A stretch of DNA of 64,000 nucleotides from Elusimicrobiota bacterium (GTDB taxonomy: Bacteria > Elusimicrobiota > Elusimicrobia > UBA1565 > UBA9628), in NCBI GenBank assembly GCA_016218545.1, contig JACRDQ010000040.1:18436-82435 (forward strand), in the 5' to 3' direction. Below, piece after piece: positions 1-64,000 of this stretch. The first letter of the stretch is position 1. Each line of letters begins with the position of its first letter. The notes under the pieces were generated by a model. It was not told the DNA's origin and did no database searches. It saw only the letters and a program-made list of their open reading frames with translations. The position numbers and the translations under genes were made by a program.

Positions 1-1
1 G

Positions 2-628
2 GTCCTCCTCGTCAACGCCAAGGCGGACCGCACGGACATCGACAAGTACGTGGGCAAGTGGCTCAGGAACCGGGTCAAGCCGGACAGCCGTGTGGTGGTG
101 TACTTCGCCGGCCACGGCGCTCCCAACCCGCAGACCGGGGAAGGCTACATCCTGCCCTACAGCGGAGACCCCGCCTACACCGAGGAGACCGCCTATCCGG
201 TGAGGAAGCTCTACGAGGCCCTGTCCTCCCTGCCTGCGGCCGAGGTCACGGTCGTGCTCGACGCCTGCTTCTCGGGCCGCGGCGACCGCTCGGTCCTGGC
301 CAAGGGAGCGAGGCCGCTCGTCAACGTCAAGGCCGCTGACGCGGGCTCGAACACCGTGGTCCTCTCGGCCGCGGGCGCGGACCAGATCTCGACCCTCCAC
401 CCTGAGGCCGAGCACGGGATGCTGACCTACTTCCTGCTCAAGGCCCTGCGCGGCGAGGCGGACAAGGACCGGGACGGCCGGGTGACCACCAGGGAGATCT
501 ACGACTTCGTCCTGCCCTCGGTGGAGCGCGAGGCCCGCAAGCTCAACGTGGACCAGACCCCGAGCCTGAGTCCGGCCCCGGGCGCCCTGGGCAAGAAGGC
601 TGAATCGGTCTGGATCCGTCTGAAGTAG
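2..628 (+). CDS. Caspase-like (peptidase C14) domain protein, 5' end outside window
   Basis: The frame of track ORF 50..628 stays open to the window edge (upstream codons VLLVNAKADRTDIDKY contain no stop). YFAGHG and VLDACFSG match the His/Cys catalytic dyad context of caspase/metacaspase-fold peptidases. Confidence 0.7.
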   Translation, partial: VLLVNAKADRTDIDKYVGKWLRNRVKPDSRVVVYFAGHGAPNPQTGEGYILPYSGDPAYTEETAYPVRKLYEALSSLPAAEVTVVLDACFSGRGDRSVLAKGARPLVNVKAADAGSNTVVLSAAGADQISTLHPEAEHGMLTYFLLKALRGEADKDRDGRVTTREIYDFVLPSVEREARKLNVDQTPSLSPAPGALGKKAESVWIRLK

Positions 629-640
629 GCTGCCTGCGGC

Positions 641-2149
641 CTATTTGAGGCCGTAGATGAGGACTCCCTCGGCCTCATCGCGGTGCGCGAGGTCGAAGGC
701 GCCTCCTGCGCCGGCATAGCCCACGAGCCGGTCATAGAACCAGCGCGTGGGGTCCGACACGCCCTTGGCCGCCGGGATGAAGCCCGCGTCCCTGATGACG
801 AGCCAGCGGAAGCCCTCGGCGCGGAATCTTTCCGCGAACTCCTCCGGACCGTTGGAAGGGATGAAGAGGCGCCCTTTGAGGCCCGTGAAGTAGTGGATGC
901 GGATCATGTCCATGGACACGATCCGGTCCTCAGGCGAGGCATGCGCCTTGAGCCAGTCGTAGGAGGCATGGGCCACGGTCAGGGGCTGGGCCAAGGAGGT
1001 CCGCACGGTGCGGGCCAGGAGCGGCGCATTGGTCGCCACGGCCAGGAGCGCGGCAGCGGCCAAGGCCCGGCCGAAGAACCGTTCGGGGACCAGGGCGCGG
1101 AGGCCTTCCAGGCACAGGAAGACGAAGGCCGGCAGCATGGGGACCACGTAGCGCGGGGCCTGGTAGACGTAAGCTGCGCAGACCACGAAATGGCCCATGG
1201 CGTAGAGGGCCAGGAACCGGTGGAGGCTGGAACCTCTGTTCCGCCACGTCCCGGCCGCGAAGAGGACGGCTCCTGCGGCCATGAAGGCCTTGGCCAGCAG
1301 ACCTGTGGGAGCGGCCAGGGTCGGCAGGTAGACCGCGGTCAGGCAGGTCAGGCCCTTGAGATAGAGGCGGCTGTTGTCGAGCAAGCCCGATAGGGCGGCC
1401 GCGGCCCCCCCCTGGCTGCGGAGGCTCCAGTAGGGGGCGTAGAAGGAGGCTTGCCCGATGTGGGTCGCGAGGTAGAGGGTGAAGGGAAGGACGACCAGGC
1501 CGGCGCACAGTCCGAACCACAACCCCTCCTTGAGCTTGCGTCGGAGCGCCAGCTCCGCGAGGATGGCGAGGGGCAGCACGAGCCCGATGGAGCGCAGGAG
1601 CACGATGAACCCGGCCAACCCGCCGAGCAGGGCCCAGCGCCACGGCCGGTCGGACTCCAGCCATGACCTCTCGAAGAGGAGGAAGACCGTCAAGCCCAGG
1701 ATGAAGACATAGCCCGGCTCAGCCATGATGTTGCCGCTGAAGGTCAGCAGGAAGTCGCACAGGAACAGGACGGCTGCGTAGGCCGGGAGCTGGGAGCCTT
1801 CGAACCGGCTCCGCGTGGACAGGTAGAAGAAGGCCAGGCCCGAGAAGAAGAGGGCGGCCATGAAGAGCTTGAGCATGAGCACGGGCCTCTCGAACGCGGC
1901 CAGGAAAGGCATGAGCAGGGCCGGCACGCCCCAGTTGAGGGAGACCTCGAGCTGCGGCGGGTGGTGCCACGGCCTAAGGAGCGAGCCCTTCAGCGCCCCT
2001 TCGCTGAAGAGAAGCCAGTTCATGTCGTCGACGTACTGGCCGAATGGGACCGCGTTGCAGGAGAGCAGGTAGAGCGCGAGGAGAGCCGCGGCCCCGGCCA
2101 GGTCCCAGGCGCTCAGCCGGCGTCGGGCTCCTCCGGCGGCCGGCGTCAT
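641..2149 (-). CDS. Polytopic membrane protein, GT-C fold (family 39/ArnT/PMT-like) glycosyltransferase candidate
   Basis: 502-aa ORF with many hydrophobic helices, an acidic early loop (YVDDMNW) and a soluble C-terminal domain. Only a 3-nt gap separates it from the upstream GT2 gene. Family assignment is by architecture only. Confidence 0.55.
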   Translation of the reverse strand: MTPAAGGARRRLSAWDLAGAAALLALYLLSCNAVPFGQYVDDMNWLLFSEGALKGSLLRPWHHPPQLEVSLNWGVPALLMPFLAAFERPVLMLKLFMAALFFSGLAFFYLSTRSRFEGSQLPAYAAVLFLCDFLLTFSGNIMAEPGYVFILGLTVFLLFERSWLESDRPWRWALLGGLAGFIVLLRSIGLVLPLAILAELALRRKLKEGLWFGLCAGLVVLPFTLYLATHIGQASFYAPYWSLRSQGGAAAALSGLLDNSRLYLKGLTCLTAVYLPTLAAPTGLLAKAFMAAGAVLFAAGTWRNRGSSLHRFLALYAMGHFVVCAAYVYQAPRYVVPMLPAFVFLCLEGLRALVPERFFGRALAAAALLAVATNAPLLARTVRTSLAQPLTVAHASYDWLKAHASPEDRIVSMDMIRIHYFTGLKGRLFIPSNGPEEFAERFRAEGFRWLVIRDAGFIPAAKGVSDPTRWFYDRLVGYAGAGGAFDLAHRDEAEGVLIYGLK

Positions 2150-2152
2150 CCC

Positions 2153-3163
2153 TCAGGACGCCTTGCGTTCCCTGGCGATGAGGGGGTCGATGAGGCGGTA
2201 GACGGCCTTGGCGTCCTCGTCGGCCCACAGGGGATGGTGCCTGGCCATGAGCCAGAGCTTGCGGCCGGCCTTGGCCAGGCCCAGGGCCGGGGCCGGGAGG
2301 AAGGTCTTCCGGTAGAGGGTCGAGGACCTCGCCTTGTCCCCGAGCTCCTTGAGCATGAACGCCCGGGCCTCCGCGGGCTGGAGGCTGCGCAGGAGGTAGT
2401 TCGCCACCTCGTAGACGAGCTTCTCCTTCTCCACCGCCAGGACGTCGGGCGGGGTGCCGCCCGCGACCAGGGCCTCGACCGCCTCCGGGTACTCCTCGAT
2501 CCACTTGTGCGTGACTTGGCCCTCGTGGATGCGGCGCACGGCCAGGGGCTTGCGGATGATCCCGACCTCCACGCCGTCGGCCAGCATGCGGGCGTAGAGC
2601 TCGTTGTCGAGGATGACCATGTCCTTGCGGTAGTGGCCGTACTTCTCGTAGTGGGCGCGCGGGATGGCGAGGTTGGTGGTCAGGTAAGGCAGGAACTCCT
2701 CGCCGACCGCGTAGTGGCCCGGGACCCTGCCCTCGGCGATGGGCCGGGCGGGGTCGAAGGCCATGCCGATGATGCGGCCGTAGCGGTGGAGGTAGCCGTT
2801 GGAGAAGAGGAAGCCCACCCGGGGCTTGGCCTTGATGTAGTCCGCGAACGCCCGCAGCCTTTCCGGCAGCCAGAAATCGTCGGAGTCGATGTTCGTCACC
2901 CAGAGCCCGCGGGCCATGCCCAACGCCAGGTTGCGGCAGTACATGTTCCCGATGTTCTTGGGGAGGCGGTGGTACTTGACGCGCGGGTCCTTGGTCCAGG
3001 CCGTGATCATCTGCGGCGTGTCGTCGGTCGAGCCGTCGTCCACGATGAGGACCTCGAAGTCCTGGAAGGTCTGGCTCATCACCGTGGTCAGGGCGCCGCC
3101 GATCATGTGGCCGCGGTTGTAGGTCGGGAGGATGATGGAGAAGAACGGGGGACCGATCGTCAT
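2153..3163 (-). CDS. Family 2 glycosyltransferase (GT-A fold)
   Basis: Track ORF 2153..3703 trimmed to the ATG at 3163 (MTIGPPFFSIILPTYNRG...). The 180 upstream codons are Pro/Arg-rich noise overlapping the rSAM gene. IILPTYNR, VDDGSTDDT and DSDD are classic GT2 motifs. Confidence 0.85.
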   Translation of the reverse strand: MTIGPPFFSIILPTYNRGHMIGGALTTVMSQTFQDFEVLIVDDGSTDDTPQMITAWTKDPRVKYHRLPKNIGNMYCRNLALGMARGLWVTNIDSDDFWLPERLRAFADYIKAKPRVGFLFSNGYLHRYGRIIGMAFDPARPIAEGRVPGHYAVGEEFLPYLTTNLAIPRAHYEKYGHYRKDMVILDNELYARMLADGVEVGIIRKPLAVRRIHEGQVTHKWIEEYPEAVEALVAGGTPPDVLAVEKEKLVYEVANYLLRSLQPAEARAFMLKELGDKARSSTLYRKTFLPAPALGLAKAGRKLWLMARHHPLWADEDAKAVYRLIDPLIARERKAS

Positions 3164-3169
3164 GGGGGC

Positions 3170-3175
3170 ATTATA
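3170..3175 (-). promoter_or_regulatory. TATAAT -10-like box 6 nt upstream of the GT2 ATG (possible internal promoter / leaderless start)
   Basis: The minus strand reads TGA AGATATATAAT GCCCCC ATG. This AT-rich hexamer sits in GC-rich DNA, and there is no SD between it and the ATG. Confidence 0.25.
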
Positions 3176-3180
3176 TATCT

Positions 3181-4581
3181 TCAGGCCCGGCGTCTCGACC
3201 TTAGGCTGCGCCCCACGGAGAGGCGGACCTCGGCCAGCATGCGGGCGTGACGGTCGCAGCCCGAGAAGCGGGCCGGATGAGCGTAGTGTCCCGGGCACCC
3301 TCCTTGGCACGCGGAGAAGAGGCGGCAGGTCCGGCAGGCGGGGTTGTCCCTGAGGCGGTGGCCCACCCGTGCTCGAGCGATCCTGTTCCAGGCGGCCAGG
3401 AAGGAGGAGGGGCCGCAGTCTGAGGCCGCGAACTCCGTGAGGCGGCGGCCGAAGGCCTTGCCGAAGATGGAGCAGAAGGAGAGGCCGGCCTCGTCGATAG
3501 TGAGCAGGCCGAGGTGGTGGAGGCAGACAGGGCTGGAGAGGTCCTTCTGGACCTCGTCGGCCTCGGCCGGCCTGCGGAAGACCTGGTTGATCTCGAAGAC
3601 GGAGTAGGCCTTGGGCCTGGAGCGCGCCCGGCTGATGAGGGCCAGGCTCATGGCCCGAACCCCGTCTTGGTCGAGCGCGAGAGGGTCCTTGCCGCCGGAC
3701 CATCTGCCGGCCGCCACGGGGAGCTCCACGGCCCAGTGCCGGATCCCGGACTCAGCCAGGCGGTCGAAGAGCTCTGCCTCGCGGCCGAGCCAGCCGCGGT
3801 GCATCATGCTCACCACCGTGACCGGGACCCCTGCCTTGACCAAGCGGCTGATGTTGCGCATGGAGGCGTCGAAGGCCCCCTTCCTGCCCCGCAGGCTGTC
3901 GTGCGCTTCAGCCGGGCCGTCGACGCTCACCTGCACGAACCTGGCGTAGGCCGGGTGGGAGGCGAAGAGCTCGCGGATGACGGACACGTCGCCTGCGGCG
4001 TTGGAGTTGATGGAGAAGGGCAGGCAGTGCTCGGCCAGGGCCGCGGCCGTGCGCCTGAGCAGGGACGGCCTCAAGGTCGCCTCCCCTCCGGAGAGGCGCA
4101 CTCCCTCGACTCCGACGGCGTGGAGGTTCCGCGCCGTGGCCAGGGCCGAGGCCTCGGTGAAGGGCCGCCTTCGGGCTTGGCCGCCGAGGTAGCAGTGCTT
4201 GCAGGAGAGGTCGCAGACCGAGACCAGGTGCCAGACGCAGACGCGGCAGGCTGCCGCGAGCCCCGGGGTCTCTACGACCTGGCGCGGGTCCGAGGGGTTC
4301 GGCTCTGCGGCGACCTCGACGAGCTCGCGGAGCGCGGGGTCGGACGCGAGCTCCCGGGCCAGGCGCCGGGGCGAGGCTGAGGCGTCGAGGAGGTCCGGGA
4401 AGCGCGCCTGGAGGGCGGGGAAGTCCGAGCGGCCGTCGCAGGCTTTGAGGAACTCGAAGGAGTCGTCCTCGAGCTCAAAGACGCGGCCAGCCGGACCGAC
4501 CGCGACGCGGTCAGAGGGCTGGCCGTAGAAGGCGGCAAGGCGTCGCCGGAGGATGACGCCGTCGCGCAGTCTTGGGAACAA
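3181..4581 (-). CDS. Radical SAM/SPASM-domain enzyme with N-terminal PqqD/RRE-like domain (peptide-modifying maturase candidate)
   Basis: CDLSCKHC is a CxxxCxxC radical SAM cluster motif. The C-terminal Cys cluster CRTCRLFSACQGGCPG is SPASM-like. The N-terminal ~90 aa (PRLRDGVILRR...FELEDDSFEFLKACDGRSDF) resemble PqqD. The start is a TTG directly after the stop of the small ORF. Confidence 0.85.
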   Translation of the reverse strand: MFPRLRDGVILRRRLAAFYGQPSDRVAVGPAGRVFELEDDSFEFLKACDGRSDFPALQARFPDLLDASASPRRLARELASDPALRELVEVAAEPNPSDPRQVVETPGLAAACRVCVWHLVSVCDLSCKHCYLGGQARRRPFTEASALATARNLHAVGVEGVRLSGGEATLRPSLLRRTAAALAEHCLPFSINSNAAGDVSVIRELFASHPAYARFVQVSVDGPAEAHDSLRGRKGAFDASMRNISRLVKAGVPVTVVSMMHRGWLGREAELFDRLAESGIRHWAVELPVAAGRWSGGKDPLALDQDGVRAMSLALISRARSRPKAYSVFEINQVFRRPAEADEVQKDLSSPVCLHHLGLLTIDEAGLSFCSIFGKAFGRRLTEFAASDCGPSSFLAAWNRIARARVGHRLRDNPACRTCRLFSACQGGCPGHYAHPARFSGCDRHARMLAEVRLSVGRSLRSRRRA

Positions 4582-4665
4582 CTAGGAACTGTAGCCCGGG
4601 AAGGCGCAAAGGCTCGTCTTGCGGACCGGCCGCGCCGCGCGGATCTTCTTGATGAGCTTCTTCAT
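4582..4665 (-). CDS. Unlisted 27-aa ORF MKKLIKKIRAARPVRKTSLCAFPGYSS, candidate precursor peptide for the adjacent rSAM/SPASM enzyme
   Basis: ATG at 4665 with GAGAGG 6 nt upstream. 24 of 26 sense codons end in G/C. The TAG stop is immediately followed by the TTG start of the rSAM gene. There is no homology evidence. Confidence 0.45.
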   Translation of the reverse strand: MKKLIKKIRAARPVRKTSLCAFPGYSS

Positions 4666-4698
4666 TTCGTGCCTCTCGTTTGCGGCTTTGACCCGTCC

Positions 4699-4704
4699 AT
4701 TGTA
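4699..4704 (-). promoter_or_regulatory. TACAAT -10-like box upstream of the small ORF / rSAM operon
   Basis: The minus strand reads GGTACAATGG about 33 nt upstream of the 27-codon ORF ATG. No convincing -35 element. Confidence 0.25.
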
Positions 4705-4861
4705 CCGCATCCCGCCTCCCGGGCGCCACGGTCTTTGGGCCCAGGAGGGCCTGGGCCCCGACGGCTGCGGAGCCGTTTCCCGCGCCAGGGCCGAGCGTCA
4801 TCATGCTATCATTACCCGGTCGCCATGCTCGCCAGAGACTGGCGCGGGAAAGGAGGTCCTC

Positions 4862-5439
4862 ATGAGGGACAAGGTTTCTCGACTTCTCGCGGTCTTGTGC
4901 CTGAGCCTGCTCGCCGCCGGCTGCGCCACGCCCAAGGGAGTGACCGTCCAGGACAGGAGGAGCTATGTCCTGAAGATGAAGGACGAGACCCTGGCCAGGC
5001 TTCATAAGGAGAAGCCGGAGACCCGGGACATGGTCAAGAGGGCCTCCGGTTACGCGGTCTTCAGCAACATCGGCACGCACCTCTTCCTCCTCGCGAGCGG
5101 CAACGGCTACGGCGTCGTGATCGACAACGCCACGGGACGGAAGGTCTTCATGAAGATGCGCTCGGTGGGGTTCGGCCTGGGGATGGGAGTCAAGGACTTC
5201 AGGGCCGTCTTCATCTTCAAGAGCAAGTCGGTGGTGAAGGATTTCATCGAGAAAGGGTGGGCGTTCGGGGGGCAGGCCGACGCCGCGGCCAAGTCCGGAG
5301 AGAAGGGCGGCGCCGCCGGCGGGGAGGCCTATGTCGAGGACGACATCGAGATCTATCAGCTCACGGAGTCTGGTCTGGCCCTGCAGGCGACGGTCGCCGG
5401 CACCAAGTACTGGCCCGACAAGAGTCTGAACGCGGGACC

Positions 5440-5443
<4 letters not shown>
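4862..5443 (+). CDS. Lipoprotein with SYLF/Ysc84-like (DUF500) domain
   Basis: Track ORF 4619..5443 trimmed to the ATG at 4862, which is preceded by AGGAGG. Lipobox LLAAGC. The Gly-rich body (GNGYGVV...GFGLGMG...GGQADAAA) is typical of SYLF domains. Confidence 0.75.
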
Positions 5444-7506
<2,063 letters not shown>

Positions 7507-7513
7507 CGGCGCC

Positions 7514-9010
7514 GTGAACCGCGGACGCGGCGGCTCGCCGGCGGGCCTGCTGGCGGCGCTGGCGGCCGCGGCGGTGCTCCTGGGCTACCGCCTCGACGAC
7601 GTAGCCGGACTGCACCGGGACGAGGCCGCCTTCGGGCTCGCGGCCGAGGCCATCCTGAGGGGCGAGCTCCGGCCGCTGGCCGGACTGCTCAGCACCTACG
7701 CCGCGCCGCTGCACTCCTACGGCATCGCCCTCTTCTTCCGTCTTTTCGGCGAGTCGCTCTGGAGCTTGCGGGCCGGCGGCGTCCTGGCGAACCTCTTGGC
7801 CGCGGCCCTTTACGCGGACCTGGCCCGGCGCTTCCTAGCCGGCCGGGCGGCCTGGGCCGCGTGGTTCCTCGTCACCATGCCCTCGTTCGTGGTCCTGGGG
7901 CGCATCGCGGGCGAGAACTACGCCCTCAACCCGCTGCTCTTCATGGGAGGCGTCTGGCTCTTCGCCGTGCCGGGCCTCCGGGGTACCGGCCGGGCGCAGG
8001 CCGCGGGCTTGCTGGCCGGCGGGCTGTGCTTGGGGCTCGCGGTCTGGAACCATATCGTGAGCCTGCCCAGCGTGCTCGCGGCCGCGGCCGCCTACGCCGT
8101 CTTCGTCCGTCCGGGCCGGCCGTTCCTCGTCCGCTCCGCCGCCCTGCTCCTGCCCGGCGCGCTCCTGGCCGCGGCGGCCGCGGCCGCGGCCCTGGTCTCG
8201 GCCCCGGCGCTCAACAGCGGCGCGTCCATGCTCTCCAACCTCTCCCCGGCCGTGCTGCCCTCGCTGCTCAACATGCTGCACACCCTGGGAGGCGGCGCGC
8301 TCTACGCCCGCGCGTGCGGCGAGGCGGCGCTGCCGCTCACCTTCATCCTGCCCGTCGCGCTGGCCGCGGGCCTCATCGCGCCCTGGCGCCGGAGCGTCCC
8401 GGAGGGTGAGCGCGGCCTGGGCAAGGGGCTCTCCGCCTTCGTGGCCGCGAGCTTCCTCGGGACCTGCCTCATCACGCCCGCGGGCATGACCGGGTCGCGG
8501 CTCTGGATCATCCCCCTGCTCGCCGTCCCCGCGGTCCTGGCCCTGGCCCTGCCGCGGCGGAGCCTGACGGCCGCGTTCCTGGGAGGAGGCCTCGTCGCGG
8601 TGAACCTGGCCGGGCTGGGGTGGGACTATTTCCACAACTTCCTGGAGGACGGCGGGGTGCCCCGCCGGGCGGTTTTCGTGGGAGGGGGCTTCGACAACAG
8701 TTGGGACTTCATGGACCTGCGGCCTTTGGCCGCGACAGCGGTCAAGAGGCCTGGGACGCCGGTCTTCGTGGAGGACTTCAACCTCTGGCGCCTGAGGTTC
8801 CTCCTCCCGCCTGATCAGAGAGAGCGGGCCCGGCTCCTCACGCCCGAGGTCCTGGACCGGGGAGCGGCGCCGGCGGGAAGCCTGTTCGCCTTCCTGAACC
8901 TGGAGGACCGCCTCCTGCCGCCGCTCATCAGGACCCGGCGCCTCAATCTCGTCCGGCGGCCCGAGCTCTCGTCCCGCCAATTCAGCGTCTACGAAGAGAC
9001 CGGGCCGTGA
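7514..9010 (+). CDS. GT-C fold (family 39/ArnT/PMT_2-like) membrane glycosyltransferase candidate
   Basis: 498-aa polytopic ORF with a GTG start. An early DE-containing loop (GLHRDEAAFGL) is followed by many helices and a soluble C-terminal part. Confidence 0.6.
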   Translation: MNRGRGGSPAGLLAALAAAAVLLGYRLDDVAGLHRDEAAFGLAAEAILRGELRPLAGLLSTYAAPLHSYGIALFFRLFGESLWSLRAGGVLANLLAAALYADLARRFLAGRAAWAAWFLVTMPSFVVLGRIAGENYALNPLLFMGGVWLFAVPGLRGTGRAQAAGLLAGGLCLGLAVWNHIVSLPSVLAAAAAYAVFVRPGRPFLVRSAALLLPGALLAAAAAAAALVSAPALNSGASMLSNLSPAVLPSLLNMLHTLGGGALYARACGEAALPLTFILPVALAAGLIAPWRRSVPEGERGLGKGLSAFVAASFLGTCLITPAGMTGSRLWIIPLLAVPAVLALALPRRSLTAAFLGGGLVAVNLAGLGWDYFHNFLEDGGVPRRAVFVGGGFDNSWDFMDLRPLAATAVKRPGTPVFVEDFNLWRLRFLLPPDQRERARLLTPEVLDRGAAPAGSLFAFLNLEDRLLPPLIRTRRLNLVRRPELSSRQFSVYEETGP

Positions 9011-9633
9011 GCCTTCCTGTTTTAAGGCCTTCTGCCGAAAACTTGATAGAATCTGGCCTCAGCGCCATGCCAGTCCCCCGCTCCTGCGCCGTGTTCCTCG
9101 ATCGCGACGGCGTCCTCATCGAGGACGTGGATTATGTCCGAAGCATGCGGCAGGTCCACGTGGTGCCCGGGGCTCCCGAGGCCGTGGCCAGGCTCAACAA
9201 GGCGGGCCTGAGGGTCGTGGTGGTCAGCAACCAGTCCGGCGTCGCCAGGGGCTATTTCTCCCTGCGGACCCTACAGAGGATCAACGCCGCGCTCAAGAGG
9301 AGGCTCCGCGAGGCCGGGGCCAGGCTCGACGGCCTCTACTATTGTCCGCACCTTCCCCCGGCCAAGGGGAGGAAGCCCTGCGGCTGCCGCAAGCCCGGGA
9401 CCGGGCTCGTGGAGCGCGCCCGCCGCAGGTGGGGCATCGACCTTTCCCGGTCGTTCTTCGTCGGGGATTCGACCACGGACCTTCAGACCGCGCGCAACGC
9501 GGGCTGCAAGGCGGTCCTCGTGCGCACGGGCAAGGCGGGCAAGGACGGCAGGTACAGGGTGCGGCCGGACGCGGCCTGCCCGGACCTGCCCAAAGCCGTG
9601 GATTGGATCCTGGGGGTGCTGCATGGGTCTTAG
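9007..9633 (+). CDS. gmhB: D-glycero-D-manno-heptose 1,7-bisphosphate phosphatase (HAD-IIIA)
   Basis: FLDRDGVL, VVVSNQSG, CPH..........CGCRKP zinc-loop pattern, and FFVGDSTTD. The GTG at 9007 overlaps the previous stop. An alternative start is the ATG at 9067. Confidence 0.85.
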   Translation: MSLPVLRPSAENLIESGLSAMPVPRSCAVFLDRDGVLIEDVDYVRSMRQVHVVPGAPEAVARLNKAGLRVVVVSNQSGVARGYFSLRTLQRINAALKRRLREAGARLDGLYYCPHLPPAKGRKPCGCRKPGTGLVERARRRWGIDLSRSFFVGDSTTDLQTARNAGCKAVLVRTGKAGKDGRYRVRPDAACPDLPKAVDWILGVLHGS

Positions 9634-10360
9634 GGCGGCCATCGTGGCGGGCGGAAGGGGAGAGCGCATGCGGCCGGCCACGGACGCGACGCCCAAGCCC
9701 ATGCTCCCGCTCCTGGGCAAGCCCCTCCTGGAGCACCAGCTCGGCTGGCTCAAGCGCTCGGGGATCGACGACGTCTTCCTCTGCCTGGGCTACAAGGCCG
9801 AGGCCGTCCAGGAGCACTTCGGGGACGGCTCCAGGTGGGGCATGAAGCTGCGCTACTCCGTCGAGTCCTCGCCGCGCGGCACGGCCGGCGCGGTCAAGGA
9901 CCTGGGAGACCGCGGAGGCGCGGACCTCCTCGTGGTCTACGGGGACCTCTTCATCTCCATGGACGTCGGCAGGCTCGCGGCCTTCCACGCGTCCAAGCCC
10001 GGAGCCGCGACCCTCGTGGTCTGGGACACCGACCACCCCCAGGACTCCGACCTGGCCGAGGTCACGGACGGCCGGGTCACCCGGTTCTACCGGGCCGGGC
10101 CGGGCGAGCCGGCCGGCGGCTTGGCGCTCGCCGCGGTCTGGCTCGTGCGGCCTTCCCTGCTCGAGCTCGTCCCCGCGGACCGGCCCTCGGACTTCGGCAG
10201 GGACGTCTTCCCCGCGGCGCTCAAGGCGGGGCTGGTCCTCAACGCCTATAAGACCGGCGAGACGGTCGAGGACGTGGGCACGTTCGAGAGGATGGAGAGG
10301 TTCACGAGGAAGTGGGAGCGGCGGATGGGCGGAGGAGGCAGGCAGCATGATCATCTCTAG
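9623..10360 (+). CDS. hddC: Sugar-1-phosphate nucleotidylyltransferase, likely heptose-1-phosphate guanylyltransferase
   Basis: AAIVAGGRGERMRP....PKPMLPL.GKPLLEH is an NTP-transferase signature. It lies between gmhB and hddA with overlapping ends. The symbol is inferred from context. Confidence 0.7.
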   Translation: MGLRAAIVAGGRGERMRPATDATPKPMLPLLGKPLLEHQLGWLKRSGIDDVFLCLGYKAEAVQEHFGDGSRWGMKLRYSVESSPRGTAGAVKDLGDRGGADLLVVYGDLFISMDVGRLAAFHASKPGAATLVVWDTDHPQDSDLAEVTDGRVTRFYRAGPGEPAGGLALAAVWLVRPSLLELVPADRPSDFGRDVFPAALKAGLVLNAYKTGETVEDVGTFERMERFTRKWERRMGGGGRQHDHL

Positions 10361-11318
10361 GACCCCTTTCCGCATCAGCTTCGCCGGGGGCGGGACGGAC
10401 CTGGCCGCCTTCTATCAACGCACGCCCGGGGCCGTGGTGTCTTCGGCCATCAACAAGTACATGTACGTGACGGTCAACCGCTACTTCGAGGACAAGATCA
10501 TCCTCAAGTACTCCAGGACCGAGCTGGTCTCGAGGCTCGCGGACGTGCGCCATCCCATCCTCCGGGCGTGCCTGCGCAAGACGGGCCTCACGCGCGGCAT
10601 CGAGATCACCTCCATGGCCGACGTGGTGGGCGGGACGGGCCTGGGGTCGTCCTCGAGCTTCACCGTGGGCGTCCTGCACGCCCTCCACGCCTACAAGAGC
10701 GAGTTCATGACGGCCGAGGAGCTCGCCCGCGAGGCGTGCGAGATCGAGATCGAGCGCCTCAAGGAGCCCATCGGCAAGCAGGACCAGTACATCGCGGCCT
10801 ACGGAGGCGCCCAGTTCACGGAGTTCATGTCCGACGGCAGGGTGCGGGTCGATCCCCTGATCTGCCCGGTGGGCGTGCTCGAGGAGCTGCGCGCGAGGCT
10901 CATCCTGCTCTACACGGGCATCCGGCGCAAGGCGGGCCCCATCCTCAGGCGCGCCCGGGCCGAGTTCGACCGCAACGAGGCCGTGCTCGACCGGATGCGG
11001 ACCTTGGCCGACGAGACCCGCCACGAGCTGCAGGCCGGCCGGGTGGATTCCGTGGGCCCCATCCTGCACGAGGGCTGGGAGCTCAAGAAGTCCTTGGCGC
11101 ACGGCATCACGAGCTCGGACATCGACGACGCCTACCGGACCGCCCTGCGGCAGGGTGCCACGGGCGGCAAGATCGTGGGCGCGGGGGGAGGGGGCTTCCT
11201 CCTTCTCTTCTGCCCGCACCGCAAGCGCTCCCGCGTGACGTCGGCCCTCAGGGGCTGGCGGGAGATACCGTTCGACTTCGAACCCGAGGGGTCCAAGATC
11301 ATCTATGTCAGCAAGTAA
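10347..11318 (+). CDS. hddA: D-glycero-alpha-D-manno-heptose 7-phosphate kinase (GHMP family)
   Basis: The N-terminus RTPFRISFAGGGTD and the GHMP motif GGTGLGSSSSF, plus KQDQY and GAGGGGFLL, match the HddA-type architecture. Confidence 0.85.
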   Translation: MIISRTPFRISFAGGGTDLAAFYQRTPGAVVSSAINKYMYVTVNRYFEDKIILKYSRTELVSRLADVRHPILRACLRKTGLTRGIEITSMADVVGGTGLGSSSSFTVGVLHALHAYKSEFMTAEELAREACEIEIERLKEPIGKQDQYIAAYGGAQFTEFMSDGRVRVDPLICPVGVLEELRARLILLYTGIRRKAGPILRRARAEFDRNEAVLDRMRTLADETRHELQAGRVDSVGPILHEGWELKKSLAHGITSSDIDDAYRTALRQGATGGKIVGAGGGGFLLLFCPHRKRSRVTSALRGWREIPFDFEPEGSKIIYVSK

Positions 11319-11937
11319 GATCAAGCCGACACGTCCGGGCTGTTTCCACAGCGTCGGGCCGGGGAACCTCGAGCCCGCGGATTTCGCCCGGTGGTACCGC
11401 GGGGCCTGCGCGAGCGCGTGGGACGGGGTGGACCTCAAGACCCTCGCGGCCGTGGCCCGGGAGCTCCTCAGGGTGCGCGACCGCGGCCGCAAGGTCCTGG
11501 TCATGGGCAACGGCGGTTCCGCGGCCATCGCCTCCCACATCGCGGTGGACCTCTCCAAGACCGCCCGGGTGCCGGGGCGACCCCTCATCAGGGCCGTGGC
11601 CCTGACCGACAACGTGGAGTTCCTCACCGCGGTCGCCAACGACAAGTCCTTCGACGACATCTTCGTGGCCAAGATGGAGGCCCTGCTCGAGCCCGGAGAC
11701 CTCGCCATCCTCATCAGCGGCTCGGGCAACTCGCGCAACCTTCTCAAGGCGGCCCGCTACGCCAAGAACAGGGGCGCGCGCACCGTGGCCCTGCTCGGGT
11801 TCGAGGGCGGAGCGCTCAAGAGGCTGGTGGACCTCCACCTCATCGTGCCCTCGGACCAATACGGGGTCATCGAGGAGCTCCACATGCGCGTGGGCCACAT
11901 CCTGACGTTCTACGTCAGGCAGCTCGGGAAGGGCTGA
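11305..11937 (+). CDS. gmhA: Phosphoheptose isomerase (SIS domain)
   Basis: VLVMGNGGSAAIASH, ILISGSGNS.N and EELH match the GmhA/SIS pattern. It is the last gene of the heptose operon. Confidence 0.85.
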   Translation: MSASKIKPTRPGCFHSVGPGNLEPADFARWYRGACASAWDGVDLKTLAAVARELLRVRDRGRKVLVMGNGGSAAIASHIAVDLSKTARVPGRPLIRAVALTDNVEFLTAVANDKSFDDIFVAKMEALLEPGDLAILISGSGNSRNLLKAARYAKNRGARTVALLGFEGGALKRLVDLHLIVPSDQYGVIEELHMRVGHILTFYVRQLGKG

Positions 11938-11942
11938 AGCCC

Positions 11943-12488
11943 GTGCTCAAGGGAGCGCTGCTCGCCCTGGCCGCGGGGGCGGTCCTCGCGGCCGTCGTGG
12001 GGAGCGTCATGCCTTCGAGCTACGAGATCTTGCGTTCCGCGGAGGTCAAGGCGCACCCCGTCAAGGTCTACCTCTCGGTGGGGGAGCTGCGCGACTGGCC
12101 GAAGTGGTGGCCCTGGACGGAACTCGAGCCGGCGGCCAAGTTCTCCTTCGGCTCCCAGACCTCGGGCGTGGGCTCCACGGTCGCGCTGAGGGGCAGGCCC
12201 GGGGCGGGCCGGGTGAAGATCACGGGAGCCTCGCCCACGGGCGGGATCGAGTTCGACTATGCCTTTGACAGCGGGGCTGGAAACGGCCGCGGCGGCATCG
12301 AGCTCAAAGCCTCTGGGGATCGGACCATCGTCACTTGGCGCGTGCAGGGGCGCTTCAATATCCCGGTCCTCGGCGGGTACCTGGCCGCCCTGGCCGACCC
12401 GATGCACGGCGGCATGCTGGGATGGGGATTGAACAACCTCAAGACCCTCGTCGAAGCCGACCAGCGCGAGGTCCTTTCAGGCCCGTAG
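11943..12488 (+). CDS. Membrane-anchored SRPBCC/polyketide-cyclase-like protein (hypothetical)
   Basis: Track ORF 11391..12488 trimmed to the GTG at 11943, after the gmhA stop. It has an N-terminal hydrophobic helix followed by a START/SRPBCC-like beta-rich body. The call is weak. Confidence 0.45.
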   Translation: MLKGALLALAAGAVLAAVVGSVMPSSYEILRSAEVKAHPVKVYLSVGELRDWPKWWPWTELEPAAKFSFGSQTSGVGSTVALRGRPGAGRVKITGASPTGGIEFDYAFDSGAGNGRGGIELKASGDRTIVTWRVQGRFNIPVLGGYLAALADPMHGGMLGWGLNNLKTLVEADQREVLSGP

Positions 12489-12515
12489 GTCCAGCGCGCC
12501 GGCCGCTTCGCGTCG

Positions 12516-13814
12516 CTACTCCTTCGTGAAGGCGGCGTTTCCGCTCGCCGTGACTCCGGAGCCGTCGTCGTATTGGAAATTCACCGCCATCTGCGCGGCC
12601 GGCACGCCTCCGGAGTTGATGAGCGTGAACGTCGTGCCGTCGAACCTGCTGTTGCTGACGGTGGGCCCTCCCGAGCCCAGGGCGATGACGGCGTCGCCCG
12701 AGAGCGAGGCGAAACTGTGGTTTCCCGAGAAGAAGACGGAGTCGCTGAAGGACCCGCCGAAGAGGGCCAAGTCCGACCCGTTCGTGATGGCCCTGGCACC
12801 GAAGTCGACGTAGAAGCAGACCGACGCGCTGATATCAGTGGAGCCGCCGCATACGCCGCCCGAGCAGGTGCCGGCGTTGGGGATGACCTGGCTGAAGTGC
12901 GCCGTGCCTGACCCGAAGCTGCGCAGATCCTCCCACTTGGCGATGCCGTCCGTGATGCCGCCGCCCAGCGAGGACTGCGAGGCGTTCTCCGTGATGTTGG
13001 AGTTGTCCTGCGTGGCCTCGGCGATGGAATCCGTGTTCGCGAGGTCTCCCAGGGCTCCGGCCGCGGCCTGGCCGGATTCCTCGGTGGCCGAGCCTTCGGT
13101 CGAGGCCGCGGTCCCGGACCCGCCTTCCGAGCTCCCGCCGCCGCTCGAGGCAGCCTCGTCGGACTTGGGCGCGAGGTCGCTTGCGACCTCGTTGACCAGG
13201 TTCGGCGGCGCGATGTAGGGCGCCGAGGGGCCCGCAGGCGTCACATCGATGGCCATGCCCGGCCTGCTCGCGGTCGAGTCCTTGCCCGCGGCCGTGACCA
13301 CGATCTGGCCCGGCCTTTCGGAGGCGTTGTTCCTGGGCCCCGGGCCCACGAGGATGGCCGTGGCCTTGGTCGGGGAGAATATCTTGGCCGCCACGATGGT
13401 GCCGCGGATGCCGATGACGCCGACCGGGAGCTTGACTCTCATGTTGGAGGGGGTCTCGCGGGCGATCTTGCCCGTGACGAAGCGAAAGACCCCTTTCGTC
13501 ACGCGGGCCGTCATCCTGCCCGAGCCCTTGGCTGGGTCGTAGACGAACTCGTCGAGGATCAGCGAGCTGTTGGGGCCGATGGTGAAGACGGTCTCGTCGA
13601 GGAGGAGGACCTGCATGCGGCCGTCGGCGTCCGTGGTGACCGCGTCGCGCAGGTAGACCTCCTTGCCGCTCTCCATGACGCGGCCCACGGCCTGGCCCGG
13701 TGCCCGGGCGGACACCCCGCCTCGCACGGCCGCGGCTGCCCCGATGCGCATGGACTGGGCTTGGGCTTGGGGGGCGAGGGAGAGGAGCGATGATAGAACG
13801 AGGTGATGGAGCAT
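12516..13814 (-). CDS. Secreted FecR-domain protein with Ser/Gly/Glu-rich linker
   Basis: Trimmed to the ATG at 13814 (MLHHLVLSSLLSLAPQAQA signal peptide). The DAVTTDADGRMQVLLLDETVFTIGPNSSL segment is FecR-like. The C-terminal half has unknown function. Confidence 0.6.
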   Translation of the reverse strand: MLHHLVLSSLLSLAPQAQAQSMRIGAAAAVRGGVSARAPGQAVGRVMESGKEVYLRDAVTTDADGRMQVLLLDETVFTIGPNSSLILDEFVYDPAKGSGRMTARVTKGVFRFVTGKIARETPSNMRVKLPVGVIGIRGTIVAAKIFSPTKATAILVGPGPRNNASERPGQIVVTAAGKDSTASRPGMAIDVTPAGPSAPYIAPPNLVNEVASDLAPKSDEAASSGGGSSEGGSGTAASTEGSATEESGQAAAGALGDLANTDSIAEATQDNSNITENASQSSLGGGITDGIAKWEDLRSFGSGTAHFSQVIPNAGTCSGGVCGGSTDISASVCFYVDFGARAITNGSDLALFGGSFSDSVFFSGNHSFASLSGDAVIALGSGGPTVSNSRFDGTTFTLINSGGVPAAQMAVNFQYDDGSGVTASGNAAFTKE

Positions 13815-13897
13815 CGATGGCGCCTCCTGCCGGAGATCGTCCCATGATACCAATTCGGAGGGCGGTCTCCCGGGCCCGAACTTGGTAGAATGCCTGC

Positions 13898-14626
13898 GTG
13901 AAGCTCTCCATCATCATCCCGGTCCTCAATGAGAAGGCCACGGTCGCGGCCCTGCTCGACGCGGTGCTGGCTGTGGCGCTCCCGGGCGTGGAGAAGGAGC
14001 TCGTGATCGTGGAGGGAGGCTCGACCGACGGCACCCGCGAGATCGTGCGCTCTTACGGGGCCCGGCCCGGGATCAAGGTCCTTTACGAGGACGCGCCCCA
14101 CGGCAAGGGCGCTGCGGTGCGGGCGGGCCTGGGCCTGGTGAGCGGGGACGTGGTGCTCATCCAGGACGGGGACCTCGAGTACTCCGTGGAGGACTACGCC
14201 AAGGTGCTCGCCCCTCTCAGGGAGGGACGCTGCGACGTGGTCTTCGGCTCCAGGACCATGAGGTCGCCGCAGAGCTGGCAGTTCCGCCGGTTCGCGGGCT
14301 TCGAGCGGGTCTACGGCATGTTCGTGAACCTCGGCGGGGTCCTCTTCACCGGGCTCTTCAACCTGCTCTACGGGACCGCCCTGAGCGACGGGGCCACCAT
14401 GTTCAAGGTGTTCAAGGCCGAGCACCTCAAGGCCATCCGGCTCAGGAGCGACTGGTTCGACTACGACTGGGAGATCTCGGCCAAGCTGGCCAAGCGCGGC
14501 TGCTCCTTCGCCGAGGTGCCCGTCTTTTACAAGGCCCGTTCCCGGGCCGAGGGCAAGAAGATCCGCTTCTGGCGCGACGGCACCAAAGTGCTCTGGGCCA
14601 TCCTGCGCTACCGCTTCACGGACTAG
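13898..14626 (+). CDS. Family 2 glycosyltransferase, polyprenyl-phosphate sugar synthase-like
   Basis: SIIIPVLNE, EGGSTDGT and IQDGDLEY are GT2 DxD-type motifs. Its ~240-aa size matches Dpm1/GtrB-like enzymes. Confidence 0.85.
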   Translation: MKLSIIIPVLNEKATVAALLDAVLAVALPGVEKELVIVEGGSTDGTREIVRSYGARPGIKVLYEDAPHGKGAAVRAGLGLVSGDVVLIQDGDLEYSVEDYAKVLAPLREGRCDVVFGSRTMRSPQSWQFRRFAGFERVYGMFVNLGGVLFTGLFNLLYGTALSDGATMFKVFKAEHLKAIRLRSDWFDYDWEISAKLAKRGCSFAEVPVFYKARSRAEGKKIRFWRDGTKVLWAILRYRFTD

Positions 14627-14653
14627 GCGGCCACAGCCGCAGTCGCTCCCGTC

Positions 14654-16327
14654 TCACTGCGCCGAGAACGACTCGAGGAGCTTGAGGCATTCCGGGAGGA
14701 GGTCTTCCTTGCGGCTCCTGAGGCAGGCCAGGGTCTCGGCAGCCGTGTCCTGCCGGTCGTAGCAGAAGATCCCGGTCTCGTTGACGCAGGCCTTGAGGAC
14801 CTCGTTGAGCTCGGAGGGATGCGAGACCTTGAACGGGGTCGCCGCCGGTTGGACCGGCTTCGCCGCAGGCTGGGCCTGGACTGGGGCGGGCTTAGCTGGA
14901 ACCGTCAGGGGTTTGGGCTGAGGAGCTGGAGCCGAGGCTTGGACCGGGGCCGACGCCGCTGGAGCTGAAGCCTGGGTCAGCTCCTTGCCGTCCGAGGCCA
15001 GCTCGAAGGTCCCCTTGACCTCGCTCTGGGACGCGTCCGGCACGCGGAGGAAGATCTTGCCTGCGATCTTTCCGGCCTTCTCCGGGCCGAAGACCAGGAG
15101 CATGGCGTAGTCGCTCATGAACATCTCGGTCTTGGGCATGCTCTCCGGCGCGGGCTTGCGAGCGACGTGGATATGCGGTCCGGACATCCGGCCGGGATCC
15201 GGATACCGGATGGTCCGGCCGGCCAGGGTCTCTCCATCCCCGAGGAAGGGGAAGATGATGAACTCCGCGTCCGCGAAGAACTCCTTGCCCTGGCTGAGAT
15301 GGATGATGGAGCCCATGGCCTCCGTGCGCTCCACCCTGAAGTCCGCGCCGCGGATCTGGCCCGCGGCCGGCTGATCCGGGATGACGAGGCCGTCGAGGAC
15401 CGCCGGGTCCACGGGTCTGCGCACGGCATTCGGGGCGGGGCTGGAGACGGCGGCCGCGCCTGCCTTGGAGCCGGATGCGAACGGCTTCCGCGCTCCCATG
15501 CCCTGCAGCATCTTCTGGCGCATCATGAGGACCGTGCCGCCCATCATGGTGACCAGGAGGATGGGGACGGCCACGAGCCCGGCCAGGCCCGGAGCAGCGA
15601 TGCCGAGCTTGGCTTTGAAGGTCGGCTGGAAGGGGAGGTCGCCGCGCAAGGCCTTGAGGTCCTGATAGAGGAGGAAGGACATGAGGAAGGGCAGGGGCCA
15701 GAGGATGAAGCTCAGGAGCTGGCCCACGACCGGGATGACCTGGATGAGCACGATCACGAGCCACGCGGTCAGGAGCCTCCAGGCGACCGAGAACCACCTC
15801 CCGCGCACGTATTCCCGGCTCTTGAGCAGGGCGTCGAAGCCGCCGAGGTCCTCGGCGATGCAGACGAAAGGCGCGAAGAAGAACCACACCGTGAGCAGGA
15901 TGCCGGGCACGATCAGCAGGACATAGCCGCCCATGACCAGCAGTCCTGCCAGGAGATGGACCCACAGCAGGGCGAAGACCCTCGGCCTCGACCTGCTGTA
16001 GCATTCCTTGGCCCCCGCGTCCTTGTAGACCACGGCCGCGCAGGTCGCGGCCGTGGCCCAGGACAAGCTCCAGAGCACGGCGATGACTGCGGCCAGCACT
16101 CCCAGGGAGGCTGCCGCACCCTTGAGTCCGGGCGCCAGGCGGCCCAGCAGGAAGCCGCAGGCCGGCGGGATGACGGCGGCAAGGATGATGAGGACGAGGG
16201 CGATGATGGAGACGAAGAGCAGGGTCGCGAGCCGGCTCTTGAAGTAGTCCCACCCGCGGCTGAAATGGGCGGAGACGCTGATGAGCTCGCCTGTCTGGGC
16301 TTGGGACTGCTGGGCGATGTCGGGCAT
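14654..16327 (-). CDS. Polytopic membrane protein with extracytoplasmic/Cys-containing C-terminal domain (unknown function)
   Basis: Trimmed to the ATG at 16327. The N-terminal half has about 6 helices. A Pro/Ala-rich linker precedes a C-terminus with 4 Cys. A TATACT box lies 5 nt upstream of the ATG. Confidence 0.5.
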   Translation of the reverse strand: MPDIAQQSQAQTGELISVSAHFSRGWDYFKSRLATLLFVSIIALVLIILAAVIPPACGFLLGRLAPGLKGAAASLGVLAAVIAVLWSLSWATAATCAAVVYKDAGAKECYSRSRPRVFALLWVHLLAGLLVMGGYVLLIVPGILLTVWFFFAPFVCIAEDLGGFDALLKSREYVRGRWFSVAWRLLTAWLVIVLIQVIPVVGQLLSFILWPLPFLMSFLLYQDLKALRGDLPFQPTFKAKLGIAAPGLAGLVAVPILLVTMMGGTVLMMRQKMLQGMGARKPFASGSKAGAAAVSSPAPNAVRRPVDPAVLDGLVIPDQPAAGQIRGADFRVERTEAMGSIIHLSQGKEFFADAEFIIFPFLGDGETLAGRTIRYPDPGRMSGPHIHVARKPAPESMPKTEMFMSDYAMLLVFGPEKAGKIAGKIFLRVPDASQSEVKGTFELASDGKELTQASAPAASAPVQASAPAPQPKPLTVPAKPAPVQAQPAAKPVQPAATPFKVSHPSELNEVLKACVNETGIFCYDRQDTAAETLACLRSRKEDLLPECLKLLESFSAQ

Positions 16328-16389
16328 GGCGCAGTATACGAAATCTCCCCTGATGGAGCGTGACAAAAAGGAGCCGACGAAAAGCGCTC

Positions 16390-17700
16390 TCAGGCAGGGG
16401 AGCCGGATTCAGGCGGAAGAGAAGCCGTCGCTTCCTGGGCCAGGATGAGGCGCCTGGCCTCGTGTCGGATCCCGGGCAGGACCGAGGCGAAGGCGGCCGC
16501 TCCCAGCATGCAGGCGGCTCCGCAGAGCGCGACCGTGAGCGGCGCTCCGATCGAGTCGGCGGCGGCGCCCGCAAGCAGGGAGCCGAGGGGCGCCATGCCC
16601 AGGAACACCATGGAGTAGAAGGCCATGACCCTGCCGCGCAGCCCGTCCGGAGTCATGGACTGGATGAGGGTGTTGGTGGCGCCCATGTGCAGCATCATGA
16701 AAAACCCGGTCGGCACCAGGATGGCCGCGGAGAGCCAGAGGGAGCGCGAAAGGGAGAAGAGCACGAGGGTCAGGCCGAAGGCGCCGGAGGCGGCCGCGAC
16801 GGCCTTGCCCAGGCCCTTGGTGTCGGAGCGGGTCGCCAGGAACAGGGCGCCCAAGAGGGCGCCGGTCCCGGTGGAGGCCATGAGCAGGCCCAAGCCCCGG
16901 GGGCCGGCGTGCAGGACGCGGTCCGCGAAGATGGGCATGAGCACGGCGTAGGGCATGCCCAGGAAGCTGGCCAGGCCCAGGAGCATGAGCAGGGCCCGGA
17001 CGGGCGTGGTGTCCCGGATGAAGCGAAGGCCCTCCTTGATGCCTTCCAGGGGCGTGGCGTTGCCGTCGTGATGGACGTGCTCCCGGGTCGTCATGAGGAG
17101 GAGCCCGGCGATGACCGCGGTGTAGCTGAGCGCGTTGCCGAAGAAGCACCAGCCTTCGCCTACCGCTCCCACGAGCAGGCCGGCCAGGGCCGGGCCGATG
17201 ATGCGGGCGCTGTTGAACATGCTCGAGTTGAGCGCGATGGCGTTGATGAGGTCCTTGCGGCCCACCATGTCCACGATGAAGGCCTGCCGGGCCGGGATAT
17301 CGAAGGCGTTGACGACCCCGAGGCAGGCCGCGAGCGCGAAGATGTGCGCGACCCGGACCTTGCCCGAGAGGGTCAGCCACGCCAGGGCGCCCGCCAGCAG
17401 CATGGAGAGGACCTGGGTCGCGAGCACGACCTTGCGTCGGCTCAGGCGGTCCGCGGCCAGGCCGCCCAGGGGGGAGAAGAGCAGGACCGGGATCTGGCTG
17501 GCGAAGGCCGCTGACCCGAGGAGGAGCGAGGAGCCGGTCAGACGGTAGACCAGCCATGACTGGGCCACGGTCTGCATCCAGGTCCCGGCCAGGGACACGA
17601 ACTGGCCCGCCAGGAAGATCCTGAAGTCCCTGTTCTTGAGCGCCCGCACGGAGTGCGCGAGCCGGGACGGAGCGTGCCGGGGGAGCGGTCCGTCGTCCAT
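16390..17700 (-). CDS. MFS transporter (EntS/MFS_3-like)
   Basis: 436 aa with about 12 helices. The N-terminus NRDFRIFLAGQFVSLAGTWMQTVAQSWLVY is typical of this MFS subfamily. Confidence 0.85.
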   Translation of the reverse strand: MDDGPLPRHAPSRLAHSVRALKNRDFRIFLAGQFVSLAGTWMQTVAQSWLVYRLTGSSLLLGSAAFASQIPVLLFSPLGGLAADRLSRRKVVLATQVLSMLLAGALAWLTLSGKVRVAHIFALAACLGVVNAFDIPARQAFIVDMVGRKDLINAIALNSSMFNSARIIGPALAGLLVGAVGEGWCFFGNALSYTAVIAGLLLMTTREHVHHDGNATPLEGIKEGLRFIRDTTPVRALLMLLGLASFLGMPYAVLMPIFADRVLHAGPRGLGLLMASTGTGALLGALFLATRSDTKGLGKAVAAASGAFGLTLVLFSLSRSLWLSAAILVPTGFFMMLHMGATNTLIQSMTPDGLRGRVMAFYSMVFLGMAPLGSLLAGAAADSIGAPLTVALCGAACMLGAAAFASVLPGIRHEARRLILAQEATASLPPESGSPA

Positions 17701-17767
17701 GACAGCGTCATTGTATCAATACGCCCGGCTGGGAGTCCCTTTCCTAACTCTGCTATCATGGGTCCCC

Positions 17768-20200
17768 ATGACCGCTCTCCTTGCGATCCTGCCGTTCCGG
17801 GAGAGGATCTGCGGGGCCCTGGCCGGCCCGGGCGCCCTGGTGCTCGGCGCTCCCACCGGGAGCGGCAAGTCCACGCAGGTGCCGCGCTTCCTCCTCGAGA
17901 GCCCGGCCCTGTTCCCGGGCAGGACCCTGGTGCTCCAGCCTCGCAGGATCGCGGCCAGGAGCCTCGCGGCCAGGGTGGCCATGGAAGCCCGGACTCGGCT
18001 GGGCGGCAAGGTGGGCTATCAGGTCAGGTTCGACTCGGCCTGCGGCAGGGACACGGCCGTGGTGTTCCAGACCTACGGGGTCTTCGTCCAGCAGGCCCTC
18101 GCCGACCCGAGGCTCTCCGGGGTGGGCGCGGTGCTCCTCGACGAGTTCCACGAGCGGACCTTGGAGTGCGACCTGGCCCTGGCCTGGATCGCGGCCTTGC
18201 GCCGGGACCTGAGGCCCGACCTCAAGGTCGCGGTGCTCTCCGCCACCATGGACGCGGCCCGGCTCCGGGAGTACCTGCCGGACAGCGAGGGCATCGAGGT
18301 GCCGGCCCGGACCTATCCCATCGACGTGAGCTGGCTCGCGCCGGAGGGACGCGAGGAGCCCTCCAGCCACGCGCTGAGAGCGCTCAAGGCCCTGGCCGCA
18401 GGAGGGCTCGAGGGCTCGGTGCTCGTGTTCATGCCGGGCATGAGGGAGATCCGCCGCACGGTCTCGGTCCTGGGACCGTTCTGCCGCCGGCTGGGCATCG
18501 AAGTGAGGGAGCTCCACGGCTCCATGGAGCTCGCTCAGCAGCAGGAGGTCCTCGACGCAGACCCCTCCAAGCCGCGCGTCGTGGTCTCGACCAACGTGGC
18601 GGAGACCTCCCTGACCATCCCGGGCGTGACCGCGGTGATCGACAGCGGCCTGCACCGCGTGGCGGCCTACTCGCCGGGCCGGGACGTCAACACGCTCTAT
18701 GCGGCCAGGATCAGCCGCTCCAACGCGGCGCAGAGGGCCGGCCGAGCCGGCCGCACCGCGCCCGGCCGCTGCGTCCGGCTCTGGGCCCGGACCGAGGAGG
18801 CCTCCATGGCCGAGGCCGTGCCTCCGGAGATCGAACGGCTCGAACTGAGCGCGCTCCGGCTCCAAGCCTCCTCCCTGCCGGGGGTTCTGGGCTGGCTCAC
18901 CCCTCCCAGGCCAGAGGCGTGGTCCAGGGCCAAAGCCCTGCTCGAGAGCCTCGGCGCCGTGACGTCCCAGGGTCCCATCACGGCCAGGGGCAGGGCCCTG
19001 CTCCGCTATCCGGTGTCCCCGAGGCTCGGCGCGGTGCTCGAGGACGCGTCCCGGGCCGGGAAGGAAGTCTTCGACCTGGCCTGCGCCATGACCGCGGTGT
19101 TCGAGAGCGGGGGCTCCAGGAGGAGGGGCAAGACCGTGGACCTCCTGTCCGCCGCAGGCGACCTCCTGTCCGGCCGCGGCGAGGACCTGCCATGGGAGTC
19201 CTCGGAGATCCTGCGCCAGTTGAGGCGTCTTGGCGGGAGCCTGCCAGGCAGGAGCGCCTCGGACCTTGGGGCGGGCGCAGCCGAGGTCTGGATCGCGGGG
19301 TTCAAGGACAGGCTGGCCTGCAGGTCCGCGGGCGGGCTCGTGTACCGGCTCGCGGACGGGAGCAAGGCGCTTCTGCCGCTCGCCAAGGGCGCGGACGCCC
19401 CCGGGCTCATCCTCGCCTTGGAAGTCCACGAGACCGCGGGAGCCGGCCAGTCCAGGCAGGTGAGCATCCCGCTCTACCTGCCCTGCTCGCCGGCCGCGGT
19501 CCAGCGCCTCTTCCCCGGCGAGTGCGCGTGGAGGTCCGTGTCGGAATTCGACGAGAGGACCAAGAGGGTGGTCCATGAGGAGCGTCTCATGCTGGGGGGC
19601 CTGGTCCTCGAGTCCAAGCCCGTGGAGGCCGTGAGAAGCGGCCGCAAGGCGGCTGCCGGGCTCTGGGCCGAGCAGTTCGCCTCAGGAGAGCTCAGGCATC
19701 CCGGGTTCGACGAGGACGTGGGCCAGTTGTTGGTCCGGGTGCGGCTGGCTGCCAGGCTCTACCCTGACCTGGGCTTCCCCGAGCTCGGGCCGGAGGATTG
19801 GCGGCTCATCTACTCGGAGGTCTGCGAGGGGAAGAACAGCCTCAAAGCCATCGAAGCCGTTCCTCTCGAGCCCGCCATCCTCGATTACGTGGGCTCGGCC
19901 AGGGCCGCCTTCCTGGAGAGGGTCCTGCCCCGGAGGAAGAAGCTTCCGTCGGGCAGGACCGGTCGTTTCACCTATTCCGAGTCCCAGGCCGCGGAACTCT
20001 CGGCCCGGCTCGGGGACTTCGTGGGCATGAGAGGGACCCTTTCCCTGTGCGAGGGACGGCTTCCCGTGGTCTTCGACATCCTGGCGCCCAACATGCGCAC
20101 CGTGCAGAAGACCTCGGACCTCGGCTCCTTCTGGTCCAACGCCTACCCCCAGGTGAAGAGGGAGCTCCAGCGCCGCTATCCCAAGCATCCCTGGCCGTAA
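17768..20200 (+). CDS. hrpB: ATP-dependent RNA helicase HrpB (DEAH box)
   Basis: Trimmed to the ATG at 17768. GAPTGSGKSTQVP (Walker A), LLDEFHERT (DEAH), SATMD, TNVAETSLTIPG and QRAGRAGR, plus an HrpB-type C-terminal domain. Confidence 0.9.
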   Translation: MTALLAILPFRERICGALAGPGALVLGAPTGSGKSTQVPRFLLESPALFPGRTLVLQPRRIAARSLAARVAMEARTRLGGKVGYQVRFDSACGRDTAVVFQTYGVFVQQALADPRLSGVGAVLLDEFHERTLECDLALAWIAALRRDLRPDLKVAVLSATMDAARLREYLPDSEGIEVPARTYPIDVSWLAPEGREEPSSHALRALKALAAGGLEGSVLVFMPGMREIRRTVSVLGPFCRRLGIEVRELHGSMELAQQQEVLDADPSKPRVVVSTNVAETSLTIPGVTAVIDSGLHRVAAYSPGRDVNTLYAARISRSNAAQRAGRAGRTAPGRCVRLWARTEEASMAEAVPPEIERLELSALRLQASSLPGVLGWLTPPRPEAWSRAKALLESLGAVTSQGPITARGRALLRYPVSPRLGAVLEDASRAGKEVFDLACAMTAVFESGGSRRRGKTVDLLSAAGDLLSGRGEDLPWESSEILRQLRRLGGSLPGRSASDLGAGAAEVWIAGFKDRLACRSAGGLVYRLADGSKALLPLAKGADAPGLILALEVHETAGAGQSRQVSIPLYLPCSPAAVQRLFPGECAWRSVSEFDERTKRVVHEERLMLGGLVLESKPVEAVRSGRKAAAGLWAEQFASGELRHPGFDEDVGQLLVRVRLAARLYPDLGFPELGPEDWRLIYSEVCEGKNSLKAIEAVPLEPAILDYVGSARAAFLERVLPRRKKLPSGRTGRFTYSESQAAELSARLGDFVGMRGTLSLCEGRLPVVFDILAPNMRTVQKTSDLGSFWSNAYPQVKRELQRRYPKHPWP

Positions 20201-20239
20201 GTTGAAAAAGTGCATGCCTGGCACCCATTATTTAGTATC

Positions 20240-20959
20240 ATGAAAGCGATGTCGGTCATCATTCTGGCTGGCGGCAACGCGGAGTGCATGCGTTTGGGCG
20301 AGGACTACGTGCCCAAGCTCATGATCCCCATCGGCGGCAAGCCTCTTCTCGAGCACCATATCGAGTGGCTCAAGGCCGCGGGTCAGGACTCCATCAGGCT
20401 CTGCCTGGGAGTCAACGCGGACGCGGTGCGCTCTCATTTCTCCGACGGGTCGGCCTGGGGCGTGCGGCTCCAGTACCTCGTCTATCAGAACCGGATCGGC
20501 AACGCCGGGATGGTCAAGTCCCTGGGCGCGGCCTCCCTGCCCGACGACACCCTCGTGCTCCTCGGCGACGTCTGGGCGCGCTTCGACCTGGCCAAGATGT
20601 TCGAGTTCCACCGCTCCCATGCGGGTCTGGCCACCTTGGCTTTGCGCAAGCCTGTGAAGGACGACGGCGCGCAGACCGTGGTCATGGGTCCTTCGCGGCG
20701 CGTGGTGAGCTTCCCGGATTACCCCAGCGACGACCCGGAGGCCATGGCCGCGGTCCCGGTCTGGATCATCCGGCGGGCGCTCCTCCACCACGTGCCCGAC
20801 GAGGGGCCGTGCAGCTTCCTCAAGGACGTCTTCCCTGCAGCGGTCCGCGCCGGGCACGAGCTCTACGGCTTCCCGGTCGCGGGAGAGGCTCTCGACATCG
20901 GGACCCCGGAGCGGCTCGACCAGCTCTCCCGGCGCTACGCCAAGAGCCTCGCCGCCTGA
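20240..20959 (+). CDS. Sugar-phosphate nucleotidylyltransferase
   Basis: The N-terminus VIILAGGNA.R......PK.MIPIGGKPLLEH matches the family signature. It is a paralog of the gene at 9623. Confidence 0.8.
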   Translation: MKAMSVIILAGGNAECMRLGEDYVPKLMIPIGGKPLLEHHIEWLKAAGQDSIRLCLGVNADAVRSHFSDGSAWGVRLQYLVYQNRIGNAGMVKSLGAASLPDDTLVLLGDVWARFDLAKMFEFHRSHAGLATLALRKPVKDDGAQTVVMGPSRRVVSFPDYPSDDPEAMAAVPVWIIRRALLHHVPDEGPCSFLKDVFPAAVRAGHELYGFPVAGEALDIGTPERLDQLSRRYAKSLAA

Positions 20960-20961
20960 AT

Positions 20962-21274
20962 CTAGTGCTCCGACCGCGCCATAATGAGCGTTGTGGCGGC
21001 CAGATTCGAGGCGGCTGCAAGGCGCGAGGCGCGAAGATACTGAATGTATCTGAGCGCCGGGCAACGCAGCAGACGGCCGAAGGCTGGCCTCCGCTCTATT
21101 GAAGACGAATGCAATCGATGGGCAGGAAATCCCTTAAGAGAGCGGCCGGTCGCTTTCGGGCTGCGCCTGCGTCGCTCGTCGGTCGCAGGCGTACAGCCTT
21201 CTCCCTCCTCGCTCCTTGGCTCGCCTCAAAACCGACCGGCCACAACGCTCATTATGGCGCGGTCGGAGCACTAG
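20962..21274. repeat. 313-bp palindromic element with perfect 36-bp terminal inverted repeats (MITE-like or structured RNA)
   Basis: 20962..20997 is the exact reverse complement of 21239..21274. The interior is an imperfect palindrome centred near 21118. The element fills the whole intergenic spacer. Confidence 0.8.
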
Positions 21275-21278
21275 CGTC

Positions 21279-22952
21279 GTGAAGACCACCGGCACCCTCC
21301 GTTGGTGGCTCCTGGCAGGGATCCTGCTCCTGGCCGCCTGGCTGAGATTCGACCATATCGGCTACGGCCTGCCCCACACCTTCAACTCGGACGAGCCCCA
21401 CCACATCAACCTCGCGGTCTCCTTCGGCTCGGTCTCGCTCAAGCCCTACAGCTTCAAGTACCCCGCGCTCTGGCCGACCCTGCTGGCTTGCTGCTACGGG
21501 GCTTGGTTCGCGGTCTGGTCCGGGTTCGGGTTGCTGCGTTCTGCGGCCGACTTCGCAGGCCTCTTCGCCTGGGACCCGACCGGGTTCTACCTCATCGGCC
21601 GGGTGCTCTCGGCGTTGTTCGGCCTGCTGGGCTTGGCCGCGGTCTGGAAGGCCGAGGAGCAGGTCCGTTCCAGAGGCGCGTTCCCCTGGGCGGTCCTGTG
21701 CCTGGCAGCGGCCCCGGTCATGATCGAGTCGAGCCACTCGGCCAAGCCGGACATGGCCATGTTCGCGGCGGCGTGCGCGGCATGGTATGCGGCCCTCAGG
21801 GTCTACCGCGACGGCGGCAGAAGGTGGCACTGGGCCTGCGGAACGGCCTTGGGCCTGGCTATGTCAGCGCAGTACACGGCGCTCCCAGCGGTCCTCCTCC
21901 TGCCCTTGGCGCACGCGCTGGGCCGCAAGGCTTCGCCCAGCCCCGGGCGCTTCCTGGCTGAGGGCGTTGTCGCGGCGGCGGTCGGCTTCTTCGCGGGCTC
22001 GCCTTATATCCTGCTCGATTTCCCGAGGTTCTGGGCTGCCATGCGCGATTTCTCGGCCCTGGCCGTCATCCGGGAGAAGAGCGCGGCGCGGATCGCTCTG
22101 GACGTGCATCTCAATGCCTGGAACTTCAGCGGCGTGGGCTCCGCTGCAGGCCTGGCAGCGGTCTTCGGTTTCGTGTCGCTCTGGCGCAGGGACCGGAGGT
22201 TGGCGCTCCTGCTCAGCGCTCCGGTCGCGGCCTACACCGCGAGCCTGAGCACGCACCCTGACGGCTCGTGGATGCGCTACCTGCTGGCCTGCTTCCCAGG
22301 CCTGGCCCTGCTCGCCGGAGAAGGGCTCTCCCCGGTCGCGGGCTGGGGCCGGCCCGCTGCCGTGCTCGCCGGCCTGCTGGTCCTGGGCCCGGGGACCTTG
22401 GCATGCGTCCGCCACAACCGGGACCTGTCTTTGCCCGACACCAGGACCCAGGCGACCGAGTGGATCGAGGCCGATGTCCCGGTTGGCGCGGTCCTGCTCA
22501 TGGATTATCCGCACGCATGCCCACGCCTGGCCATGGTCAAGGAGCAGGCTCTGGAGCTCGAGGCCAGGACCAAGGCCGAAGGCTCGCCCCGGTGGAGGCT
22601 TTACGAGGCCATGGCCGCTTCCCACCCGGGAGGAGGCTACCGGATCTACCGCATCCAGCGCTCAGCCTCGGACCTGCGCTCCAATCCCGAGCACGTGCGC
22701 ATGTCCCAGGCCGAGACCGCGGTCCTCGACGTGTCGGCGGGCCTGGGCCCCGCCCGCGCGGCCCGGGTGGAGTACGTGGTCGTTTCCAGCCACGGCGCCA
22801 CTCCGGAGCGGTCCCCGGAGCTGCGGAGGTTCTTCGACGAGCTCGAGCGGCAGGGAAGGCTCCTCCGGGAGTTCGCGCCCGCGCCGGGCCGGGTCCGGGG
22901 GCCGCGCCTGAAGGTCTACAGGCTCGGCCCAGCCGAGCGAGCCCGGAAGTGA
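21279..22952 (+). CDS. GT-C fold (family 39/ArnT-like) membrane glycosyltransferase candidate
   Basis: Trimmed to the GTG at 21279, just after the inverted repeat. An early loop FNSDEPHH and many helices (AKPDM...) are followed by a soluble C-terminal domain. Confidence 0.6.
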
Positions 22953-23404
22953 AGCGGCGCTCGATCCCTGTCCTGGCGCTCTTTCTCGCGCTCTCGGCCG
23001 CTGCCGTGCTCCTCCTCTCACGGGGCGCGGCCGACAAGAGGCGAGGCTTGGTCTTTCCTCCCGCAGCCAAGGCTCCGGGGATGGTCGCGATGAAAGGCGC
23101 CTACTCCAAGAACGGCTACAGCGCGGACCTGGGGCTTTGGTTCCCGCGGCAGGGAGGCAGGGTGTCCGGCCTCATCGAGGGAGCGTGCAGGGGGACCGTG
23201 GACGGCCGCTATTCCCGGGAGGGGGGATTGTCCGGCCAGGCCGTGGGCTCGTGCCGGTTCTTGTTCGCGGACATCCATGCCCAGGCCTCCATCGAGGGGA
23301 GCGTGGACCCCGCGCTCGAGACCGGGGTCGCGGACTTCACCGCGACCGCGCTCGGGCAGACCCTGCGCGGGACGGTGCGGTTGTCTCCTGCGGCGAACCG
23401 TTAG
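22949..23404 (+). CDS. Small exported protein, unknown function
   Basis: The GTG at 22949 overlaps the previous stop (GTGA). It has an N-terminal hydrophobic signal/anchor ([18 protein letters not shown]). No recognisable domain. Confidence 0.45.
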
Positions 23405-23436
23405 GCGGGGATTTTGACTATAATATCAGCCCTGGA

Positions 23437-24177
23437 ATGAAGATCATCGCTGTCCTGCCGGCCTACAACGCTGAGAAGACCCTGGAGAAGACCCTGGCGG
23501 ACATCCCCAAGGGTTCGGTGCACGAGGTCATCCTGGTGGATGACTGCTCCAAGGACGGCACGGTCGAGCTCTCCAGGAGGCTCGGCCTGCACACGGTGGT
23601 GCACGAGAAGAACCGCGGGTACGGCGGCAACCAGAAGACCTGCTACGCCGAGGCCTTGAAGCGGGGAGCGGACATCGTCATCATGATCCACCCCGACTAC
23701 CAGTACGACGCTCGGCTCACCCCGGTCATGACCGGCCTCATCGCCTCCGGGGTATGCGACGTGGTGCTGGGCAACCGCATCAGGACCCGGTGGGAGGCCC
23801 TGGAGGGCGGCATGCCCTTCTACAAGTACATCTTCAACCGGCTCCTGACCATCATGGAGAACTCGGTCACGGGCCAGAACCTCGGGGAGTGGCACTCGGG
23901 CTTGCGCGCCTATTCCCGCCAGGTGCTCGAGACCGTGCGCTGGGAGCTGAACTCCGACGACTTCGTCTTCGACCAGCAGTTCCTCATCCAAGCCGCTTCC
24001 TGCAGGTTCCGCCTGGGAGACGTGCCGGTCCCGGTGCGCTATTTCCCCGAGGCCTCCTCCATCAACTTCAAACGGAGCGTGGTCTACGGCCTCTCGACCC
24101 TGGTCCTGCTCGTCGAGCATCTCATCCACAAGAGCAAGCTGGTCCGGTTCGGCTTCCTGACGGCGAAGACGCACTAG
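23437..24177 (+). CDS. Family 2 glycosyltransferase, polyprenyl-phosphate sugar synthase-like
   Basis: Trimmed to the ATG at 23437. [18 protein letters not shown] and HPDYQYD are GT2 motifs. TTGACTATAAT lies just upstream. Confidence 0.85.
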
Positions 24178-24266
24178 CCTCCGGAATCCGCCGCCGGATT
24201 AAGCGCTTCTTAAGCGGGCGGTGCTATGCTTGTAGCATCCCCGCGACGCGACGGGGCAAGATCTCC

Positions 24267-27200
24267 ATGAGCGGCGAACGCGAGAAGTCCATCCTGCCCG
24301 AGGCCGTCACCCGCATCGGCGTCTGGGCTGAGTCCGCTCGAGGCGGAACGCTGCTGGCGGTCGTCTTTTCGGCCTGCTACGGCCTGCTGGTCTGGTCCCA
24401 GTACAGGGACGCGGACCGGTATTGGACGGCCCTGCTCGGGCAGGGGGTGCGTGAGAGGGTCGCCGTGCTGGGCGGGTGGGTCAATTGGTGGACCGAGGAG
24501 GTCTCGGAGTTCGCCGGTTCTCCGGAGGCGAGAGCGGCCCTGGCCGAGCCGCAGGCAGGCGGGGCCGCCCGGCGCCTGTTCGGCCGCAGGCTGCGCCAGG
24601 CAAGGGACCTGCACGGATTCCAGAGCCTCTGCCTCACCGACGCGAGAGGGCGCCTGCTCGCCGACGCCTCCGCCGCGCCGGAGGCCTGTCCGACCTCGAG
24701 CGCCGAGGTCCGGGTCCTCCATCAGGCCGAGGCCGCGTCGGTCCTGGTCCGCGGCCGAAGTCCGAGGGATACGCGCATCGGTCTCTCGTCTCCCGTGGAG
24801 TACGCTCCCGGGCAGGCCGGGCACTTGACCGGCTGGATCTCCGCCGAGCAGGCCGTGCTCGCGCACATCGTGAGGGGCTGGGTGGAAGCCAAGACCGGAG
24901 AGTCGATCCTGGCCTGCCGAGGCCCGGGGGGGAACACGGCCATCCTCATCTCGCCGCTGAGATTCTCCGGAGACGACGCGTTCCTGGAGAGGGATCTGCG
25001 AGACGCCCGACCGCTCAGCGCCGCCCTGGAGGGGAAGGAGCAGGCCGGCTGGCAGACGGACTACCATGGTCAGCGCGTCTTGGCCGCCTTCGCCCCCATC
25101 CCGGGCACGGGCCTCGTCCTGGGCCGCAAGGTGGACAGGTCCGAGGTGCTGGCGGGCTTCTTGGACAAGGCGGTCCTGGAGGGGCTGGTGCTCCTCTTGA
25201 GCTTGGCCGGATTGCTGCTCCTGCACCAGTCGGCCGCGTCCCGGCTCAGGTTGACGGCGCTCGTCGCCCTGAAGGCCGGTGAGGAGCGCTTCCAACGCCT
25301 GGTCGACGAGGCTCCCACGGCCATGGGCCTCTGCCGCGCGGGCCGCATGGTCTACGCCAACAAGGCGATGTTGGCCCTGTTGGGCTGGAGGGAGGCCTCG
25401 GAGTATGTCGGGAGGAGCCGCCTTGAGGACGTGGCCCCGGAGTGCCGGGAGCAGACGGCCCGGCGGCTCTGCGTGTCCGAATGGGGGCTCCCCTTGCAGG
25501 GCGCTTATGAGGTGACCCTGCTCAGGAGGGACCGGTCCCGGGTCGAAGTCAGCGCCAAGGAGGCCGCCCTCGGAGACGATGAGGGCGGGGCCGTCGTCAT
25601 CATCCTCGAGGACCTGACCCAGCGCAACAGGGCCTTGAAAGAGCTCAAGGACATGGCCATGGAGTGGCAGAGGACCTTCGACGGCGTGGAGGACGGGGTC
25701 TGTCTCCTCGACGCCGACATGCACGTGGCGCGCTGCAACAGGGCTTTGGCCGGGATCGTGGGGCGGTCCCCGGAGGAGCTCTTGGGGCTGCCTTGCTGGA
25801 AGGTCTTTCATCCTGAGGCCAAGAGCCTCGCGGGCTGTCCGGCCCGGGCCGCGTGCTCGGGAGAGGCCAAGAAGCACCTGCCTATCGTGCTGGGCTCCCG
25901 GCGCTACGAGGTCACCTTCGACCCGATCAAGGGCGGGTCCGGCGAGTTCCTGGGCGGGGTGCACATGCTCCGCGACGTGGACGAGCGCCGTCGGATGGAG
26001 GAGGGCATCCGGGAGAGCGAAGGAAGGCTCCAGGCCATCGCGCGGTCGGTCCAGGACGCGATCATCATGATGGACGAGGAGGGACGGGCCTGTTTCTGGA
26101 ACCGGGCGGCGGAGGAGACGTTCGGCTACTCCGCGAGCGAGATCCAGGGCAAGGAGCTCAAGGAGGTCCTCGGCGGAACCGAGTTCGACGAGATGCGACG
26201 CAAGGCCTTCGAGAGATGGAAGAAGACCGGGGAACGCGGCAGCGTGGGCATGCTCTTGGAGCTCCAGGGCCGCAGGAAGGACGGCGCGGACTTCCCGCTG
26301 GAGCTGTCCCTGGCCTCGATCCAGCTGGACGGCGAGTTGCGCGCCGTGGCGGTCGTGCGCGACGTCAGCGTCCGCAAGGCCGCGGAGGCCGAGCGCGACA
26401 GGACCGGCCAACGGCTCTCGAGGCTCACGGAGGTCCTGCTGGCTCGGGGGCAGGATCCCGGCCGGAACATCGAGCGGCTGACCACTCTGGCCGGAGAGAC
26501 CTTCGGCGCGGACTGCGCCCTCTATTGCAGGATCGAAGGCGGCTGCATCCGGGTCCTGGGAGGCTGGAGGACCCCGCCCGGGCTCAAGCTGGAGGACCGG
26601 GCTCAGGGGCACGTCTGCGAGGGCGTGGTCTCCAGCATGGAGGAGGGGGCGGTCTTCATCCCGGATCTGGCTGCCACGCCTTTCGCCAAGACGGATCCTA
26701 ACGTCTCCGCCTACGGACTGCGGTGCTATTTCGGGCACGTGGTGAAAAAAGGCGAGGAGCGCGTGGGTTCGATCTGCACCGTCTTCAGCAGACCCTTCGA
26801 GCCCTCGGAGGAGGACCGCCGGCTCATGGGCATCTTCGCCGCGGCCCTCGGCATGGAGGAGAGCCACCAAGAGCTCAACGCTCGGTTCCTGCATTCGCAG
26901 AAGATGGAGGCCGTGGGCAGGCTCGCGGGAGGCATCGCCCACGACTTCAACAACATCCTGACCGCCATCCGGGGCTATGCCGAGTTCCTCATGTCCGGCT
27001 TCGGGCCGGGCGACGCCAGGCTCGCGGACGCCAGGGAGATCGTCACTGCCTCGGACCGCGCCAGGGACCTGACCCGGCAGATGCTGGCCTTCAGCCGGAG
27101 GCAGGTGCTCAGGCCCTCCGTGGTGGACCTGGGGTCCGTCGTCCGCGGCGTGGCCAAGATGCTGGGACGGATCGTGGGAGAGGACGTGCGCCTCGAGGTG

Positions 27201-28064
27201 GCGTGCGGCGACGGCCTGCCCAAGGTGCGGGTGGACACTCCTCAGTTCGAGCAGGTCATCGTGAACCTGGCGGTCAACGCGCGCGACGCCATGCCCGCCG
27301 GGGGCGTCCTGCGCATCACGACCTCGTTCGAGGGCGGCCGCGTCGTGATGCGCGTGGAGGATTCGGGCTGCGGCATCGCGCCGGACGTGCTTGCGCGCGT
27401 CTTCGAGCCGTTCTTCACGACCAAGGAGAAAGGCAGGGGCACGGGCCTGGGGCTGTCCACGGTGTACGGCATCGTGAAGCAGTCGGACGGCGATATCGCA
27501 GCGGAGAGCCTCCCGGGCAAGGGCGCGGTTTTCACCATCTCCCTTCCGCCGGCCGGCGGGGCCGGCGTGGAGGAAGCGGGGGAGCGTGTCGTCCCGGACG
27601 AGGAGGATCTCGACACCGCGGGCTCGGAGACCGTCCTGGTCGCCGAGGACGAGGAGAAGCTGCGCGCCTTGGCCGGTCGCGTTCTCGCGGCCAAGGGCTA
27701 CGAGGTCCTTTCCGCCGGGTCGGGGGAGGAAGCCCTGAGGCTCCTGGCGCAGCGGCAGGGGGCCGTGCACCTGCTCTTGACCGACGTGGTCATGCCGGGC
27801 ATGAACGGCAAGGAGCTCGCGGAACGGGCGGTATCGTTGAGGCCCGGGCTCAAGGTCCTGTTCGTCTCCGGGTATCCTGACGAGGTCCTCGGCTTGAAGG
27901 GAATCCTCGAGGACGGGGTCAGGTTCATATCCAAGCCGTTCTCAAAGGAGACCCTATGCCAGAAGGTCCGGGAGATACTGGACTCCGCGCCGGAGCATGG
28001 AGGAGGCCGGGGCGGAGCGCTCGGCGGCATTGGCAAGAAGACCGGAGATCGGGTATCATCTTAG
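24267..28064 (+). CDS. Hybrid sensor histidine kinase (periplasmic/TM sensor, multiple PAS, GAF-like, HisKA-HATPase, REC)
   Basis: Trimmed to the ATG at 24267. H-box [15 protein letters not shown]; N/G boxes NLAVNARDAM, DSGCGI and GTGLGLS; C-terminal receiver with LLLTDVVMPGMNG. Confidence 0.9.
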   Translation: MSGEREKSILPEAVTRIGVWAESARGGTLLAVVFSACYGLLVWSQYRDADRYWTALLGQGVRERVAVLGGWVNWWTEEVSEFAGSPEARAALAEPQAGGAARRLFGRRLRQARDLHGFQSLCLTDARGRLLADASAAPEACPTSSAEVRVLHQAEAASVLVRGRSPRDTRIGLSSPVEYAPGQAGHLTGWISAEQAVLAHIVRGWVEAKTGESILACRGPGGNTAILISPLRFSGDDAFLERDLRDARPLSAALEGKEQAGWQTDYHGQRVLAAFAPIPGTGLVLGRKVDRSEVLAGFLDKAVLEGLVLLLSLAGLLLLHQSAASRLRLTALVALKAGEERFQRLVDEAPTAMGLCRAGRMVYANKAMLALLGWREASEYVGRSRLEDVAPECREQTARRLCVSEWGLPLQGAYEVTLLRRDRSRVEVSAKEAALGDDEGGAVVIILEDLTQRNRALKELKDMAMEWQRTFDGVEDGVCLLDADMHVARCNRALAGIVGRSPEELLGLPCWKVFHPEAKSLAGCPARAACSGEAKKHLPIVLGSRRYEVTFDPIKGGSGEFLGGVHMLRDVDERRRMEEGIRESEGRLQAIARSVQDAIIMMDEEGRACFWNRAAEETFGYSASEIQGKELKEVLGGTEFDEMRRKAFERWKKTGERGSVGMLLELQGRRKDGADFPLELSLASIQLDGELRAVAVVRDVSVRKAAEAERDRTGQRLSRLTEVLLARGQDPGRNIERLTTLAGETFGADCALYCRIEGGCIRVLGGWRTPPGLKLEDRAQGHVCEGVVSSMEEGAVFIPDLAATPFAKTDPNVSAYGLRCYFGHVVKKGEERVGSICTVFSRPFEPSEEDRRLMGIFAAALGMEESHQELNARFLHSQKMEAVGRLAGGIAHDFNNILTAIRGYAEFLMSGFGPGDARLADAREIVTASDRARDLTRQMLAFSRRQVLRPSVVDLGSVVRGVAKMLGRIVGEDVRLEVACGDGLPKVRVDTPQFEQVIVNLAVNARDAMPAGGVLRITTSFEGGRVVMRVEDSGCGIAPDVLARVFEPFFTTKEKGRGTGLGLSTVYGIVKQSDGDIAAESLPGKGAVFTISLPPAGGAGVEEAGERVVPDEEDLDTAGSETVLVAEDEEKLRALAGRVLAAKGYEVLSAGSGEEALRLLAQRQGAVHLLLTDVVMPGMNGKELAERAVSLRPGLKVLFVSGYPDEVLGLKGILEDGVRFISKPFSKETLCQKVREILDSAPEHGGGRGGALGGIGKKTGDRVSS

Positions 28065-28065
28065 G

Positions 28066-28776
28066 ATGACGCCTGCGGGTCCCTTGGCTCCCAAGATCCT
28101 GGTCGTAGACGATGACGTCGCCATCGTGGGCGTCCTGCGCCGGGCGCTCACCGCCGGCGGCTTCCAAGTCGTGTCCACGGACAACGGGTCCGAGGCGCTC
28201 ATGCTCGTGCGCGAGTCCAAGCCCGACCTCGTGCTCGTGGACGCGCGCATGCCGGGTCTCGACGGCCACACGTGCTGCAGGGTCCTCAAGAAGGAGGCCT
28301 CCACGCGGAACATCCCGGTCATCATCATGTCCGGGGCGCTGGTGGGTGAAGAGCATGTGGTCTCGGGGTTCGCGGGGGGAGCCGATGACTATGTGCTCAA
28401 GCCCTTCTCCCTGCCGGTCCTGGAGGCTCGTATCCTGGCCGTGTTGAGGCGCTACGAGGTGGCGCGGACGTCCGAGGAGAAGCTCAGACGCTGCGGCATC
28501 GAGCTCGATCCTGATGCCCGCTCCGTCAAGGTGCAGGGCCGGGTGGTGAGCCTCACGCGCAAGGAGTTCGACCTGCTGGCCGTCCTCCTGAGCAGGCCGA
28601 ACAAGGTCCTCAACATCAACTATCTCCTCGAGACCGTGTGGGGCTACGATCCCGCGGACTACAACGACCCGGGCACGGTCGAGGTCCATGTCTGCCACCT
28701 GCGCAAGAAGCTCGGGCCCAAGGCCGCCAAGCGCATCGTCAACGTCACCGGCCTGGGCTACAAGTTCGAAGAATAA
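28066..28776 (+). CDS. OmpR/PhoB-family response regulator (REC + winged helix)
   Basis: ILVVDDD...DLVLVDARMPGLDG followed by the C-terminal LTRKEFDLLAVLL...VEVHVCHLRKKL DNA-binding domain. Confidence 0.9.
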   Translation: MTPAGPLAPKILVVDDDVAIVGVLRRALTAGGFQVVSTDNGSEALMLVRESKPDLVLVDARMPGLDGHTCCRVLKKEASTRNIPVIIMSGALVGEEHVVSGFAGGADDYVLKPFSLPVLEARILAVLRRYEVARTSEEKLRRCGIELDPDARSVKVQGRVVSLTRKEFDLLAVLLSRPNKVLNINYLLETVWGYDPADYNDPGTVEVHVCHLRKKLGPKAAKRIVNVTGLGYKFEE

Positions 28777-28894
28777 TCCGTTCCTCCCATCCCCTCCGGA
28801 TTTAAGGGCCCCTTAATCCCCTGGAAAGGCGGCGGCAATCGGCCGCCGCTAACCTATGCATAGGGCGCGGCGTGCAGCCGACAAGGGAGGGGAT

Positions 28895-29920
28895 ATGACG
28901 TCCAAGGCGCGGGTCCTGGTCGTGGAGGACGACGAAGCGGTGCGCAGGACGCTGGTCCGGGTCCTGGGCCGGACGGAGTGCGAGGTCCTGCAGTCCGGAG
29001 ACGGCGGCGACGGCCTGCGCCGGGCGCGCGAACTCCACCCGGACCTCATCCTCCTTGACGTGGGCCTGCCCGCCAAGTCGGGGTTGGAGGTCCTCAGGGA
29101 GCTCCGCCGCGGCCAGGACACGAGCGCCATCCCGGTCATCATGCTGACCGGCCTGGCCGGCCTCTCGGACAAGGTCGAGGGGTTCAACCTGGGGGCCGAC
29201 GACTATGTCACCAAGCCGTTCGCGGTCGAGGAGCTCAGCGCCCGCGTCGAGAGCATCCTGCGCCGCGTCCGGCGAGACCGGGCCGCCAACCCGCTCACGC
29301 GCCTGCCCGGGAGCCCGGACATCGAGGCGGAGACCTGCCGCCGCATCCGGGAGGGCATCCCATTCGCGTTCCATTACGCCGACATGGACCATTTCAAGGC
29401 CTTCAACGACGCTTATGGGTTCGAGCGCGGGGACCGTCTCATAGAGTGCCTGGCCGCGTGCTTGACGGACAGCATCGCCATGCACGACGGCGGCGCAGGC
29501 TTCGCCGGGCACGTGGGAGGAGACGACTTCGTGGCCATCACGTCGCCGCAAGCCGCCCCGTTCGTGGCCCAGAGCCTTTGCGGACTCTTCGACGAACGGC
29601 GGAGCCGATACTACTCGGCGGAGGACCTGGCGCGGGGGTTCATCCGTGGACACGACCGTCAGGGGCGGCCGGAGACCTTCCCCTTCGTGACCTTGTCCGT
29701 CGGCGTCGTCACCACGTCTTGCCGCGTCTTGGACAGGTTCCCCAAGGTGGTGGCCCTGGCCTCGGAGATGAAGATGAGCCTAAAAGCCGGCCCTCCGCGG
29801 CGCCTGAGCAGCTTCGCCTTCGACCGGCGCAGCGACCTGGGCGTGCTGCGGGCCTGGAGTCGGGCCGCGGGCGAGTGGCTGACGCGCGCGGATGTCCTGG
29901 GACAGGGGGGGCGACCATGA
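28895..29920 (+). CDS. Response regulator with GGDEF-type domain (variant GGDDF motif)
   Basis: AAGGGAGG lies upstream of the ATG at 28895. REC domain (VLVVEDD...LILLDVGLP). The domain then shows ADMDHFKAFNDAYGFERGD ... HVGGDDF. Confidence 0.85.
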   Translation: MTSKARVLVVEDDEAVRRTLVRVLGRTECEVLQSGDGGDGLRRARELHPDLILLDVGLPAKSGLEVLRELRRGQDTSAIPVIMLTGLAGLSDKVEGFNLGADDYVTKPFAVEELSARVESILRRVRRDRAANPLTRLPGSPDIEAETCRRIREGIPFAFHYADMDHFKAFNDAYGFERGDRLIECLAACLTDSIAMHDGGAGFAGHVGGDDFVAITSPQAAPFVAQSLCGLFDERRSRYYSAEDLARGFIRGHDRQGRPETFPFVTLSVGVVTTSCRVLDRFPKVVALASEMKMSLKAGPPRRLSSFAFDRRSDLGVLRAWSRAAGEWLTRADVLGQGGRP

Positions 29921-31260
29921 GCGCGGCCATGGAGGCGGATCGGTCGATGGTCTATCGCTACGAGGCGGTCTTCAGCGTCTTCATGGCCGCCGTGGCCTAC
30001 TTGTGGAGGGAGAACGCCGGGCTCGTGTACCCGGACATCCTCTACCTTTTCGCGGCCATCATGGCCCTGAACCTGGCCGCCGGCCGGGCCCTGAGGCTAT
30101 GGCCCGCCATGAGGTGGATCCCGGCGGTCTTCACCCTGGCCAATTGCGCGGCCATCGCCGCGGTGGTGGAACGGTCCGGAGGAGCGGACTCCAACCTGTG
30201 GGTCCTCTATCTGCTCCCGGTGTTCTCCGCCAGCAGCCTGCTGGGCGCCAGGGAAGCCGGCCTGGTGGCCGTGGGCACGCTCCTCTTCAGCAGCGCGCCG
30301 GCCCTGCTGTCCCAGCAAGGCCGCGGAGAGCTCGACGGCTTCCTCCTTCTCCTCAAGGACGGCATCCTGGCCTTCGCGGCCGCCGCGACCTGGTGGTTCG
30401 CCCAGCGAGAGCGCCGCGCCTTGGAGGACCTGCGCCGACAGCGGGGCGCGCTCCAGGACATGGAGAAGTCCCTGGTGGGAGAGCGCCGGAGGCTGGGGAC
30501 GACGGAGCGCCTGGCGGACGTCGGGCTCATGAGCGCCTGCGCCGCCCATGACCTCCGGAACGTCTTCGGGGTGATCCTGGGCTTCGCGGAGGTCGGGCTC
30601 AGGGCTCGGAACCTCCCGAACGAGGCCGAGCCGGACCTCAGGCGCATCCGGCATTCCGCGGAGCTGGGCTTGTCCATCGTCTCGGGCCTCGAGTCGTGGA
30701 GCCGCGACTGCGGTCCGGGCGACGAGGACTGCGACCTCAACGAGACGGTCGACCGAGCCGCGGGCGTGGCCGCCGAGATCTTCTCGCGGAAGGGAGCCGT
30801 CCTGCGCTTGCGACTGACCGACTGCCTGCCCGCTGTCCAGGGCAGGCCCGCGGACATCGAGAGGGTCTTCCTCAATCTCCTCGTCAACGCGGCGCGCGCC
30901 GCGGGCGAGGACGGGACGGTCACGGTCTCGACCTCCTTGATCGAGGGGCCCGGCGATCTCGCCTGCGTGAGCACGGTGGTGGAGGACGACGGTCCCGGCA
31001 TCCCGGATGAGATGATGGCCAGGCTGTTCAAGCCGTTCAGCACCGGGAACGCGGCGTCGGGCGGCACCGGACTGGGCTTGTTCTTGAGCTCCGCCATCGT
31101 CCAGCGGGCGGGCGGGGCCCTGTCGGCCGACAACAGGCCGGGGGGAGGAGCGAGGTTCACGGTGCGCATCCCGGTGCCGCCGGCGGGCGTCCGGGCCTGG
31201 CAGGAGCGCGGCCGCGGCTCGGCCGCAAGAGCGCGCAAGGAAGAGTTAATCAGAGGCTAA
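29917..31260 (+). CDS. Membrane sensor histidine kinase
   Basis: Its ATG overlaps the previous stop (ATGA). About 5 N-terminal helices, H-box AAHDLRNVFGVI, NLLVNAARA, DDGPGI and GTGLGLF. Confidence 0.85.
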   Translation: MSAAMEADRSMVYRYEAVFSVFMAAVAYLWRENAGLVYPDILYLFAAIMALNLAAGRALRLWPAMRWIPAVFTLANCAAIAAVVERSGGADSNLWVLYLLPVFSASSLLGAREAGLVAVGTLLFSSAPALLSQQGRGELDGFLLLLKDGILAFAAAATWWFAQRERRALEDLRRQRGALQDMEKSLVGERRRLGTTERLADVGLMSACAAHDLRNVFGVILGFAEVGLRARNLPNEAEPDLRRIRHSAELGLSIVSGLESWSRDCGPGDEDCDLNETVDRAAGVAAEIFSRKGAVLRLRLTDCLPAVQGRPADIERVFLNLLVNAARAAGEDGTVTVSTSLIEGPGDLACVSTVVEDDGPGIPDEMMARLFKPFSTGNAASGGTGLGLFLSSAIVQRAGGALSADNRPGGGARFTVRIPVPPAGVRAWQERGRGSAARARKEELIRG

Positions 31261-31288
31261 GCCGGAGCACGGTGGATCGGAGCATACT

Positions 31289-32041
31289 ATGAACATGAGC
31301 ATGGCGGGGATCGCGATCGCGGCGGCGTGCTGGGCGCCGGTCGTCTGCGCCTTGTGCGCGCCGGAGGCTCGGGCTGAGGGACGAAGGCGCGTGGCGGTCC
31401 TGCCGTTCGTCCCGTCCGACTCCTCCCATCCCAGGGAAGGGCAGAGCGTGGCGCTCGAGCTGAGCGGGAGCCTGAAGGCCGGCTATGAGGTCGTGACCCT
31501 GGATTGGTTCGCGCTCGCGGCGCTGATGGAAGAGCATGGGTTGGCCCGGTCCGCCCTCATGAAGCCCGAGACCCTGGCGGCGATCGGGATGGTCATGGGC
31601 GTCGACGGGGTCGTGTCCGGGAGATTCTCATCGACGGGATCGAAGACGACCGCGCTGCCGGTGATGGTGAGCGTGGCGACGGGGCGGGTGGCGGCGGGCC
31701 GCTCCGTGACCATCGCGCGTGACGAGGTCAGGGACGCGGTGCGGGAGTACGGGCCCTGCGAGGACGCGGCGGACCGGGTCGATGCCCTCGAACGCCGCAT
31801 CCTGGAGCTCAAGGCCAGGTATTGGGCGCTCCAGCTCGCCAGGGGCGTGGACATGCGGGGCCTGAAGTTCAACCCCGGCTCGACGATATCGGACCCGGCG
31901 CTCAAGCGGGAGTTCTACTCCAAGATGAAGGGGTGGACCCGGCAGCCGATCGTCCCGGAGCTTTCGCCCCTGGAGATCAAGGAGTTCGCCGAGACCGAGG
32001 AGAAGGCCGTCGCGCTGGCGCGGCGCTGCGCAATCATGTGA
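31289..32041 (+). CDS. Secreted protein, unknown function (CsgG/LpoB-like N-terminal pattern)
   Basis: Signal peptide, then VAVLPF....S..... and GVDGVVSGRF, a pattern seen in periplasmic scaffold proteins. The call is weak. Confidence 0.45.
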   Translation: MNMSMAGIAIAAACWAPVVCALCAPEARAEGRRRVAVLPFVPSDSSHPREGQSVALELSGSLKAGYEVVTLDWFALAALMEEHGLARSALMKPETLAAIGMVMGVDGVVSGRFSSTGSKTTALPVMVSVATGRVAAGRSVTIARDEVRDAVREYGPCEDAADRVDALERRILELKARYWALQLARGVDMRGLKFNPGSTISDPALKREFYSKMKGWTRQPIVPELSPLEIKEFAETEEKAVALARRCAIM

Positions 32042-32052
32042 GGGAGGTCGAT

Positions 32053-32427
32053 ATGAGAGACAGGATCCTGGTCGTTGACGACGACGCCGCGGTGCGGCGG
32101 ATCATCCGTAGGGTGCTCGAGCCCCTGGGCTACGAGGTCATCGAGATCGCGGACGGCGCGGACGCGGTCCTCATGGTCGAGACCTACCGGCCCCGGTTGG
32201 TCCTGCTGGACATCCACATGCCTCGTCTCGACGGCATCGCCGTGGCCGACGAGCTGTCGCAGGCGCACCCGGGCGTGGCCGTGGTCATGGTGACCGGGGA
32301 CGCCACGGAGCCGCGGGAGCAGCTCGCCCGCGAGCGCGGGGCGGCGGCGTTCCTGGCCAAGCCCTTTGAAAGCGACTCGCTCAAGCGCGTCGTCATGGAG
32401 AGCCTGCCTGCGTCCGCGGAATGCTGA
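32053..32427 (+). CDS. Single-domain CheY-like response regulator
   Basis: GAGGGAGG lies upstream of the ATG at 32053. ILVVDDD, LVLLDIHMPRLDG and AFLAKPF. Confidence 0.9.
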   Translation: MRDRILVVDDDAAVRRIIRRVLEPLGYEVIEIADGADAVLMVETYRPRLVLLDIHMPRLDGIAVADELSQAHPGVAVVMVTGDATEPREQLARERGAAAFLAKPFESDSLKRVVMESLPASAEC

Positions 32428-32531
32428 CGCCGCTCTTCTCGTCTTCCGTCCTGGTCTCCCGCGAGGCGGCACGCAGAAGCATGCCGCCTCGCGGGGGTCA
32501 TGGGGCCGAAAGGTGCTACAATCTCCACCCC

Positions 32532-32990
32532 ATGGCCGGAGAGCTCTACCTCGAGGACCTGAAACCCGGAGACCGGTTCCGCTCGGGCGCGGCTGTGGTC
32601 ACGGCGGAGCGGATCGTCTCGTTCGCCAGGGAGTTCGACCCCCAGGTCTTCCACCTCGACCATGAGGCGGCCAAGACGACCGTGTTCGGCGGGCTGTCCG
32701 CGAGCGGCTGGCACACGGCTTCGCTCACCATGAGGCTCTTCGTGGGCGAAGCCTTGAGGATGGCCGGAGGCGCGGTCGGACTCGGCGTGGACAAGCTCCG
32801 CTGGCACAAGCCCGTGCGTCCCGGAGACGTGCTCTCGGCCGAGGTCCTCATCCTCGAGAGCCGGGCGTCCAAGTCCCTAGCCGGCAAGGGCGTCATCCGC
32901 ATCCAGGTGACCACGGTCAATCAGGCCGGGGAGACCGTCCTCTCCATGGAAGCGGCCGCGCTCGTCAACAGGCGGCCCACGGTCTTCTGA
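32532..32990 (+). CDS. MaoC-like (R)-hydratase/dehydratase hot-dog protein
   Basis: Trimmed to the ATG at 32532. FAREFDPQVFHLD.EAA......GL.ASGWHT matches the MaoC dehydratase signature. Confidence 0.85.
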   Translation: MAGELYLEDLKPGDRFRSGAAVVTAERIVSFAREFDPQVFHLDHEAAKTTVFGGLSASGWHTASLTMRLFVGEALRMAGGAVGLGVDKLRWHKPVRPGDVLSAEVLILESRASKSLAGKGVIRIQVTTVNQAGETVLSMEAAALVNRRPTVF

Positions 32991-33080
32991 GGCCGGGTCC
33001 TCGAGAATTAAGGCGGACCTAAGTCCGAGTTGCTATCATAATAGGGTGCCCGTCTACCGCCTGACCGGGGGCCTGCGCGC

Positions 33081-35708
33081 ATGAACGTCCTCTCCAAGAC
33101 CGATCGGATTCTGCTGCTCAAGATCATCGCCTCCATCTTCGTCTTGGAGACCGTCGCGCACCTGCTGGCTCATCGTCTCCCGGGAGCCACGGACTCGGCT
33201 CTCTTGGACGCCCTTCTGATGGCCCTCCTGGGAACGCCGGTCTTCTGGTTCTGGGTCCTCCGCGAGCAGAAGGCGCAGGCCGACCTGCGCAGGTCCACCC
33301 AGGAGAGCGAGGGCCGTTATCGCACCCTGGTGGAGAACCTCGGCACGATGGTCAGCCTCATCGGCAAGGACTTCCGCATCGCCATGGTCAACGCCGAGGG
33401 CGGGCGGGTGTTCCGCAAGGCCCCGGCCGTCCTCGCAGGCAAGGAGTGCTTCCGCGAGTTCGAGAAGAGAGACGCCGTCTGCCCGCACTGCCCCGGCAAG
33501 AAAGCGATGGAGACGGGCCGGCCCTGCGGCGTCGAGACCATAGGAGTCCGGGACGACGGCACGCGATTCGAGGTCAGGGTCAACGCCTACCCCTGCTTCG
33601 ACGCCGGCGGGGAGGTGTCGGGCTTCATCGAGCTGGTGGAGGACCTGACCGAGTCCAAGGCGGCGCAGAGAGCGCTGCGCGAGAGCGAGGAGCGCTTCCG
33701 CGGCGTCGTGGACAACATCGAGGTCGGAGTAGCCCTTCTCAGCCCGAACATGGAGATACTCTCTCTCAACAAGAGGATGCGCGAGTGGTTCCCTCATATC
33801 GACGTCGGCCGCCGTCCCGTCTGCTACCGCAGCTACAACACGCCTCCCCGCGACGAGGTCTGCTCTTATTGCCCGGTCGTCAAGACCCTCGCCGACGGGG
33901 AGGTGCACGAGTCGGTGACCGAGACCCCCACCCCGGCGGGGATCGTCAACTACCGCGTCATCGCGTCTCCCCTCAAGGACGCCGGAGGCGGGATCCTGGG
34001 CGTCATCGAGCTGGTCGAAGACGTCACCCAGGAGCTCAAGGAGGGGGCGCGGCTCCAGGCCGACCTGCTCCGCCGCTCCAGGCTCAACGAGCTGCTGCGG
34101 CTGTCCCTCGAGCCGGTGCCGACGGCCCAGAAGCTCGAGAGGATGCTCGGGTGCGTGCTCTCGACCCCATGGTTCGCGGTCGAGAGGAAGGGGTGCGTCA
34201 TGCTGCGGGAAGGCTCGGCCCTGAGGATGGCGGCGCAGATCGGCCTCTCCGACCCCATCCGGGCCGAGTGCGCGCTGCTGCCGCTGGGGCGCTGCCTCTG
34301 CGGCCGCGTCGCCGAGTCCGGCGAGGAGGAGATCACCGCGGAGCTCGACGAGCGCCACGAGGTCTCCTATCCCGGGATCGTTCCGCACGGCCACATGACC
34401 CTCCCGCTCAAGGGCGGCGGAGAGACGCTCGGGGTCCTGAACATGTACCTCCCGGCCGGCGCGAACCTGGACGCGGACCAGCGGGAGTTCGCGCGGGCGG
34501 CGGCAGGCATCATCTCCGGCGTGGTCCTCCTGGCCCGCTCCGAGGAGAGGCTCCTGCACGCGCTCAAGATGGACGCGGTGGGCAAGCTCGCCGGCGGCAT
34601 CGCCCATGACTTCAACAACATCCTGGCGGCCATCAAGGGCTATTCGGAGTTCCTGCTCAACTCCGTGGCCTCCGGCGATCCGCGCCACCAGGACCTCTTG
34701 GAGGTGGCCAAGGCCGCCGACCGCGGCGCGGGCCTCACCCGGCAACTGCTGGCCTTCAGCCGGCGCCAAGTCCTCTCCCCGCGGCCGGTCGACCTCAACG
34801 AGGTCATCCAGGGGTGCGCGAAGATGCTGAGCTGCCTGCTGGGGGCGGGCATCCGCCTGGAGCTGCGGCTGGAGCCCCCGTCCGCGGGGGTCGTCGTGGA
34901 CCAAGGCCAGATGGAGCAGTGCATCATGAACCTGGCTCTGAACGCGCGCGACGCCATGCCGGAGGGCGGGACGCTGACCATCGCCACGGCCAATCTCCCG
35001 GCGGGTTCGCGGGACGTCCGCGGCAAGGCCGCGGGACCGGTCGTCCTGCTTTCGGTCACGGACACCGGCACGGGGATGTCCGCGGACGTCCTCAGCCACA
35101 TCTTCGAGCCGTTCTTCTCCACCAAGCCGAAGGACAAGGGGACCGGCCTGGGCCTGGCCACAGTCTACGGCATCGTCAAGCAGAGCGGAGGCGACATCGA
35201 GGTCGAGAGCTCGCCCGGGAAGGGCTCGGTCTTCAAGGTGACCCTGCCGGCGAGCGCCGCGGAATGCGTCCCGGCCCAGCCGCCCGCCGCGGAGGCTCCC
35301 GCGCCCCTGGGCCGCGAGACGCTGCTCCTCGTCGAGGACGAAGAGGCGGTCCGAACCGTCGCCGAGAGGCAGCTCTCCGCGGCCGGCTACCGGGTGTTCT
35401 CCGCCTCCCAGGGCGAGGACGCTCTCAAGGTGCTCGACCGTCCCGAGACGCGGGTGGATCTGCTCGTCACCGACGTGATCATGCCCGGGCTGAGCGGGCC
35501 CGAGCTGGCCGCCGAGGCGCTGTCGCGGCGGCCCGGACTGCGGGTCCTCTACATCTCCGGCCACACCGGAGGAGCGCTGCTGGCCGACGACCTGCTCGAG
35601 GAGGGAGTCTGCCTGCTTCAGAAGCCGTTCTCGGCGGGCGCGCTGGCGGCCGAGGTGCGCAAGATCCTCGACGCGCCGCCCAAGCCCGCCCGCCCCGCCA
35701 AACCCTGA
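33081..35708 (+). CDS. Hybrid sensor histidine kinase (2 Cys-motif PAS, GAF, HisKA-HATPase, REC)
   Basis: [16 protein letters not shown]-box, [16 protein letters not shown] and GTGLGLA, with a C-terminal receiver [13 protein letters not shown]. Confidence 0.9.
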
Positions 35709-35776
35709 TCAGTCCCAGCCCCGGCCGCAAGGCTCCCTAAGCCCACCGGGCTTTCATATAATCATGGCCTCCGACC

Positions 35777-37711
35777 ATGAGCTTTGGATTGGCGCTCACC
35801 GGCCTTCACGCCGCGGTCCTCCTGACGGCGGCCGCGGCCGCTGTCGTGGGTTCCGGACGCAGGGCCCTCTCCCTGCTCGGCATCACGGACGCCGCCGGAC
35901 CTGAGAGGACTTGGGCCGGCGCCAGCCTGGGCCTGGGTTTCTTGAGCATCGGGACCATGGGCCTGGCGTTCCTCGGCCTGCTCAAGGTCTGGCCGGCCGC
36001 GCTCCTCCTGGCAGGGCTCCTCGTCTGGGGCCGGCCTGAGCTCAAGCCGGCGCTGCGCGAGGTCCGGGGCCCCTGGGAGGCTCCGGCCTGCCTCGCCGCT
36101 GCCTGCGCGTGGGGCCTGGCCTTGTGGTGGGTCTGCCTCATGCCCCCGCATCAGTACGACTCCCTGGTCTACCATCTCGCCCTGCCCGAGACCTATGTCC
36201 GCGAAGGAAGGCTCGTCTCTCCCAGCCACCTCCTCTACTCGCATTTCCCCCAGAACGGCGAGATGCTCTTCTCTTTGGCCCTGCTCCTGAAGAGCGACGC
36301 CCTGGCCCAGATGTTCATGTGGCTCTCCACGGTCCTGTGCCTGGGCTGGGTCTTCGCGGCGGTCAAGCGCGAGCTCGGGCCGGGTCCCGCCTGGCTGGCC
36401 CTGGGTCTGGCAGGCACGCACACGGCCCTCATGCTCCTGGCCGCCATCACCTATGTCGAGCCTCTGGTGATGCTCTGGACCTGCTCCGCGGTGCTGGCGT
36501 GCTGGCGTTGGCTGGCTGACTCTCGGAACGGACAAGGGGCGAAGAGCTGGCTGCACCTCTCCGCCGTGTTCTCGGGCCTCGCCCTGGGTACGAAATACAC
36601 GGCCGGCGCCACCGCGGGGCTGCTCGCGCTGACAGCGCTCATCAGGCCGTTCTTGGCCCAGGAGGGGAAGACGGCATGGAAGCAGGGTCTCAAGGACAGC
36701 GTCCTCTACTCCTCGATCGTGCTGGCCCTGTTCCTGCCCTGGCTCGTCAAGAACTCCCTGGTCATCGGCAATCCCGTGTTCCCGTTCCTGTATTCCTGGT
36801 TCCCCATGACAGGGTCGGGCTGGGGGGCTGAGACGGCCCAGCGCTACTTCCGCATCCTCGCCGAATACGGGCACGGCGAGAGCTGGCTCAAGGATCTCGT
36901 GACCTTGCCTTATCAACTCCTGTTCCGGTTCAGCCGCTACGGCGGGGGCATGGATGTGCTCGGCTGTCTGGGCTGGACCCCGGTCCTGGCGGCCGGCGTT
37001 CTGGCGCTGTGGCCCGCTCTCAAGGCGGGAGCCTGCCCCGGCCCCGAGCCTTCAAGGACCAGGAGCTTCCTGCGGTTCGTCCTGGTCTACTGCGGCCTGC
37101 ACTTCCTGATCTGGTTTGCGACGGGCACGGTGCTCCGTTTCCTGACCGCGGCGGCGCCTTTGCTGGCCTTGCTGGCCTCAGCCGGCCTCTCAGCGGTCTG
37201 GAACGCATCCAGCCGGGTCCCCAGGTTCCTGATCGCGGGCTTGGGCATCGCGCTCACCGGCGTGAACCTGGGGTATTTCCTCTTCGTCCACCGGGTGCTC
37301 GAGACCGACAGGGTCCTGCTGGGGCGCGAGACCAGGGAGGCTTACCTGGAGCGGAGGCTGGACTACTATGCCTGCGCTTCCTGGTGCCGGGAGAGCCTCG
37401 GCCCAAATGATAGAATCCTCCTCGTGGGTGAGCAGAGGGCCTATTATCTGGGCAAGGACCACGTCGCGTCCACGGTCAATGCTCCCAACCATTGGGTCGC
37501 GCTGGCTGAGGAAGCGGCAAGCCCTGAGGACTTGTCCGCCAAGCTCAAGGCCGAAGGCCTGACCACGGTGCTCTTCGTGCCAGGGGAGATGGCGCGGCTC
37601 TTCCCGGCCCTGGGTCCCCTGACCGAGAGGGGGCTCGCGAACCTGGCCGGCCTGCCTGGGAGCGGGAAGCTCAAGTTCCAGGGCCGCCGCTGCGGGGTGT
37701 TCTCCTTGTGA
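35777..37711 (+). CDS. GT-C fold membrane glycosyltransferase candidate with large C-terminal domain
   Basis: 644 aa and polytopic. The first loop is HQYDSLVYHLALPETYV...FPQNGEM. TATAAT lies 14 nt upstream of the ATG. Confidence 0.55.
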   Translation: MSFGLALTGLHAAVLLTAAAAAVVGSGRRALSLLGITDAAGPERTWAGASLGLGFLSIGTMGLAFLGLLKVWPAALLLAGLLVWGRPELKPALREVRGPWEAPACLAAACAWGLALWWVCLMPPHQYDSLVYHLALPETYVREGRLVSPSHLLYSHFPQNGEMLFSLALLLKSDALAQMFMWLSTVLCLGWVFAAVKRELGPGPAWLALGLAGTHTALMLLAAITYVEPLVMLWTCSAVLACWRWLADSRNGQGAKSWLHLSAVFSGLALGTKYTAGATAGLLALTALIRPFLAQEGKTAWKQGLKDSVLYSSIVLALFLPWLVKNSLVIGNPVFPFLYSWFPMTGSGWGAETAQRYFRILAEYGHGESWLKDLVTLPYQLLFRFSRYGGGMDVLGCLGWTPVLAAGVLALWPALKAGACPGPEPSRTRSFLRFVLVYCGLHFLIWFATGTVLRFLTAAAPLLALLASAGLSAVWNASSRVPRFLIAGLGIALTGVNLGYFLFVHRVLETDRVLLGRETREAYLERRLDYYACASWCRESLGPNDRILLVGEQRAYYLGKDHVASTVNAPNHWVALAEEAASPEDLSAKLKAEGLTTVLFVPGEMARLFPALGPLTERGLANLAGLPGSGKLKFQGRRCGVFSL

Positions 37712-38742
37712 GCGTCCAGGAGCTCTACATCCTTTCCGTGGCCGCGGCCATGAGCCTCTCGTTCATGGCCACGCCCCTGGTGCGCGAGCTGGCCCTGCGC
37801 CTGGGCTGGATGGACGCTCCGAGCTCAGCGGTCAAGACCCACAAGGTCTCGACGCCTTGCGTGGGCGGCATCGCCATCTTCCTCGCGTTCGCGGCGACCC
37901 TGCTCCTGCTGAGACTCTTCACGCAGTTCCCGACCGGCACCCTGCGGAGCCTGCGCGGCCTCCTCCTGGGAGGGAGCTTCATCTTCATCATCGGGCTCCT
38001 GGACGACGTCACCAAGCCCCACGGCCTGCATTATAAGCTCAAGTTCGCGGCTCAGCTCGCGGCAGCGGCGGCGCTCATGTACTACGGCATCCGCATCAAG
38101 TTCGTGAGCCCCGATTACCTGGGCTTCTGCCTGACCCTGCTCTGGGTCGTGGGCATCACCAACGCCTTGAACATCATCGACATCATGGACGGCCTGGCCG
38201 CCAGCCAGGCGGCCATCGCGGCCCTGGCCTTCCTGATGATCTCCCTGCCCTCCGAGGAGCTCTACGTGAACTTCGCCTCAGCCGCCCTGGCTGGCGCCGC
38301 CCTGGGCTTCCTGCCCTGGAATTTTTCGTCCAACAGGAAGATGTTCATGGGCGATTCGGGGAGCATGACCCTCGGGTTCGTGTTGGCCGCCATCGCCATG
38401 GGGACCAAGTACTCGGAGATCAACAACCTCGGGGTCTACGCCCCGCTCTTCATCCTCTTCGTGCCCATGTTCGACACCCTCTTCGTGATGTTCCTGCGCA
38501 TCCGGGCCGGGCACTCCCCTTTCCTCGGCTCCAAGGACCACTTCGCCCTGCGCCTGGAGCAGACCGGGTTCTCGCGGCACGCCGTGGTGGCCATGGCCGC
38601 CGCGGCAGCCGTGTTCCTGGGCTTCTGCGCCTGGGTCGTCACGCAGATCTCCCTGGTGTGGGCCCTGTGCGTCTACGGCGTGGTGGGACTGTGGGTCTTC
38701 ATGCTCAGCCGGCGTTTGGCCCGGGTCGAGATGCGGCCATGA
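37708..38742 (+). CDS. Polyprenyl-phosphate sugar-1-phosphate transferase (MraY/WecA family, GT4-type)
   Basis: The GTG overlaps the previous stop. LLDDV, NALNIIDIMDGLA and MGDSGSMTLGF are MraY/WecA superfamily motifs. Confidence 0.85.
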   Translation: MSVQELYILSVAAAMSLSFMATPLVRELALRLGWMDAPSSAVKTHKVSTPCVGGIAIFLAFAATLLLLRLFTQFPTGTLRSLRGLLLGGSFIFIIGLLDDVTKPHGLHYKLKFAAQLAAAAALMYYGIRIKFVSPDYLGFCLTLLWVVGITNALNIIDIMDGLAASQAAIAALAFLMISLPSEELYVNFASAALAGAALGFLPWNFSSNRKMFMGDSGSMTLGFVLAAIAMGTKYSEINNLGVYAPLFILFVPMFDTLFVMFLRIRAGHSPFLGSKDHFALRLEQTGFSRHAVVAMAAAAAVFLGFCAWVVTQISLVWALCVYGVVGLWVFMLSRRLARVEMRP

Positions 38743-40037
38743 ACACCGACGTCCTCGTCATCGGAGGGGGCTTGGCAGGGCTCTCCACGGCTTTCCACCT
38801 CCGGAGGTCCGGGCTTTCGTGCCTGGTGGCCGAGGCCCAAGACAAGGTCGGCGGCCTGGCAGCCTCGGAGCGCGTGGACGGCTTCACTTTCGACCGGACC
38901 GGCCACCTCCTGCACCTCCATGACCGCTACGGCGCGGGACTCGTGCGCTCGGTCCTGGGGAGCAACCTCGCCGAGCATCGGCGGGACTCGGCGATCCGAT
39001 CCTGCGGGGTGGAGACGCGCTACCCGTTCCAGGCCAACACCTTCGGTTTGCCGTCCAGGGTGGTGGAGGACTGCCTGGCGGGATTCCTCGAGACCGTGCA
39101 TTGGCCCGAGCGCCCCAAGGACGACTCCTTCCGGGCATGGTGCCTGGCCCAGTTCGGGTCCGGGATCAGCAGGCATTTCATGCTCCCGTACAACGAGAAG
39201 GTCTGGAGGAGGCCGCTTTCGAGGATCAACACCGAGTGGCAGGGCCCGTTCGTGCCTAAGCCCAAGGCGGGGGAGGTCCTCTGCGGCGCGCTGATGGACC
39301 AGACCAAGGCCTTCGGCTACAACGCGGCGTTCCTCTATCCCATGCGCGGCGGCATCCAGCCCCTGGCCGACGGTTTGGCCGGGCGCCTGCGGCCAGGACA
39401 GGTGCTCTTGTCCTCTCCGGTGACCAAGGTGGACCTCGGGTCCCGGATCGCCGAGATCTCCGGGAAGGGGGAAGTGCGCTTCAAGCGCCTGGTGAACACC
39501 GCCCCCCTGCCGGCGTTCCTGGACATGGCGACCGGCCTGCCCGGAGCGGTGCGCTCGGCGGCCAAGCGCCTCCGCCACAACAGGGTCCTGTGCCTCAACC
39601 TCGGGGTCCAAGGCCATGTCTCCGACCGGCACTGGATCTATTTCCCGGAGAAGGAGTTCCCGTTCTATCGCGTGGGTTTCGCCAGCAATTTCTCCCCGCA
39701 TGTGGCTCCCAGGGGCGCCAGCTCGCTCTACATCGAGGCGAGCAGGAGGCCTGAGGAGTCCGTGAGCTTCCCCGCCCTGGAGCGGCAGTATCTCGTGGGG
39801 CTCCGGCGCTGCGGCCTGCTCAAGTCCTCGCACCGCATCCTGGCCAAGCAGTGGGTGCCCATCGACTACGGGTACGTGGTCTATGACCGGGACCGCGGTC
39901 CGGCCCTGGCGACCATCTTCGCCTGCCTCAGGAAGGCCCGGGTCGAGTCCATCGGCAGGTACGGAGCCTGGAAGTACTCGTTCATGGAAGCGGCGATCCT
40001 GGACGGCAAGGCGTGCGCGGAGAGGCTCAGGAAGTGA
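38739..40037 (+). CDS. FAD-dependent amine-oxidase-fold protein (UDP-galactopyranose mutase / protoporphyrinogen oxidase-like)
   Basis: The ATG overlaps the previous stop (ATGA). It has a VLVIGGGLAGLS dinucleotide-binding motif. The YPMRGG and GRYG.WKY elements resemble Glf-like flavoenzymes. Confidence 0.7.
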   Translation: MNTDVLVIGGGLAGLSTAFHLRRSGLSCLVAEAQDKVGGLAASERVDGFTFDRTGHLLHLHDRYGAGLVRSVLGSNLAEHRRDSAIRSCGVETRYPFQANTFGLPSRVVEDCLAGFLETVHWPERPKDDSFRAWCLAQFGSGISRHFMLPYNEKVWRRPLSRINTEWQGPFVPKPKAGEVLCGALMDQTKAFGYNAAFLYPMRGGIQPLADGLAGRLRPGQVLLSSPVTKVDLGSRIAEISGKGEVRFKRLVNTAPLPAFLDMATGLPGAVRSAAKRLRHNRVLCLNLGVQGHVSDRHWIYFPEKEFPFYRVGFASNFSPHVAPRGASSLYIEASRRPEESVSFPALERQYLVGLRRCGLLKSSHRILAKQWVPIDYGYVVYDRDRGPALATIFACLRKARVESIGRYGAWKYSFMEAAILDGKACAERLRK

Positions 40038-41581
40038 AGGTCGTGCTCATCCAGCCGCCCGGCTTGCAGGTCCAAGACAGCTACTCGAGCATCACCCAGC
40101 CTCCCCTGGGCATCGCGTATCTCTCCGCCTATGCCAAGCGCCTGGGCCATTCGGTCGTGATCCTGGACTGCGTGGGCGCCGCGCTCTCGCGGGTCGAGCC
40201 CTGGCCCGGGAGGGAAGGGTTCATGGCTCAGGGGCTGAGCCTCGACGAAGCGGCTTGCCGCGTGCCCAAGGACGCGGGGGTCGTCGGGTTCTCGTGCATG
40301 TTCACGCACGCCTGGCCCATGACGCGGGAGCTCATGCGCAAGGTCCGGCGGGCCGTTCCAGGAGCGTTCTTCGTGGCCGGGGGCGAGCACGCCACGGCCA
40401 TGCCGGAGCAGGTCCTGCGGGACGGAGGCATGGACCTGGTGGTGCTCGGGGAAGGGGAGATCACTTTCGGCGAGGTCCTCGAGAAACTCTCCCTGGGCAT
40501 CCGCGACTGGAGGACCCAGGCCGGGGTCGCCTGCATGGACGCGGCCGGAAGCCTCGTGCGCGGGGCCAGGCAGCCCCGCATCGCCGAGCTCGACAGCCTC
40601 CCCTATCCCGACTGGGAGAGCATGGACCTCAAGGCGTACATGGACAGCCACATCTTCATGGGCCCCTCGGGCTCGGAGAGCCGCTCCATCCCCATGCTCG
40701 CGACCCGGGGCTGCCCCTACAACTGCACCTTCTGCGCCTCGGCGAACATGTGGACGCGGGTCTACCGGACCCGCGAGCCTTCCAAGGTGGTCGATGAGAT
40801 GCTCCACTGGAAGGAGCGCTTCAAGGCCGATGATTTCCAGTTCCAGGACCTGACCGCCATCGTGAAGAAGGATTGGATCACGGCCTTCTGCCGGGAGGTC
40901 GTAGCGAGGCTGCCCGGCATCACCTGGCAGATCCCGGTGGGGACCAGGGCCGAGGCCATCGACCGGGAGGTGACGGACCTGCTCGTGGCTTCCGGGTGCG
41001 GGGCCGTGACCTACGCGCCCGAATCCGGGAGCGAGCGCATCCTCAAGGCCGTGGAAAAAAGGGTGCACCTCGACCGGGTGGAGGCCTCGGCCAGGGCCGC
41101 GCTCGACTCGGGCATGCAGGTCTGCCTCTTCATGATCGTGGGCTTTCCCCAGGAGGAGGAGGAGGACCTGGAGGCGACCTTCCGTTTCATACGGAGGATG
41201 GCCAGGATGGGGGTCCATGAGATCGCGGTCTCCACCTTCGTCCCCTTCCCCGGGACCGCGCTCTTCGCCGAGGTCGACCGGGCCTCTCCCATCGCGGTGG
41301 ACGACGACTACTGCTACTGGGTGGCCGGAGCCACGCGGCTGGTGGCGATCAAGTCCTTCAACCCGCGCCTGAGCGACGAGCGCCTGCGGCGCCTGAAGCT
41401 CTCGGCCATGGCGCAGTTCTACGCCATCTCCTACGCGGCCCATCCGACGAGGTTCGCGGGAATGCTCAAGGCCCTGGTCACGGGCGAGCAGAAGACCAAG
41501 ACGGACCGGGCCTTGGCCGAACTCAAGGCCAAGCTCGGCCGGAAGGTCCGGAGGCTTTTCCATGCGGAGAATCTTCTATAA
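40034..41581 (+). CDS. Class B (cobalamin-binding domain) radical SAM enzyme
   Basis: The GTG overlaps the previous stop. The N-terminal B12-binding-like domain (VVLIQPP...GIAYLSAY...VVGFSC) is followed by TRGCPYNCTFC, a CxxxCxxC motif. Confidence 0.85.
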   Translation: MKVVLIQPPGLQVQDSYSSITQPPLGIAYLSAYAKRLGHSVVILDCVGAALSRVEPWPGREGFMAQGLSLDEAACRVPKDAGVVGFSCMFTHAWPMTRELMRKVRRAVPGAFFVAGGEHATAMPEQVLRDGGMDLVVLGEGEITFGEVLEKLSLGIRDWRTQAGVACMDAAGSLVRGARQPRIAELDSLPYPDWESMDLKAYMDSHIFMGPSGSESRSIPMLATRGCPYNCTFCASANMWTRVYRTREPSKVVDEMLHWKERFKADDFQFQDLTAIVKKDWITAFCREVVARLPGITWQIPVGTRAEAIDREVTDLLVASGCGAVTYAPESGSERILKAVEKRVHLDRVEASARAALDSGMQVCLFMIVGFPQEEEEDLEATFRFIRRMARMGVHEIAVSTFVPFPGTALFAEVDRASPIAVDDDYCYWVAGATRLVAIKSFNPRLSDERLRRLKLSAMAQFYAISYAAHPTRFAGMLKALVTGEQKTKTDRALAELKAKLGRKVRRLFHAENLL

Positions 41582-41948
41582 TCTCTCGACGGCGGCGCTC
41601 TTGCTGACGGGGTGCGGCTGCATGTCCCAGTTGGTCGAGACCCATCCCCCGCGCAAAGGCACGGTGCCGGGCGTGGACTGGGTCGATTTCGGAAGGGGGG
41701 AGTTCAAGTACGCCCTGGACTCCTGGGGCTGGGTCACCCGCCTGCGCAGACGGGCCGCCGTGAGGCGGGTCCGGCGATTCTGCGGCAAGCAGGGCTACCG
41801 GGTCGTCAGGGAATACGAGAAGGATGAGATGGCCGTGCCCTACGCCGGCAGCGACGTCGGGGCGGACCTGGCCTCGGGCTCGGCGCACTACAGGGTCCAC
41901 CCCTTCCAGCACGTCGTTTTTGAATGTTCGGCGCCGCCAAAGGATTGA
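41562..41948 (+). CDS. Lipoprotein, unknown function
   Basis: Lipobox LLLTGC. 128 aa. It overlaps the rSAM 3' end by 20 nt. Confidence 0.5.
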   Translation: MRRIFYNLSTAALLLTGCGCMSQLVETHPPRKGTVPGVDWVDFGRGEFKYALDSWGWVTRLRRRAAVRRVRRFCGKQGYRVVREYEKDEMAVPYAGSDVGADLASGSAHYRVHPFQHVVFECSAPPKD

Positions 41949-41951
41949 AAA

Positions 41952-42737
41952 ATGGAACTCAAGCTTGACCGTCCCATCGTGTTCTTCGACCTCGAGACCA
42001 CCGGTATCTCCTTCTCGGAGGACCGCATCGTCGACGTGGCCCTGCTCAAGCGCCACCCGGACGGTCACGAGGAGATCTTCGAGTCCCTGGTGAACCCAGG
42101 CATCTCTATCCCGTCCGAGGCCACGGCCATCCATCACATCACCAACGAGATGGTGCGGGACGCCCCGACCTTCCGGGTCCTGGCTCCCAAGCTCCTGGAG
42201 CTCTTCGACGGCAGCGACGTCGGGGGCTTCGGGGTCTCGCGCTTCGACCTGCCCATGATCGCGGGCGAGTTCAAGCGCAACGGCTTCCTCTGGTCCACGG
42301 AGGGCAGGCGCGTGATCGACGCCATGAAGATCTTTCACCGGATGGAGCCGCGCACGCTGGGCGCGGCGCTCAAGTTCTATTGCAGCAAGAGCCTCGAGGG
42401 CGCGCACCGGGCCTCGGCGGACGCCAAGGCCTCGGCCGAGGTGTTCTGGGCCCAGTTGGACCGCTACCCCGCTCTCCCCAAGGACCTCCCGGGGCTGCAC
42501 GAGTTCTGCACGAGCATGGACCTCAAGTTCGTGGACCCCGAAGGCAAGTTCGTCTGGAGCAAGGACAACAAGGCCTGCTTCAACTTCGGCAAGTACAAGC
42601 TCGTGCCCATCGAGACCGTGGCCAAGCGCGACCCGTCCTACCTGATGTGGCTGGCAGGGGAGAAGCGCTCCTCCACGGAGGTCATCGACATCTGCACTAA
42701 CGCCCTGCGCGGCCGCTACCCCGACAAGAAGGGATGA
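41952..42737 (+). CDS. DEDDh 3'-5' exonuclease (DnaQ/PolIII epsilon-like)
   Basis: Exo I VFFDLETTG, Exo II-like GFGVSRFDLPM and Exo III HRASADA. Confidence 0.8.
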   Translation: MELKLDRPIVFFDLETTGISFSEDRIVDVALLKRHPDGHEEIFESLVNPGISIPSEATAIHHITNEMVRDAPTFRVLAPKLLELFDGSDVGGFGVSRFDLPMIAGEFKRNGFLWSTEGRRVIDAMKIFHRMEPRTLGAALKFYCSKSLEGAHRASADAKASAEVFWAQLDRYPALPKDLPGLHEFCTSMDLKFVDPEGKFVWSKDNKACFNFGKYKLVPIETVAKRDPSYLMWLAGEKRSSTEVIDICTNALRGRYPDKKG

Positions 42738-43483
42738 AGCGCTCCGTCCCGTCCCATCGCGCCGCCCCCGCCGGGGAGGGAGAACGGCGTCCCTCCGGGG
42801 ACGGCGCGTCCTCTCGCGCCGTCGTCCTGCTGTCGGGGGGGTTGGATTCGACCACCGCGCTCTGCTGGGCCCGCGCCAAGGGTTGGGGAGTCGCCGCCCT
42901 TGCCGTGTCCTACGGCCAGAGGCACGTCCGGGAGCTCGCCAGCGCCCGCGCCGTGGCCCGGCGGCTGGGCGTCCCGCTCCACATCGTCTCTCTGGAGCTT
43001 CCGTGGCTGAAGGTCTCTTCTCTGGTCGGCAGGTCCAGGGAGCTGCCGAACGTGCCGCTTTCCTCCATCGGGAAGGGGCCCATCCCCTCGACCTATGTGC
43101 CCGGCCGCAACGCGGTGTTCCTCTCCCTGGCGGCGTCCCTGGCTGATGCCATCGGAGCCGGCGCCATCGTCATCGGCGCCAACAGCATGGATTTCTCGGG
43201 TTATCCGGATTGCAGGCCCGAGTTCATCAGATCCTTCGAGAGGACTGCCAGGCTCGGCACCAGGCTCGGGGCGGAGGGCGGCAAGATGAGGGTCTTGTCC
43301 CCTCTTCAGAGGCTCGACAAGGCCGGCATCGTGAAGCTGGCCTTGGGGCTCAAGGCGCCTTTGGGCCTGACCTGGTCCTGCTACGCCGGCAAGGCCAAGC
43401 CGTGCGGCCTGTGCGACTCGTGCAAGCTGCGTGCCAGGGGATTCGCCGAGGCGGGAGTCGAGGACCCTTATGTCCAGACCTGA
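42734..43483 (+). CDS. queC: 7-cyano-7-deazaguanine (preQ0) synthase
   Basis: VVLLSGGLDSTT, SYGQRH, YVPGRN, the Zn motif C....CGLCDSC and LSPL.RLDKA. The ATG overlaps the previous stop. Confidence 0.9.
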   Translation: MKRSVPSHRAAPAGEGERRPSGDGASSRAVVLLSGGLDSTTALCWARAKGWGVAALAVSYGQRHVRELASARAVARRLGVPLHIVSLELPWLKVSSLVGRSRELPNVPLSSIGKGPIPSTYVPGRNAVFLSLAASLADAIGAGAIVIGANSMDFSGYPDCRPEFIRSFERTARLGTRLGAEGGKMRVLSPLQRLDKAGIVKLALGLKAPLGLTWSCYAGKAKPCGLCDSCKLRARGFAEAGVEDPYVQT

Positions 43484-44174
43484 CCCCGGCTTGAGGATCG
43501 TGGAGGTCTTCTCGTCTTTGCAGGGCGAGGGCCTGTGCCTGGGCCAGCGCCAGATCTTCGTGCGCCTGGCGGGCTGCGCCCTTGCCTGCGACTATTGCGA
43601 CCAGCCCGAGGCCCAGGCCCGGTCGGCAGGGGAGCGCTGGGGCTTCAAGAGGCTCCAGGACGAGATCAAGAAGCTCCAGGCCGAGCAGCGTCACGCCGCG
43701 GTCTCCTGGACCGGAGGAGAGCCCCTGCTCCAGCTGCCGGGGCTGCTCAGGATGCTGGCTTGGACCAAGGACTTCGGCCTGGCCAATCATCTCGAGACGA
43801 ACGGCACCCTGGTCGCGGCGTTCAGGAAGGCCGCTCATCTTTGCGATACCGTCTCAGCGGATATCAAGCTCCCGTCCTCAACGGGCAAGGCCACCTGGTC
43901 CGAGCACCTGGAATTCCTGCGCGTGGCTCCTGAGAAGACCTTCGTGAAGGTCGTGCTCACCAAGGGCACGGCTGACGCCGAGTGGAGGCAGACCATCCGC
44001 CTGCTGGTCGAGGCCTCCCCTGACATGCCGCTCGTGCTCCAGCCGGCCACGGCCCGGGCCGGAATCGAGCCCATCGAGCCTGAGCGCTGTCTGCGCTTCC
44101 TGCGCCAGGCCCGCGCCTACTTGAAGGACGTGCGCCTCATCCCCCAGTGGCACCCCATCTGGGGCGTGCGCTGA
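43470..44174 (+). CDS. queE: 7-carboxy-7-deazaguanine synthase (radical SAM)
   Basis: EVFSSLQGEG...G....FVRLAGCALACDYCD and TGGEPLLQ. It overlaps the queC 3' end by 14 nt. Confidence 0.85.
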   Translation: MSRPDPGLRIVEVFSSLQGEGLCLGQRQIFVRLAGCALACDYCDQPEAQARSAGERWGFKRLQDEIKKLQAEQRHAAVSWTGGEPLLQLPGLLRMLAWTKDFGLANHLETNGTLVAAFRKAAHLCDTVSADIKLPSSTGKATWSEHLEFLRVAPEKTFVKVVLTKGTADAEWRQTIRLLVEASPDMPLVLQPATARAGIEPIEPERCLRFLRQARAYLKDVRLIPQWHPIWGVR

Positions 44175-44213
44175 GCGATGACAGGCGACCGGGACGCAGG
44201 GAGGGGGTCCATT

Positions 44214-46217
44214 ATGGAGGATGTCGAGCAGCTCTGCGTCGACGCCATCCGTTTCATGGCGGTCGACGCCGTGGAGAAGGCCAAGTCGGGCCACCCAGGC
44301 ATGCCGCTGGGCGCGGCTCCCATGGCGTTCGTGCTTTGGGACCGCTTCCTGCGCCACGACCCGGCCGATCCGGGCTGGCCGGACCGGGACCGTTTCGTCC
44401 TCTCCGCCGGGCACGCCAGCGCCATGCTCTACGCGCTCCTGAATCTCCACGGCTACGACCTGCCCCTCTCGGAGCTCCAGCGCTTCCGGCAGTGGGGCTC
44501 GAAAACCCCGGGCCACCCGGAGCATGGAGACACCCCGGGCGTGGAGGCGACCACCGGGCCCCTGGGCCAGGGCTTCGCCATGGCGGTCGGCATGGCGCTT
44601 GCGGAGCGTTCTCTCGCGGCCGGCTTCAACCGCCCGGGCTTCCAGGTGGTGGGGCACCGCACCTTCGTCCTGTGCTCCGACGGCGATATGATGGAGGGCG
44701 TATGCTCCGAGGCGGCCTCGTTGGCGGGGCGGCTGGGGCTGGCCGGGCTGGTGTGCCTCTACGACAGCAACCGCGTCTCGCTGGAGGGACCCACGGACCT
44801 CTCGTTCAACGAGGACGTGGCTCGGCGCTTCGAGGCTTACCGCTGGCGGGTCGAGAGGGTCGCGGACGGCAACGATCTGGAGGCCGTGGCCGCGGCCCTG
44901 GCCTCGGCGAACCGGGAGGCCGGCCGGCCCACCTTGATCGTGGTGAGCACGCACATCGGCTTCGGCAGCCCCAAGCAGGATTCGTTCGAGTCGCACGGAG
45001 AACCCCTGGGTCCCGAGGGCGTGAAGTCGGCCAAGACGAAGCTCGGCTGGCCCCTCGAGCCTGCGTTCCACGTCCCGGAGGAGGCTCGCCGTCGCTTCGC
45101 CGACGCGGCCCGTAGGGGCGCGGACATCTCCCGCCGGTGGAGGGCGCTCTTCAAGGAGTACGCGGCCCGGCACCCCGACCTGGCGGCGCGATTCGAGCGG
45201 GCCATGAAGGCGGAACTCCCCGAGGGCTGGGCTGCGGGCGTTCCGTCATTCTCCGCCGAGCAGGGGCCCCTGGCCACGCGCGACGCCTCGGGCAAGGTCT
45301 TGAACGCGCTCGCCTGCGTCGTGCCCGAGCTCATGGGAGGCTCGGCGGACCTGTCCCCGTCGACCAAGACCCGCCTGGCCGGGGCCGGCGACGTCACGGA
45401 GGCCGCGACCGAGGGCCGCAACATCCATTTTGGCGTGCGCGAGCACGCCATGGCCGCGGCGGTCAACGGCATGGCCCTGCACGGCGGCGTCCGGCCCTTC
45501 GGGGCCACGTTCCTCGTCTTCTCGGACTACATGCGTCCCGCCATCCGCCTTTCCGCGCTCATGCGGTGCCGGTCCCTCTTCGTGTTCACTCACGACAGCG
45601 TAGGCCTTGGCGAGGACGGTCCCACGCACCAGCCCGTGGAGCACTTGATGAGCCTGCGCGCGGTGCCGGGCCTGACCGTGCTCAGGCCGGCGGACGCCAA
45701 CGAGACCGCGGCGGCCTGGCGCGTGGCCCTGCTGCGCCGGGGGCCGGTCGCGCTGGTCTTGACCCGGCAGAAGCTCCCGGTCCTCGACCCGGCCCGCTAT
45801 CCCATCGCAGACGGGGTCCCGGCCGGCGCCTACGTGCTCGCCGAGCCTGAAGGCGGCAAGCCGGACGTGGCGCTCCTGGCCTCCGGCTCGGAGGTCTCGC
45901 TGGTCTTGGCGGCGGCCGGGGTCTTGGCCGGCCGGGGCGTGGCCGCCCGGGTGGTGTCCATGCCCTCCTGGGAGCTGTTCCGCGAGCAGAGCGCGGCGTA
46001 TCGTGAGCAAGTCCTTTCCCCGGGGATCCCGCGCCTTGCCGTGGAGGCGGGCGTGAGCCTGGGCTGGAGCGAGTTCGTGGGCGACACGGGGCGGGTCATC
46101 GGACTGGACCGCTTCGGCGCGTCCGCCCCGGGCGAGGCGGCGCTGGAGCGCCTGGGCTTCGGCGTGGAGAACGTGGCGTCTGCCGCGCTCGGGCTGGTCC
46201 GGCCCGGCAGGCCATGA
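44214..46217 (+). CDS. tkt: Transketolase
   Basis: The ATG at 44214 is preferred over 44178 because GGGAGGGGG lies about 8 nt upstream. [51 protein letters not shown]-like [10 protein letters not shown] and [12 protein letters not shown]. Confidence 0.9.
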
Positions 46218-46329
46218 GACTCCGACATGAACGTCACACGTTCTTCGGATCGCGCGGGTGATACTGGGCGTACGGCATCCGACTGCCTCCCCATGCCTGG
46301 AGCGGGGACACGTTCGCCAAGAGCCGCGG

Positions 46330-47289
46330 TCAGCGTCGGGCCGCGGTGTAGCCGGCAGGGAGGAGGCCCGCGGCTTCCAGCTCCGCTGAGAGGGCCAGCA
46401 GGTCCTGCCGCTGCTCCTGGGTCAGGAGGGGGGAGGCCAGGAGCTTGTCGACCTGGGGCTTGGCATCCGCGGGCATGCCGGGCAGATCAGCCAGGGTGAC
46501 GCGCAGCTTCTCGGCGCCGGCCGGGCCCGGGACCTCGCCCAGGGAGATCATCCAGCCTTCCTTGACGCGCCGGACCGAATGGTTGCGGAAGGAGGCTCCG
46601 GAGGCCGAGGCTTCGCCGTCCTCCCACTTGTAGAGCCAGCCCAGGTAGTGGTTGTTCCGCTTGATCTCCACCTCGCGCGGCAGTTCCTTGATGACGGCAT
46701 CGAGGAGGAAGAGGTCGTCGGGTCGGATCTTCTTCCCCTGCCGGAACTCCTCGGAGAAGTTGGGGGACTTCACCTCGCGGGTGAGCACGGACTCGATCTC
46801 TTCCCAGTCCGTCTCGATGGCCTGCAGTCCCTTGCCCAGGTCGTTCCAGTCCTTCACGGTCAGGCCGCCGCCTGCCATGGCCATGCCCAGGGAGAAGACG
46901 AGCGGGTCGAACCCGGTGGCGCGCGAGAGCATGCCGAGGACCGCCCCCTGCACTGCCATGGCTGAGGAGAGCCCGTCTCCTGGTCCGGGGTCAGGCGCGG
47001 CTTCGACGGGAGACGGGCCCGGAGAGGCCGCAAGCTCCTGGAAGGCTGGGGATCCGGCTGTGAGAAGGCCTGGGCCGAGCGTGACGCCCGGCAGCGCCGG
47101 AGCCTCGACCCGCGGAGCCGGCAGGATGGAGCCGATGCCGGGGACTCCGTTGAGGGAGCCGGGAGTCTGGAGAACGGCAGGACCGGCCATGGGCTGGACC
47201 GGGACCACGGCCCGCGGCAGGACGCGGACCTGGGCCCAGCCAGGGCTGAGCCCGGCTAGGGCCAGAGTGAGGACAGCGGTGAGCTGCAT
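46330..47289 (-). CDS. Secreted protein, unknown function
   Basis: Trimmed to the ATG at 47289 (MQLTAVLTLALAGLSPGWAQ signal peptide). A Pro/Gly-rich N-terminal half precedes a charged C-terminal domain. Confidence 0.5.
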   Translation of the reverse strand: MQLTAVLTLALAGLSPGWAQVRVLPRAVVPVQPMAGPAVLQTPGSLNGVPGIGSILPAPRVEAPALPGVTLGPGLLTAGSPAFQELAASPGPSPVEAAPDPGPGDGLSSAMAVQGAVLGMLSRATGFDPLVFSLGMAMAGGGLTVKDWNDLGKGLQAIETDWEEIESVLTREVKSPNFSEEFRQGKKIRPDDLFLLDAVIKELPREVEIKRNNHYLGWLYKWEDGEASASGASFRNHSVRRVKEGWMISLGEVPGPAGAEKLRVTLADLPGMPADAKPQVDKLLASPLLTQEQRQDLLALSAELEAAGLLPAGYTAARR

Positions 47290-47394
47290 CGGCCATATCT
47301 TATCACCGCGGGCGGCGGGAGGGCATGGGACGGACGGCCCAAACCTTTCCTGGCAATGGGCCCATGCCTTTGGGCAAATTGATATCTTGTTCCC

Positions 47395-48513
47395 GTGAGA
47401 GCCGCGCTGTCCGCGTTCCTCGTGCTCCTCGGCGTCGGCATGGGCTTGCGCGTCTCTGCCGGCCTCACGACGGACACGCTCGCCAAGCTCCGCGATTCTG
47501 GCCGGGCCGATTATCTCGCGTTCAGCCGGAGCCTCAAGGAGACCGGGGTGCTGGGCTGGTCCGGCCATGCCTCTGCGTTCCGCGGTCCCGTGTATCCGCT
47601 CTTCCTCGCGTCAGTGGAGAGCTTCGACGCCGGCCGCAGGCCGGCCAGCCCCTTGATTGAGGCCGGGCTTTGCTCCCTTGAGATGCCGCTCGCAGGCTGG
47701 CTCGCATGGGGACTGGCCGGGCCCTGGGCAGGGGTGGCGGCCGCTGCTTTGACCAGCCTCCACCCGGCCTTGAGCCGGCCGCTCCCAGCAGCCAGGGTCG
47801 AACCTTTGTACGGGTTCCTGCTCCTGCTCTCCGCTGCCGGCGCGGCAGCCTGGGCCAGGAAGCCCACCATGCCGCGGGCCGCTGCAGCGGGCTTGTGCAT
47901 CGGGCTCGGCCTGCTCTGCAGGTCCGTCCTGGTCCTGTTCCCGCTCATCCTCGCCGCTGTCCTGGCGCTGGGCGTGACGCGGCCCTTCGACTGGAAGAGG
48001 TCGGTCTGGGTCCTGATCGGAGCGGCCTACCTCTCCTTGCTCCCTTGGACCGTGCGCAATTGGAGCCAGTTCGGGAGGTTCATCCCGCTGGAGGACCACG
48101 CCGCTGACCGCAACCTCATCGCGGCAGTGGACGGCGTCATCGAGAACCTGGAAGGCCCGTCTCCGGACGGCGGGCCTGAGATCCCGTTCGACGAGTTGGG
48201 AACGAGGCGGCAGGAGGCCCTGGCCAGGATCGTCAGGGACCCGCTCCCCTATCTTGCCTCGACCCTGGAGAGGCTCGGGGTGATGGCGAGCTGGCACGGA
48301 CCCTTGCTCCTCCTTGCGGGGCTGGGCTTCCTGCGCCGAAGGGACGACCCGGTCGTGGTGGTGCTGGCTCTCATGGCAGGGACCTTCGTCCTGATGCACG
48401 CGCCTCTGTCCCTGGAAAAGCGCTACCTCGAGCCCATCTTGCCCGTGCTGGCCGTGCTGGCAGGCTGCGGGGTCCTGGATTGGCTCAAGTCCGCGGGCCC
48501 GCGGTCTTCCTAG
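47395..48513 (+). CDS. Short GT-C fold (family 39-like) membrane glycosyltransferase candidate
   Basis: GTG start. RADYLAF......G......FRGPVYPLFLA resembles the first loop / second helix pattern of the PMT_2/ArnT family, followed by multiple helices. Confidence 0.55.
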   Translation: MRAALSAFLVLLGVGMGLRVSAGLTTDTLAKLRDSGRADYLAFSRSLKETGVLGWSGHASAFRGPVYPLFLASVESFDAGRRPASPLIEAGLCSLEMPLAGWLAWGLAGPWAGVAAAALTSLHPALSRPLPAARVEPLYGFLLLLSAAGAAAWARKPTMPRAAAAGLCIGLGLLCRSVLVLFPLILAAVLALGVTRPFDWKRSVWVLIGAAYLSLLPWTVRNWSQFGRFIPLEDHAADRNLIAAVDGVIENLEGPSPDGGPEIPFDELGTRRQEALARIVRDPLPYLASTLERLGVMASWHGPLLLLAGLGFLRRRDDPVVVVLALMAGTFVLMHAPLSLEKRYLEPILPVLAVLAGCGVLDWLKSAGPRSS

Positions 48514-50675
48514 CGGCCTTCGATGCTCTTCCTGGTCGAAAGGACCAGGGCCTTGAGACTGCTGGTGAGGGGCTGGGCCAAGGCGGCGTCGCAATCCCTG
48601 AGCGCCCCGGCCCGGTCGCCCTTGCCTGCCTTGAGCGCCGCGGAGCTGACATAGGCTGCTCCGAAGCGCGGGGCAAGGGCAGCCGCCTTCTGGAAACCTT
48701 GGAGCGCCGCGTCCGTCCTTCCTGCGTGGAAGGAGTCCATGGCTGAGTCGTGCGCCTGCCTGGCTCCGGCTTGGAGGAACCCGGCCTCGCGCAGGGCTGC
48801 CCAATGCTCGGGCCACGGGAAGGAGACGGCCGCCGCCACTTCCCGATAAGCCTTCAGGGCAAGGGCATAGCGCCGCTCCCGGGCGAGCCGGTCCGCTCCT
48901 GCCAGGGCTGCCTGGCTGGCGATGGTCTGGTCAGGCCTGCGGCGGCTGGTCTCAGCCGGGCCGCGATTGAGCGTGGCAAGCCATAGATCATCGCACTGTG
49001 CGGCCTGGGACCAGGCCCGGCTTGGCCGGTTGGCGAGGAGCAGGGCATGGGAGAAGGAATAGCAGGCAGGATAATGGCCGGGGTCAAAGCGAAGAGCGAG
49101 CTCCAGTTCCGGCAGCGCCGCTCCGGCGGCTCCTGAAGCCAGGAGTTTGGAAGCCCTGCGATAGGTCTCTTCGCCGCGGATGCGGCCCAGCAAGCTGTCG
49201 AGGTCAGGGCTCATGAGGAACCAGGCAGCCAGACGCGACTGGGCCGGGTCATCATAGAAGTCCCGGCGTCCGAAGAATCCCAGCAGTGCGCGGCTGTCCT
49301 CAGGGGGCAGCAGCTCGGTCAAAGCGTCCCGCACGATCCGGGCCTTGGCTGGAGCGCGGCGCTCGAGTTGAGGCAGGGACAAGAGGAGACGGGAGAACCG
49401 GGTCTCGAGCAGGGGCGTCTCCCTGAGGCTGCGGGCTCCGCGGCCGGCCTGCGCGAGCCCGAATTCGATCCTGGCTGTGGCGGAAAGCTCCTTGGTCCAG
49501 GGACGCCTATCCGCCACGGTATCCCATGCCTGGAAGCACATGCCAGAAAGCATGAGCAGGCCCAGCAGCAGCCTGGCAGGCCGCACCTGGCCTGGCCAGC
49601 ATGCGAGCAGCGCCGGGACCATGGCCAAGCCTGCTCCGCCAAGAGCCAGGAAGCGGGGATCTGGAGAGCGGAAATAGGAAAGGAACTTCGGGAACGGGAG
49701 CGCGTTGAGCACGGGCAGGAGGCTTAGCGCCAGCCACAGGAAGAGGAAGGCCAGCCCTCGCCACGGAGGAGGGGGAGCCGCGCTCTTCCCCCTGATGAAC
49801 AGCCATGACGCCGGGAGGGCCAAGGCCAGGACAAGGACCCAGGAGGGGATGAGACCCGAGGGGTCGAGATAGGTCAGACCATAGCCTGCGAGGAGCTTGG
49901 CTGGAAGCCAGGGATCCTGGGGCCAGGACCAGGCTATGGAGCCGTAGAATCCTTGGGCTGCCACGCCCCAGGTCAGGAGCGATAGGAAGCCCGCGAGCAC
50001 GGCCCAGGTGGGCCAGTGCCTGGCCAGGAGCGCCTTCAGGGAACGGTCACGGCTGGGCAGGAGCAGGAGGTCGTGGCCCAGGAGGACAGCGGGAAGGAAG
50101 ACGGACATCTCCTTGGCCAGGAGGCCGCAGGCGAAGAGAAGCGCGGTCAGGAACGGGGACCAGGAGCGCTTATCCTGTGCGGCCTTGAGGTGGACGAGAC
50201 TGGCTGCCAGGCAGAAGAACGCTGCCAGGATGTCGGGGAGGAAAGCCGTTCCCTCGAACGCCGGGAAGGCCAGACGGAGGAAGTAGTGGCCCGCAGCGAG
50301 CAGCGCCCAGGTCCGGTCCCGGAGCAGGAGCGCGGACAAGGCGAAAACCAGGCCGGAGTTGGCGGCGTGCAGGCCGAGCTTGAGGAGTTTGTAGCCCAGG
50401 GGGTCCGCGCCTGAGACGGCGTGGACCAGGAAGTAGCACAGGGTGGTCAGGGGGCGGTAGCCGCCTTCGCCGAACGCGCTGAAATAGGACGGCGAGCCGA
50501 GCAGGGCGAGGCTTTGCCACGTGCCGAAGGCTTCGTGCGAGAAGAGCACGTTGAGCGACTCCGGGTCGATGATCGGCAGGAACGCGGAGGGAAGGAGGAG
50601 GGCTGCGAAGGCCGCGGCCGCTCCAGCCAGCCGGATGCCCCGGGATCCGGGGAGGCCGTGCCGCGGCGCGCTCAT
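48510..50675 (-). CDS. TMTC-like membrane glycosyltransferase with C-terminal TPR repeats
   Basis: Trimmed to the ATG at 50675. GGYRPLTTLCYFLVHAVSGADPLGYKLLKLGLHAANSGLVF is the characteristic TMTC/DUF1736-type N-terminal region. The C-terminal ~300 aa are TPR-like. Confidence 0.7.
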   Translation of the reverse strand: MSAPRHGLPGSRGIRLAGAAAAFAALLLPSAFLPIIDPESLNVLFSHEAFGTWQSLALLGSPSYFSAFGEGGYRPLTTLCYFLVHAVSGADPLGYKLLKLGLHAANSGLVFALSALLLRDRTWALLAAGHYFLRLAFPAFEGTAFLPDILAAFFCLAASLVHLKAAQDKRSWSPFLTALLFACGLLAKEMSVFLPAVLLGHDLLLLPSRDRSLKALLARHWPTWAVLAGFLSLLTWGVAAQGFYGSIAWSWPQDPWLPAKLLAGYGLTYLDPSGLIPSWVLVLALALPASWLFIRGKSAAPPPPWRGLAFLFLWLALSLLPVLNALPFPKFLSYFRSPDPRFLALGGAGLAMVPALLACWPGQVRPARLLLGLLMLSGMCFQAWDTVADRRPWTKELSATARIEFGLAQAGRGARSLRETPLLETRFSRLLLSLPQLERRAPAKARIVRDALTELLPPEDSRALLGFFGRRDFYDDPAQSRLAAWFLMSPDLDSLLGRIRGEETYRRASKLLASGAAGAALPELELALRFDPGHYPACYSFSHALLLANRPSRAWSQAAQCDDLWLATLNRGPAETSRRRPDQTIASQAALAGADRLARERRYALALKAYREVAAAVSFPWPEHWAALREAGFLQAGARQAHDSAMDSFHAGRTDAALQGFQKAAALAPRFGAAYVSSAALKAGKGDRAGALRDCDAALAQPLTSSLKALVLSTRKSIEGR

Positions 50676-50753
50676 GCCAGATTCTACAAACAATCGGCGG
50701 ACGGGCCTGACATGGTATGATATGCCCGCCCGGCCCGAAGAGCCGGAGCACCC

Positions 50754-52346
50754 ATGAAGGTCCTGCACGTCTCAGACGCCGACGCTTGGACTGGAGGCTG
50801 CGGCCAGATGCTGGCTCTGGCCGCAGGCCTTGCCGGCAAGGGCTGGGAATCCCTGGTCTGCTGCAGGCCGGGGAGCAGCCTGGCCAAGGCCGGGGAAGAA
50901 GCGGGCCTCAAGGTGTTCCGGACCGGCCTGCGGCAAGACTACGACGTCGTCTCCGCCTGGCAGTTGGCCGGGTTCATCTCGCGGGAGGGAGTGGACGTCC
51001 TGCACGCGCACCACAGCCGTTCCCACGGGGTGTGTCTCTTGGCGCAGTTCTTCCTGCAGGCGCGGGGCCTGGTCAGGCCGGTGCTGGTGGTCAGCCGCAG
51101 GGTCTCGTTCAAGCCGAGCAGCAACCCCTTCAGCCTCTTCAAATACCAGTCCGGGTTCAATGACGCGTTCGCCGCCGTGGCCGCGGCTGTGCGCGACGTG
51201 CTCATCGCCAACGGCGTCCCTGCCGAGCGCGTGGCCGTGATCCACAGCGGGGTGGATGCCGAGCGCTTCTCGCCCAAGCCGCCTGATCCCGAGGTCCGCC
51301 GCTCGCTCGCCATCCCCGAGGGCACGCCTGCGGTGGGCAAGGTCGCCAATTACTCGGCCTGGAAGGGGCAGACCTGCTTCCTCGAGGCCGCCTCCCTGCT
51401 GGTCCGCGAAGGCCGCAAGGCGCACTTCATCCTGGTCGGCCGCGACACGGACGGGCCGGAGATGAAGGCCGAGGTCTCCCGCTTGGGGCTCGAGGGTCGC
51501 GTGACCCTGGCGGGCTTCAGGAAGGACATGCCCGAGGTCCTCGCCTGCCTCGATGTGAGCGTCAACGCGGCCGTGGGCGGTGAAGGGCTCTCCGGGACCG
51601 TGCGGGAGTCCATGGCCATGGGCGTGCCCGCCGTTGCCTCTGATGTCGCCGGCAACAGGGAGATCTTCGGCCAGGACGCGGAGCGGTTCCTGTTCCCTCC
51701 CGGAGATGCCGCTGCCCTGGCGGAGCGCCTGGGTTGGGCCCTGGACCACGGGCCCGAGGCCCGCTCCATGGCGCGCGCCCTAGGCGAGCGCGTCCGTTCC
51801 GAGTTCAGCGTGCAGGCCACGCTGGAGAAGACCGAGAAGCTCTATCTCAGCCTCGTGGAGGGATGCGTCCGGCCAAAGGCTGAGCCGGTCCGGAGCAGCC
51901 TGCTGACCGCGCTCAAGGCGCTCGTGCTGGCCACGTTCCAGGCAGGGCTCCTCCTGGGCCTGGTCCTGGCCGGGGTCGGGGTCGCCGGGCCTGAGACCCC
52001 GGAGAAGCTGGGCTTGGCCGCTGCTGCCGCGTGCGTCCTGGTCCCGCAGCTTCTGGGGCTCGGCGCTGCCAGGTGGCTGGCCCTTCCCTTCTGGCCGTTC
52101 CTGGCCGCGGTCCTGGCGGCTCCCCTGGCCGCTTTCATCGCCGCGCTCTCGGCCGAGCCCAAGCTCTTCATGGAGGTCGTGACCTCTGACGGGGGAATGA
52201 GCCCCATCCTCTTCCCTGACCCTTCCTGGAAATGGACCGCGCTGTTCTGGCTGGCCGGAGCCGCGGTCGGGGGCGCTTCAGGTTGGGTCCTGGGACTGGT
52301 CTGGCGGCGCTGGCCTGCCGGGCCCATGACCCGGCCGCGGCACTAG
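50754..52346 (+). CDS. GT4-family (GT-B) glycosyltransferase fused to C-terminal multi-helix membrane domain
   Basis: VLHAHH, the E(x7)E-region GLSGTVRESMAMGVPAVASDVAGNREI, then about 150 aa of hydrophobic helices. Confidence 0.85.
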   Translation: MKVLHVSDADAWTGGCGQMLALAAGLAGKGWESLVCCRPGSSLAKAGEEAGLKVFRTGLRQDYDVVSAWQLAGFISREGVDVLHAHHSRSHGVCLLAQFFLQARGLVRPVLVVSRRVSFKPSSNPFSLFKYQSGFNDAFAAVAAAVRDVLIANGVPAERVAVIHSGVDAERFSPKPPDPEVRRSLAIPEGTPAVGKVANYSAWKGQTCFLEAASLLVREGRKAHFILVGRDTDGPEMKAEVSRLGLEGRVTLAGFRKDMPEVLACLDVSVNAAVGGEGLSGTVRESMAMGVPAVASDVAGNREIFGQDAERFLFPPGDAAALAERLGWALDHGPEARSMARALGERVRSEFSVQATLEKTEKLYLSLVEGCVRPKAEPVRSSLLTALKALVLATFQAGLLLGLVLAGVGVAGPETPEKLGLAAAAACVLVPQLLGLGAARWLALPFWPFLAAVLAAPLAAFIAALSAEPKLFMEVVTSDGGMSPILFPDPSWKWTALFWLAGAAVGGASGWVLGLVWRRWPAGPMTRPRH

Positions 52347-54346
52347 GTCGGCAGGCCGTTTCGGATCAGGGTGGTCAGGGCCCCGACGATCTTCGGGTCC
52401 AGGATCCCACGGTCCGCCGAGATCTTCATCTCAGCCAGGGCCGCGGTGGGCTCCCAGCCGTCGCGGAACTGCCGGGGCGAGGTGAGATGATCGTACTCCG
52501 AGGCGACCCTGATGAGCCTTCCTCCCAGGGGGATCGCGTCTCCGGCAAGAGCCTTCGGATAGCCTGTGCCGTCGAAGCGCTCGTGGTGGCTTTCGATGGC
52601 GAGCAGGGCTTCGTGGGCGAGCTGGATCCCCATGGAGGCCAGCACCAGGGGCGCTGCCTCCACGTGGACGCGGATCATGCGCTGGTCCTGCTCCGGCAGG
52701 GAGGTCACGGTGTCGTCCTGGTTGAGGAGGTGCTCCGGGACGTTCCTCCGTCCCACGTCGTGGTAGAACGCCCCCTCGAAGACGCTCCTCTGGCTGGGCT
52801 CCGAAAGCCCCAGGGCCTCGGCCAAGGACCCCGCCAGGGCCGCGGTCACGATGCTGTGACCCATGGTGCCGTCGATGGCTTCCACCGGCAGGACGATATC
52901 GCGGTTGATGGCGTAGCGGTTGAGCCGGTCCTCGCCGAAGGCCTGCACCGAGGCCGGGATGCGCCTGTTGTCGGCGAGGGGGTCCTTGAGCCTGAGCACC
53001 TCGTAGGAGTAGACCGGCTTGGCCCGGCCCTTGAGCTTGACCTTCTCGGGCCGCTCCTGCTTGGAGAGGACCATCTCGGCCACGCGGGCCTCGATGCGCT
53101 CTCCGATATCCGGGTTGAGTGATAGGGCCCTGCGGTAGTACTCGATAGCTTGGGGGACCTCGCCGAGCTGCCCGCTTAGCTCGGCCGCCTCGATGAACGC
53201 GTCCGAGTCCGCCGGCGACCTGCCCAGCCGCTCCTGGACCTCGCGCAGGCGCAGGTCGAGGGCCGCGGTCTGGTCGGCCGAGTCCCGCTCGACCAGGCGG
53301 CGGATGTCGAAGAAGCGCGCGATCGTGGCCTGGGTGGGGCCGTCCACGCAGACCGAGCCCTCGGGGCAGATGCGTTGGAGCCGCGCGGCGACGTTGACCA
53401 CGTCCCCGAAGGCCGTGTAGGCCTTGCGGTGCTCGGAGCCCACCAGGCCGACCACGGCCTCGCCGTGGGCCACGCCGATGCGCATCTTCCAGCGGAAGTC
53501 GGGAGAGGAGACGCGCTTCTGGATCTGGAGGGCGGTCAGCACGCACTGGATGGCGTTCTGTTGGTGGTGCATGGGGATGCCGAACTCCGCCATGAGCCCG
53601 TCTCCGATGAACTTGTCGAGGTGGCCGTTGAAGGAGGTGATGATGGGCTCGAGCTCGGTGAAGAGGCGGTTCATGTGGTGCACGACCGCCTCGGGCTTCA
53701 TCTCCTCCACCGTGACCGTGAAGTTGGCGATGTCCGCGAAGAGGACGGTCAGCTCGCGCTTTTCGTTGACCAGGCGCTTGTTGACCATCATGTTGGCGAC
53801 CCAGGGGTCCACGGTGGAGTAGAGGGCGCTTTCGAGCTTCTTGCGCATGCTTTCCAGCTCGGTGTTTCTCTTCTCCACGACCATGACCTTCTTCTGGAGG
53901 TCCTCCTGGGAGCGCTTCCAGTCCTCGAGCTGGGCCTGGAGCTGCTGGAACCCGGAATCAGCGCGCTCATTGAGCCTGCCCACCAGGGCGCCGGCGAGGA
54001 TGAGGCAGCCTCCCCAGGTCAGCAGGTGGAGGTAGACCCGTGCTCCGGCTTCCTGGGCTCCGAAGGCCTCGGGCCAGGCCGAGACGAGGAGGAGCAGGGT
54101 CAGCACGACCAGCACGCTGCCCTTGACCGCGCTCCTGACGTCGAGGAAGTAGCCTGCCAGGAGCACGGGCAGGAAATAGAAGTTCAGGAAGGAGAGCTGG
54201 CTGCCGTAGAGCCAGACCGCGAAGGGGATGGAGGCCAGCAGGGCGACGATGAAGAACAGCTCGTAGTTCTTGGCCAGGCGATGAAGCCATGCTCCATTGA
54301 GCATGGACAATAGGCGGTTCTTGCTAGGTTTGTCTTCCTGACCCAT
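52343..54346 (-). CDS. Membrane-anchored class III nucleotide cyclase fused to HD-GYP domain
   Basis: N-terminal helices and a coiled coil are followed by the cyclase core LTVLFADIANFT...KFIGDGLMAEFG...FGDVVNVAARL. The C-terminus carries YHDVGRRNVPE and HHERFDGTGYP. Confidence 0.85.
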   Translation of the reverse strand: MGQEDKPSKNRLLSMLNGAWLHRLAKNYELFFIVALLASIPFAVWLYGSQLSFLNFYFLPVLLAGYFLDVRSAVKGSVLVVLTLLLLVSAWPEAFGAQEAGARVYLHLLTWGGCLILAGALVGRLNERADSGFQQLQAQLEDWKRSQEDLQKKVMVVEKRNTELESMRKKLESALYSTVDPWVANMMVNKRLVNEKRELTVLFADIANFTVTVEEMKPEAVVHHMNRLFTELEPIITSFNGHLDKFIGDGLMAEFGIPMHHQQNAIQCVLTALQIQKRVSSPDFRWKMRIGVAHGEAVVGLVGSEHRKAYTAFGDVVNVAARLQRICPEGSVCVDGPTQATIARFFDIRRLVERDSADQTAALDLRLREVQERLGRSPADSDAFIEAAELSGQLGEVPQAIEYYRRALSLNPDIGERIEARVAEMVLSKQERPEKVKLKGRAKPVYSYEVLRLKDPLADNRRIPASVQAFGEDRLNRYAINRDIVLPVEAIDGTMGHSIVTAALAGSLAEALGLSEPSQRSVFEGAFYHDVGRRNVPEHLLNQDDTVTSLPEQDQRMIRVHVEAAPLVLASMGIQLAHEALLAIESHHERFDGTGYPKALAGDAIPLGGRLIRVASEYDHLTSPRQFRDGWEPTAALAEMKISADRGILDPKIVGALTTLIRNGLPT

Positions 54347-54406
54347 ATTAACACGGCTCGGCGGGCAGTTATAGTCTAGCGTTGGAACGGCTGGCCGTCA
54401 AGGCCT

Positions 54407-54474
54407 CGGTGCCTGGCATTGTATTGATTGTATCTTTCATCTGAAAGATACAATCAATACAATGCCAGGCACCG
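54407..54474. repeat. 68-nt perfect palindrome (33-bp stem, 2-nt centre), AT-rich core
   Basis: CGGTGCCTGGCATTGTATTGATTGTATCTTTCA tc TGAAAGATACAATCAATACAATGCCAGGCACCG. It lies between the 3' end of gene 54483..56150 and the 5' end of gene 52343..54346, both on the minus strand. Confidence 0.9.
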
Positions 54475-54482
54475 TCACTTGG

Positions 54483-56150
54483 TCACTTGACCAAGGCCGC
54501 GACCCTCGGAGGCAGGGGCACGCCGAGGTCCTTGCTGAGCTTCAGCAGGCCTGCCGGGTTCCTCACGTTGCGCACCGGGGCGCCGGGCTTCTGGTCCGCG
54601 AGCTTGGCCTCGAGCTTCTTGAGGGTCTCGCCGAAGAACGCCGCCATCTCCGGCTTGGCCTTGGCGAGGAACCCGCTCTTGGACGCGCGCTCATGGGCCG
54701 AAGCGAGGTAGCCGAACGCCATGTCCGGCCAGGCGAAGCCCGCCCAATGCCGCGCCATGCTCATGTGGCCGTCATAGCTCACCTGCGGCCAATCCCTGGC
54801 TTGGGCGGCCAGCCGCTGGTCGTAGGCGGGCTTGAGGCCTTTGAAGAAGCGCAGCTTGTCCGCGGTGTCGCATTCGTCCTGGTAGAGGGACGCGACGCTC
54901 CTCCTGTAGCCTTGGAGGTCCTTGATGTAGTTCTCGTACTCGAAGATCCCGAGCTGAGGGCTCTTGCGGAAATCCATGATCTCCGGCTCCTTCTTCGAGC
55001 GCTCATGGAAATACTTGTTCTGGTTCCCGAAGGCCTCCCACTCGGCTTCGATGGGGTATTTGTTGCCGCTGAGGATGCGCTTCCAGCCGTTGATCGTGTT
55101 GGAAAGGAGCCCGTCTCCATCCTTGAGGTGCTGGCCGCGGTGGGTCAGCTCGTGCACGTAGAGCACGTCGAACTGGCCTGCGAGCTTGGCGATGACATCC
55201 GGGTTGCGTGCGAGGTAGTCCTTGAGCTTGGCCACGTCCTCGAGCCCAAGCTTGGCGGTCGCGGGGTCCATGTTGCGGATGGTCTCGGCCACGCGCTCGG
55301 AGTTGAAGACCATCTTCTTCTTGTTGTTGTCGTAATAGGCGAGGGTCGTGTTGCCGTTCTCGTCAGGGATCCTCTGGAAGGAGACCGGCGGCAGGGGGTC
55401 GGCGGCCTGGAGCACCGCGGCTCCGGTCGGGAACCTGGAGATCTGGGCATTGAGCCCCGAGGTGAACCGGGCCTCGACCTCGCGCGCCGGGATGGGGACC
55501 TGTCCGGTCTTGAGCCCGGCAGCGGCGGGCTGCGGGTTGCCCTTGAGCGCGTCATTGAGGCGGCTTAAGGGGTTCTTGAACGCCATGACCGAGTCGCCGT
55601 CTCCTTCGACCCAGTTCAGGCGTCCGAGGGATTCCGCGAGCTTGAGGGCTTTGTCTCCGAGCTCGGTCCTGAGCTTGGGATCGAGGCGCGGGTCGCTGAG
55701 CAGGGCCGTGACAGCCTCCGCCTCGAACCGCTGAGATTCCAACGAGGCTTCCTCAGCCGGCCTTTTGCGCGCGACCCCGGCGGGGATGTAATTTTCGAGT
55801 GCCTTGCCGCAGGGCTCCAGGCGCAGGTCCTCGCACACCAAGCCGATCATGGCGCGGTAGAGCTCCACCTCGGAGGGGGAGTCGCACGGCGCAGAGCAGC
55901 CTTTCTGGACTTCTCGCGCCCTGAGCAGGGTCGCGTCGAAGCCTTTGCAGGCCTCCTGACCGCTCTTGCACACGATATCCCGTGTCCCGGCCGAGGTCTG
56001 GTCGAGGGATGGTTGTCCGACCTGATGTCTCTCGAAGGCAGAGGCCATGACCCTGATGGGGTCGTTCTGCTCAGCGGGGGCCTGCGGCCAGGCAGGGCTG
56101 GAAACCAGGGTTAGGGAGAGTGCAAAGGCAAAGGCGGCTGGGCGGGTCAT
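54483..56150 (-). CDS. Secreted protein with HExxH zinc-metallopeptidase-like motif, unknown family
   Basis: Trimmed to the ATG at 56150 (signal peptide AFAFALSLTLVSSPAWPQA). It has an N-terminal Cys-rich region and YVHELTHRGQH. Confidence 0.55.
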   Translation of the reverse strand: MTRPAAFAFALSLTLVSSPAWPQAPAEQNDPIRVMASAFERHQVGQPSLDQTSAGTRDIVCKSGQEACKGFDATLLRAREVQKGCSAPCDSPSEVELYRAMIGLVCEDLRLEPCGKALENYIPAGVARKRPAEEASLESQRFEAEAVTALLSDPRLDPKLRTELGDKALKLAESLGRLNWVEGDGDSVMAFKNPLSRLNDALKGNPQPAAAGLKTGQVPIPAREVEARFTSGLNAQISRFPTGAAVLQAADPLPPVSFQRIPDENGNTTLAYYDNNKKKMVFNSERVAETIRNMDPATAKLGLEDVAKLKDYLARNPDVIAKLAGQFDVLYVHELTHRGQHLKDGDGLLSNTINGWKRILSGNKYPIEAEWEAFGNQNKYFHERSKKEPEIMDFRKSPQLGIFEYENYIKDLQGYRRSVASLYQDECDTADKLRFFKGLKPAYDQRLAAQARDWPQVSYDGHMSMARHWAGFAWPDMAFGYLASAHERASKSGFLAKAKPEMAAFFGETLKKLEAKLADQKPGAPVRNVRNPAGLLKLSKDLGVPLPPRVAALVK

Positions 56151-56170
56151 AGGGGGGTCCCTCCACCCCA

Positions 56171-56199
56171 AGTATGGGTCCGCAAACCGTTATTGTCAA
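56171..56199 (-). promoter_or_regulatory. Sigma70-type promoter candidate for gene 54483..56150
   Basis: The minus strand reads TTGACA, then 17 nt, then CATACT. About 20 nt downstream there is a GGAGGG SD, followed by the ATG at 56150. Confidence 0.4.
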
Positions 56200-56278
56200 G
56201 GGGGCGGCCCTTTCCTTAATATGGTCGTCCAGGCAAAGGCAGGCCAAGAGGATGCGCCTTGCCTGAAGCGGTGCCGGG

Positions 56279-57346
56279 TTAGGCGGTCTGCTGGCCGGTG
56301 TAGGTCTGCTCGGACCAGCCGTAGAAGCGCCGGAGACCCTCTTCGAGGGACACCTTGGGCTCGTAGCCGAGCTGGAGGCGCGCCTTGGTGATGTCCGGGC
56401 AACGGCGGTTGGGCTCGTCGGCCGGGTAGGAATCCGGGTACTCGACCACGTCGTGCTTGACGCGCCTGTTCAGCACTGTCTCGCTGATCTTGACGAGCTC
56501 CAGCATCGATATCTCGGGCTTGGGGTTGCCGATGTTGTAGGCCTCGCCGGGGAGGCCCTTGAGCAGGGCCAGGAGGAAACCCCGCAGGGCGTCGGTGATG
56601 TAGCAGAAGGTCCGGGTCTGGTTGCCTGAGCCGTAGACCTTGAGGGGGAGGTCCGCCTTGATGCGGTTGGCGAAGTTGGGCAGCACCCGGTAGTCGGTCT
56701 CCTGCATGCCGGGTCCGTAGACGTTGAAGGGCCGGATCACGGAGACCGCGGTCCCGAACTTGGTGTGGAAGATGCCGCAGAGGGTCTCTCCGAGCCTCTT
56801 GGACTCGTCGTAGCAGGCGCGCGGTCCGTGGCAGGATACGTTGCCGCGGTAGCTCTCAGGCGTGGGCACGTGCTTGGGGTCCGGGTCGCCGTAGATCTCG
56901 CTCGAGCTGAAGAAGACGATCTTGGCCCCGCTCGTCTTGGCGAGGTCGAGGCAGTTCTTGGTCCCCTGGATGGCGACCTCCAGGGTCTCGAGTGGATAGG
57001 CCCGATAATAGAAGGGGCTCGCGATCCCCGCGGCCTGGATGATGTAGTCGGGCTTCTCCTTGAACTTGAAGGGCTTGATGATGTCGTGCCTCTCGAACCT
57101 GCAGTGGGGGAACTCCGCGACCGCCGCCCCCTCCTTGCCCGCGGTGATGAGGTTGTCGAGCACGATGAGCTTGGCGGGCTTGCGGAGGCGGTGCTTGTTG
57201 AGGTGCGCGAAGGTCTCGACGAAGTAGCGGCCCAGGAAGCCGCGGCCTCCGCAGATGAGGACCGTCTTTCCCTCGAAGGCCTCGGCCACGGTCCCCAGGC
57301 CCTGGCATATCTCCGCGACGTCCGATTTGAGGAGGAATTCGCTCAT
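56279..57346 (-). CDS. NAD-dependent sugar-nucleotide epimerase/dehydratase, UDP-glucuronate decarboxylase-like (extended SDR)
   Basis: ICGGRGFLG Rossmann motif, SSSEIYG, catalytic YDESKR and GSGNQTRTFCYI. Confidence 0.85.
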   Translation of the reverse strand: MSEFLLKSDVAEICQGLGTVAEAFEGKTVLICGGRGFLGRYFVETFAHLNKHRLRKPAKLIVLDNLITAGKEGAAVAEFPHCRFERHDIIKPFKFKEKPDYIIQAAGIASPFYYRAYPLETLEVAIQGTKNCLDLAKTSGAKIVFFSSSEIYGDPDPKHVPTPESYRGNVSCHGPRACYDESKRLGETLCGIFHTKFGTAVSVIRPFNVYGPGMQETDYRVLPNFANRIKADLPLKVYGSGNQTRTFCYITDALRGFLLALLKGLPGEAYNIGNPKPEISMLELVKISETVLNRRVKHDVVEYPDSYPADEPNRRCPDITKARLQLGYEPKVSLEEGLRRFYGWSEQTYTGQQTA

Positions 57347-58611
57347 TAGAGTACCTTCACTTCCGGCAGGGGGATGATGAAGCGGCCTCCGCGCTCGGAG
57401 AAAGCCTTGTTCTTGGCCATGATGGGCTCTGCGAAGTTCCAGGCCAGGATCAGCAGGTAGTCCGGTTTCTTGTCGAGGATCGCTTGGGACGTGGTCACGG
57501 GGATGTGCAGCCCCGGCGAGTACAGGCCCTGCTTCAGGGGGCTGTCGTCCACGATGAAATCGATGAGGTCCGGGCCGAGGCCGAAGTGGTACATCAAGGT
57601 CGTGGCCTTGGCAGGAGCCCCGAACCCGGACACGCTCTTCCCGGAGGACTTGAGGTCCTTGAGGAGCCTCTGCAAGGAAGCCTTGATGCCGTCGATCTTG
57701 GCGCCGAAGGCTCGGAGCCGCTCGGGGGTCTGCAGGCCGGCCATGGCCTCCTCCGCGATGAGGGCCTCGACCGAGGGGTCGGGCCTGCGCGGCCCTCCGG
57801 CCAACTGCGCCGTGCCCCGGAGCGAGCCGCCGTGGCTGTCCACGCGCTCGGCCGCTATGAGCTCCATGCCGTTGTTCCGGAAGAAGTCCTTGAGGGGCTT
57901 CACCGAATGATAGGCCAGGTGCTCGTGGTACATGGTGTCGAAGAGGGTCTTGGTGTAGACGTCGAGCAGGTAAGAGACCTCGAAGACGAAGACCCCGTCG
58001 TCCGCGAGCAGGGTGCGCACGCCCGCGACCATGCCCTTGAGGTCGTCGGCGTGGGCGAAGACGTTGTTGGCTGTGACCGCGCCCGCGGGCCCGCGCTGGA
58101 CGCGGAGCTCGCCGGCGAGGCGCTCGGTGAAGAAGACCGGCAGGGTCTCGATCCCGGAGGCGGCGGCCTGGGCCGCGATGGCCTTGGCGGGGTCCACGCC
58201 GAGGACCTTCATGCCCGCCTTCTGGAAGAACCTGAGCAGGGTGCCGTCATTGGAGCCGATGTCCACCACCAGGCTCCCGGGCTTGAGCGCGGTCCGGGCG
58301 AGGACCGTCTCCGCGTACCGCTCGAAGTGCTTCACGAAGACGGGGGAGGTCCCGGAGACGTAGACGTAGTCCTCGAAGAGGAGCGCGGGGTCCACCACGT
58401 CGAGCATCTGGAGGTGGCCGCAGGCCCTGCAAAGGAAGAAGTCCAGCGGGAAGGTCTGTTGGGGCTTGCCCAGGTCCGCGGCCTTCACGAAGGCGTTGGC
58501 CGGAGGCGTGGGGGTGAGCTTGAGGACCTCCACGAGATCGGCGCTCCCGCAGAGCCGGCAATCGGTCCTGCGGCGGCAAGCCGCTTGTCGGGGGGCGGGG
58601 TCCTGGGTCAC
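57346..58611 (-). CDS. NDP-sugar C-methyltransferase (TylCIII/EryBIII-like; Zn-ribbon + class I SAM MTase + C-terminal C-MT domain)
   Basis: The N-terminal CRLCGS....CRACGHLQ zinc-binding pattern, the VVDIGSNDG SAM motif and the C-terminal GAPAKATTL region. Confidence 0.8.
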   Translation of the reverse strand: MTQDPAPRQAACRRRTDCRLCGSADLVEVLKLTPTPPANAFVKAADLGKPQQTFPLDFFLCRACGHLQMLDVVDPALLFEDYVYVSGTSPVFVKHFERYAETVLARTALKPGSLVVDIGSNDGTLLRFFQKAGMKVLGVDPAKAIAAQAAASGIETLPVFFTERLAGELRVQRGPAGAVTANNVFAHADDLKGMVAGVRTLLADDGVFVFEVSYLLDVYTKTLFDTMYHEHLAYHSVKPLKDFFRNNGMELIAAERVDSHGGSLRGTAQLAGGPRRPDPSVEALIAEEAMAGLQTPERLRAFGAKIDGIKASLQRLLKDLKSSGKSVSGFGAPAKATTLMYHFGLGPDLIDFIVDDSPLKQGLYSPGLHIPVTTSQAILDKKPDYLLILAWNFAEPIMAKNKAFSERGGRFIIPLPEVKVL

Positions 58612-58994
58612 TTGAGGAGCTCCACCCGGATGACGTCCTTCTCGTAGGCCGTCTGGTCGCGCTGGTTGCGCGAGAGGGTGAGGAAGACCGTCTCCTCGGG
58701 GAACCGCATGGCGTGGTCCACCATGGGCGGGGTGAAGACCATGCTCCCGGCCTTGACGATGACCTTGTCCGGCTTGGCGAGGCTTCCCGTGTCCCGGTGG
58801 AAGTAGTACATGGTCCCGGAGACCACGTAGCAGTAATGCCAGTCCGTCTTGTGATAGTGGTTGCCGCGCAGGGCGCCCTTCTTGGAGCTGATGACCAGCG
58901 CGCTCTTCATGACGCGCTCGACCAGGGGCTGGATGATCCCGCGTTCGTCGATGAAAGGGCGTTCGAGCTTGACGCGGACTTCGTCGTTAGCCAT
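58608..58994 (-). CDS. Cupin-fold sugar-nucleotide isomerase/epimerase-like protein (WxcM/FdtA-like)
   Basis: 128 aa. GALRGNHYHK...HYCYVVSG is a cupin pattern. It overlaps the C-methyltransferase start. Confidence 0.6.
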   Translation of the reverse strand: MANDEVRVKLERPFIDERGIIQPLVERVMKSALVISSKKGALRGNHYHKTDWHYCYVVSGTMYYFHRDTGSLAKPDKVIVKAGSMVFTPPMVDHAMRFPEETVFLTLSRNQRDQTAYEKDVIRVELLK

Positions 58995-59001
58995 GGCCAG
59001 A

Positions 59002-60609
59002 CTATAGCAGAGTCTCGAGGCGTTGCTCCAGTTCCTTGAGGTCCGCGACCCTGGTCTGGGAGATGTCGAGAGCCAGGTCGTCGCAGGCCAGATACGCCTC
59101 GAAGGATGAGTACTGGTGGCGCACGATGCGCTGGATGAAGGTGCCGAGCACGTAGACGTGGATCTCGGCCTTGGGCAGCTCGTCCGGGGCAGGGACGAAA
59201 TGGCGGACGGCGCCGCGGCAGCCTTCGCCGGACGCGATCTGCCATTTCCCGACGGGCTCGCCCGGCGAGGCCTCCCAGGGGTAGGGGTTCACCTTGCTGC
59301 CCGCGGCTCGGAGCTCTGCCTTGCACAGACCGAAGGCGCGCACCGCGCGCTCGATGATGCCTTGGACGTCGGGCTTGGAGGCGGTCTCGGGCCAACGGAG
59401 CTCGATGACGGTGCCCTTGCCGGGCTCGGCGGAAGGGCTCCCGGACGACGACTCCTTGTCCGCCAGGACCATGACTGCCCGGTCCTTGGAAGGGCCTGAG
59501 AAGACCTTGATGCTGTCAGGTTTGAGGCGCTGCGCCGCGAGGAGCCCGTAGGCGAAGTGCCGTCCCCTGAGGGCTTCGGAGGCTTCGGGGTCGAGCAGGG
59601 CTCCGTAGGGGTTTCCGAGCTCCTGGGAGGAGAACGGTCTTCCGTCGAACGTCATGCGCAGGCCGCCTTCCACTGGGTCGAGGCCGATGTCCTTGGCGCC
59701 CGAGGCGGTCGCGCAGCGCAGCCAGGCCAGGATGAAGTCCTTGGGGTCCGGAAGCTGGTGGTCGCGCAGCTTGTCCAGGAGCCGCGAGACATCCACGCGG
59801 AAGGAGCCCGACTCGACGAGGACCGCGTCCGCGGTCTGGGGCCGCGGGGCTGCCTGAGGCTGGCGCAGGACCTTGTGCTCGAAGCTCTCCAGGTCGAGCG
59901 GCGGGCGAGACGACGCGAGGCGGGCCGCGAGCGTCGGATGCAGCGGCGCGGCCCGGAGCACGATCTTGGCCATCAGATGGAGGAGTTGGAGGGCTTGGCC
60001 CGCTCCTGCGAGTGCTAGGACCAGCGGGCCGCTGCGGACCACGGAGGCGAACGGCGTCATGAAGAGGAGCACAGCGGAGCCCAATAACCAGGCGAGGTGC
60101 AGGCCCGGGGCGAAGGTCCTGCGCAGTCCGGCGGCCGTGTAGCCGAGGGCCGCTGTCCGTTCGGACCAGAAGCGGTGGAATGCGAGAAGCAGGACCAGGG
60201 CGATGCCAGGGACTCCGAGGGCCCGGCGGTCCTGGAACGACAGGAGCGTCTGGCCCCCCGCGAAGAGGCAGCCCAGCAGGATCAGCAGCACTCCGCCTCG
60301 ATAGAAGGAAGCGAACCTCCGACCGATGAGATCCAGACCACCCATCACAGGACCCGGGATCCACGCGCCTCCATTCCGCGAGAGGTTCGACGACAGCAGG
60401 GCCGCTTCCAGCGACAGGATGACGCCCAGATATGGGAGGAGCGGGATGCCCGCAGAACCTCCGGCTGCTCCGCGGCCTCCCAGGATCCCGGGGGCCAGGA
60501 AAAGCCCCAGCCCGTGGGCCAGGGCGATGCCTGCCGCGAGCTTCTCCGCTAGAGGAGGGAGGATCGGCGCAGGTGCTTGCTCCTGGGTTCTCATGGGGCG
60601 GTCCGCCAT
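59002..60609 (-). CDS. Membrane protein with large cytoplasmic C-terminal domain, unknown function
   Basis: Trimmed to the ATG at 60609 (alternative start at 60594). The N-terminal ~270 aa are hydrophobic. The C-terminal domain has no motif I can place confidently. Confidence 0.5.
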   Translation of the reverse strand: MADRPMRTQEQAPAPILPPLAEKLAAGIALAHGLGLFLAPGILGGRGAAGGSAGIPLLPYLGVILSLEAALLSSNLSRNGGAWIPGPVMGGLDLIGRRFASFYRGGVLLILLGCLFAGGQTLLSFQDRRALGVPGIALVLLLAFHRFWSERTAALGYTAAGLRRTFAPGLHLAWLLGSAVLLFMTPFASVVRSGPLVLALAGAGQALQLLHLMAKIVLRAAPLHPTLAARLASSRPPLDLESFEHKVLRQPQAAPRPQTADAVLVESGSFRVDVSRLLDKLRDHQLPDPKDFILAWLRCATASGAKDIGLDPVEGGLRMTFDGRPFSSQELGNPYGALLDPEASEALRGRHFAYGLLAAQRLKPDSIKVFSGPSKDRAVMVLADKESSSGSPSAEPGKGTVIELRWPETASKPDVQGIIERAVRAFGLCKAELRAAGSKVNPYPWEASPGEPVGKWQIASGEGCRGAVRHFVPAPDELPKAEIHVYVLGTFIQRIVRHQYSSFEAYLACDDLALDISQTRVADLKELEQRLETLL

Positions 60610-60669
60610 CCGGGATTTTACCAGATGCGGACAGTGCAAACCGAAGGCAAAATTAGGGATAATCCCCGC

Positions 60670-62469
60670 ATGATGAAAACGCTTTGCCGCACCCTCCTCG
60701 CAGCCGGGACCCTGGCCCTGCTCGGTCCTGCCCCAGGCCTCGCCGCCGCGCCTGCCAAGCGGTCGCTCCAGGTCGGCGCGGCCGGAGGCGGGGCAGCGGC
60801 CAAGGCCGCTGCCCCGCAGACGCCGGTCCTGTCCGGGGCGCGAGCAGAGGCATTGGCGTCCCTGCTGGAGGACGGGGCCCTGGCCGTGCAGGTGCTCCTC
60901 ACCCTTCCCGAGGGGGTGCCGGGCGGCTTTGCCGTGGATGTGGCGGGTTTCGGCAGCCTGAAGGACGTCCGCGTCCGGACCCTGGGCAAAAGCGGCGCGG
61001 ACCTGCCGTTCACGGCGCGCAGGCTCAAGGGCGCCGCTCTGATCGAATGGTCCAGGGAGCCCGGAGACGAAGCCTTCCCCTTCGACGTCAGCTACACCCT
61101 CGGCCATGCGCTCACCGCGGGGGAGGAAGCGGACCTTCTGACCTGGGGGGTGATCAGCCCGGCTCAGACCCGGGGTTTCGCCGATGTCATCGCCATCCTG
61201 CGCTGCCGGACGCTCAAGGCCACGGTGCTCGGAGGCGCGGAGGGCACGGCGCTCAAGCCGGCCGCGTCAGGCGTCACCATGGTCGCCGAACGGCTCCCGG
61301 CCGGAACGCCGCTGCGGCTCATGGTCTCCGTGCCCAAGGGCGCGGCTCGGCCTGGTTTCGGCCTGGTCAAGTTCATGAAGACCACCGGAGGCAGCATCCT
61401 CATGTTCCTCCTGCCGCTGGCTGCCTTCCTCGCCTTGCTGGCCGCGTATTTGCTGCGGGGCATGGACCCCGTGCCTGAAGGATCGGAGTGGCACGAGGGA
61501 GGGCAGGAGCTGGCTCCCGAGGTCGCGGGCACGGTGGCCGACGAATACGTGGACAGCAGGGACCTCGCAGCCGCTGCCCTGGACATGGCCAAGGACGGCT
61601 ATCTCGAGCTCGAGTACGCGCCCGGGAGCGACGGGAACGCCGGGAGCCTGAGCGTGCGTCCTTCCAAGCCTTTCGAGGGCCTGGCCCCGCACCGCAAGGC
61701 CTTGGCGGAGCTCCTGACCTCTCCGGACGGCGCGGCCGGGCCCGGAGAGGGGGCCAGGGTCCTGGACGCGGTCTACGCGGAGACCGCTGCTCAAGGGTTC
61801 TTCCGCAAGGATCCCTCGGTCGAGCGCAAGACGTACACGGTCGCAGGCACGGCTCTCCTCTCCGCGGCCATCCTGTGCTTGGCGGCGGGCGCGGCTCCGG
61901 TGCGCTTCTTCCTGGGCGCGGTGGCGGGCTTCGCGCTCCCGTTCTTCATGGCGCGCCGGGCGCTCGCCAGCAAGTGTACGGCCGCACGAGCCGCCCTGGG
62001 ATTCGGCGCGGTCGTGGCCCTGGGCTTCGGCCTGGTCCTGGTCCAGCCCTTCATCGGAGAAGGCGGGGTGAGCTGGCTCGCCAAGGTCGGGGTGGGCCTC
62101 ATGTTCTCCTCGTTCTTCTTCTTCGCCTTCGCCTCGGCCATGCCCCAGCGCACGGTCAAGGGCTCGGCTGAGAAGGCCGCGGTCCTGGGCAGCCGTCTCG
62201 GCATCGAGATGTTCATCCCTCCTCCCGACGAGGAACGCAGGGACGCCGAGTTCCAGAAGGGACTGCCCTTCGCCGTCATCTTCCGGGTCCGGACGGATTG
62301 GGTCCGCCGCTTCTGCGCGGCCGGCGCCAAGGTCCCGGCCTGGTGGAAGCGCAGGGGCGACGGGAAGCCTGCCGCCGGGTTGAGCGAGGTCCAGACTGAG
62401 TTCGTCGCGTCCCTGGACCTGCTCACCGCCAAGATCGAGGACTTCATGCCCGCGGGGACCGGAGGCTGA
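60670..62469 (+). CDS. DUF2207-type membrane protein
   Basis: Trimmed to the ATG at 60670. Signal peptide, extracytoplasmic beta-rich domain, a TM helix, a soluble linker, then a C-terminal cluster of helices. This is the typical DUF2207 layout. Confidence 0.65.
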   Translation: MMKTLCRTLLAAGTLALLGPAPGLAAAPAKRSLQVGAAGGGAAAKAAAPQTPVLSGARAEALASLLEDGALAVQVLLTLPEGVPGGFAVDVAGFGSLKDVRVRTLGKSGADLPFTARRLKGAALIEWSREPGDEAFPFDVSYTLGHALTAGEEADLLTWGVISPAQTRGFADVIAILRCRTLKATVLGGAEGTALKPAASGVTMVAERLPAGTPLRLMVSVPKGAARPGFGLVKFMKTTGGSILMFLLPLAAFLALLAAYLLRGMDPVPEGSEWHEGGQELAPEVAGTVADEYVDSRDLAAAALDMAKDGYLELEYAPGSDGNAGSLSVRPSKPFEGLAPHRKALAELLTSPDGAAGPGEGARVLDAVYAETAAQGFFRKDPSVERKTYTVAGTALLSAAILCLAAGAAPVRFFLGAVAGFALPFFMARRALASKCTAARAALGFGAVVALGFGLVLVQPFIGEGGVSWLAKVGVGLMFSSFFFFAFASAMPQRTVKGSAEKAAVLGSRLGIEMFIPPPDEERRDAEFQKGLPFAVIFRVRTDWVRRFCAAGAKVPAWWKRRGDGKPAAGLSEVQTEFVASLDLLTAKIEDFMPAGTGG

Positions 62470-62471
62470 CC

Positions 62472-63281
62472 ATGAGCGCTGATTGCCGCATCTCGCCTTA
62501 TATCGCGACCTTCGAGCCGGTCAAGGACAGGCGCGGCGAATATTCGGACATCATCGCCACGCTTGAGCTGCGCTATCACGCCTTCGGGACCCCTAAGGCC
62601 GAGGGCTTCAAGTTCGTGGGCACCCTGCCGATCTCGGACGTCTCGGTGGCCGAAGCCGGCGGCAAGCCCATGCGCTTCTCCCAGGACGCCATGAGGGAGA
62701 CCCGCCTGTCCTGGAAGTTCGACCCGCCTCTCCAGGATTCCGAGGCCGGGATCATCATCCGGTTCCGGATCAAGGGCGCGCTGGGAGGAGACAAGGACTA
62801 CAACGTGTTCTCCGCGCCCTGGGTCTCGAACTTCAAGGTGGACGTGTCGGACGTGACCTACCGCTTCGTCTTCCCTGAGGGCTTCACGCCTTCCAGGGTC
62901 ATGCTGGCCGGCCGCAAGGCGGAGGAGCGTACCCTGCCGGACGGCAGGAGGGCCTTCGAGTTCAAGTCCTCCTCCCCTGGTCATGCCGGGTTCGGGGTGA
63001 ATTTCTACCCGGGCTTGGTGGTGCGCAAGGTTCCGACGGTCTCGTCCTCTTCGCGGTCCTACGGCAGCGGCCGCCGGGGCCAGGAGGTCCATCCCTTCTG
63101 GGTCGCGACCGTCCTGGTCACGGTGGGGTCGTTCCTGATCTGGGGCTGCTACAACTGCGTGAAGAAGGGCAACTGCGGCAGCAGCGGCGGCGGCTCCTCC
63201 TACTCGGGCGGCAGCAGCTCGAGTTGTTCGAGCTGCTCGAGCTGCTCGAGCTGTTCGAGCTGCGGGAGCTGCGGAGGATGA
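62472..63281 (+). CDS. DUF2207-N-like single-pass membrane protein ending in a Cys/Ser repeat tail (CSSCSSCSSCSSCGSCGG)
   Basis: It starts 3 nt after the previous stop. The N-domain resembles that of the upstream paralog but has no signal peptide. One TM helix (FWVATVLVTVGSFLIWGCY) is followed by a G/S-rich tail with six Cys at strict C-x2-C spacing. Confidence 0.65.
   Translation: MSADCRISPYIATFEPVKDRRGEYSDIIATLELRYHAFGTPKAEGFKFVGTLPISDVSVAEAGGKPMRFSQDAMRETRLSWKFDPPLQDSEAGIIIRFRIKGALGGDKDYNVFSAPWVSNFKVDVSDVTYRFVFPEGFTPSRVMLAGRKAEERTLPDGRRAFEFKSSSPGHAGFGVNFYPGLVVRKVPTVSSSSRSYGSGRRGQEVHPFWVATVLVTVGSFLIWGCYNCVKKGNCGSSGGGSSYSGGSSSSCSSCSSCSSCSSCGSCGG
63219..63272 (+). repeat. 9-bp tandem repeat (TCGAGYTGY)x5 plus one degenerate unit, encoding the (S-S-C)n tail
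   Basis: tcgagttgt tcgagctgc tcgagctgc tcgagctgt tcgagctgc gggagctgc. CTCGAG is palindromic and recurs every 9 nt. Confidence 0.9.
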
Positions 63282-64000
63282 CGTCCGACAGGAGGGGGTT
63301 TCGGTCCGGGGAGCCGTTCTTCCTCCAATGGCACATCACGGACCGCTGCAACCTCTCCTGCGGGCACTGCTACAGGCAGGGAGCCAAGACCGAGCCGTCC
63401 TTGGCGGACCTGCGCGCGGTGTGGGAGAACCTCCTGGACCTCAGGCGGTCCATGCCGCAGGACAAGGCCAGGGTCCAGCTCGCCGGAGGAGAGCCCATGC
63501 TCTCCCCGCATCTCTTCACGGTCCTCGATTGGGCGGCTGAGGCCGGACTGCAGGCCAGGATGCTCTCGAACGGCACCCTCATCGACCGCAAGGCAGCCGG
63601 CGAGCTCAAGGCCCATGCCTGCTCCATCGTCCAACTCAGTCTCGAGGGCATGGAGGACGCCCACGACGCGGTACGGGGAGAGGGGACCTTCGAGAAAGTC
63701 CTGGAGGCGGCAAGGTGCCTGCGCGAGGCAGGGGTCGGGGTCACCTTCGCCGTGACCCTGACCAAGGCGAGCGCGGCTGACCTGGCCGGGATCCTGGCCT
63801 TGGCGGAGCGCTTCGCCGACCGCCTGGGCTTCCACCGCCTAGTGCCCTGCGGCTCGGGCAAGGCCATGAAGGACTCGATGCTCTCTCCGGCGGAGCTGAA
63901 GAAGTCCTTCGACCTCATCCATGGGTTCAAGGCCGAGCATCCGAAGCTCGACATCCCGCTTCGAGACCCGCTGTGGAAGCCCTTCTTCCGCTGCGCGGAG
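63278..64000 (+). CDS. Radical SAM enzyme (SPASM/twitch-maturase-like N-terminal core), 3' end outside window
   Basis: Not in the ORF track because no stop falls within the window. The ATG at 63278 overlaps the previous TGA (ATGA). The translation MTSDRRGFRSGEPFFLQWHITDRCNLSCGHCY...QLAGGEPML...MLSNGTL stays open in frame to base 64000. Confidence 0.8.
   Translation, partial: MTSDRRGFRSGEPFFLQWHITDRCNLSCGHCYRQGAKTEPSLADLRAVWENLLDLRRSMPQDKARVQLAGGEPMLSPHLFTVLDWAAEAGLQARMLSNGTLIDRKAAGELKAHACSIVQLSLEGMEDAHDAVRGEGTFEKVLEAARCLREAGVGVTFAVTLTKASAADLAGILALAERFADRLGFHRLVPCGSGKAMKDSMLSPAELKKSFDLIHGFKAEHPKLDIPLRDPLWKPFFRCAE

Follow-up and report, generated by a model that had tools for sequence, protein, structure and literature searches.

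In mycofactocin biosynthesis, a GT2 glycosyltransferase acts on a peptide-derived product made by a radical SAM enzyme, and in RiPP operons more generally a stem-loop behind the precursor gene is common. In streptide, the enzyme StrB/SuiB makes a Lys-x3-Trp cross-link that joins the beta-carbon of the lysine to C7 of the tryptophan (PMC9389541).

The locus considered here lies in a stretch of 64,000 nucleotides (the window) from an Elusimicrobiota bacterium (GenBank assembly GCA_016218545.1, contig JACRDQ010000040.1, positions 18,436 to 82,435). A first-pass annotation of this DNA had proposed that a small ORF missing from the gene track encodes a precursor peptide for an RRE-fused radical SAM/SPASM maturase. 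This proposal is well supported by the conservation of the ORF among orthologous loci, and we consider it probable, at roughly 0.85, that the small ORF and the RRE-radical SAM-SPASM enzyme behind it form a precursor-maturase pair. Nothing relevant to an equivalent cassette was found in the literature searched, and the pair represents a precursor-maturase family with no entry in Pfam, NCBIfam or that literature, for either the peptide or the enzyme subfamily.

A short gene in front of a radical SAM enzyme

The two genes of the cassette are placed as follows.

4582..4665, minus strand: predicted precursor (substrate) peptide gene, 27 codons followed by TAG, translation MKKLIKKIRAARPVRKTSLCAFPGYSS (direct reading)
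3181..4581, minus strand: predicted RRE-radical SAM-SPASM peptide maturase, 466 aa, whose TTG start abuts the TAG of the peptide gene

Direct reading of the minus strand puts the ATG at 4665..4663 and the TAG at 4584..4582, and returns the same ORF and translation as the first-pass annotation. The zero gap that had been described is also there, the TAG being followed directly by the TTG at 4581 that opens the 466-aa ORF, and the compositional claims hold: 24 of the 26 sense codons other than the ATG end in G or C (25/27 with the ATG counted, the exceptions being CTT and AGT) and half of the first 16 residues (8/16) are Lys or Arg. Both ORFs share one reading frame in the window with the TAG alone between them. 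The direct passage from TAG to TTG suggests that, in this genome, their translation is coupled. An alternative in-frame ATG upstream, at 4710, would give a 42-aa version of the peptide, which is the form called by a public gene caller (P0160); the only start common to the relatives is M(K/N)KL. At 84 nt the ORF is under common gene-caller limits, and it is a clean example of a genuine gene overlooked by standard annotation. Searches of Pfam and NCBIfam with the peptide and six related peptides gave no match at E<=10.

Three elements were read upstream of the ORF.

4672..4677, minus strand: Shine-Dalgarno-like GAGAGG, 6 nt before the ATG (direct reading)
4699..4704, minus strand: -10 box TACAAT, 33 nt before the ATG (direct reading)
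4737..4758, no strand assigned: inverted repeat GGGCCCAGG-cccT-CCTGGGCCC, directly upstream of the -35 region (direct reading)

GAGAGG (4677..4672) and TACAAT (4704..4699) are thus both found where they had been reported. GAGG-type sites stand at the equivalent place in loci L001, L002 and L004, and TACAAT aligns with TATCAT in L001 and with TATAAT in both L002 and L004. These three loci carry TTGCCG-like -35 hexamers and the window has a weak -35 partner; a strict sigma-70 consensus scan of the window returned no promoter. The lone terminator-like match of that scan was set aside, as it falls within the peptide ORF, on the other strand. An element similar to the inverted repeat aligns in L001, L004 and L005, and the repeat is a possible operator.

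Conservation of the short gene

The first-pass annotation had made its reading depend on a small ORF being kept in front of orthologous radical SAM genes. Each of the five distinct orthologous lineages of Elusimicrobia (the window, L001/L008, L002/L003, L004/L007 and L005/L006/L014) has such an ORF immediately before the enzyme gene, and its start, stop and frame are retained throughout. Of the residues encoded by the first 23 codons, 16 never vary, and for ten of these the lineages use differing synonymous codons; the variable columns at codon positions 1, 2 and 3 number 7, 5 and 14, and synonymous codon differences exceed the non-synonymous ones in 13 of 14 informative pairs. When the five orthologous loci are aligned over 391 nt, 63 DNA columns are invariant, and the 84-nt ORF holds 44 of them. 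Among these lineages the peptide is better conserved than the enzyme: counted from the codon differences, its first 23 residues are 78-91% identical, and the enzyme is 56-69% identical. Judged by its codons, the 27-codon ORF is a genuine gene under protein-level selection.

The conserved stretch runs from the basic N-terminus onward through T17-S18-x-C20-A21-F22-P23, and the tail, residues 24-27 (GYSS in the window), is variable; of the peptide layout first proposed, the basic N-terminal part is thus kept, but the inclusion of the GYSS tail in the core is not. Two extra variants of the peptide, P0161 and P0162, are present in the protein database, and only seven peptides of the subfamily are known, all from uncultured Elusimicrobia. 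A word-indexed protein search recovered only 5 close homologues, the same with a single sequence or an alignment as query, and a genome scan found 3 loci only. Scanning metagenome DNA for the pattern VRKTSxCAFP gave 19 matches, one real and 18 due to chance in other frames or ORFs. The family is very small and restricted to uncultured Elusimicrobia of groundwater; from this phylum, to our knowledge, almost no natural products have been characterised.

Domain architecture of the enzyme

Three parts of the enzyme were delimited.

4297..4581, minus strand: PqqD-like RRE domain, residues 1 to ~95 (profile against PDB, and fold)
4192..4215, minus strand: radical SAM cluster motif C123-x3-C127-x2-C130, CDLSCKHC (direct reading and family alignment)
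3256..3525, minus strand: SPASM-type auxiliary-cluster cysteines C353, C370, C416, C419, C425, C429 and C442 (alignment)

The CDLSCKHC motif and the C-terminal Cys cluster CRTCRLFSACQGGCPG are both present, as had been stated. Pfam Radical_SAM (PF04055) matches the enzyme at 1.8e-16, and C123, C127 and C130 are kept by all 18 family members compared, as are the seven SPASM-type cysteines, at identities down to 20%, in the pattern C-x12-G-x3-C ... C-x2-C-x5-C-x3-C ... C. With the isolated C-terminal 139 aa as query, the Pfam SPASM HMM was not matched even at E<=10; by Foldseek, the fold of the enzyme matches the SPASM enzymes SuiB, CteB and anSME. The AF2 model of the enzyme (pLDDT 93, pTM 0.92) retrieved SkfB (2e-17), then CteB, then SuiB (TM 0.63 over 488 columns).

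That the N-terminal part resembles PqqD and RRE domains is borne out by a profile-against-PDB search and by fold, but not by the Pfam PqqD model, which did not match the isolated N-terminal 110 aa. With a profile built from 15 N-terminal domains, the best match among PDB sequences was PqqD (5sxy, E 1.2e-3). The isolated domain, modelled by AF2 at pLDDT 93.7, consists of strands 2-5, 10-15, 25-28 and 34-36 followed by helices 39-47, 54-60, 71-80 and 82-87, and its best Foldseek matches are the lasso RREs TbiB1 (5v1v) and B1 (6jx3), at probabilities of 0.89 and 0.85, matches that are statistically weak (E ~0.08, TM 0.47-0.55). In fold, the enzyme follows the three-domain plan shared by the RiPP maturases SuiB, CteB and SkfB. 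A check against radical SAM subfamily models, which the first-pass annotation had called for, brought no NCBIfam maturase family near its cutoff, so that the chemistry is not transferable by homology.

Distant relatives and a shared motif

The wider family, whose enzymes are 25-41% identical to one another, was recovered only by exhaustive profile search, which gave 19,087 hits. A peptide with a related motif adjoins the enzyme in six of the seven more distant loci: MKRRIKKVKKIVKTSQGGWPSN in L028, ..IRQTSQGGWPSS.. in L030, MKKEVQKTSTSQGGWGS.. in L032 (here downstream of the enzyme), ..KTRTSQGGWPAD.. in L033, MTKKTKTITFGGW in L035 and MHTLSSASTVAGW in L038. These peptides carry TSQGGW or ..GGW, and across the whole family the motif is [S/T][S/T]-x-x-[G/A]-[W/F]: in the alignment, Ser or Thr is kept at the columns of T17 and S18, and the aromatic residues all fall in one column. 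A counterpart of Cys20 is absent from all six distant peptides. TSQGGW is written in different codons in genomes of 36-63% GC, and a short internal motif stays constant while peptide length ranges from 13 to 66 aa. Since the distant relatives keep [S/T][S/T]-x-x-[G/A]-[W/F] and not the Cys, the aromatic residue is the one most likely to take part in a shared chemistry, and the comparison narrows the likely site of that chemistry to a six-residue motif.

Proposed mode of action

The peptide gene and the enzyme gene would make up a two-gene cassette that is self-contained and has a promoter of its own; no protease or exporter gene beside it is conserved across the orthologous loci. Roughly residues 1-16 of the peptide, its basic N-terminal stretch, would serve as a leader that docks on the PqqD-like recognition domain, after which the radical SAM site, together with two auxiliary SPASM clusters, would abstract a hydrogen within T17-S18-L-C20-A21-F22-P23 and a cross-link would be formed. 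The chemistry shared by the family would involve S18 together with the aromatic ring four positions further on (F22 here, Trp in the relatives), a spacing equal to that of the Lys-Trp cross-link in streptide. We tentatively picture the cross-link as an aromatic i/i+4 join between S18 and F22, an assignment that we would still call doubtful. Of the two chemistries first suggested, "thioether or aromatic crosslinking", the aromatic one is favoured as the distant relatives keep TS-x3-aromatic, and the thioether less so, the Cys not being shared.

A broader scheme, which is speculative and on balance improbable, is that the cassettes found a new RiPP class. In that scheme an RRE-rSAM-SPASM enzyme would link a Ser or Thr with the aromatic residue that follows four positions on ([S/T]-x3-[W/F]), and the TSQGGW/..GGW cassettes would yield a tryptophan-derived molecule tied to tryptophanyl-tRNA synthetase (TrpRS), one possibility being a peptide-borne TrpRS inhibitor or a Trp antimetabolite. 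The producers would protect themselves by an extra TrpS, a GNAT and a small kinase, and the Phe-type Elusimicrobia cassette of the window would be a stripped-down offshoot of the Trp system. A tblastn search of the window and the subfamily loci for TrpS, GNAT and kinase partners found none. Linkage to TrpRS, as seen for the related Trp-peptide cassettes, is unusual among radical SAM RiPPs and could open the way to a new mode of action.

Downstream neighbours

Two further genes follow the enzyme on the same strand.

2153..3163, minus strand: GT2 glycosyltransferase, 17 nt downstream of the enzyme (Pfam Glycos_transf_2, 1.3e-28)
641..2149, minus strand: polytopic membrane protein of 502 aa from a family without a model match, 3 nt after the GT2

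The gaps of 17 nt to the GT2 and 3 nt to the 502-aa ORF are as described by the first-pass annotation, and the GT2 is probably co-transcribed with the cassette in the window. In NCBIfam the GT2 comes closest to TuaG/WcaA-like models, none of which it matches above cutoff. The "GT-C" label given to the 502-aa protein is not upheld by sequence tests: the protein has no match in Pfam or NCBIfam even at E<=10 and no similarity to the PMT_2 protein encoded at 7514..9010.

Only L001 has homologues of these two proteins beside the cassette; it is a close relative and syntenic with the window throughout the region (GlgX 78%, GT2 86%). Convergent, unrelated genes come after the cassette in L002, L004/L007 and L005, where no homologue of either protein lies within the 3-6 kb covered beyond the enzyme gene, and L006 has none. 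The link to glycosyltransferases is not supported, therefore, as a property of the system, and from this comparison of loci the GT2 and the membrane protein are probably lineage-specific neighbours, not conserved partners of the cassette.

Alternative explanations

Some alternatives accept the pair of genes and differ on what becomes of the peptide. The modification could be a thioether on Cys20 of the sactipeptide or ranthipeptide type, which is a real possibility but short of likely. Cys20 is invariant in all seven subfamily peptides, the closest relative of the enzyme by both sequence and fold is SkfB, a synthase of Cys-to-C-alpha thioethers, and CteB is among the best fold matches; against this, the Cys is missing from the six distant peptides, which keep the aromatic residue and Ser or Thr at -4 and -5, the SkfB family model scores 67 bits against a cutoff of 300, and the peptide has one Cys only. 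It is quite unlikely that, as in mycofactocin, the product is glycosylated by the GT2, or serves a step of envelope glycosylation together with the membrane protein. The three genes are co-directional and closely spaced, L001 has the same gene order, and mycofactocin offers the precedent of a GT2 working on a radical SAM product, but the absence of both neighbours from the other lineages speaks against it; the GT2 resembles polysaccharide GT2s (TuaG/WcaA) and reaches 38 bits with the MftF model (TIGR03965) against a cutoff of 280. As L001 is syntenic over the whole region, its shared gene order is not independent evidence.

Other readings deny that the small ORF encodes a substrate. That it is a regulatory leader peptide (uORF), acting by attenuation or by translational coupling of the enzyme, is very unlikely, although such a short peptide would fit the ribosomal exit tunnel and a 13-bp GC hairpin, which has two compensatory pairs and a U-rich stretch behind it, lies between the ORF and the enzyme gene in L001, L002 and L004. 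The hairpin is missing from the window and from L005/L006, and stem-loops in this position are, as noted above, common behind RiPP precursor genes; moreover, the motif peptide of L032 is encoded downstream of the enzyme operon, peptide length varies around a constant internal motif, and the enzyme combines a peptide-recognition domain with the fold of a peptide maturase. We give still less credence to the ORF being the severed N-terminus of the enzyme, with the TAG as a nonsense mutation, a sequencing error or a codon that is read through. This would agree with the common frame of the two ORFs in the window and with the longer N-termini that gene callers gave to the orthologues P0003, P0004 and P0006. 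However, a stop (TAG or TAA) follows the peptide in every lineage and, by arithmetic on the coordinates, the enzyme is in a different frame in L001, L004 and L005; read-through and pseudogene versions were rejected because the identity of frame is not conserved. The additional residues of P0004 and P0006 come from translating the hairpin, and the N-terminal extension of P0003 runs over the peptide gene in a different frame. The first strand of the AF2 model begins at residue 2, so that nothing is missing from the N-terminus of the enzyme. There is next to no likelihood that the ORF is a chance frame within a conserved non-coding promoter or 5'-UTR RNA element. It does sit in a divergent intergenic region beside conserved promoter-like sequence, but substitutions are biased to the third codon position with many synonymous, start, stop and frame persist in all lineages, Rfam gave no match over 4400..5000, and the same motif arises from unrelated nucleotide sequence in genomes of 33-63% GC; the codon evidence effectively refutes an RNA element.

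Comparison with described systems

With the small ORF taken as a precursor gene and the 466-aa protein as its maturase, the cassette can be set beside the systems that it most resembles. Streptide (StrA; StrB/SuiB/AgaB) likewise combines a three-domain enzyme with a short precursor gene directly beside it, and SuiB is the best full-length fold match of the window enzyme by TM-score (0.63 over 488 columns), a match at the level of fold only, with identity of about 15% (14-16%). Both have a conserved aromatic residue with a conserved partner four positions upstream, but the partner is Ser or Thr in the cassette and Lys in streptide, and the aromatic residue is Phe in the window, with the Trp of streptide found only in the distant relatives. 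The KxxxW motif is replaced by S-L-C-A-F in the window and S-Q-G-G-W in the relatives, with no Lys. The cassette also lacks a StrC-type peptidase/exporter and the Rgg/SHP quorum-sensing control, and it belongs to the Elusimicrobia, whereas streptide comes from Streptococcus.

The closest solved relative of the enzyme is SkfB (sequence E 3e-20, Foldseek E 2e-17), which is also its best characterised NCBIfam neighbour after nif11-class maturase 3. As in SkfA/SkfB, the one invariant Cys of the window peptide could donate a thioether. The SkfB model (TIGR04403) gives 67.3 bits against a cutoff of 300, however, the Cys is conserved in the close subfamily only, and the immunity and export genes of the skf operon for the sporulation killing factor are absent. 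The SCIFF/CteB ranthipeptide cassettes are similarly minimal precursor-maturase pairs with no conserved protease or transporter, and CteB is among the best fold matches with its N-terminal RRE included; SCIFF peptides have six Cys against one in the window peptide, and by NCBIfam the window enzyme does not belong to the SCIFF/CteB sequence family.

Likeness to the PQQ system is seen in the N-terminal domain, whose best PDB sequence match is PqqD, and in the catalytic part, for which PqqE is the second-best solved sequence relative, with a similarity that is limited to the core (E 5e-11). A small peptide is encoded first in the unit in both, and a compact cassette without an exporter is compatible with a peptide-derived small molecule. 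Unlike in PQQ, the RRE is fused to the window enzyme and is not a separate protein, the peptide has no E-x3-Y motif, and no PqqB, PqqC, PqqF or other pqq genes are nearby. Mycofactocin (MftA/MftB/MftC with MftF) also brings together a short peptide, an RRE and an rSAM-SPASM enzyme, and a GT2 is the next gene in the window; the window peptide ends in ...PGYSS, with a variable tail, unlike the GVY end of mycofactocin, MftD and MftE are lacking, and most orthologous loci have no GT2. The MftC model (TIGR03962) scores 55.9 bits against 265 and the MftF model falls short as given above. With the general class of RRE-rSAM-SPASM systems, the cassette shares the CxxxCxxC motif and Radical_SAM domain, a PqqD-like RRE and an adjoining, co-conserved precursor gene.

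Reading of the peptide gene and its signals

Direct reading of the minus strand bore out all the sequence statements of the first-pass annotation, which had proposed a 27-codon ORF as candidate precursor of the adjoining 466-aa radical SAM (rSAM) enzyme.

Features of the peptide gene region (window coordinates)
ATG 4665 to TAG 4582, minus strand: peptide ORF, which translates to MKKLIKKIRAARPVRKTSLCAFPGYSS
4677..4672, minus strand: GAGAGG, Shine-Dalgarno site, 6 nt 5' of the peptide ATG
4704..4699, minus strand: TACAAT box, 33 nt 5' of the peptide ATG
4582..4858: divergent intergenic region
from ~4859, plus strand: SYLF-domain lipoprotein gene

All but two of the peptide codons end in G or C (window GC 63-72%), and the TAG abuts, with zero gap, the TTG of the enzyme ORF (4581..3181), the two ORFs sharing one frame in the window. 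An upstream ATG at 4710, also in frame, would give a 42-aa version of the peptide (4582-4710) that spans the TACAAT box, and the database protein P0160 is a public gene call of exactly this version. The only start common to the peptide relatives is M(K/N)KL, to which the Shine-Dalgarno site belongs; since two further variants in the protein database, P0161 (..MNKLLKKIRTARQVRKTSLCAFPGYAY) and P0162, have extensions unrelated to the 42-aa one, the conserved start is the MKKL methionine.

The promoter-like element and the Shine-Dalgarno site ahead of the peptide are conserved; a strict consensus promoter scan of the window itself returned no promoter. Just 5' of the -35 region of the peptide promoter is an inverted repeat (GGGCCCAGG/CCTGGGCCC, window 4737-4758), which may be an operator; similar elements align in L001, L004 and L005, loci of orthologous Elusimicrobia lineages. 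The L005/L006 lineage has a -10-like box, TAAGAT, just 6 nt before the peptide ATG and no Shine-Dalgarno site (L005:600-630), an arrangement that suggests a leaderless mRNA.

Conservation of the peptide gene

Close homologues of the enzyme (56-69% identity) recovered by a word-indexed search numbered only five, every one from Elusimicrobia metagenome-assembled genomes, and a genome scan added one locus. The first-pass annotation had made its proposal depend on a conserved small ORF beside orthologous rSAM genes, and such an ORF lies directly 5' of the enzyme gene in all five distinct lineages, encoding MKKLLKKIRASRPVRKTSLCAFPGYSY in L001, MKKLIKRIHTARKVRKTSACAFPFMR in L002, MKKLLKGIRAARQVRKTSLCAFPGGTGE in L004 and MKKLLKRIRTARPVRKTSLCAFPGTGF in L005. 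Over codons 1-23, 16 residues are invariant, ten of them through different synonymous codons, and the variable nucleotide columns at codon positions 1, 2 and 3 number 7, 5 and 14. Synonymous codon differences outnumber non-synonymous ones in every informative pair but one, and conservation is higher in the peptide than in the enzyme. A 391-nt alignment has 63 invariant columns, 44 of them within the 84-nt peptide ORF. The region of the small ORF has no match in Rfam. The evidence for coding is clear. When metagenomes were scanned with a degenerate DNA pattern for VRKTSxCAFP, only one true extra copy emerged; the peptide family is rare.

Enzyme family and N-terminal domain

The Pfam matches of the enzyme are Radical_SAM (1.8e-16) and Fer4_12 only. 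In NCBIfam it matches 59 radical SAM families, every one far under cutoff (best scores: nif11-class maturase 3, 87 bits with a cutoff of 725; SkfB, 67 with 300; mycofactocin MftC, 56 with 265), and thus falls in no curated family. CxxxCxxC and seven C-terminal Cys in a SPASM pattern are invariant in 18 relatives, at identities down to 20%. The AlphaFold2 model from this alignment is confident (pLDDT 93, pTM 0.92) and the solved structures it resembles most are RiPP maturases, namely SkfB (E 2e-17), CteB and SuiB, the last with TM 0.63 over 488 columns and all three domains.

The Pfam PqqD and SPASM models gave no match to the isolated termini even at E<=10, so the N-terminal domain was tested separately. 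The top match of a profile of 15 N-terminal domains among 177,635 PDB sequences was PqqD (5sxy, E 1.2e-3). Modelled in isolation, the domain has a confident fold (pLDDT 93.7) and in a structural comparison with 350,542 chains it ranks closest to two lasso-peptide RREs (RiPP recognition elements), TbiB1 5v1v and B1 6jx3 (prob 0.89 and 0.85, TM 0.47-0.55), both solved with leader peptides. Because these individually weak lines, profile and fold, agree, we accept the domain as a predicted PqqD-like RRE; the earlier PqqD/RRE assignment is thus retained on both lines, but not by the Pfam PqqD model.

Peptide motif and TrpS linkage in distant relatives

The subfamily peptides share a conserved block from M1 to P23, followed by tails (last 3-5 residues) that vary in length and sequence: GYSS, GYSY, FMR, GGTGE and GTGF. 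An exhaustive profile search recovered more distant full-length enzyme relatives, 25-41% identical.

Peptides at loci of distant enzyme relatives
L028, 5' of enzyme gene: MKRRIKKVKKIVKTSQGGWPSN
L030, 5' of enzyme gene: ..EPIRQTSQGGWPSSVRP.., 55 aa
L033, abutting enzyme gene: ..PKTRTSQGGWPADDG.., 66 aa
L032, 3' of enzyme operon: MKKEVQKTSTSQGGWGSG..
L035, 5' of enzyme gene: MTKKTKTITFGGW, 13 aa
L038, 5' of enzyme gene: MHTLSSASTVAGW, 13 aa

TSQGGW is written in different codons across loci of 36-63% GC whose enzymes are only 34-41% identical. When subfamily and distant peptides are aligned, T17 and S18 are invariant and an aromatic residue occupies a single column; the family-wide motif, as read from this alignment, is [S/T][S/T]-x-x-[G/A]-[W/F], and the Cys of the window peptide lies outside it. 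L036:4813-6470 holds a yet more distant enzyme relative, P0017 (E 4e-32), whose start is abutted by a 62-aa gene; no TS-x3-aromatic motif occurs in the latter, presumably a precursor of another type.

Cassettes of a Trp-peptide (TSQGGW or ..GGW) and an rSAM enzyme have a tryptophan-tRNA ligase (TrpS) gene alongside in 6 of 7 distant loci, in three arrangements (L028:4831-8001; L030:558-4172; L031:1-2254; L032:1024-5925; L035:115-2757; L038:3000-6503). Five of the six ligase genes exceed the TIGR00233 cutoff; the sixth, the partial one in L031, was assigned via the Pfam family in relatives and a reading of its C-terminus. In L032 TrpS is present as a tandem pair. GNAT genes homologous to one another come after the enzyme gene in L028, L030 and L032; L030 and L032 also have an AAA_33/PSTK-like kinase. 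The TrpS/GNAT/kinase linkage is absent from the window's subfamily. Where it occurs, the linkage may reflect self-resistance to a Trp-derived product.

Other readings of the small ORF

The codon pattern is incompatible with a chance ORF or an RNA element, and read-through or a pseudogene is ruled out since frame identity differs across lineages. A regulatory leader peptide would account for the 13-bp GC hairpin (two compensatory pairs, then a U-rich tail) found 3' of the ORF in L001, L002 and L004, but the hairpin is missing from the window and L005, the L032 peptide sits 3' of its operon, and the RRE is left unexplained.

The GC-rich hairpin (L001:5926-5975, L002:6001-6045, L004:273-318) separates the peptide stop from the conserved enzyme start; translated, it yields the N-termini of database proteins that read 'M(T/K)P(P/R)RPxGRGG'. 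The window and L005 have lost the entire segment, and their peptide stop directly adjoins the enzyme start or overlaps it.

Glycosyltransferase context

Pfam confirmed the GT2 gene that follows the enzyme (3163..2153, minus strand). The 502-aa membrane protein encoded next, labelled 'GT-C' in the first-pass annotation, has no family match in Pfam or NCBIfam and no resemblance to the PMT_2 protein at 7514..9010, which leaves that label unverified. Only in L001 is the enzyme followed by homologues of both genes; synteny of this locus with the window extends throughout (GlgX 78%, GT2 86%, rSAM 70%), and it is therefore not independent evidence for a glycosyltransferase link. Convergent unrelated genes follow the enzyme gene in L002, L004/L007 and L005. 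The proposed glycosyltransferase operon is real as a structure in the window, but its functional link is unsupported.

Divergent from the cassette, on the plus strand (window 5257-11937), are a GlgX/isoamylase-like gene (78% to L001) and then the PMT_2 (GT-C) membrane protein gene, the only two checked directly; ORFs at 9007..11318 correspond, by order only, to the HAD phosphatase, nucleotidyltransferase and GHMP kinase genes of L001, with one more ORF after them at 11305..11937. The gene set resembles a neighbourhood for sugar-nucleotide and envelope-glycosylation functions, which may explain the GT2 context. Past the syntenic block the window diverges, with a different ORF at 50..628; 3' of the block, L001:9889-13356 carries two TldD/PmbA peptidase genes, a PglD-like acetyltransferase gene and a second radical SAM/SPASM gene.

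Proposed chemistry and relation to known systems

The conserved peptide gene is coupled to an RRE-rSAM-SPASM enzyme. The basic leader of the peptide would dock on the RRE, and the enzyme would form a radical cross-link within the TS-x-x-x-aromatic segment. We tentatively favour a Ser/Thr(-4)-to-aromatic cross-link (roughly three chances in ten), because the spacing is K-x3-W-like and SuiB is the best full-length fold match. The main chemical rival, a Cys20 thioether specific to the window's subfamily, draws on SkfB as the closest relative of the enzyme by sequence. No protease or exporter is conserved near the cassette in the subfamily loci examined, and the product may be intracellular or processed via unlinked genes.

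Neither the precursor family nor the enzyme subfamily has a name in Pfam or NCBIfam, the database records of the cassette proteins bear no specific name, and literature searches found no description of either. The cassette is of a known kind, a radical SAM/SPASM RiPP cassette with a fused RRE; the TrpS linkage of the related Trp-peptide cassettes is unusual and adds somewhat to the interest of the finding. StrB/SuiB makes the K-x3-W Lys-Trp cross-link of streptide (PMC9389541), and the peptides described here resemble it in having a conserved residue four positions before the aromatic and a small residue directly before it.

Follow-up and report, generated by a model that had tools for sequence, protein, structure and literature searches.

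Putative maturation cassette in which a Cys-tailed DUF2207-type membrane protein is paired with a radical SAM/SPASM enzyme

How is a membrane protein with a C-terminal run of regularly spaced cysteines related to the radical SAM (rSAM) enzyme whose gene overlaps its own? The question is raised by three consecutive genes at the end of the 64-kb stretch of DNA that we analysed (the window; Table 1). They encode a DUF2207_C membrane protein (gene A), a Cys-tailed membrane protein (gene B) and an rSAM/SPASM enzyme. A sequence-only reading had proposed that the tail of B is a tethered substrate of the rSAM. This proposal is supported by comparative genomics, and we consider it likely to be correct; the modification itself and its chemistry remain inferences, without biochemical evidence.

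Table 1. Positions of the genes and sequence features discussed in the text, numbered from the first letter of the window
Feature	Position	Strand	Basis or remark
Gene A, 599-aa membrane protein	60670-62469	+	First gene in A-B-rSAM string
Gene B, 269-aa protein, proposed substrate	62472-63281	+	ORF, AlphaFold2, hhalign
Gene B beta-sandwich domain, residues about 5-180	62484-63011	+	pLDDT 90-98, all-beta (DSSP)
Gene B single TM helix, residues 208-231	63093-63164	+	AlphaFold2 model
Gene B disordered tail, residues 232-269, proposed modification site	63165-63278	+	pLDDT <50
9-nt tandem repeat AGCTGCTCG, 6.7 copies, encoding (C-S-S)n units	63213-63272	.	Tandem Repeats Finder
Radical SAM/SPASM gene, 5ʹ part (240 codons)	63278-64000	+	Pfam Radical_SAM; open past window end

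The gene order, the overlaps and the domain content are firmly established. Gene B starts 3 nt past the TGA of gene A, and its own TGA (63279-63281) overlaps the ATG of the rSAM gene at 63278 (ATGA). The claims made at the sequence level, which covered the coordinates, the DUF2207-type identity of A, the 3-nt gap, the ATGA overlap, the CxxxCxxC motif and the open ORF, all held. The rSAM gene was missing from the ORF track because ORFs running off the window end were not listed. Gene A matches Pfam PF20990 (DUF2207_C) with 41.9 bits (cut-off 33, E 1.2e-10). Its product begins with a stretch resembling a signal peptide, followed by an N-terminal domain of ~210 aa with a weak likeness to DUF2207_N (hhalign E 1.4e-3, probability 18%) and by the DUF2207_C region, which contains TM helices; the C-terminus (...PAGTGG) bears no Cys tail. 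Orthologues of gene A lie upstream of B-type genes in seven Elusimicrobia/Lentisphaerae loci. We infer that A is a tail-less DUF2207 protein that may be a partner of B.

Gene B joins a beta-sandwich resembling DUF2207_N to a single TM helix and a tail of Cys, Ser and Gly (AlphaFold2 mean pLDDT 80.9), and Foldseek searches with the model matched M1-aminopeptidase N-domain and ribophorin-like sandwiches. Neither A nor B has a direct Pfam match to PF09972, the DUF2207 N-terminal domain, or a match to the TIGR04222 model (cut-off 43 bits). Nonetheless, comparison of the B family with a PF09972-positive family gave an hhalign probability of 99.4% (E 2.5e-21), and the N-terminal domain of B is hence a homologue of the DUF2207 N-terminal domain. 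A and B had also been called paralog-like; this is not shown (BLASTP E 0.52; profile-profile E 2.5e-3, probability 12%). The remaining claims for B, that it has no signal peptide, a single TM helix and six cysteines at C-x2-C spacing in its last 18 residues, were all confirmed: no N-terminal hydrophobic segment was found in the protein, hydropathy peaks at FWVATVLVTVGSFLIWGCY with two K/R on either side, and the last 18 residues are CSSCSSCSSCSSCGSCGG.

Residues 232-269 of B contain eight cysteines, and the AlphaFold2 model shows disorder over residues 232-266. All 12 of the gene B homologues found carry the tail, and its columns are invariant or nearly so within the B family. The number of CSS units varies between close relatives (L010-L012). 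The motif is maintained over 28-68% GC with mixed Ser codons, which indicates selection on the peptide. A sulfatase C/S-x-P/A-x-R motif was sought in the tail of B and is absent.

Is the pairing of rSAM and tail a coincidence of operon packing, as the sequence-only reading feared? We surveyed the best 80 genomic relatives of the rSAM for a tail ORF lying no more than 300 bp away on the same strand. Such a Cys/Ser/Gly-tailed ORF is present for 62 of the 80, and a further ~10 have a tail ORF within 1.3 kb or a short tail peptide; most of the relatives without one are at a contig end or are divergent rSAMs. The hosts are dozens of anaerobic bacteria and archaea, including Elusimicrobia, Firmicutes and methanogens, and start-stop overlaps are again present. 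The fetched loci (about 905 kb) and the window together contain 3767 ORFs, of which only 81 have such a tail; gene B is the sole example in the window. All have an rSAM or MNIO gene no more than about 1.3 kb away except that of L003, a B-type locus with no maturase beside the tail protein. We conclude that the rSAM-tail pairing is not due to chance, and the synteny counters the worry over coincidental packing. Its recurrence across dozens of anaerobes makes the tail very probably the target of the rSAM.

The N-terminal parts of the tail proteins are of four architectures spread over many phyla. They are B-type at 31 loci, TIGR04222 at 19 (65-119 bits) and Firmicutes DUF2207_N at 21; others are full DUF2207 proteins, or peptides of 60-136 aa. 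In Firmicutes, full-length Cys-tailed DUF2207 proteins adjoin the rSAM homologues. The relatives of the rSAM are thus syntenic with Cys-tail proteins that include DUF2207 and TIGR04222 members. Since the tail is constant and the N-terminal parts are variable, the enzyme tracks the tail rather than the protein.

What kind of enzyme is the rSAM? Its ORF matches Pfam Radical_SAM (PF04055; 69.1 bits, E 6.6e-19) and carries C24-x3-C28-x2-C31 (CxxxCxxC) at 63347-63370. The full product, P0017, is 380 aa long as called from a TTG at 63224, and its precomputed domains are PF04055 and PF13186, the latter also present in orthologues. Its SPASM motif, in a region outside the window, is complete (GCSAGYCGIC...YAC...CGRCPLRWRCGGC...QC), with the Cys order C...C...C, CxxCx5CxxC, C, which satisfies the requirement of at least seven Cys for two auxiliary clusters. 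No N-terminal RRE domain was seen in the enzyme. The nearest solved structures are those of the peptide maturases SkfB and PqqE, SkfB being the nearest.

P0017 reaches the cut-off of no curated family. For all four sequences tested (the window rSAM and three orthologues) the best NCBIfam match is SbtM (TIGR04082), a Cys-modifying maturase, with 161.7 bits for P0017 and 177-196 for the orthologues. Membership of the SbtM equivalog is not met. The cut-off is 350 bits, and the match spans only profile positions 191-515 of 516, with the CxxxCxxC beginning at residue 24 of the protein started at ATG 63278; because the alignment begins at profile position ~190, the N-terminal domain of SbtM (~190 residues) is missing from the window rSAM. 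The second-best model, the ACGX rSAM (TIGR04340), gave 153.3 bits for P0017 and 153-175 overall against a cut-off of 400, and membership of the ACGX system is not met either, the adjoining repeat being C-S-S / C-G-G. A heme or heme d1 enzyme is rejected on scores far under the cut-offs (bits/cut-off for P0017: AhbD 151.4/500, NirJ2 134.3/500, AhbC 122.2/650, NirJ 117.1/515). The sulfatase_rSAM (anSME) model gave 78 bits in orthologues against a cut-off of 349 and, with no sulfatase motif in the tail, that identity is also not met. Models for thioether maturases match as well (StsB 92-120 bits, PapB 59-89 bits, and AlbA). Some related rSAMs carry the JGI annotation “AdoMet-dependent heme synthase”. 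SbtM scores only narrowly above ACGX and AhbD, and the chemistry is therefore not fixed by sequence. The possibility that the complete enzyme would fall into a well-defined unrelated family, which would have refuted the substrate proposal, was not borne out.

A further line of evidence comes from loci of aerobe type. Here, the place of the rSAM downstream of the B-type proteins P0012 and P0006 is taken by a BufB-like MNIO and an SCO6045_C partner. The MNIO beside the B-type protein matches PF05114 with 287 bits, and the NCBIfam models BufB and HvfB with 235.8 and 210.3 bits, respectively. An accessory NTase-like gene of the MNIO locus is 43% identical to NTase-like genes of rSAM loci. The exchange of rSAM for MNIO beside one tail-protein family is a non-orthologous displacement, and the presence of B-type proteins and the accessory gene beside a BufB-like MNIO is independent support for the substrate proposal. 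The tail of B also matches a trait of MNIO clusters, that is, an unstructured, Ser/Gly-rich, Cys-interspersed C-terminus of a membrane protein. In the window, the conserved NTase-like gene is absent, as are an MNIO (PF05114) and a PME-type partner around gene B. It is possible that the Elusimicrobia version, with gene A, a second rSAM and no NTase-like gene in the window, operates differently.

Can the enzyme reach the tail? A robust prediction that the tail is extracytoplasmic would have counted against the proposal, and there is none. Of 50 B-family members with the tail, 42 have a signal peptide and an excess of K/R past the TM helix, which place the tail in the cytoplasm, so that for most members it is predicted to be within reach of the rSAM. 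B of the window has no signal peptide, and the charges flanking its TM helix are balanced, making its own topology ambiguous. If its tail faces outward, as is possible, modification would be needed ahead of membrane insertion.

We propose that the three genes, which are translationally coupled, serve together as a cassette for protein maturation, in which the disordered (C-S-S)n-C-G-S-C-G-G tail of the single-pass membrane protein B would be the substrate of the downstream rSAM/SPASM enzyme. With no RRE, the enzyme would recognize the repetitive tail directly, and may process the cysteines in succession by reductive SAM cleavage with the help of two auxiliary Fe-S clusters. The product that we favor over other candidates is a row of 5-thiooxazoles, each formed by a four-electron oxidation (-4 Da per Cys); this chemistry is inferred, and our confidence in it falls slightly short of an even balance. 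The modified tail may act as a membrane-tethered chelator for soft metals, e.g. Cu(I). The rSAM would then stand in, without a need for oxygen, for the BufB/HvfB-type MNIO found beside the same protein family elsewhere. A cytoplasmic copper-binding tail would be unlike the periplasmic bufferins, and the physiological role is hence uncertain. For the explanation as a whole, an A-B-rSAM cassette making a thiooxazole chelator tail, we judge the evidence to be evenly poised; modification, chemistry and metal binding are all inferred.

An alternative explanation is that the rSAM makes thioether crosslinks (sactionine or ranthionine) from Cys sulfur to Ser/Gly carbons, which would yield not a metal ligand but a rigid knot that resists proteases. 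Maturases that form thioethers typically have a SPASM domain with two auxiliary clusters; SkfB makes Cys-to-C-alpha thioethers; and the StsB, PapB and AlbA models match. PapB makes thioethers on repeated C-x3-D motifs, and the short repetitive motif of the tail resembles such a substrate. However, the StsB and PapB scores are well below the 162-196 bits of SbtM, and a period of three with only Ser/Gly between the cysteines leaves scant space for rings. Moreover, a BufB/HvfB-type MNIO replaces the rSAM in sister loci, and known members of that group oxidize Cys to heterocycles and make no thioethers (PMC12452194). We therefore regard crosslinking as unlikely. Less likely still is an anSME-like activity that converts tail Cys/Ser to formylglycine-type aldehydes, or oxidizes them differently. 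The tail is nearly all Cys and Ser, both of which are anSME substrates, and anSME, itself a member of this SPASM group, matches weakly. However, its model ranks well beneath SbtM, ACGX and AhbD, besides being far under its cut-off; there is no sulfatase-like domain to accompany the missing motif; and replacement by an MNIO suggests Cys-specific heterocyclization.

The tail could instead remain unmodified, as an appendage that binds a metal or Fe-S cluster or is merely of low complexity, with the rSAM present through operon packing or acting on another substrate, e.g. a cofactor. Low-complexity Gly/Ser-rich tails are general in the DUF2207 and TIGR04222 families, the TIGR04222 model being named “near_uncomplex”; some TIGR04222 proteins have no adjoining maturase (PMC12452194), as is the case for L003; and some of these rSAMs carry the JGI heme-synthase label. 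On the other hand, packing is hard to credit for an adjacency that is seen in 62 of 80 cases, spans both bacteria and archaea, includes start-stop overlaps and involves four different N-terminal architectures. The heme models are far under their cut-offs (AhbD 151 against 500), and a second class of peptide-Cys-modifying enzyme substitutes for the rSAM in the same cassette, which leaves this explanation very improbable. We are similarly doubtful that B is a giant precursor, with the membrane protein as a leader and the modified tail cleaved and released as a small RiPP. In some genomes, the peptides of 60-136 aa that adjoin rSAM homologues have the same tail, showing that the tail alone can be a functional unit. 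However, no conserved protease or exporter was found in the neighborhoods, and in hundreds of representatives the tail lies C-terminal to a TM helix and a conserved folded domain.

Returning to the maturation cassette, a bolder reading is possible, although we hold it to be somewhat less likely than not. It supposes a widespread, unrecognized system of anaerobic bacteria and archaea in which the (C-S-S)n/(C-G-G)n tails that DUF2207 and TIGR04222 proteins bear at their C-termini receive ligands of thiooxazole type, or others derived from Cys, from an RRE-less SPASM rSAM, the rSAM being isofunctional and evolutionarily interchangeable with the O2-dependent BufB-type MNIO. If true, two very large uncharacterized families would gain their first molecular function, as metallophores or metal buffers tethered to the membrane, and one protein modification would have a new aerobic/anaerobic pair of enzymes.

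How does the locus compare with known systems? The DUF2207 family (PF09972/PF20990) is without established function, and PMC10457818 is the only phenotype paper that we found; the window splits this family into tail-less A and short, tail-bearing B. The literature that we searched does not describe a link between rSAMs and DUF2207 or TIGR04222 proteins, in agreement with the earlier statement that no such system was known for DUF2207. PapB, CteB, SkfB and AlbA (SCIFF/ranthipeptide and sactipeptide systems) are likewise SPASM rSAMs that act on Cys-rich C-terminal cores, but their models score lower and their substrates are short and leader-bearing, mostly with an RRE, whereas neither leader nor RRE is seen here. 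The ACGX system (TIGR04340, a hypothetical equivalog) shares an RRE-less SPASM rSAM of similar length and a Cys-repeat substrate. Its repeat is A-C-G-X, of period four, in a small peptide; in contrast, the window repeat is C-S-S / C-G-G, of period three, at the end of a membrane protein.

The top curated model for the window rSAM, SbtM, is also a radical SAM/SPASM enzyme that acts on Cys (or Sec) of a ribosomal substrate. The SbtM/SbtMa thio(seleno)oxazole system was described by Lewis et al. 2021 (cited in PMC11002830, PMC12538549), and both SbtM and BufB convert Cys to thiooxazole (PMC11002830, PMC11626156). The substrate of SbtM is a small Sec/Cys peptide, whereas here a membrane protein of 269 aa would be modified at its tail, which has at least six Cys at period three. 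The MNIO-TIGR04222 clusters and bufferins (Leprevost et al. 2024, 2025; PMC11626156, PMC12452194) resemble the locus in having unstructured, Ser/Gly-rich, Cys-bearing C-terminal tails as proposed substrates of a Cys-oxidizing maturase. BufB makes copper-binding thiooxazoles (PMC11626156), and an earlier proposal takes membrane proteins of the TIGR04222 group that have Ser/Gly/Cys tails to be substrates of MNIO enzymes (PMC12452194, where radical SAM partners are not mentioned). Those tails are predicted by the authors to be periplasmic (PMC12452194), whereas those of the B family are mostly cytoplasmic in our predictions. The window differs further in that it has an oxygen-sensitive rSAM in place of an MNIO and PME partner, belongs to a set of anaerobe hosts, and encodes a B that is not a TIGR04222 protein. 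We suggest that the rSAM may be an anaerobic equivalent to the MNIO-TIGR04222 systems that have been proposed.

The window ends in three consecutive genes, arranged head to tail on the + strand: gene A, for a DUF2207_C membrane protein; gene B, for a protein whose last 18 residues are CSSCSSCSSCSSCGSCGG; and rSAM, for a radical SAM enzyme. Gene A has no match in NCBIfam, and gene B has no family match in Pfam or NCBIfam. Promoter and terminator scans over 60300-64000 were uninformative. The sequence-only reading had described this string of genes, and its observations held as written with one exception. It called B paralog-like with respect to A, and we found no significant similarity between the two (BLASTP E 0.52; hhalign E 2.5e-3, probability 12%), ruling them out as true paralogues at the sequence level. 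Close relatives have different numbers of C-S-S units in the tail, an indication that slippage alters its length. The epimerase/dehydratase, C-methyltransferase and cupin genes on the minus strand to the left of the cassette resemble sugar-modification genes and have no visible link to it.

Coordinates of the cassette, its surroundings and the corresponding genes in related loci (L numbers; positions without a locus are those of the window)
Feature	Position	Strand	Detail
Epimerase/dehydratase, C-methyltransferase and cupin genes	56279-58994	-	Synteny with L001, 78-88% DNA identity
Family-less protein	from about 59002	-	~338 aa; divergent from gene A
Gene A	60670-62469	+	599 aa; Pfam DUF2207_C (PF20990), 41.9 bits, E 1.2e-10
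Gene B	62472-63281	+	269 aa; start three bases past the A stop
9-nt tandem repeat	63213-63272		Unit AGCTGCTCG, 6.7 copies; encodes the (C-S-S)n part of the B tail
Public start of the complete rSAM product (P0017)	TTG 63224		63224-63280 reads through the tail repeat out of frame, giving MFELLELLELFELRELRR
rSAM ORF	from ATG 63278, open at 64000	+	Start overlapped by the B TGA
rSAM C-x3-C-x2-C	63347-63370		ORF has a Radical_SAM match, 6.6e-19
Tandem tail-protein paralogues	L001:6284-7102 and 7090-7998		272 and 302 aa
Second radical SAM gene	L001:9077-10084; L010:2898-3833; L011		Directly after the SPASM rSAM
B-family protein P0010	L003:8001-9065		354 aa, N-terminal extension
Nucleotidyltransferase-like gene	L004:7076-7843; L007:3021-3776; L008:184-936; L037:7076-7816		Also in 18 other loci
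Short Cys/Gly/Ser-tailed proteins	L052:2096-2278; L055:5607-5936; L036:4522-4749		60-136 aa
Short Cys/Gly/Ser-tailed protein	L048:7083-7493	-	60-136 aa

Proteins with such a tail and relatives of rSAM are found together in many other genomes. A word-indexed search with B returned 12 relatives, all with a Cys/Ser/Gly tail closing in CGG or CGD. In the Elusimicrobia locus L001 (62% identity), the order is DUF2207_C, two tail paralogues, rSAM/SPASM and a second rSAM; in L002, L007 and L008 the tail protein is followed by rSAM/SPASM. For the reverse test, the rSAM alignment was scanned against one genome per GTDB species, and the best 80 of 404 confirmed relatives were fetched. In 62 of these 80, a same-strand ORF no more than 300 bp from rSAM ends in 30 residues that include at least three Cys and are at least 60% C/G/S. 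In about ten more loci the tail is up to 1.3 kb away, is encoded on the opposite strand or belongs to a short peptide that the filter missed (for example L033, L052 (60 aa), L055 (109 aa), L036 (75 aa) and L048). In most of the remaining misses, either rSAM sits where the contig stops (L018, L021, L027) or the enzyme is clearly a different one, as in L042, with a PqqD-like neighbour, and L049, a fusion. Such tails occur in 81 of 3767 ORFs across about 905 kb of loci, and all except that of L003 adjoin a maturase gene; within the 64-kb window there is a single such tail. L003 has neither rSAM nor a gene for an MNIO, an O2-dependent Cys-modifying enzyme, within 8 kb of its B-family gene, so the linkage is strong but not absolute.

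The hosts of rSAM relatives are overwhelmingly anaerobes. They include Elusimicrobia, Lentisphaerae, Planctomycetota, Omnitrophota, Anaerolineae, Nitrospirae (Magnetobacterium group), Desulfobacterota, Bacteroidota, Ruminococcus, Oscillospiraceae and Clostridium among the bacteria, and Methanosarcinales, Methanomassiliicoccaceae and Woesearchaeota among the archaea. Where L001 has tandem tail-protein paralogues the window has a single gene, and the second L001 paralogue has a partly degenerate tail (DRWSSSNRWSSSSSSCSSCSSCGGCGG).

In some B-family loci, a different maturase occupies the same position. The genes for P0012 (on three contigs) and P0006, both B-family proteins, are followed by a gene pair with overlapping stops and starts. 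The first gene encodes an MbnB/TglH/ChrH-family enzyme (PF05114, 287 bits), which in NCBIfam scores best with the bufferin maturase BufB (235.8 bits) and with HvfB (210.3 bits), and the second a 200-aa SCO6045_C protein. Upstream lies a gene for a nucleotidyltransferase-like protein of ~255 aa, 43% identical to its counterpart in the rSAM loci L007, L057 and L068 and as close to those three as they are to each other. Furthermore, MNIO-linked and rSAM-linked B proteins are interleaved at 30-36% identity. The shared nucleotidyltransferase-like gene and the interleaved B proteins indicate that this is the same cassette with its maturase exchanged. MNIO enzymes need O2, and radical SAM enzymes are O2-labile; both properties are consistent with the host range.

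In 22 loci the nucleotidyltransferase-like protein (~250 aa, Pol-beta type) makes up a third conserved member of the cassette; the window lacks it. It accompanies rSAM and MNIO maturases alike, in variable gene order. Its matches to Pfam NTP_transf_2 are weak, and its motif, G-S...S-D-x-N, has an invariant Asn at the expected second catalytic Asp; it may act either as a binding partner or as an enzyme.

The tail is the constant element of these loci and the N-terminal part the variable one. When the neighbours of rSAM relatives were clustered and scanned against domain libraries, the tail partner was of the B type in 31 loci, a Firmicutes DUF2207_N protein of 320-680 aa in 21, a TIGR04222-domain membrane protein in 19 (65-119 bits, cut-off 43) and a full DUF2207 protein with N and C domains in L080 and L087; elsewhere it was a short peptide. 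Identity to the window rSAM tracks the type of partner, being at least 38% with B-type partners and 28-36% with others. The (CSS)n(CGG)n peptide motif is retained from 28% to 68% GC with TCN and AGY serine codons mixed, which places selection on the peptide rather than on a DNA repeat. AT-rich genomes use other codons for the same peptide, so the tail does not merely follow from a GC-rich DNA repeat. The short tail proteins listed in the table adjoin rSAM homologues in Patescibacteria, Saccharimonas, Methanosarcinales and Ignavibacteriales. The tail can therefore stand nearly by itself, in the manner of a classical RiPP precursor.

The complete enzyme is P0017, a protein of 380 aa found by protein search and encoded on a contig of 136,917 bp, whose sequence matches the window's 240 codons without a difference and then runs on into a full SPASM motif (GCSAGYCGIC...YAC...CGRCPLRWRCGGC...QC). 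Its public gene call, which starts at a TTG within the tail repeat, is probably a start-site artefact; ATG 63278, preceded by GGGAG at a distance of 9 nt, fits better. No NCBIfam model reaches its cut-off with P0017. The best-scoring are SbtM (161.7 bits, cut-off 350), the ACGX-system rSAM (153.3, cut-off 400), AhbD (151.4, cut-off 500) and NirJ2 (134.3, cut-off 500), and the ranking is identical for three full-length orthologues. SbtM scores best, yet its N-terminal region is absent from the window enzyme, as the match is confined to profile positions 191-515. Among solved structures, the peptide maturases SkfB and PqqE come closest, and no RiPP-recognition domain (RRE) is recognisable in the enzyme. 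Database names of relatives are generic or are mislabels such as 'AdoMet-dependent heme synthase'; the heme-synthase identity, a JGI label, is ruled out by the model scores. We conclude that rSAM is a SPASM enzyme of the peptide- or protein-modifying kind, outside every curated family.

The closest public DNA to the window is only 71-78% identical (L001, L010, L011), and hence the gene downstream of rSAM can be inferred from relatives only. In those closest Elusimicrobia relatives it is a second radical SAM gene without a SPASM domain and with a C-terminal winged-helix-like region; the window ends upstream of that position.

What kind of protein carries the tail? An AlphaFold2 model of B built from 13 family members (mean pLDDT 80.9) predicts a confident all-beta domain (5-180), a disordered linker, a single helix (208-231) and a disordered tail (232-266). 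By Foldseek, the beta domain resembles the N-terminal sandwich of M1 aminopeptidases as well as ribophorin-type OST subunits. The B-family profile matches a Firmicutes family that scores with PF09972, the DUF2207 N-terminal domain (hhalign 99.4%, E 2.5e-21), over the beta domain and not the tail. B is therefore a short DUF2207_N-type protein with a transmembrane helix and a Cys tail. A is a divergent DUF2207 protein in which the C-terminal domain is recognisable and the N-terminal domain only weakly so (E 1.4e-3). A has no Cys tail, and it is possible, as an inferred role, that A is the tail-less half of a split DUF2207 pairing with B.

An exhaustive profile search gave 459 representatives at E <= 1e-3, from which 50 tail-bearing B-family members of 240-330 aa were taken for topology. 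A signal-peptide-like N-terminus is present in 42 of them, K/R residues average 2.9 in the 12 residues after the helix versus 1.4 before it, and 35 show the excess after the helix. By the positive-inside rule, most members are predicted to be type I proteins that expose the sandwich outside and have a cytoplasmic tail, which rSAM could reach. In window B and its nearest relatives (P0001, P0002, P0004, P0005) there is no signal peptide and the charges are balanced; these proteins may be oriented either way. If the tail of window B faces outward, it would have to be modified before insertion, the order followed by bufferins, which are modified before export.

The sequence-only reading proposed the tail of B as a protein-tethered substrate of rSAM, to be checked by looking for a C-terminal SPASM Cys cluster in the complete enzyme, and to be refuted by lack of synteny elsewhere, by a robustly extracytoplasmic tail or by an unrelated enzyme family such as heme biosynthesis. 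The cluster is present in P0017, the synteny exists, and on model scores the enzyme is not of such a family; an extracytoplasmic tail is not borne out for most B-family members, window B being ambiguous. Coupled genes, the tail, a SPASM enzyme without an RRE, conserved linkage and a maturase swap are shown. The substrate interpretation thus has strong comparative support and is likely to be correct, with the modification itself and its chemistry still inferred. We propose that rSAM would bind the repetitive tail directly and oxidise its cysteines in succession, using two SAM-derived 5'-deoxyadenosyl radicals per Cys, with the auxiliary clusters accepting electrons. 5-Thiooxazoles would arise with the carbonyl of the preceding residue, and the resulting period-3 array of thiol-bearing heterocycles may form a soft-metal site at the membrane.

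The main chemical rival is thioether crosslinking of the tail by rSAM, and a thiooxazole product, itself an inference, is held only tentatively, with the balance slightly against it. Formylglycine-type oxidation of the tail is less likely, as is release of the tail as a peptide. An explanation without any modification, that the adjacency of rSAM and tail is mere operon packing, is also less likely. In hosts ranging from Elusimicrobia through rumen Firmicutes to methanogens, the enzyme tracks such tails, and a thiooxazole-type MNIO can take its place in the cassette; together, these observations define the tails as a post-translational target that can be tested.

Both DUF2207 and TIGR04222 are very large bacterial and archaeal membrane-protein families of no known function, and the unusual Gly/Ser/Cys tails of their members have been regarded as low-complexity. 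If tail modification by rSAM is correct, RiPP-type Cys chemistry reaches beyond small peptides to membrane-anchored proteins, there is a way of making, without oxygen, a modification known until now mainly from O2-dependent enzymes, and membrane metal handling would be indicated as a role of these families. The system is broadly distributed and apparently undescribed; its role, its chemistry and the topology of window B are inferred. In open-access full text on TIGR04222 or DUF2207 we found no radical SAM link (subscription-only literature was outside the search), searches with tail peptide motifs returned DNA primers only, and those for rSAM/SPASM with a cysteine-rich tail returned only an unrelated Methanococcus proteomics paper.

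The nearest published proposal is that of Leprevost et al. 2025, who describe TIGR04222 membrane proteins, mostly from Actinomycetota, with unstructured Ser/Gly-rich C-termini interspersed with Cys; these often adjoin MNIOs with 'PME-type 2' partners and are proposed as MNIO substrates (PMC12452194). In the 'adjamnio-I' precursor group of that study, proteins of 122-293 aa with 8-21 Cys are followed by an MNIO and a PME-type 2 partner, and this group may include MNIO-linked B-type proteins. Radical SAM is mentioned only in its reference list. The searched open literature therefore holds the MNIO half as a hypothesis, without the rSAM half or the connection to DUF2207. For the chemistry, BufB turns bufferin Cys into 5-thiooxazoles, which have very high affinity for Cu(I) and Cu(II) (PMC11626156), and the radical SAM enzyme SbtM produces this heterocycle from either Cys or Sec (PMC11002830; PMC12538549). 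Relative to these systems, the one described here would be a variant of known Cys-directed RiPP-type maturation, acting on membrane-protein tails through a new SPASM clade.
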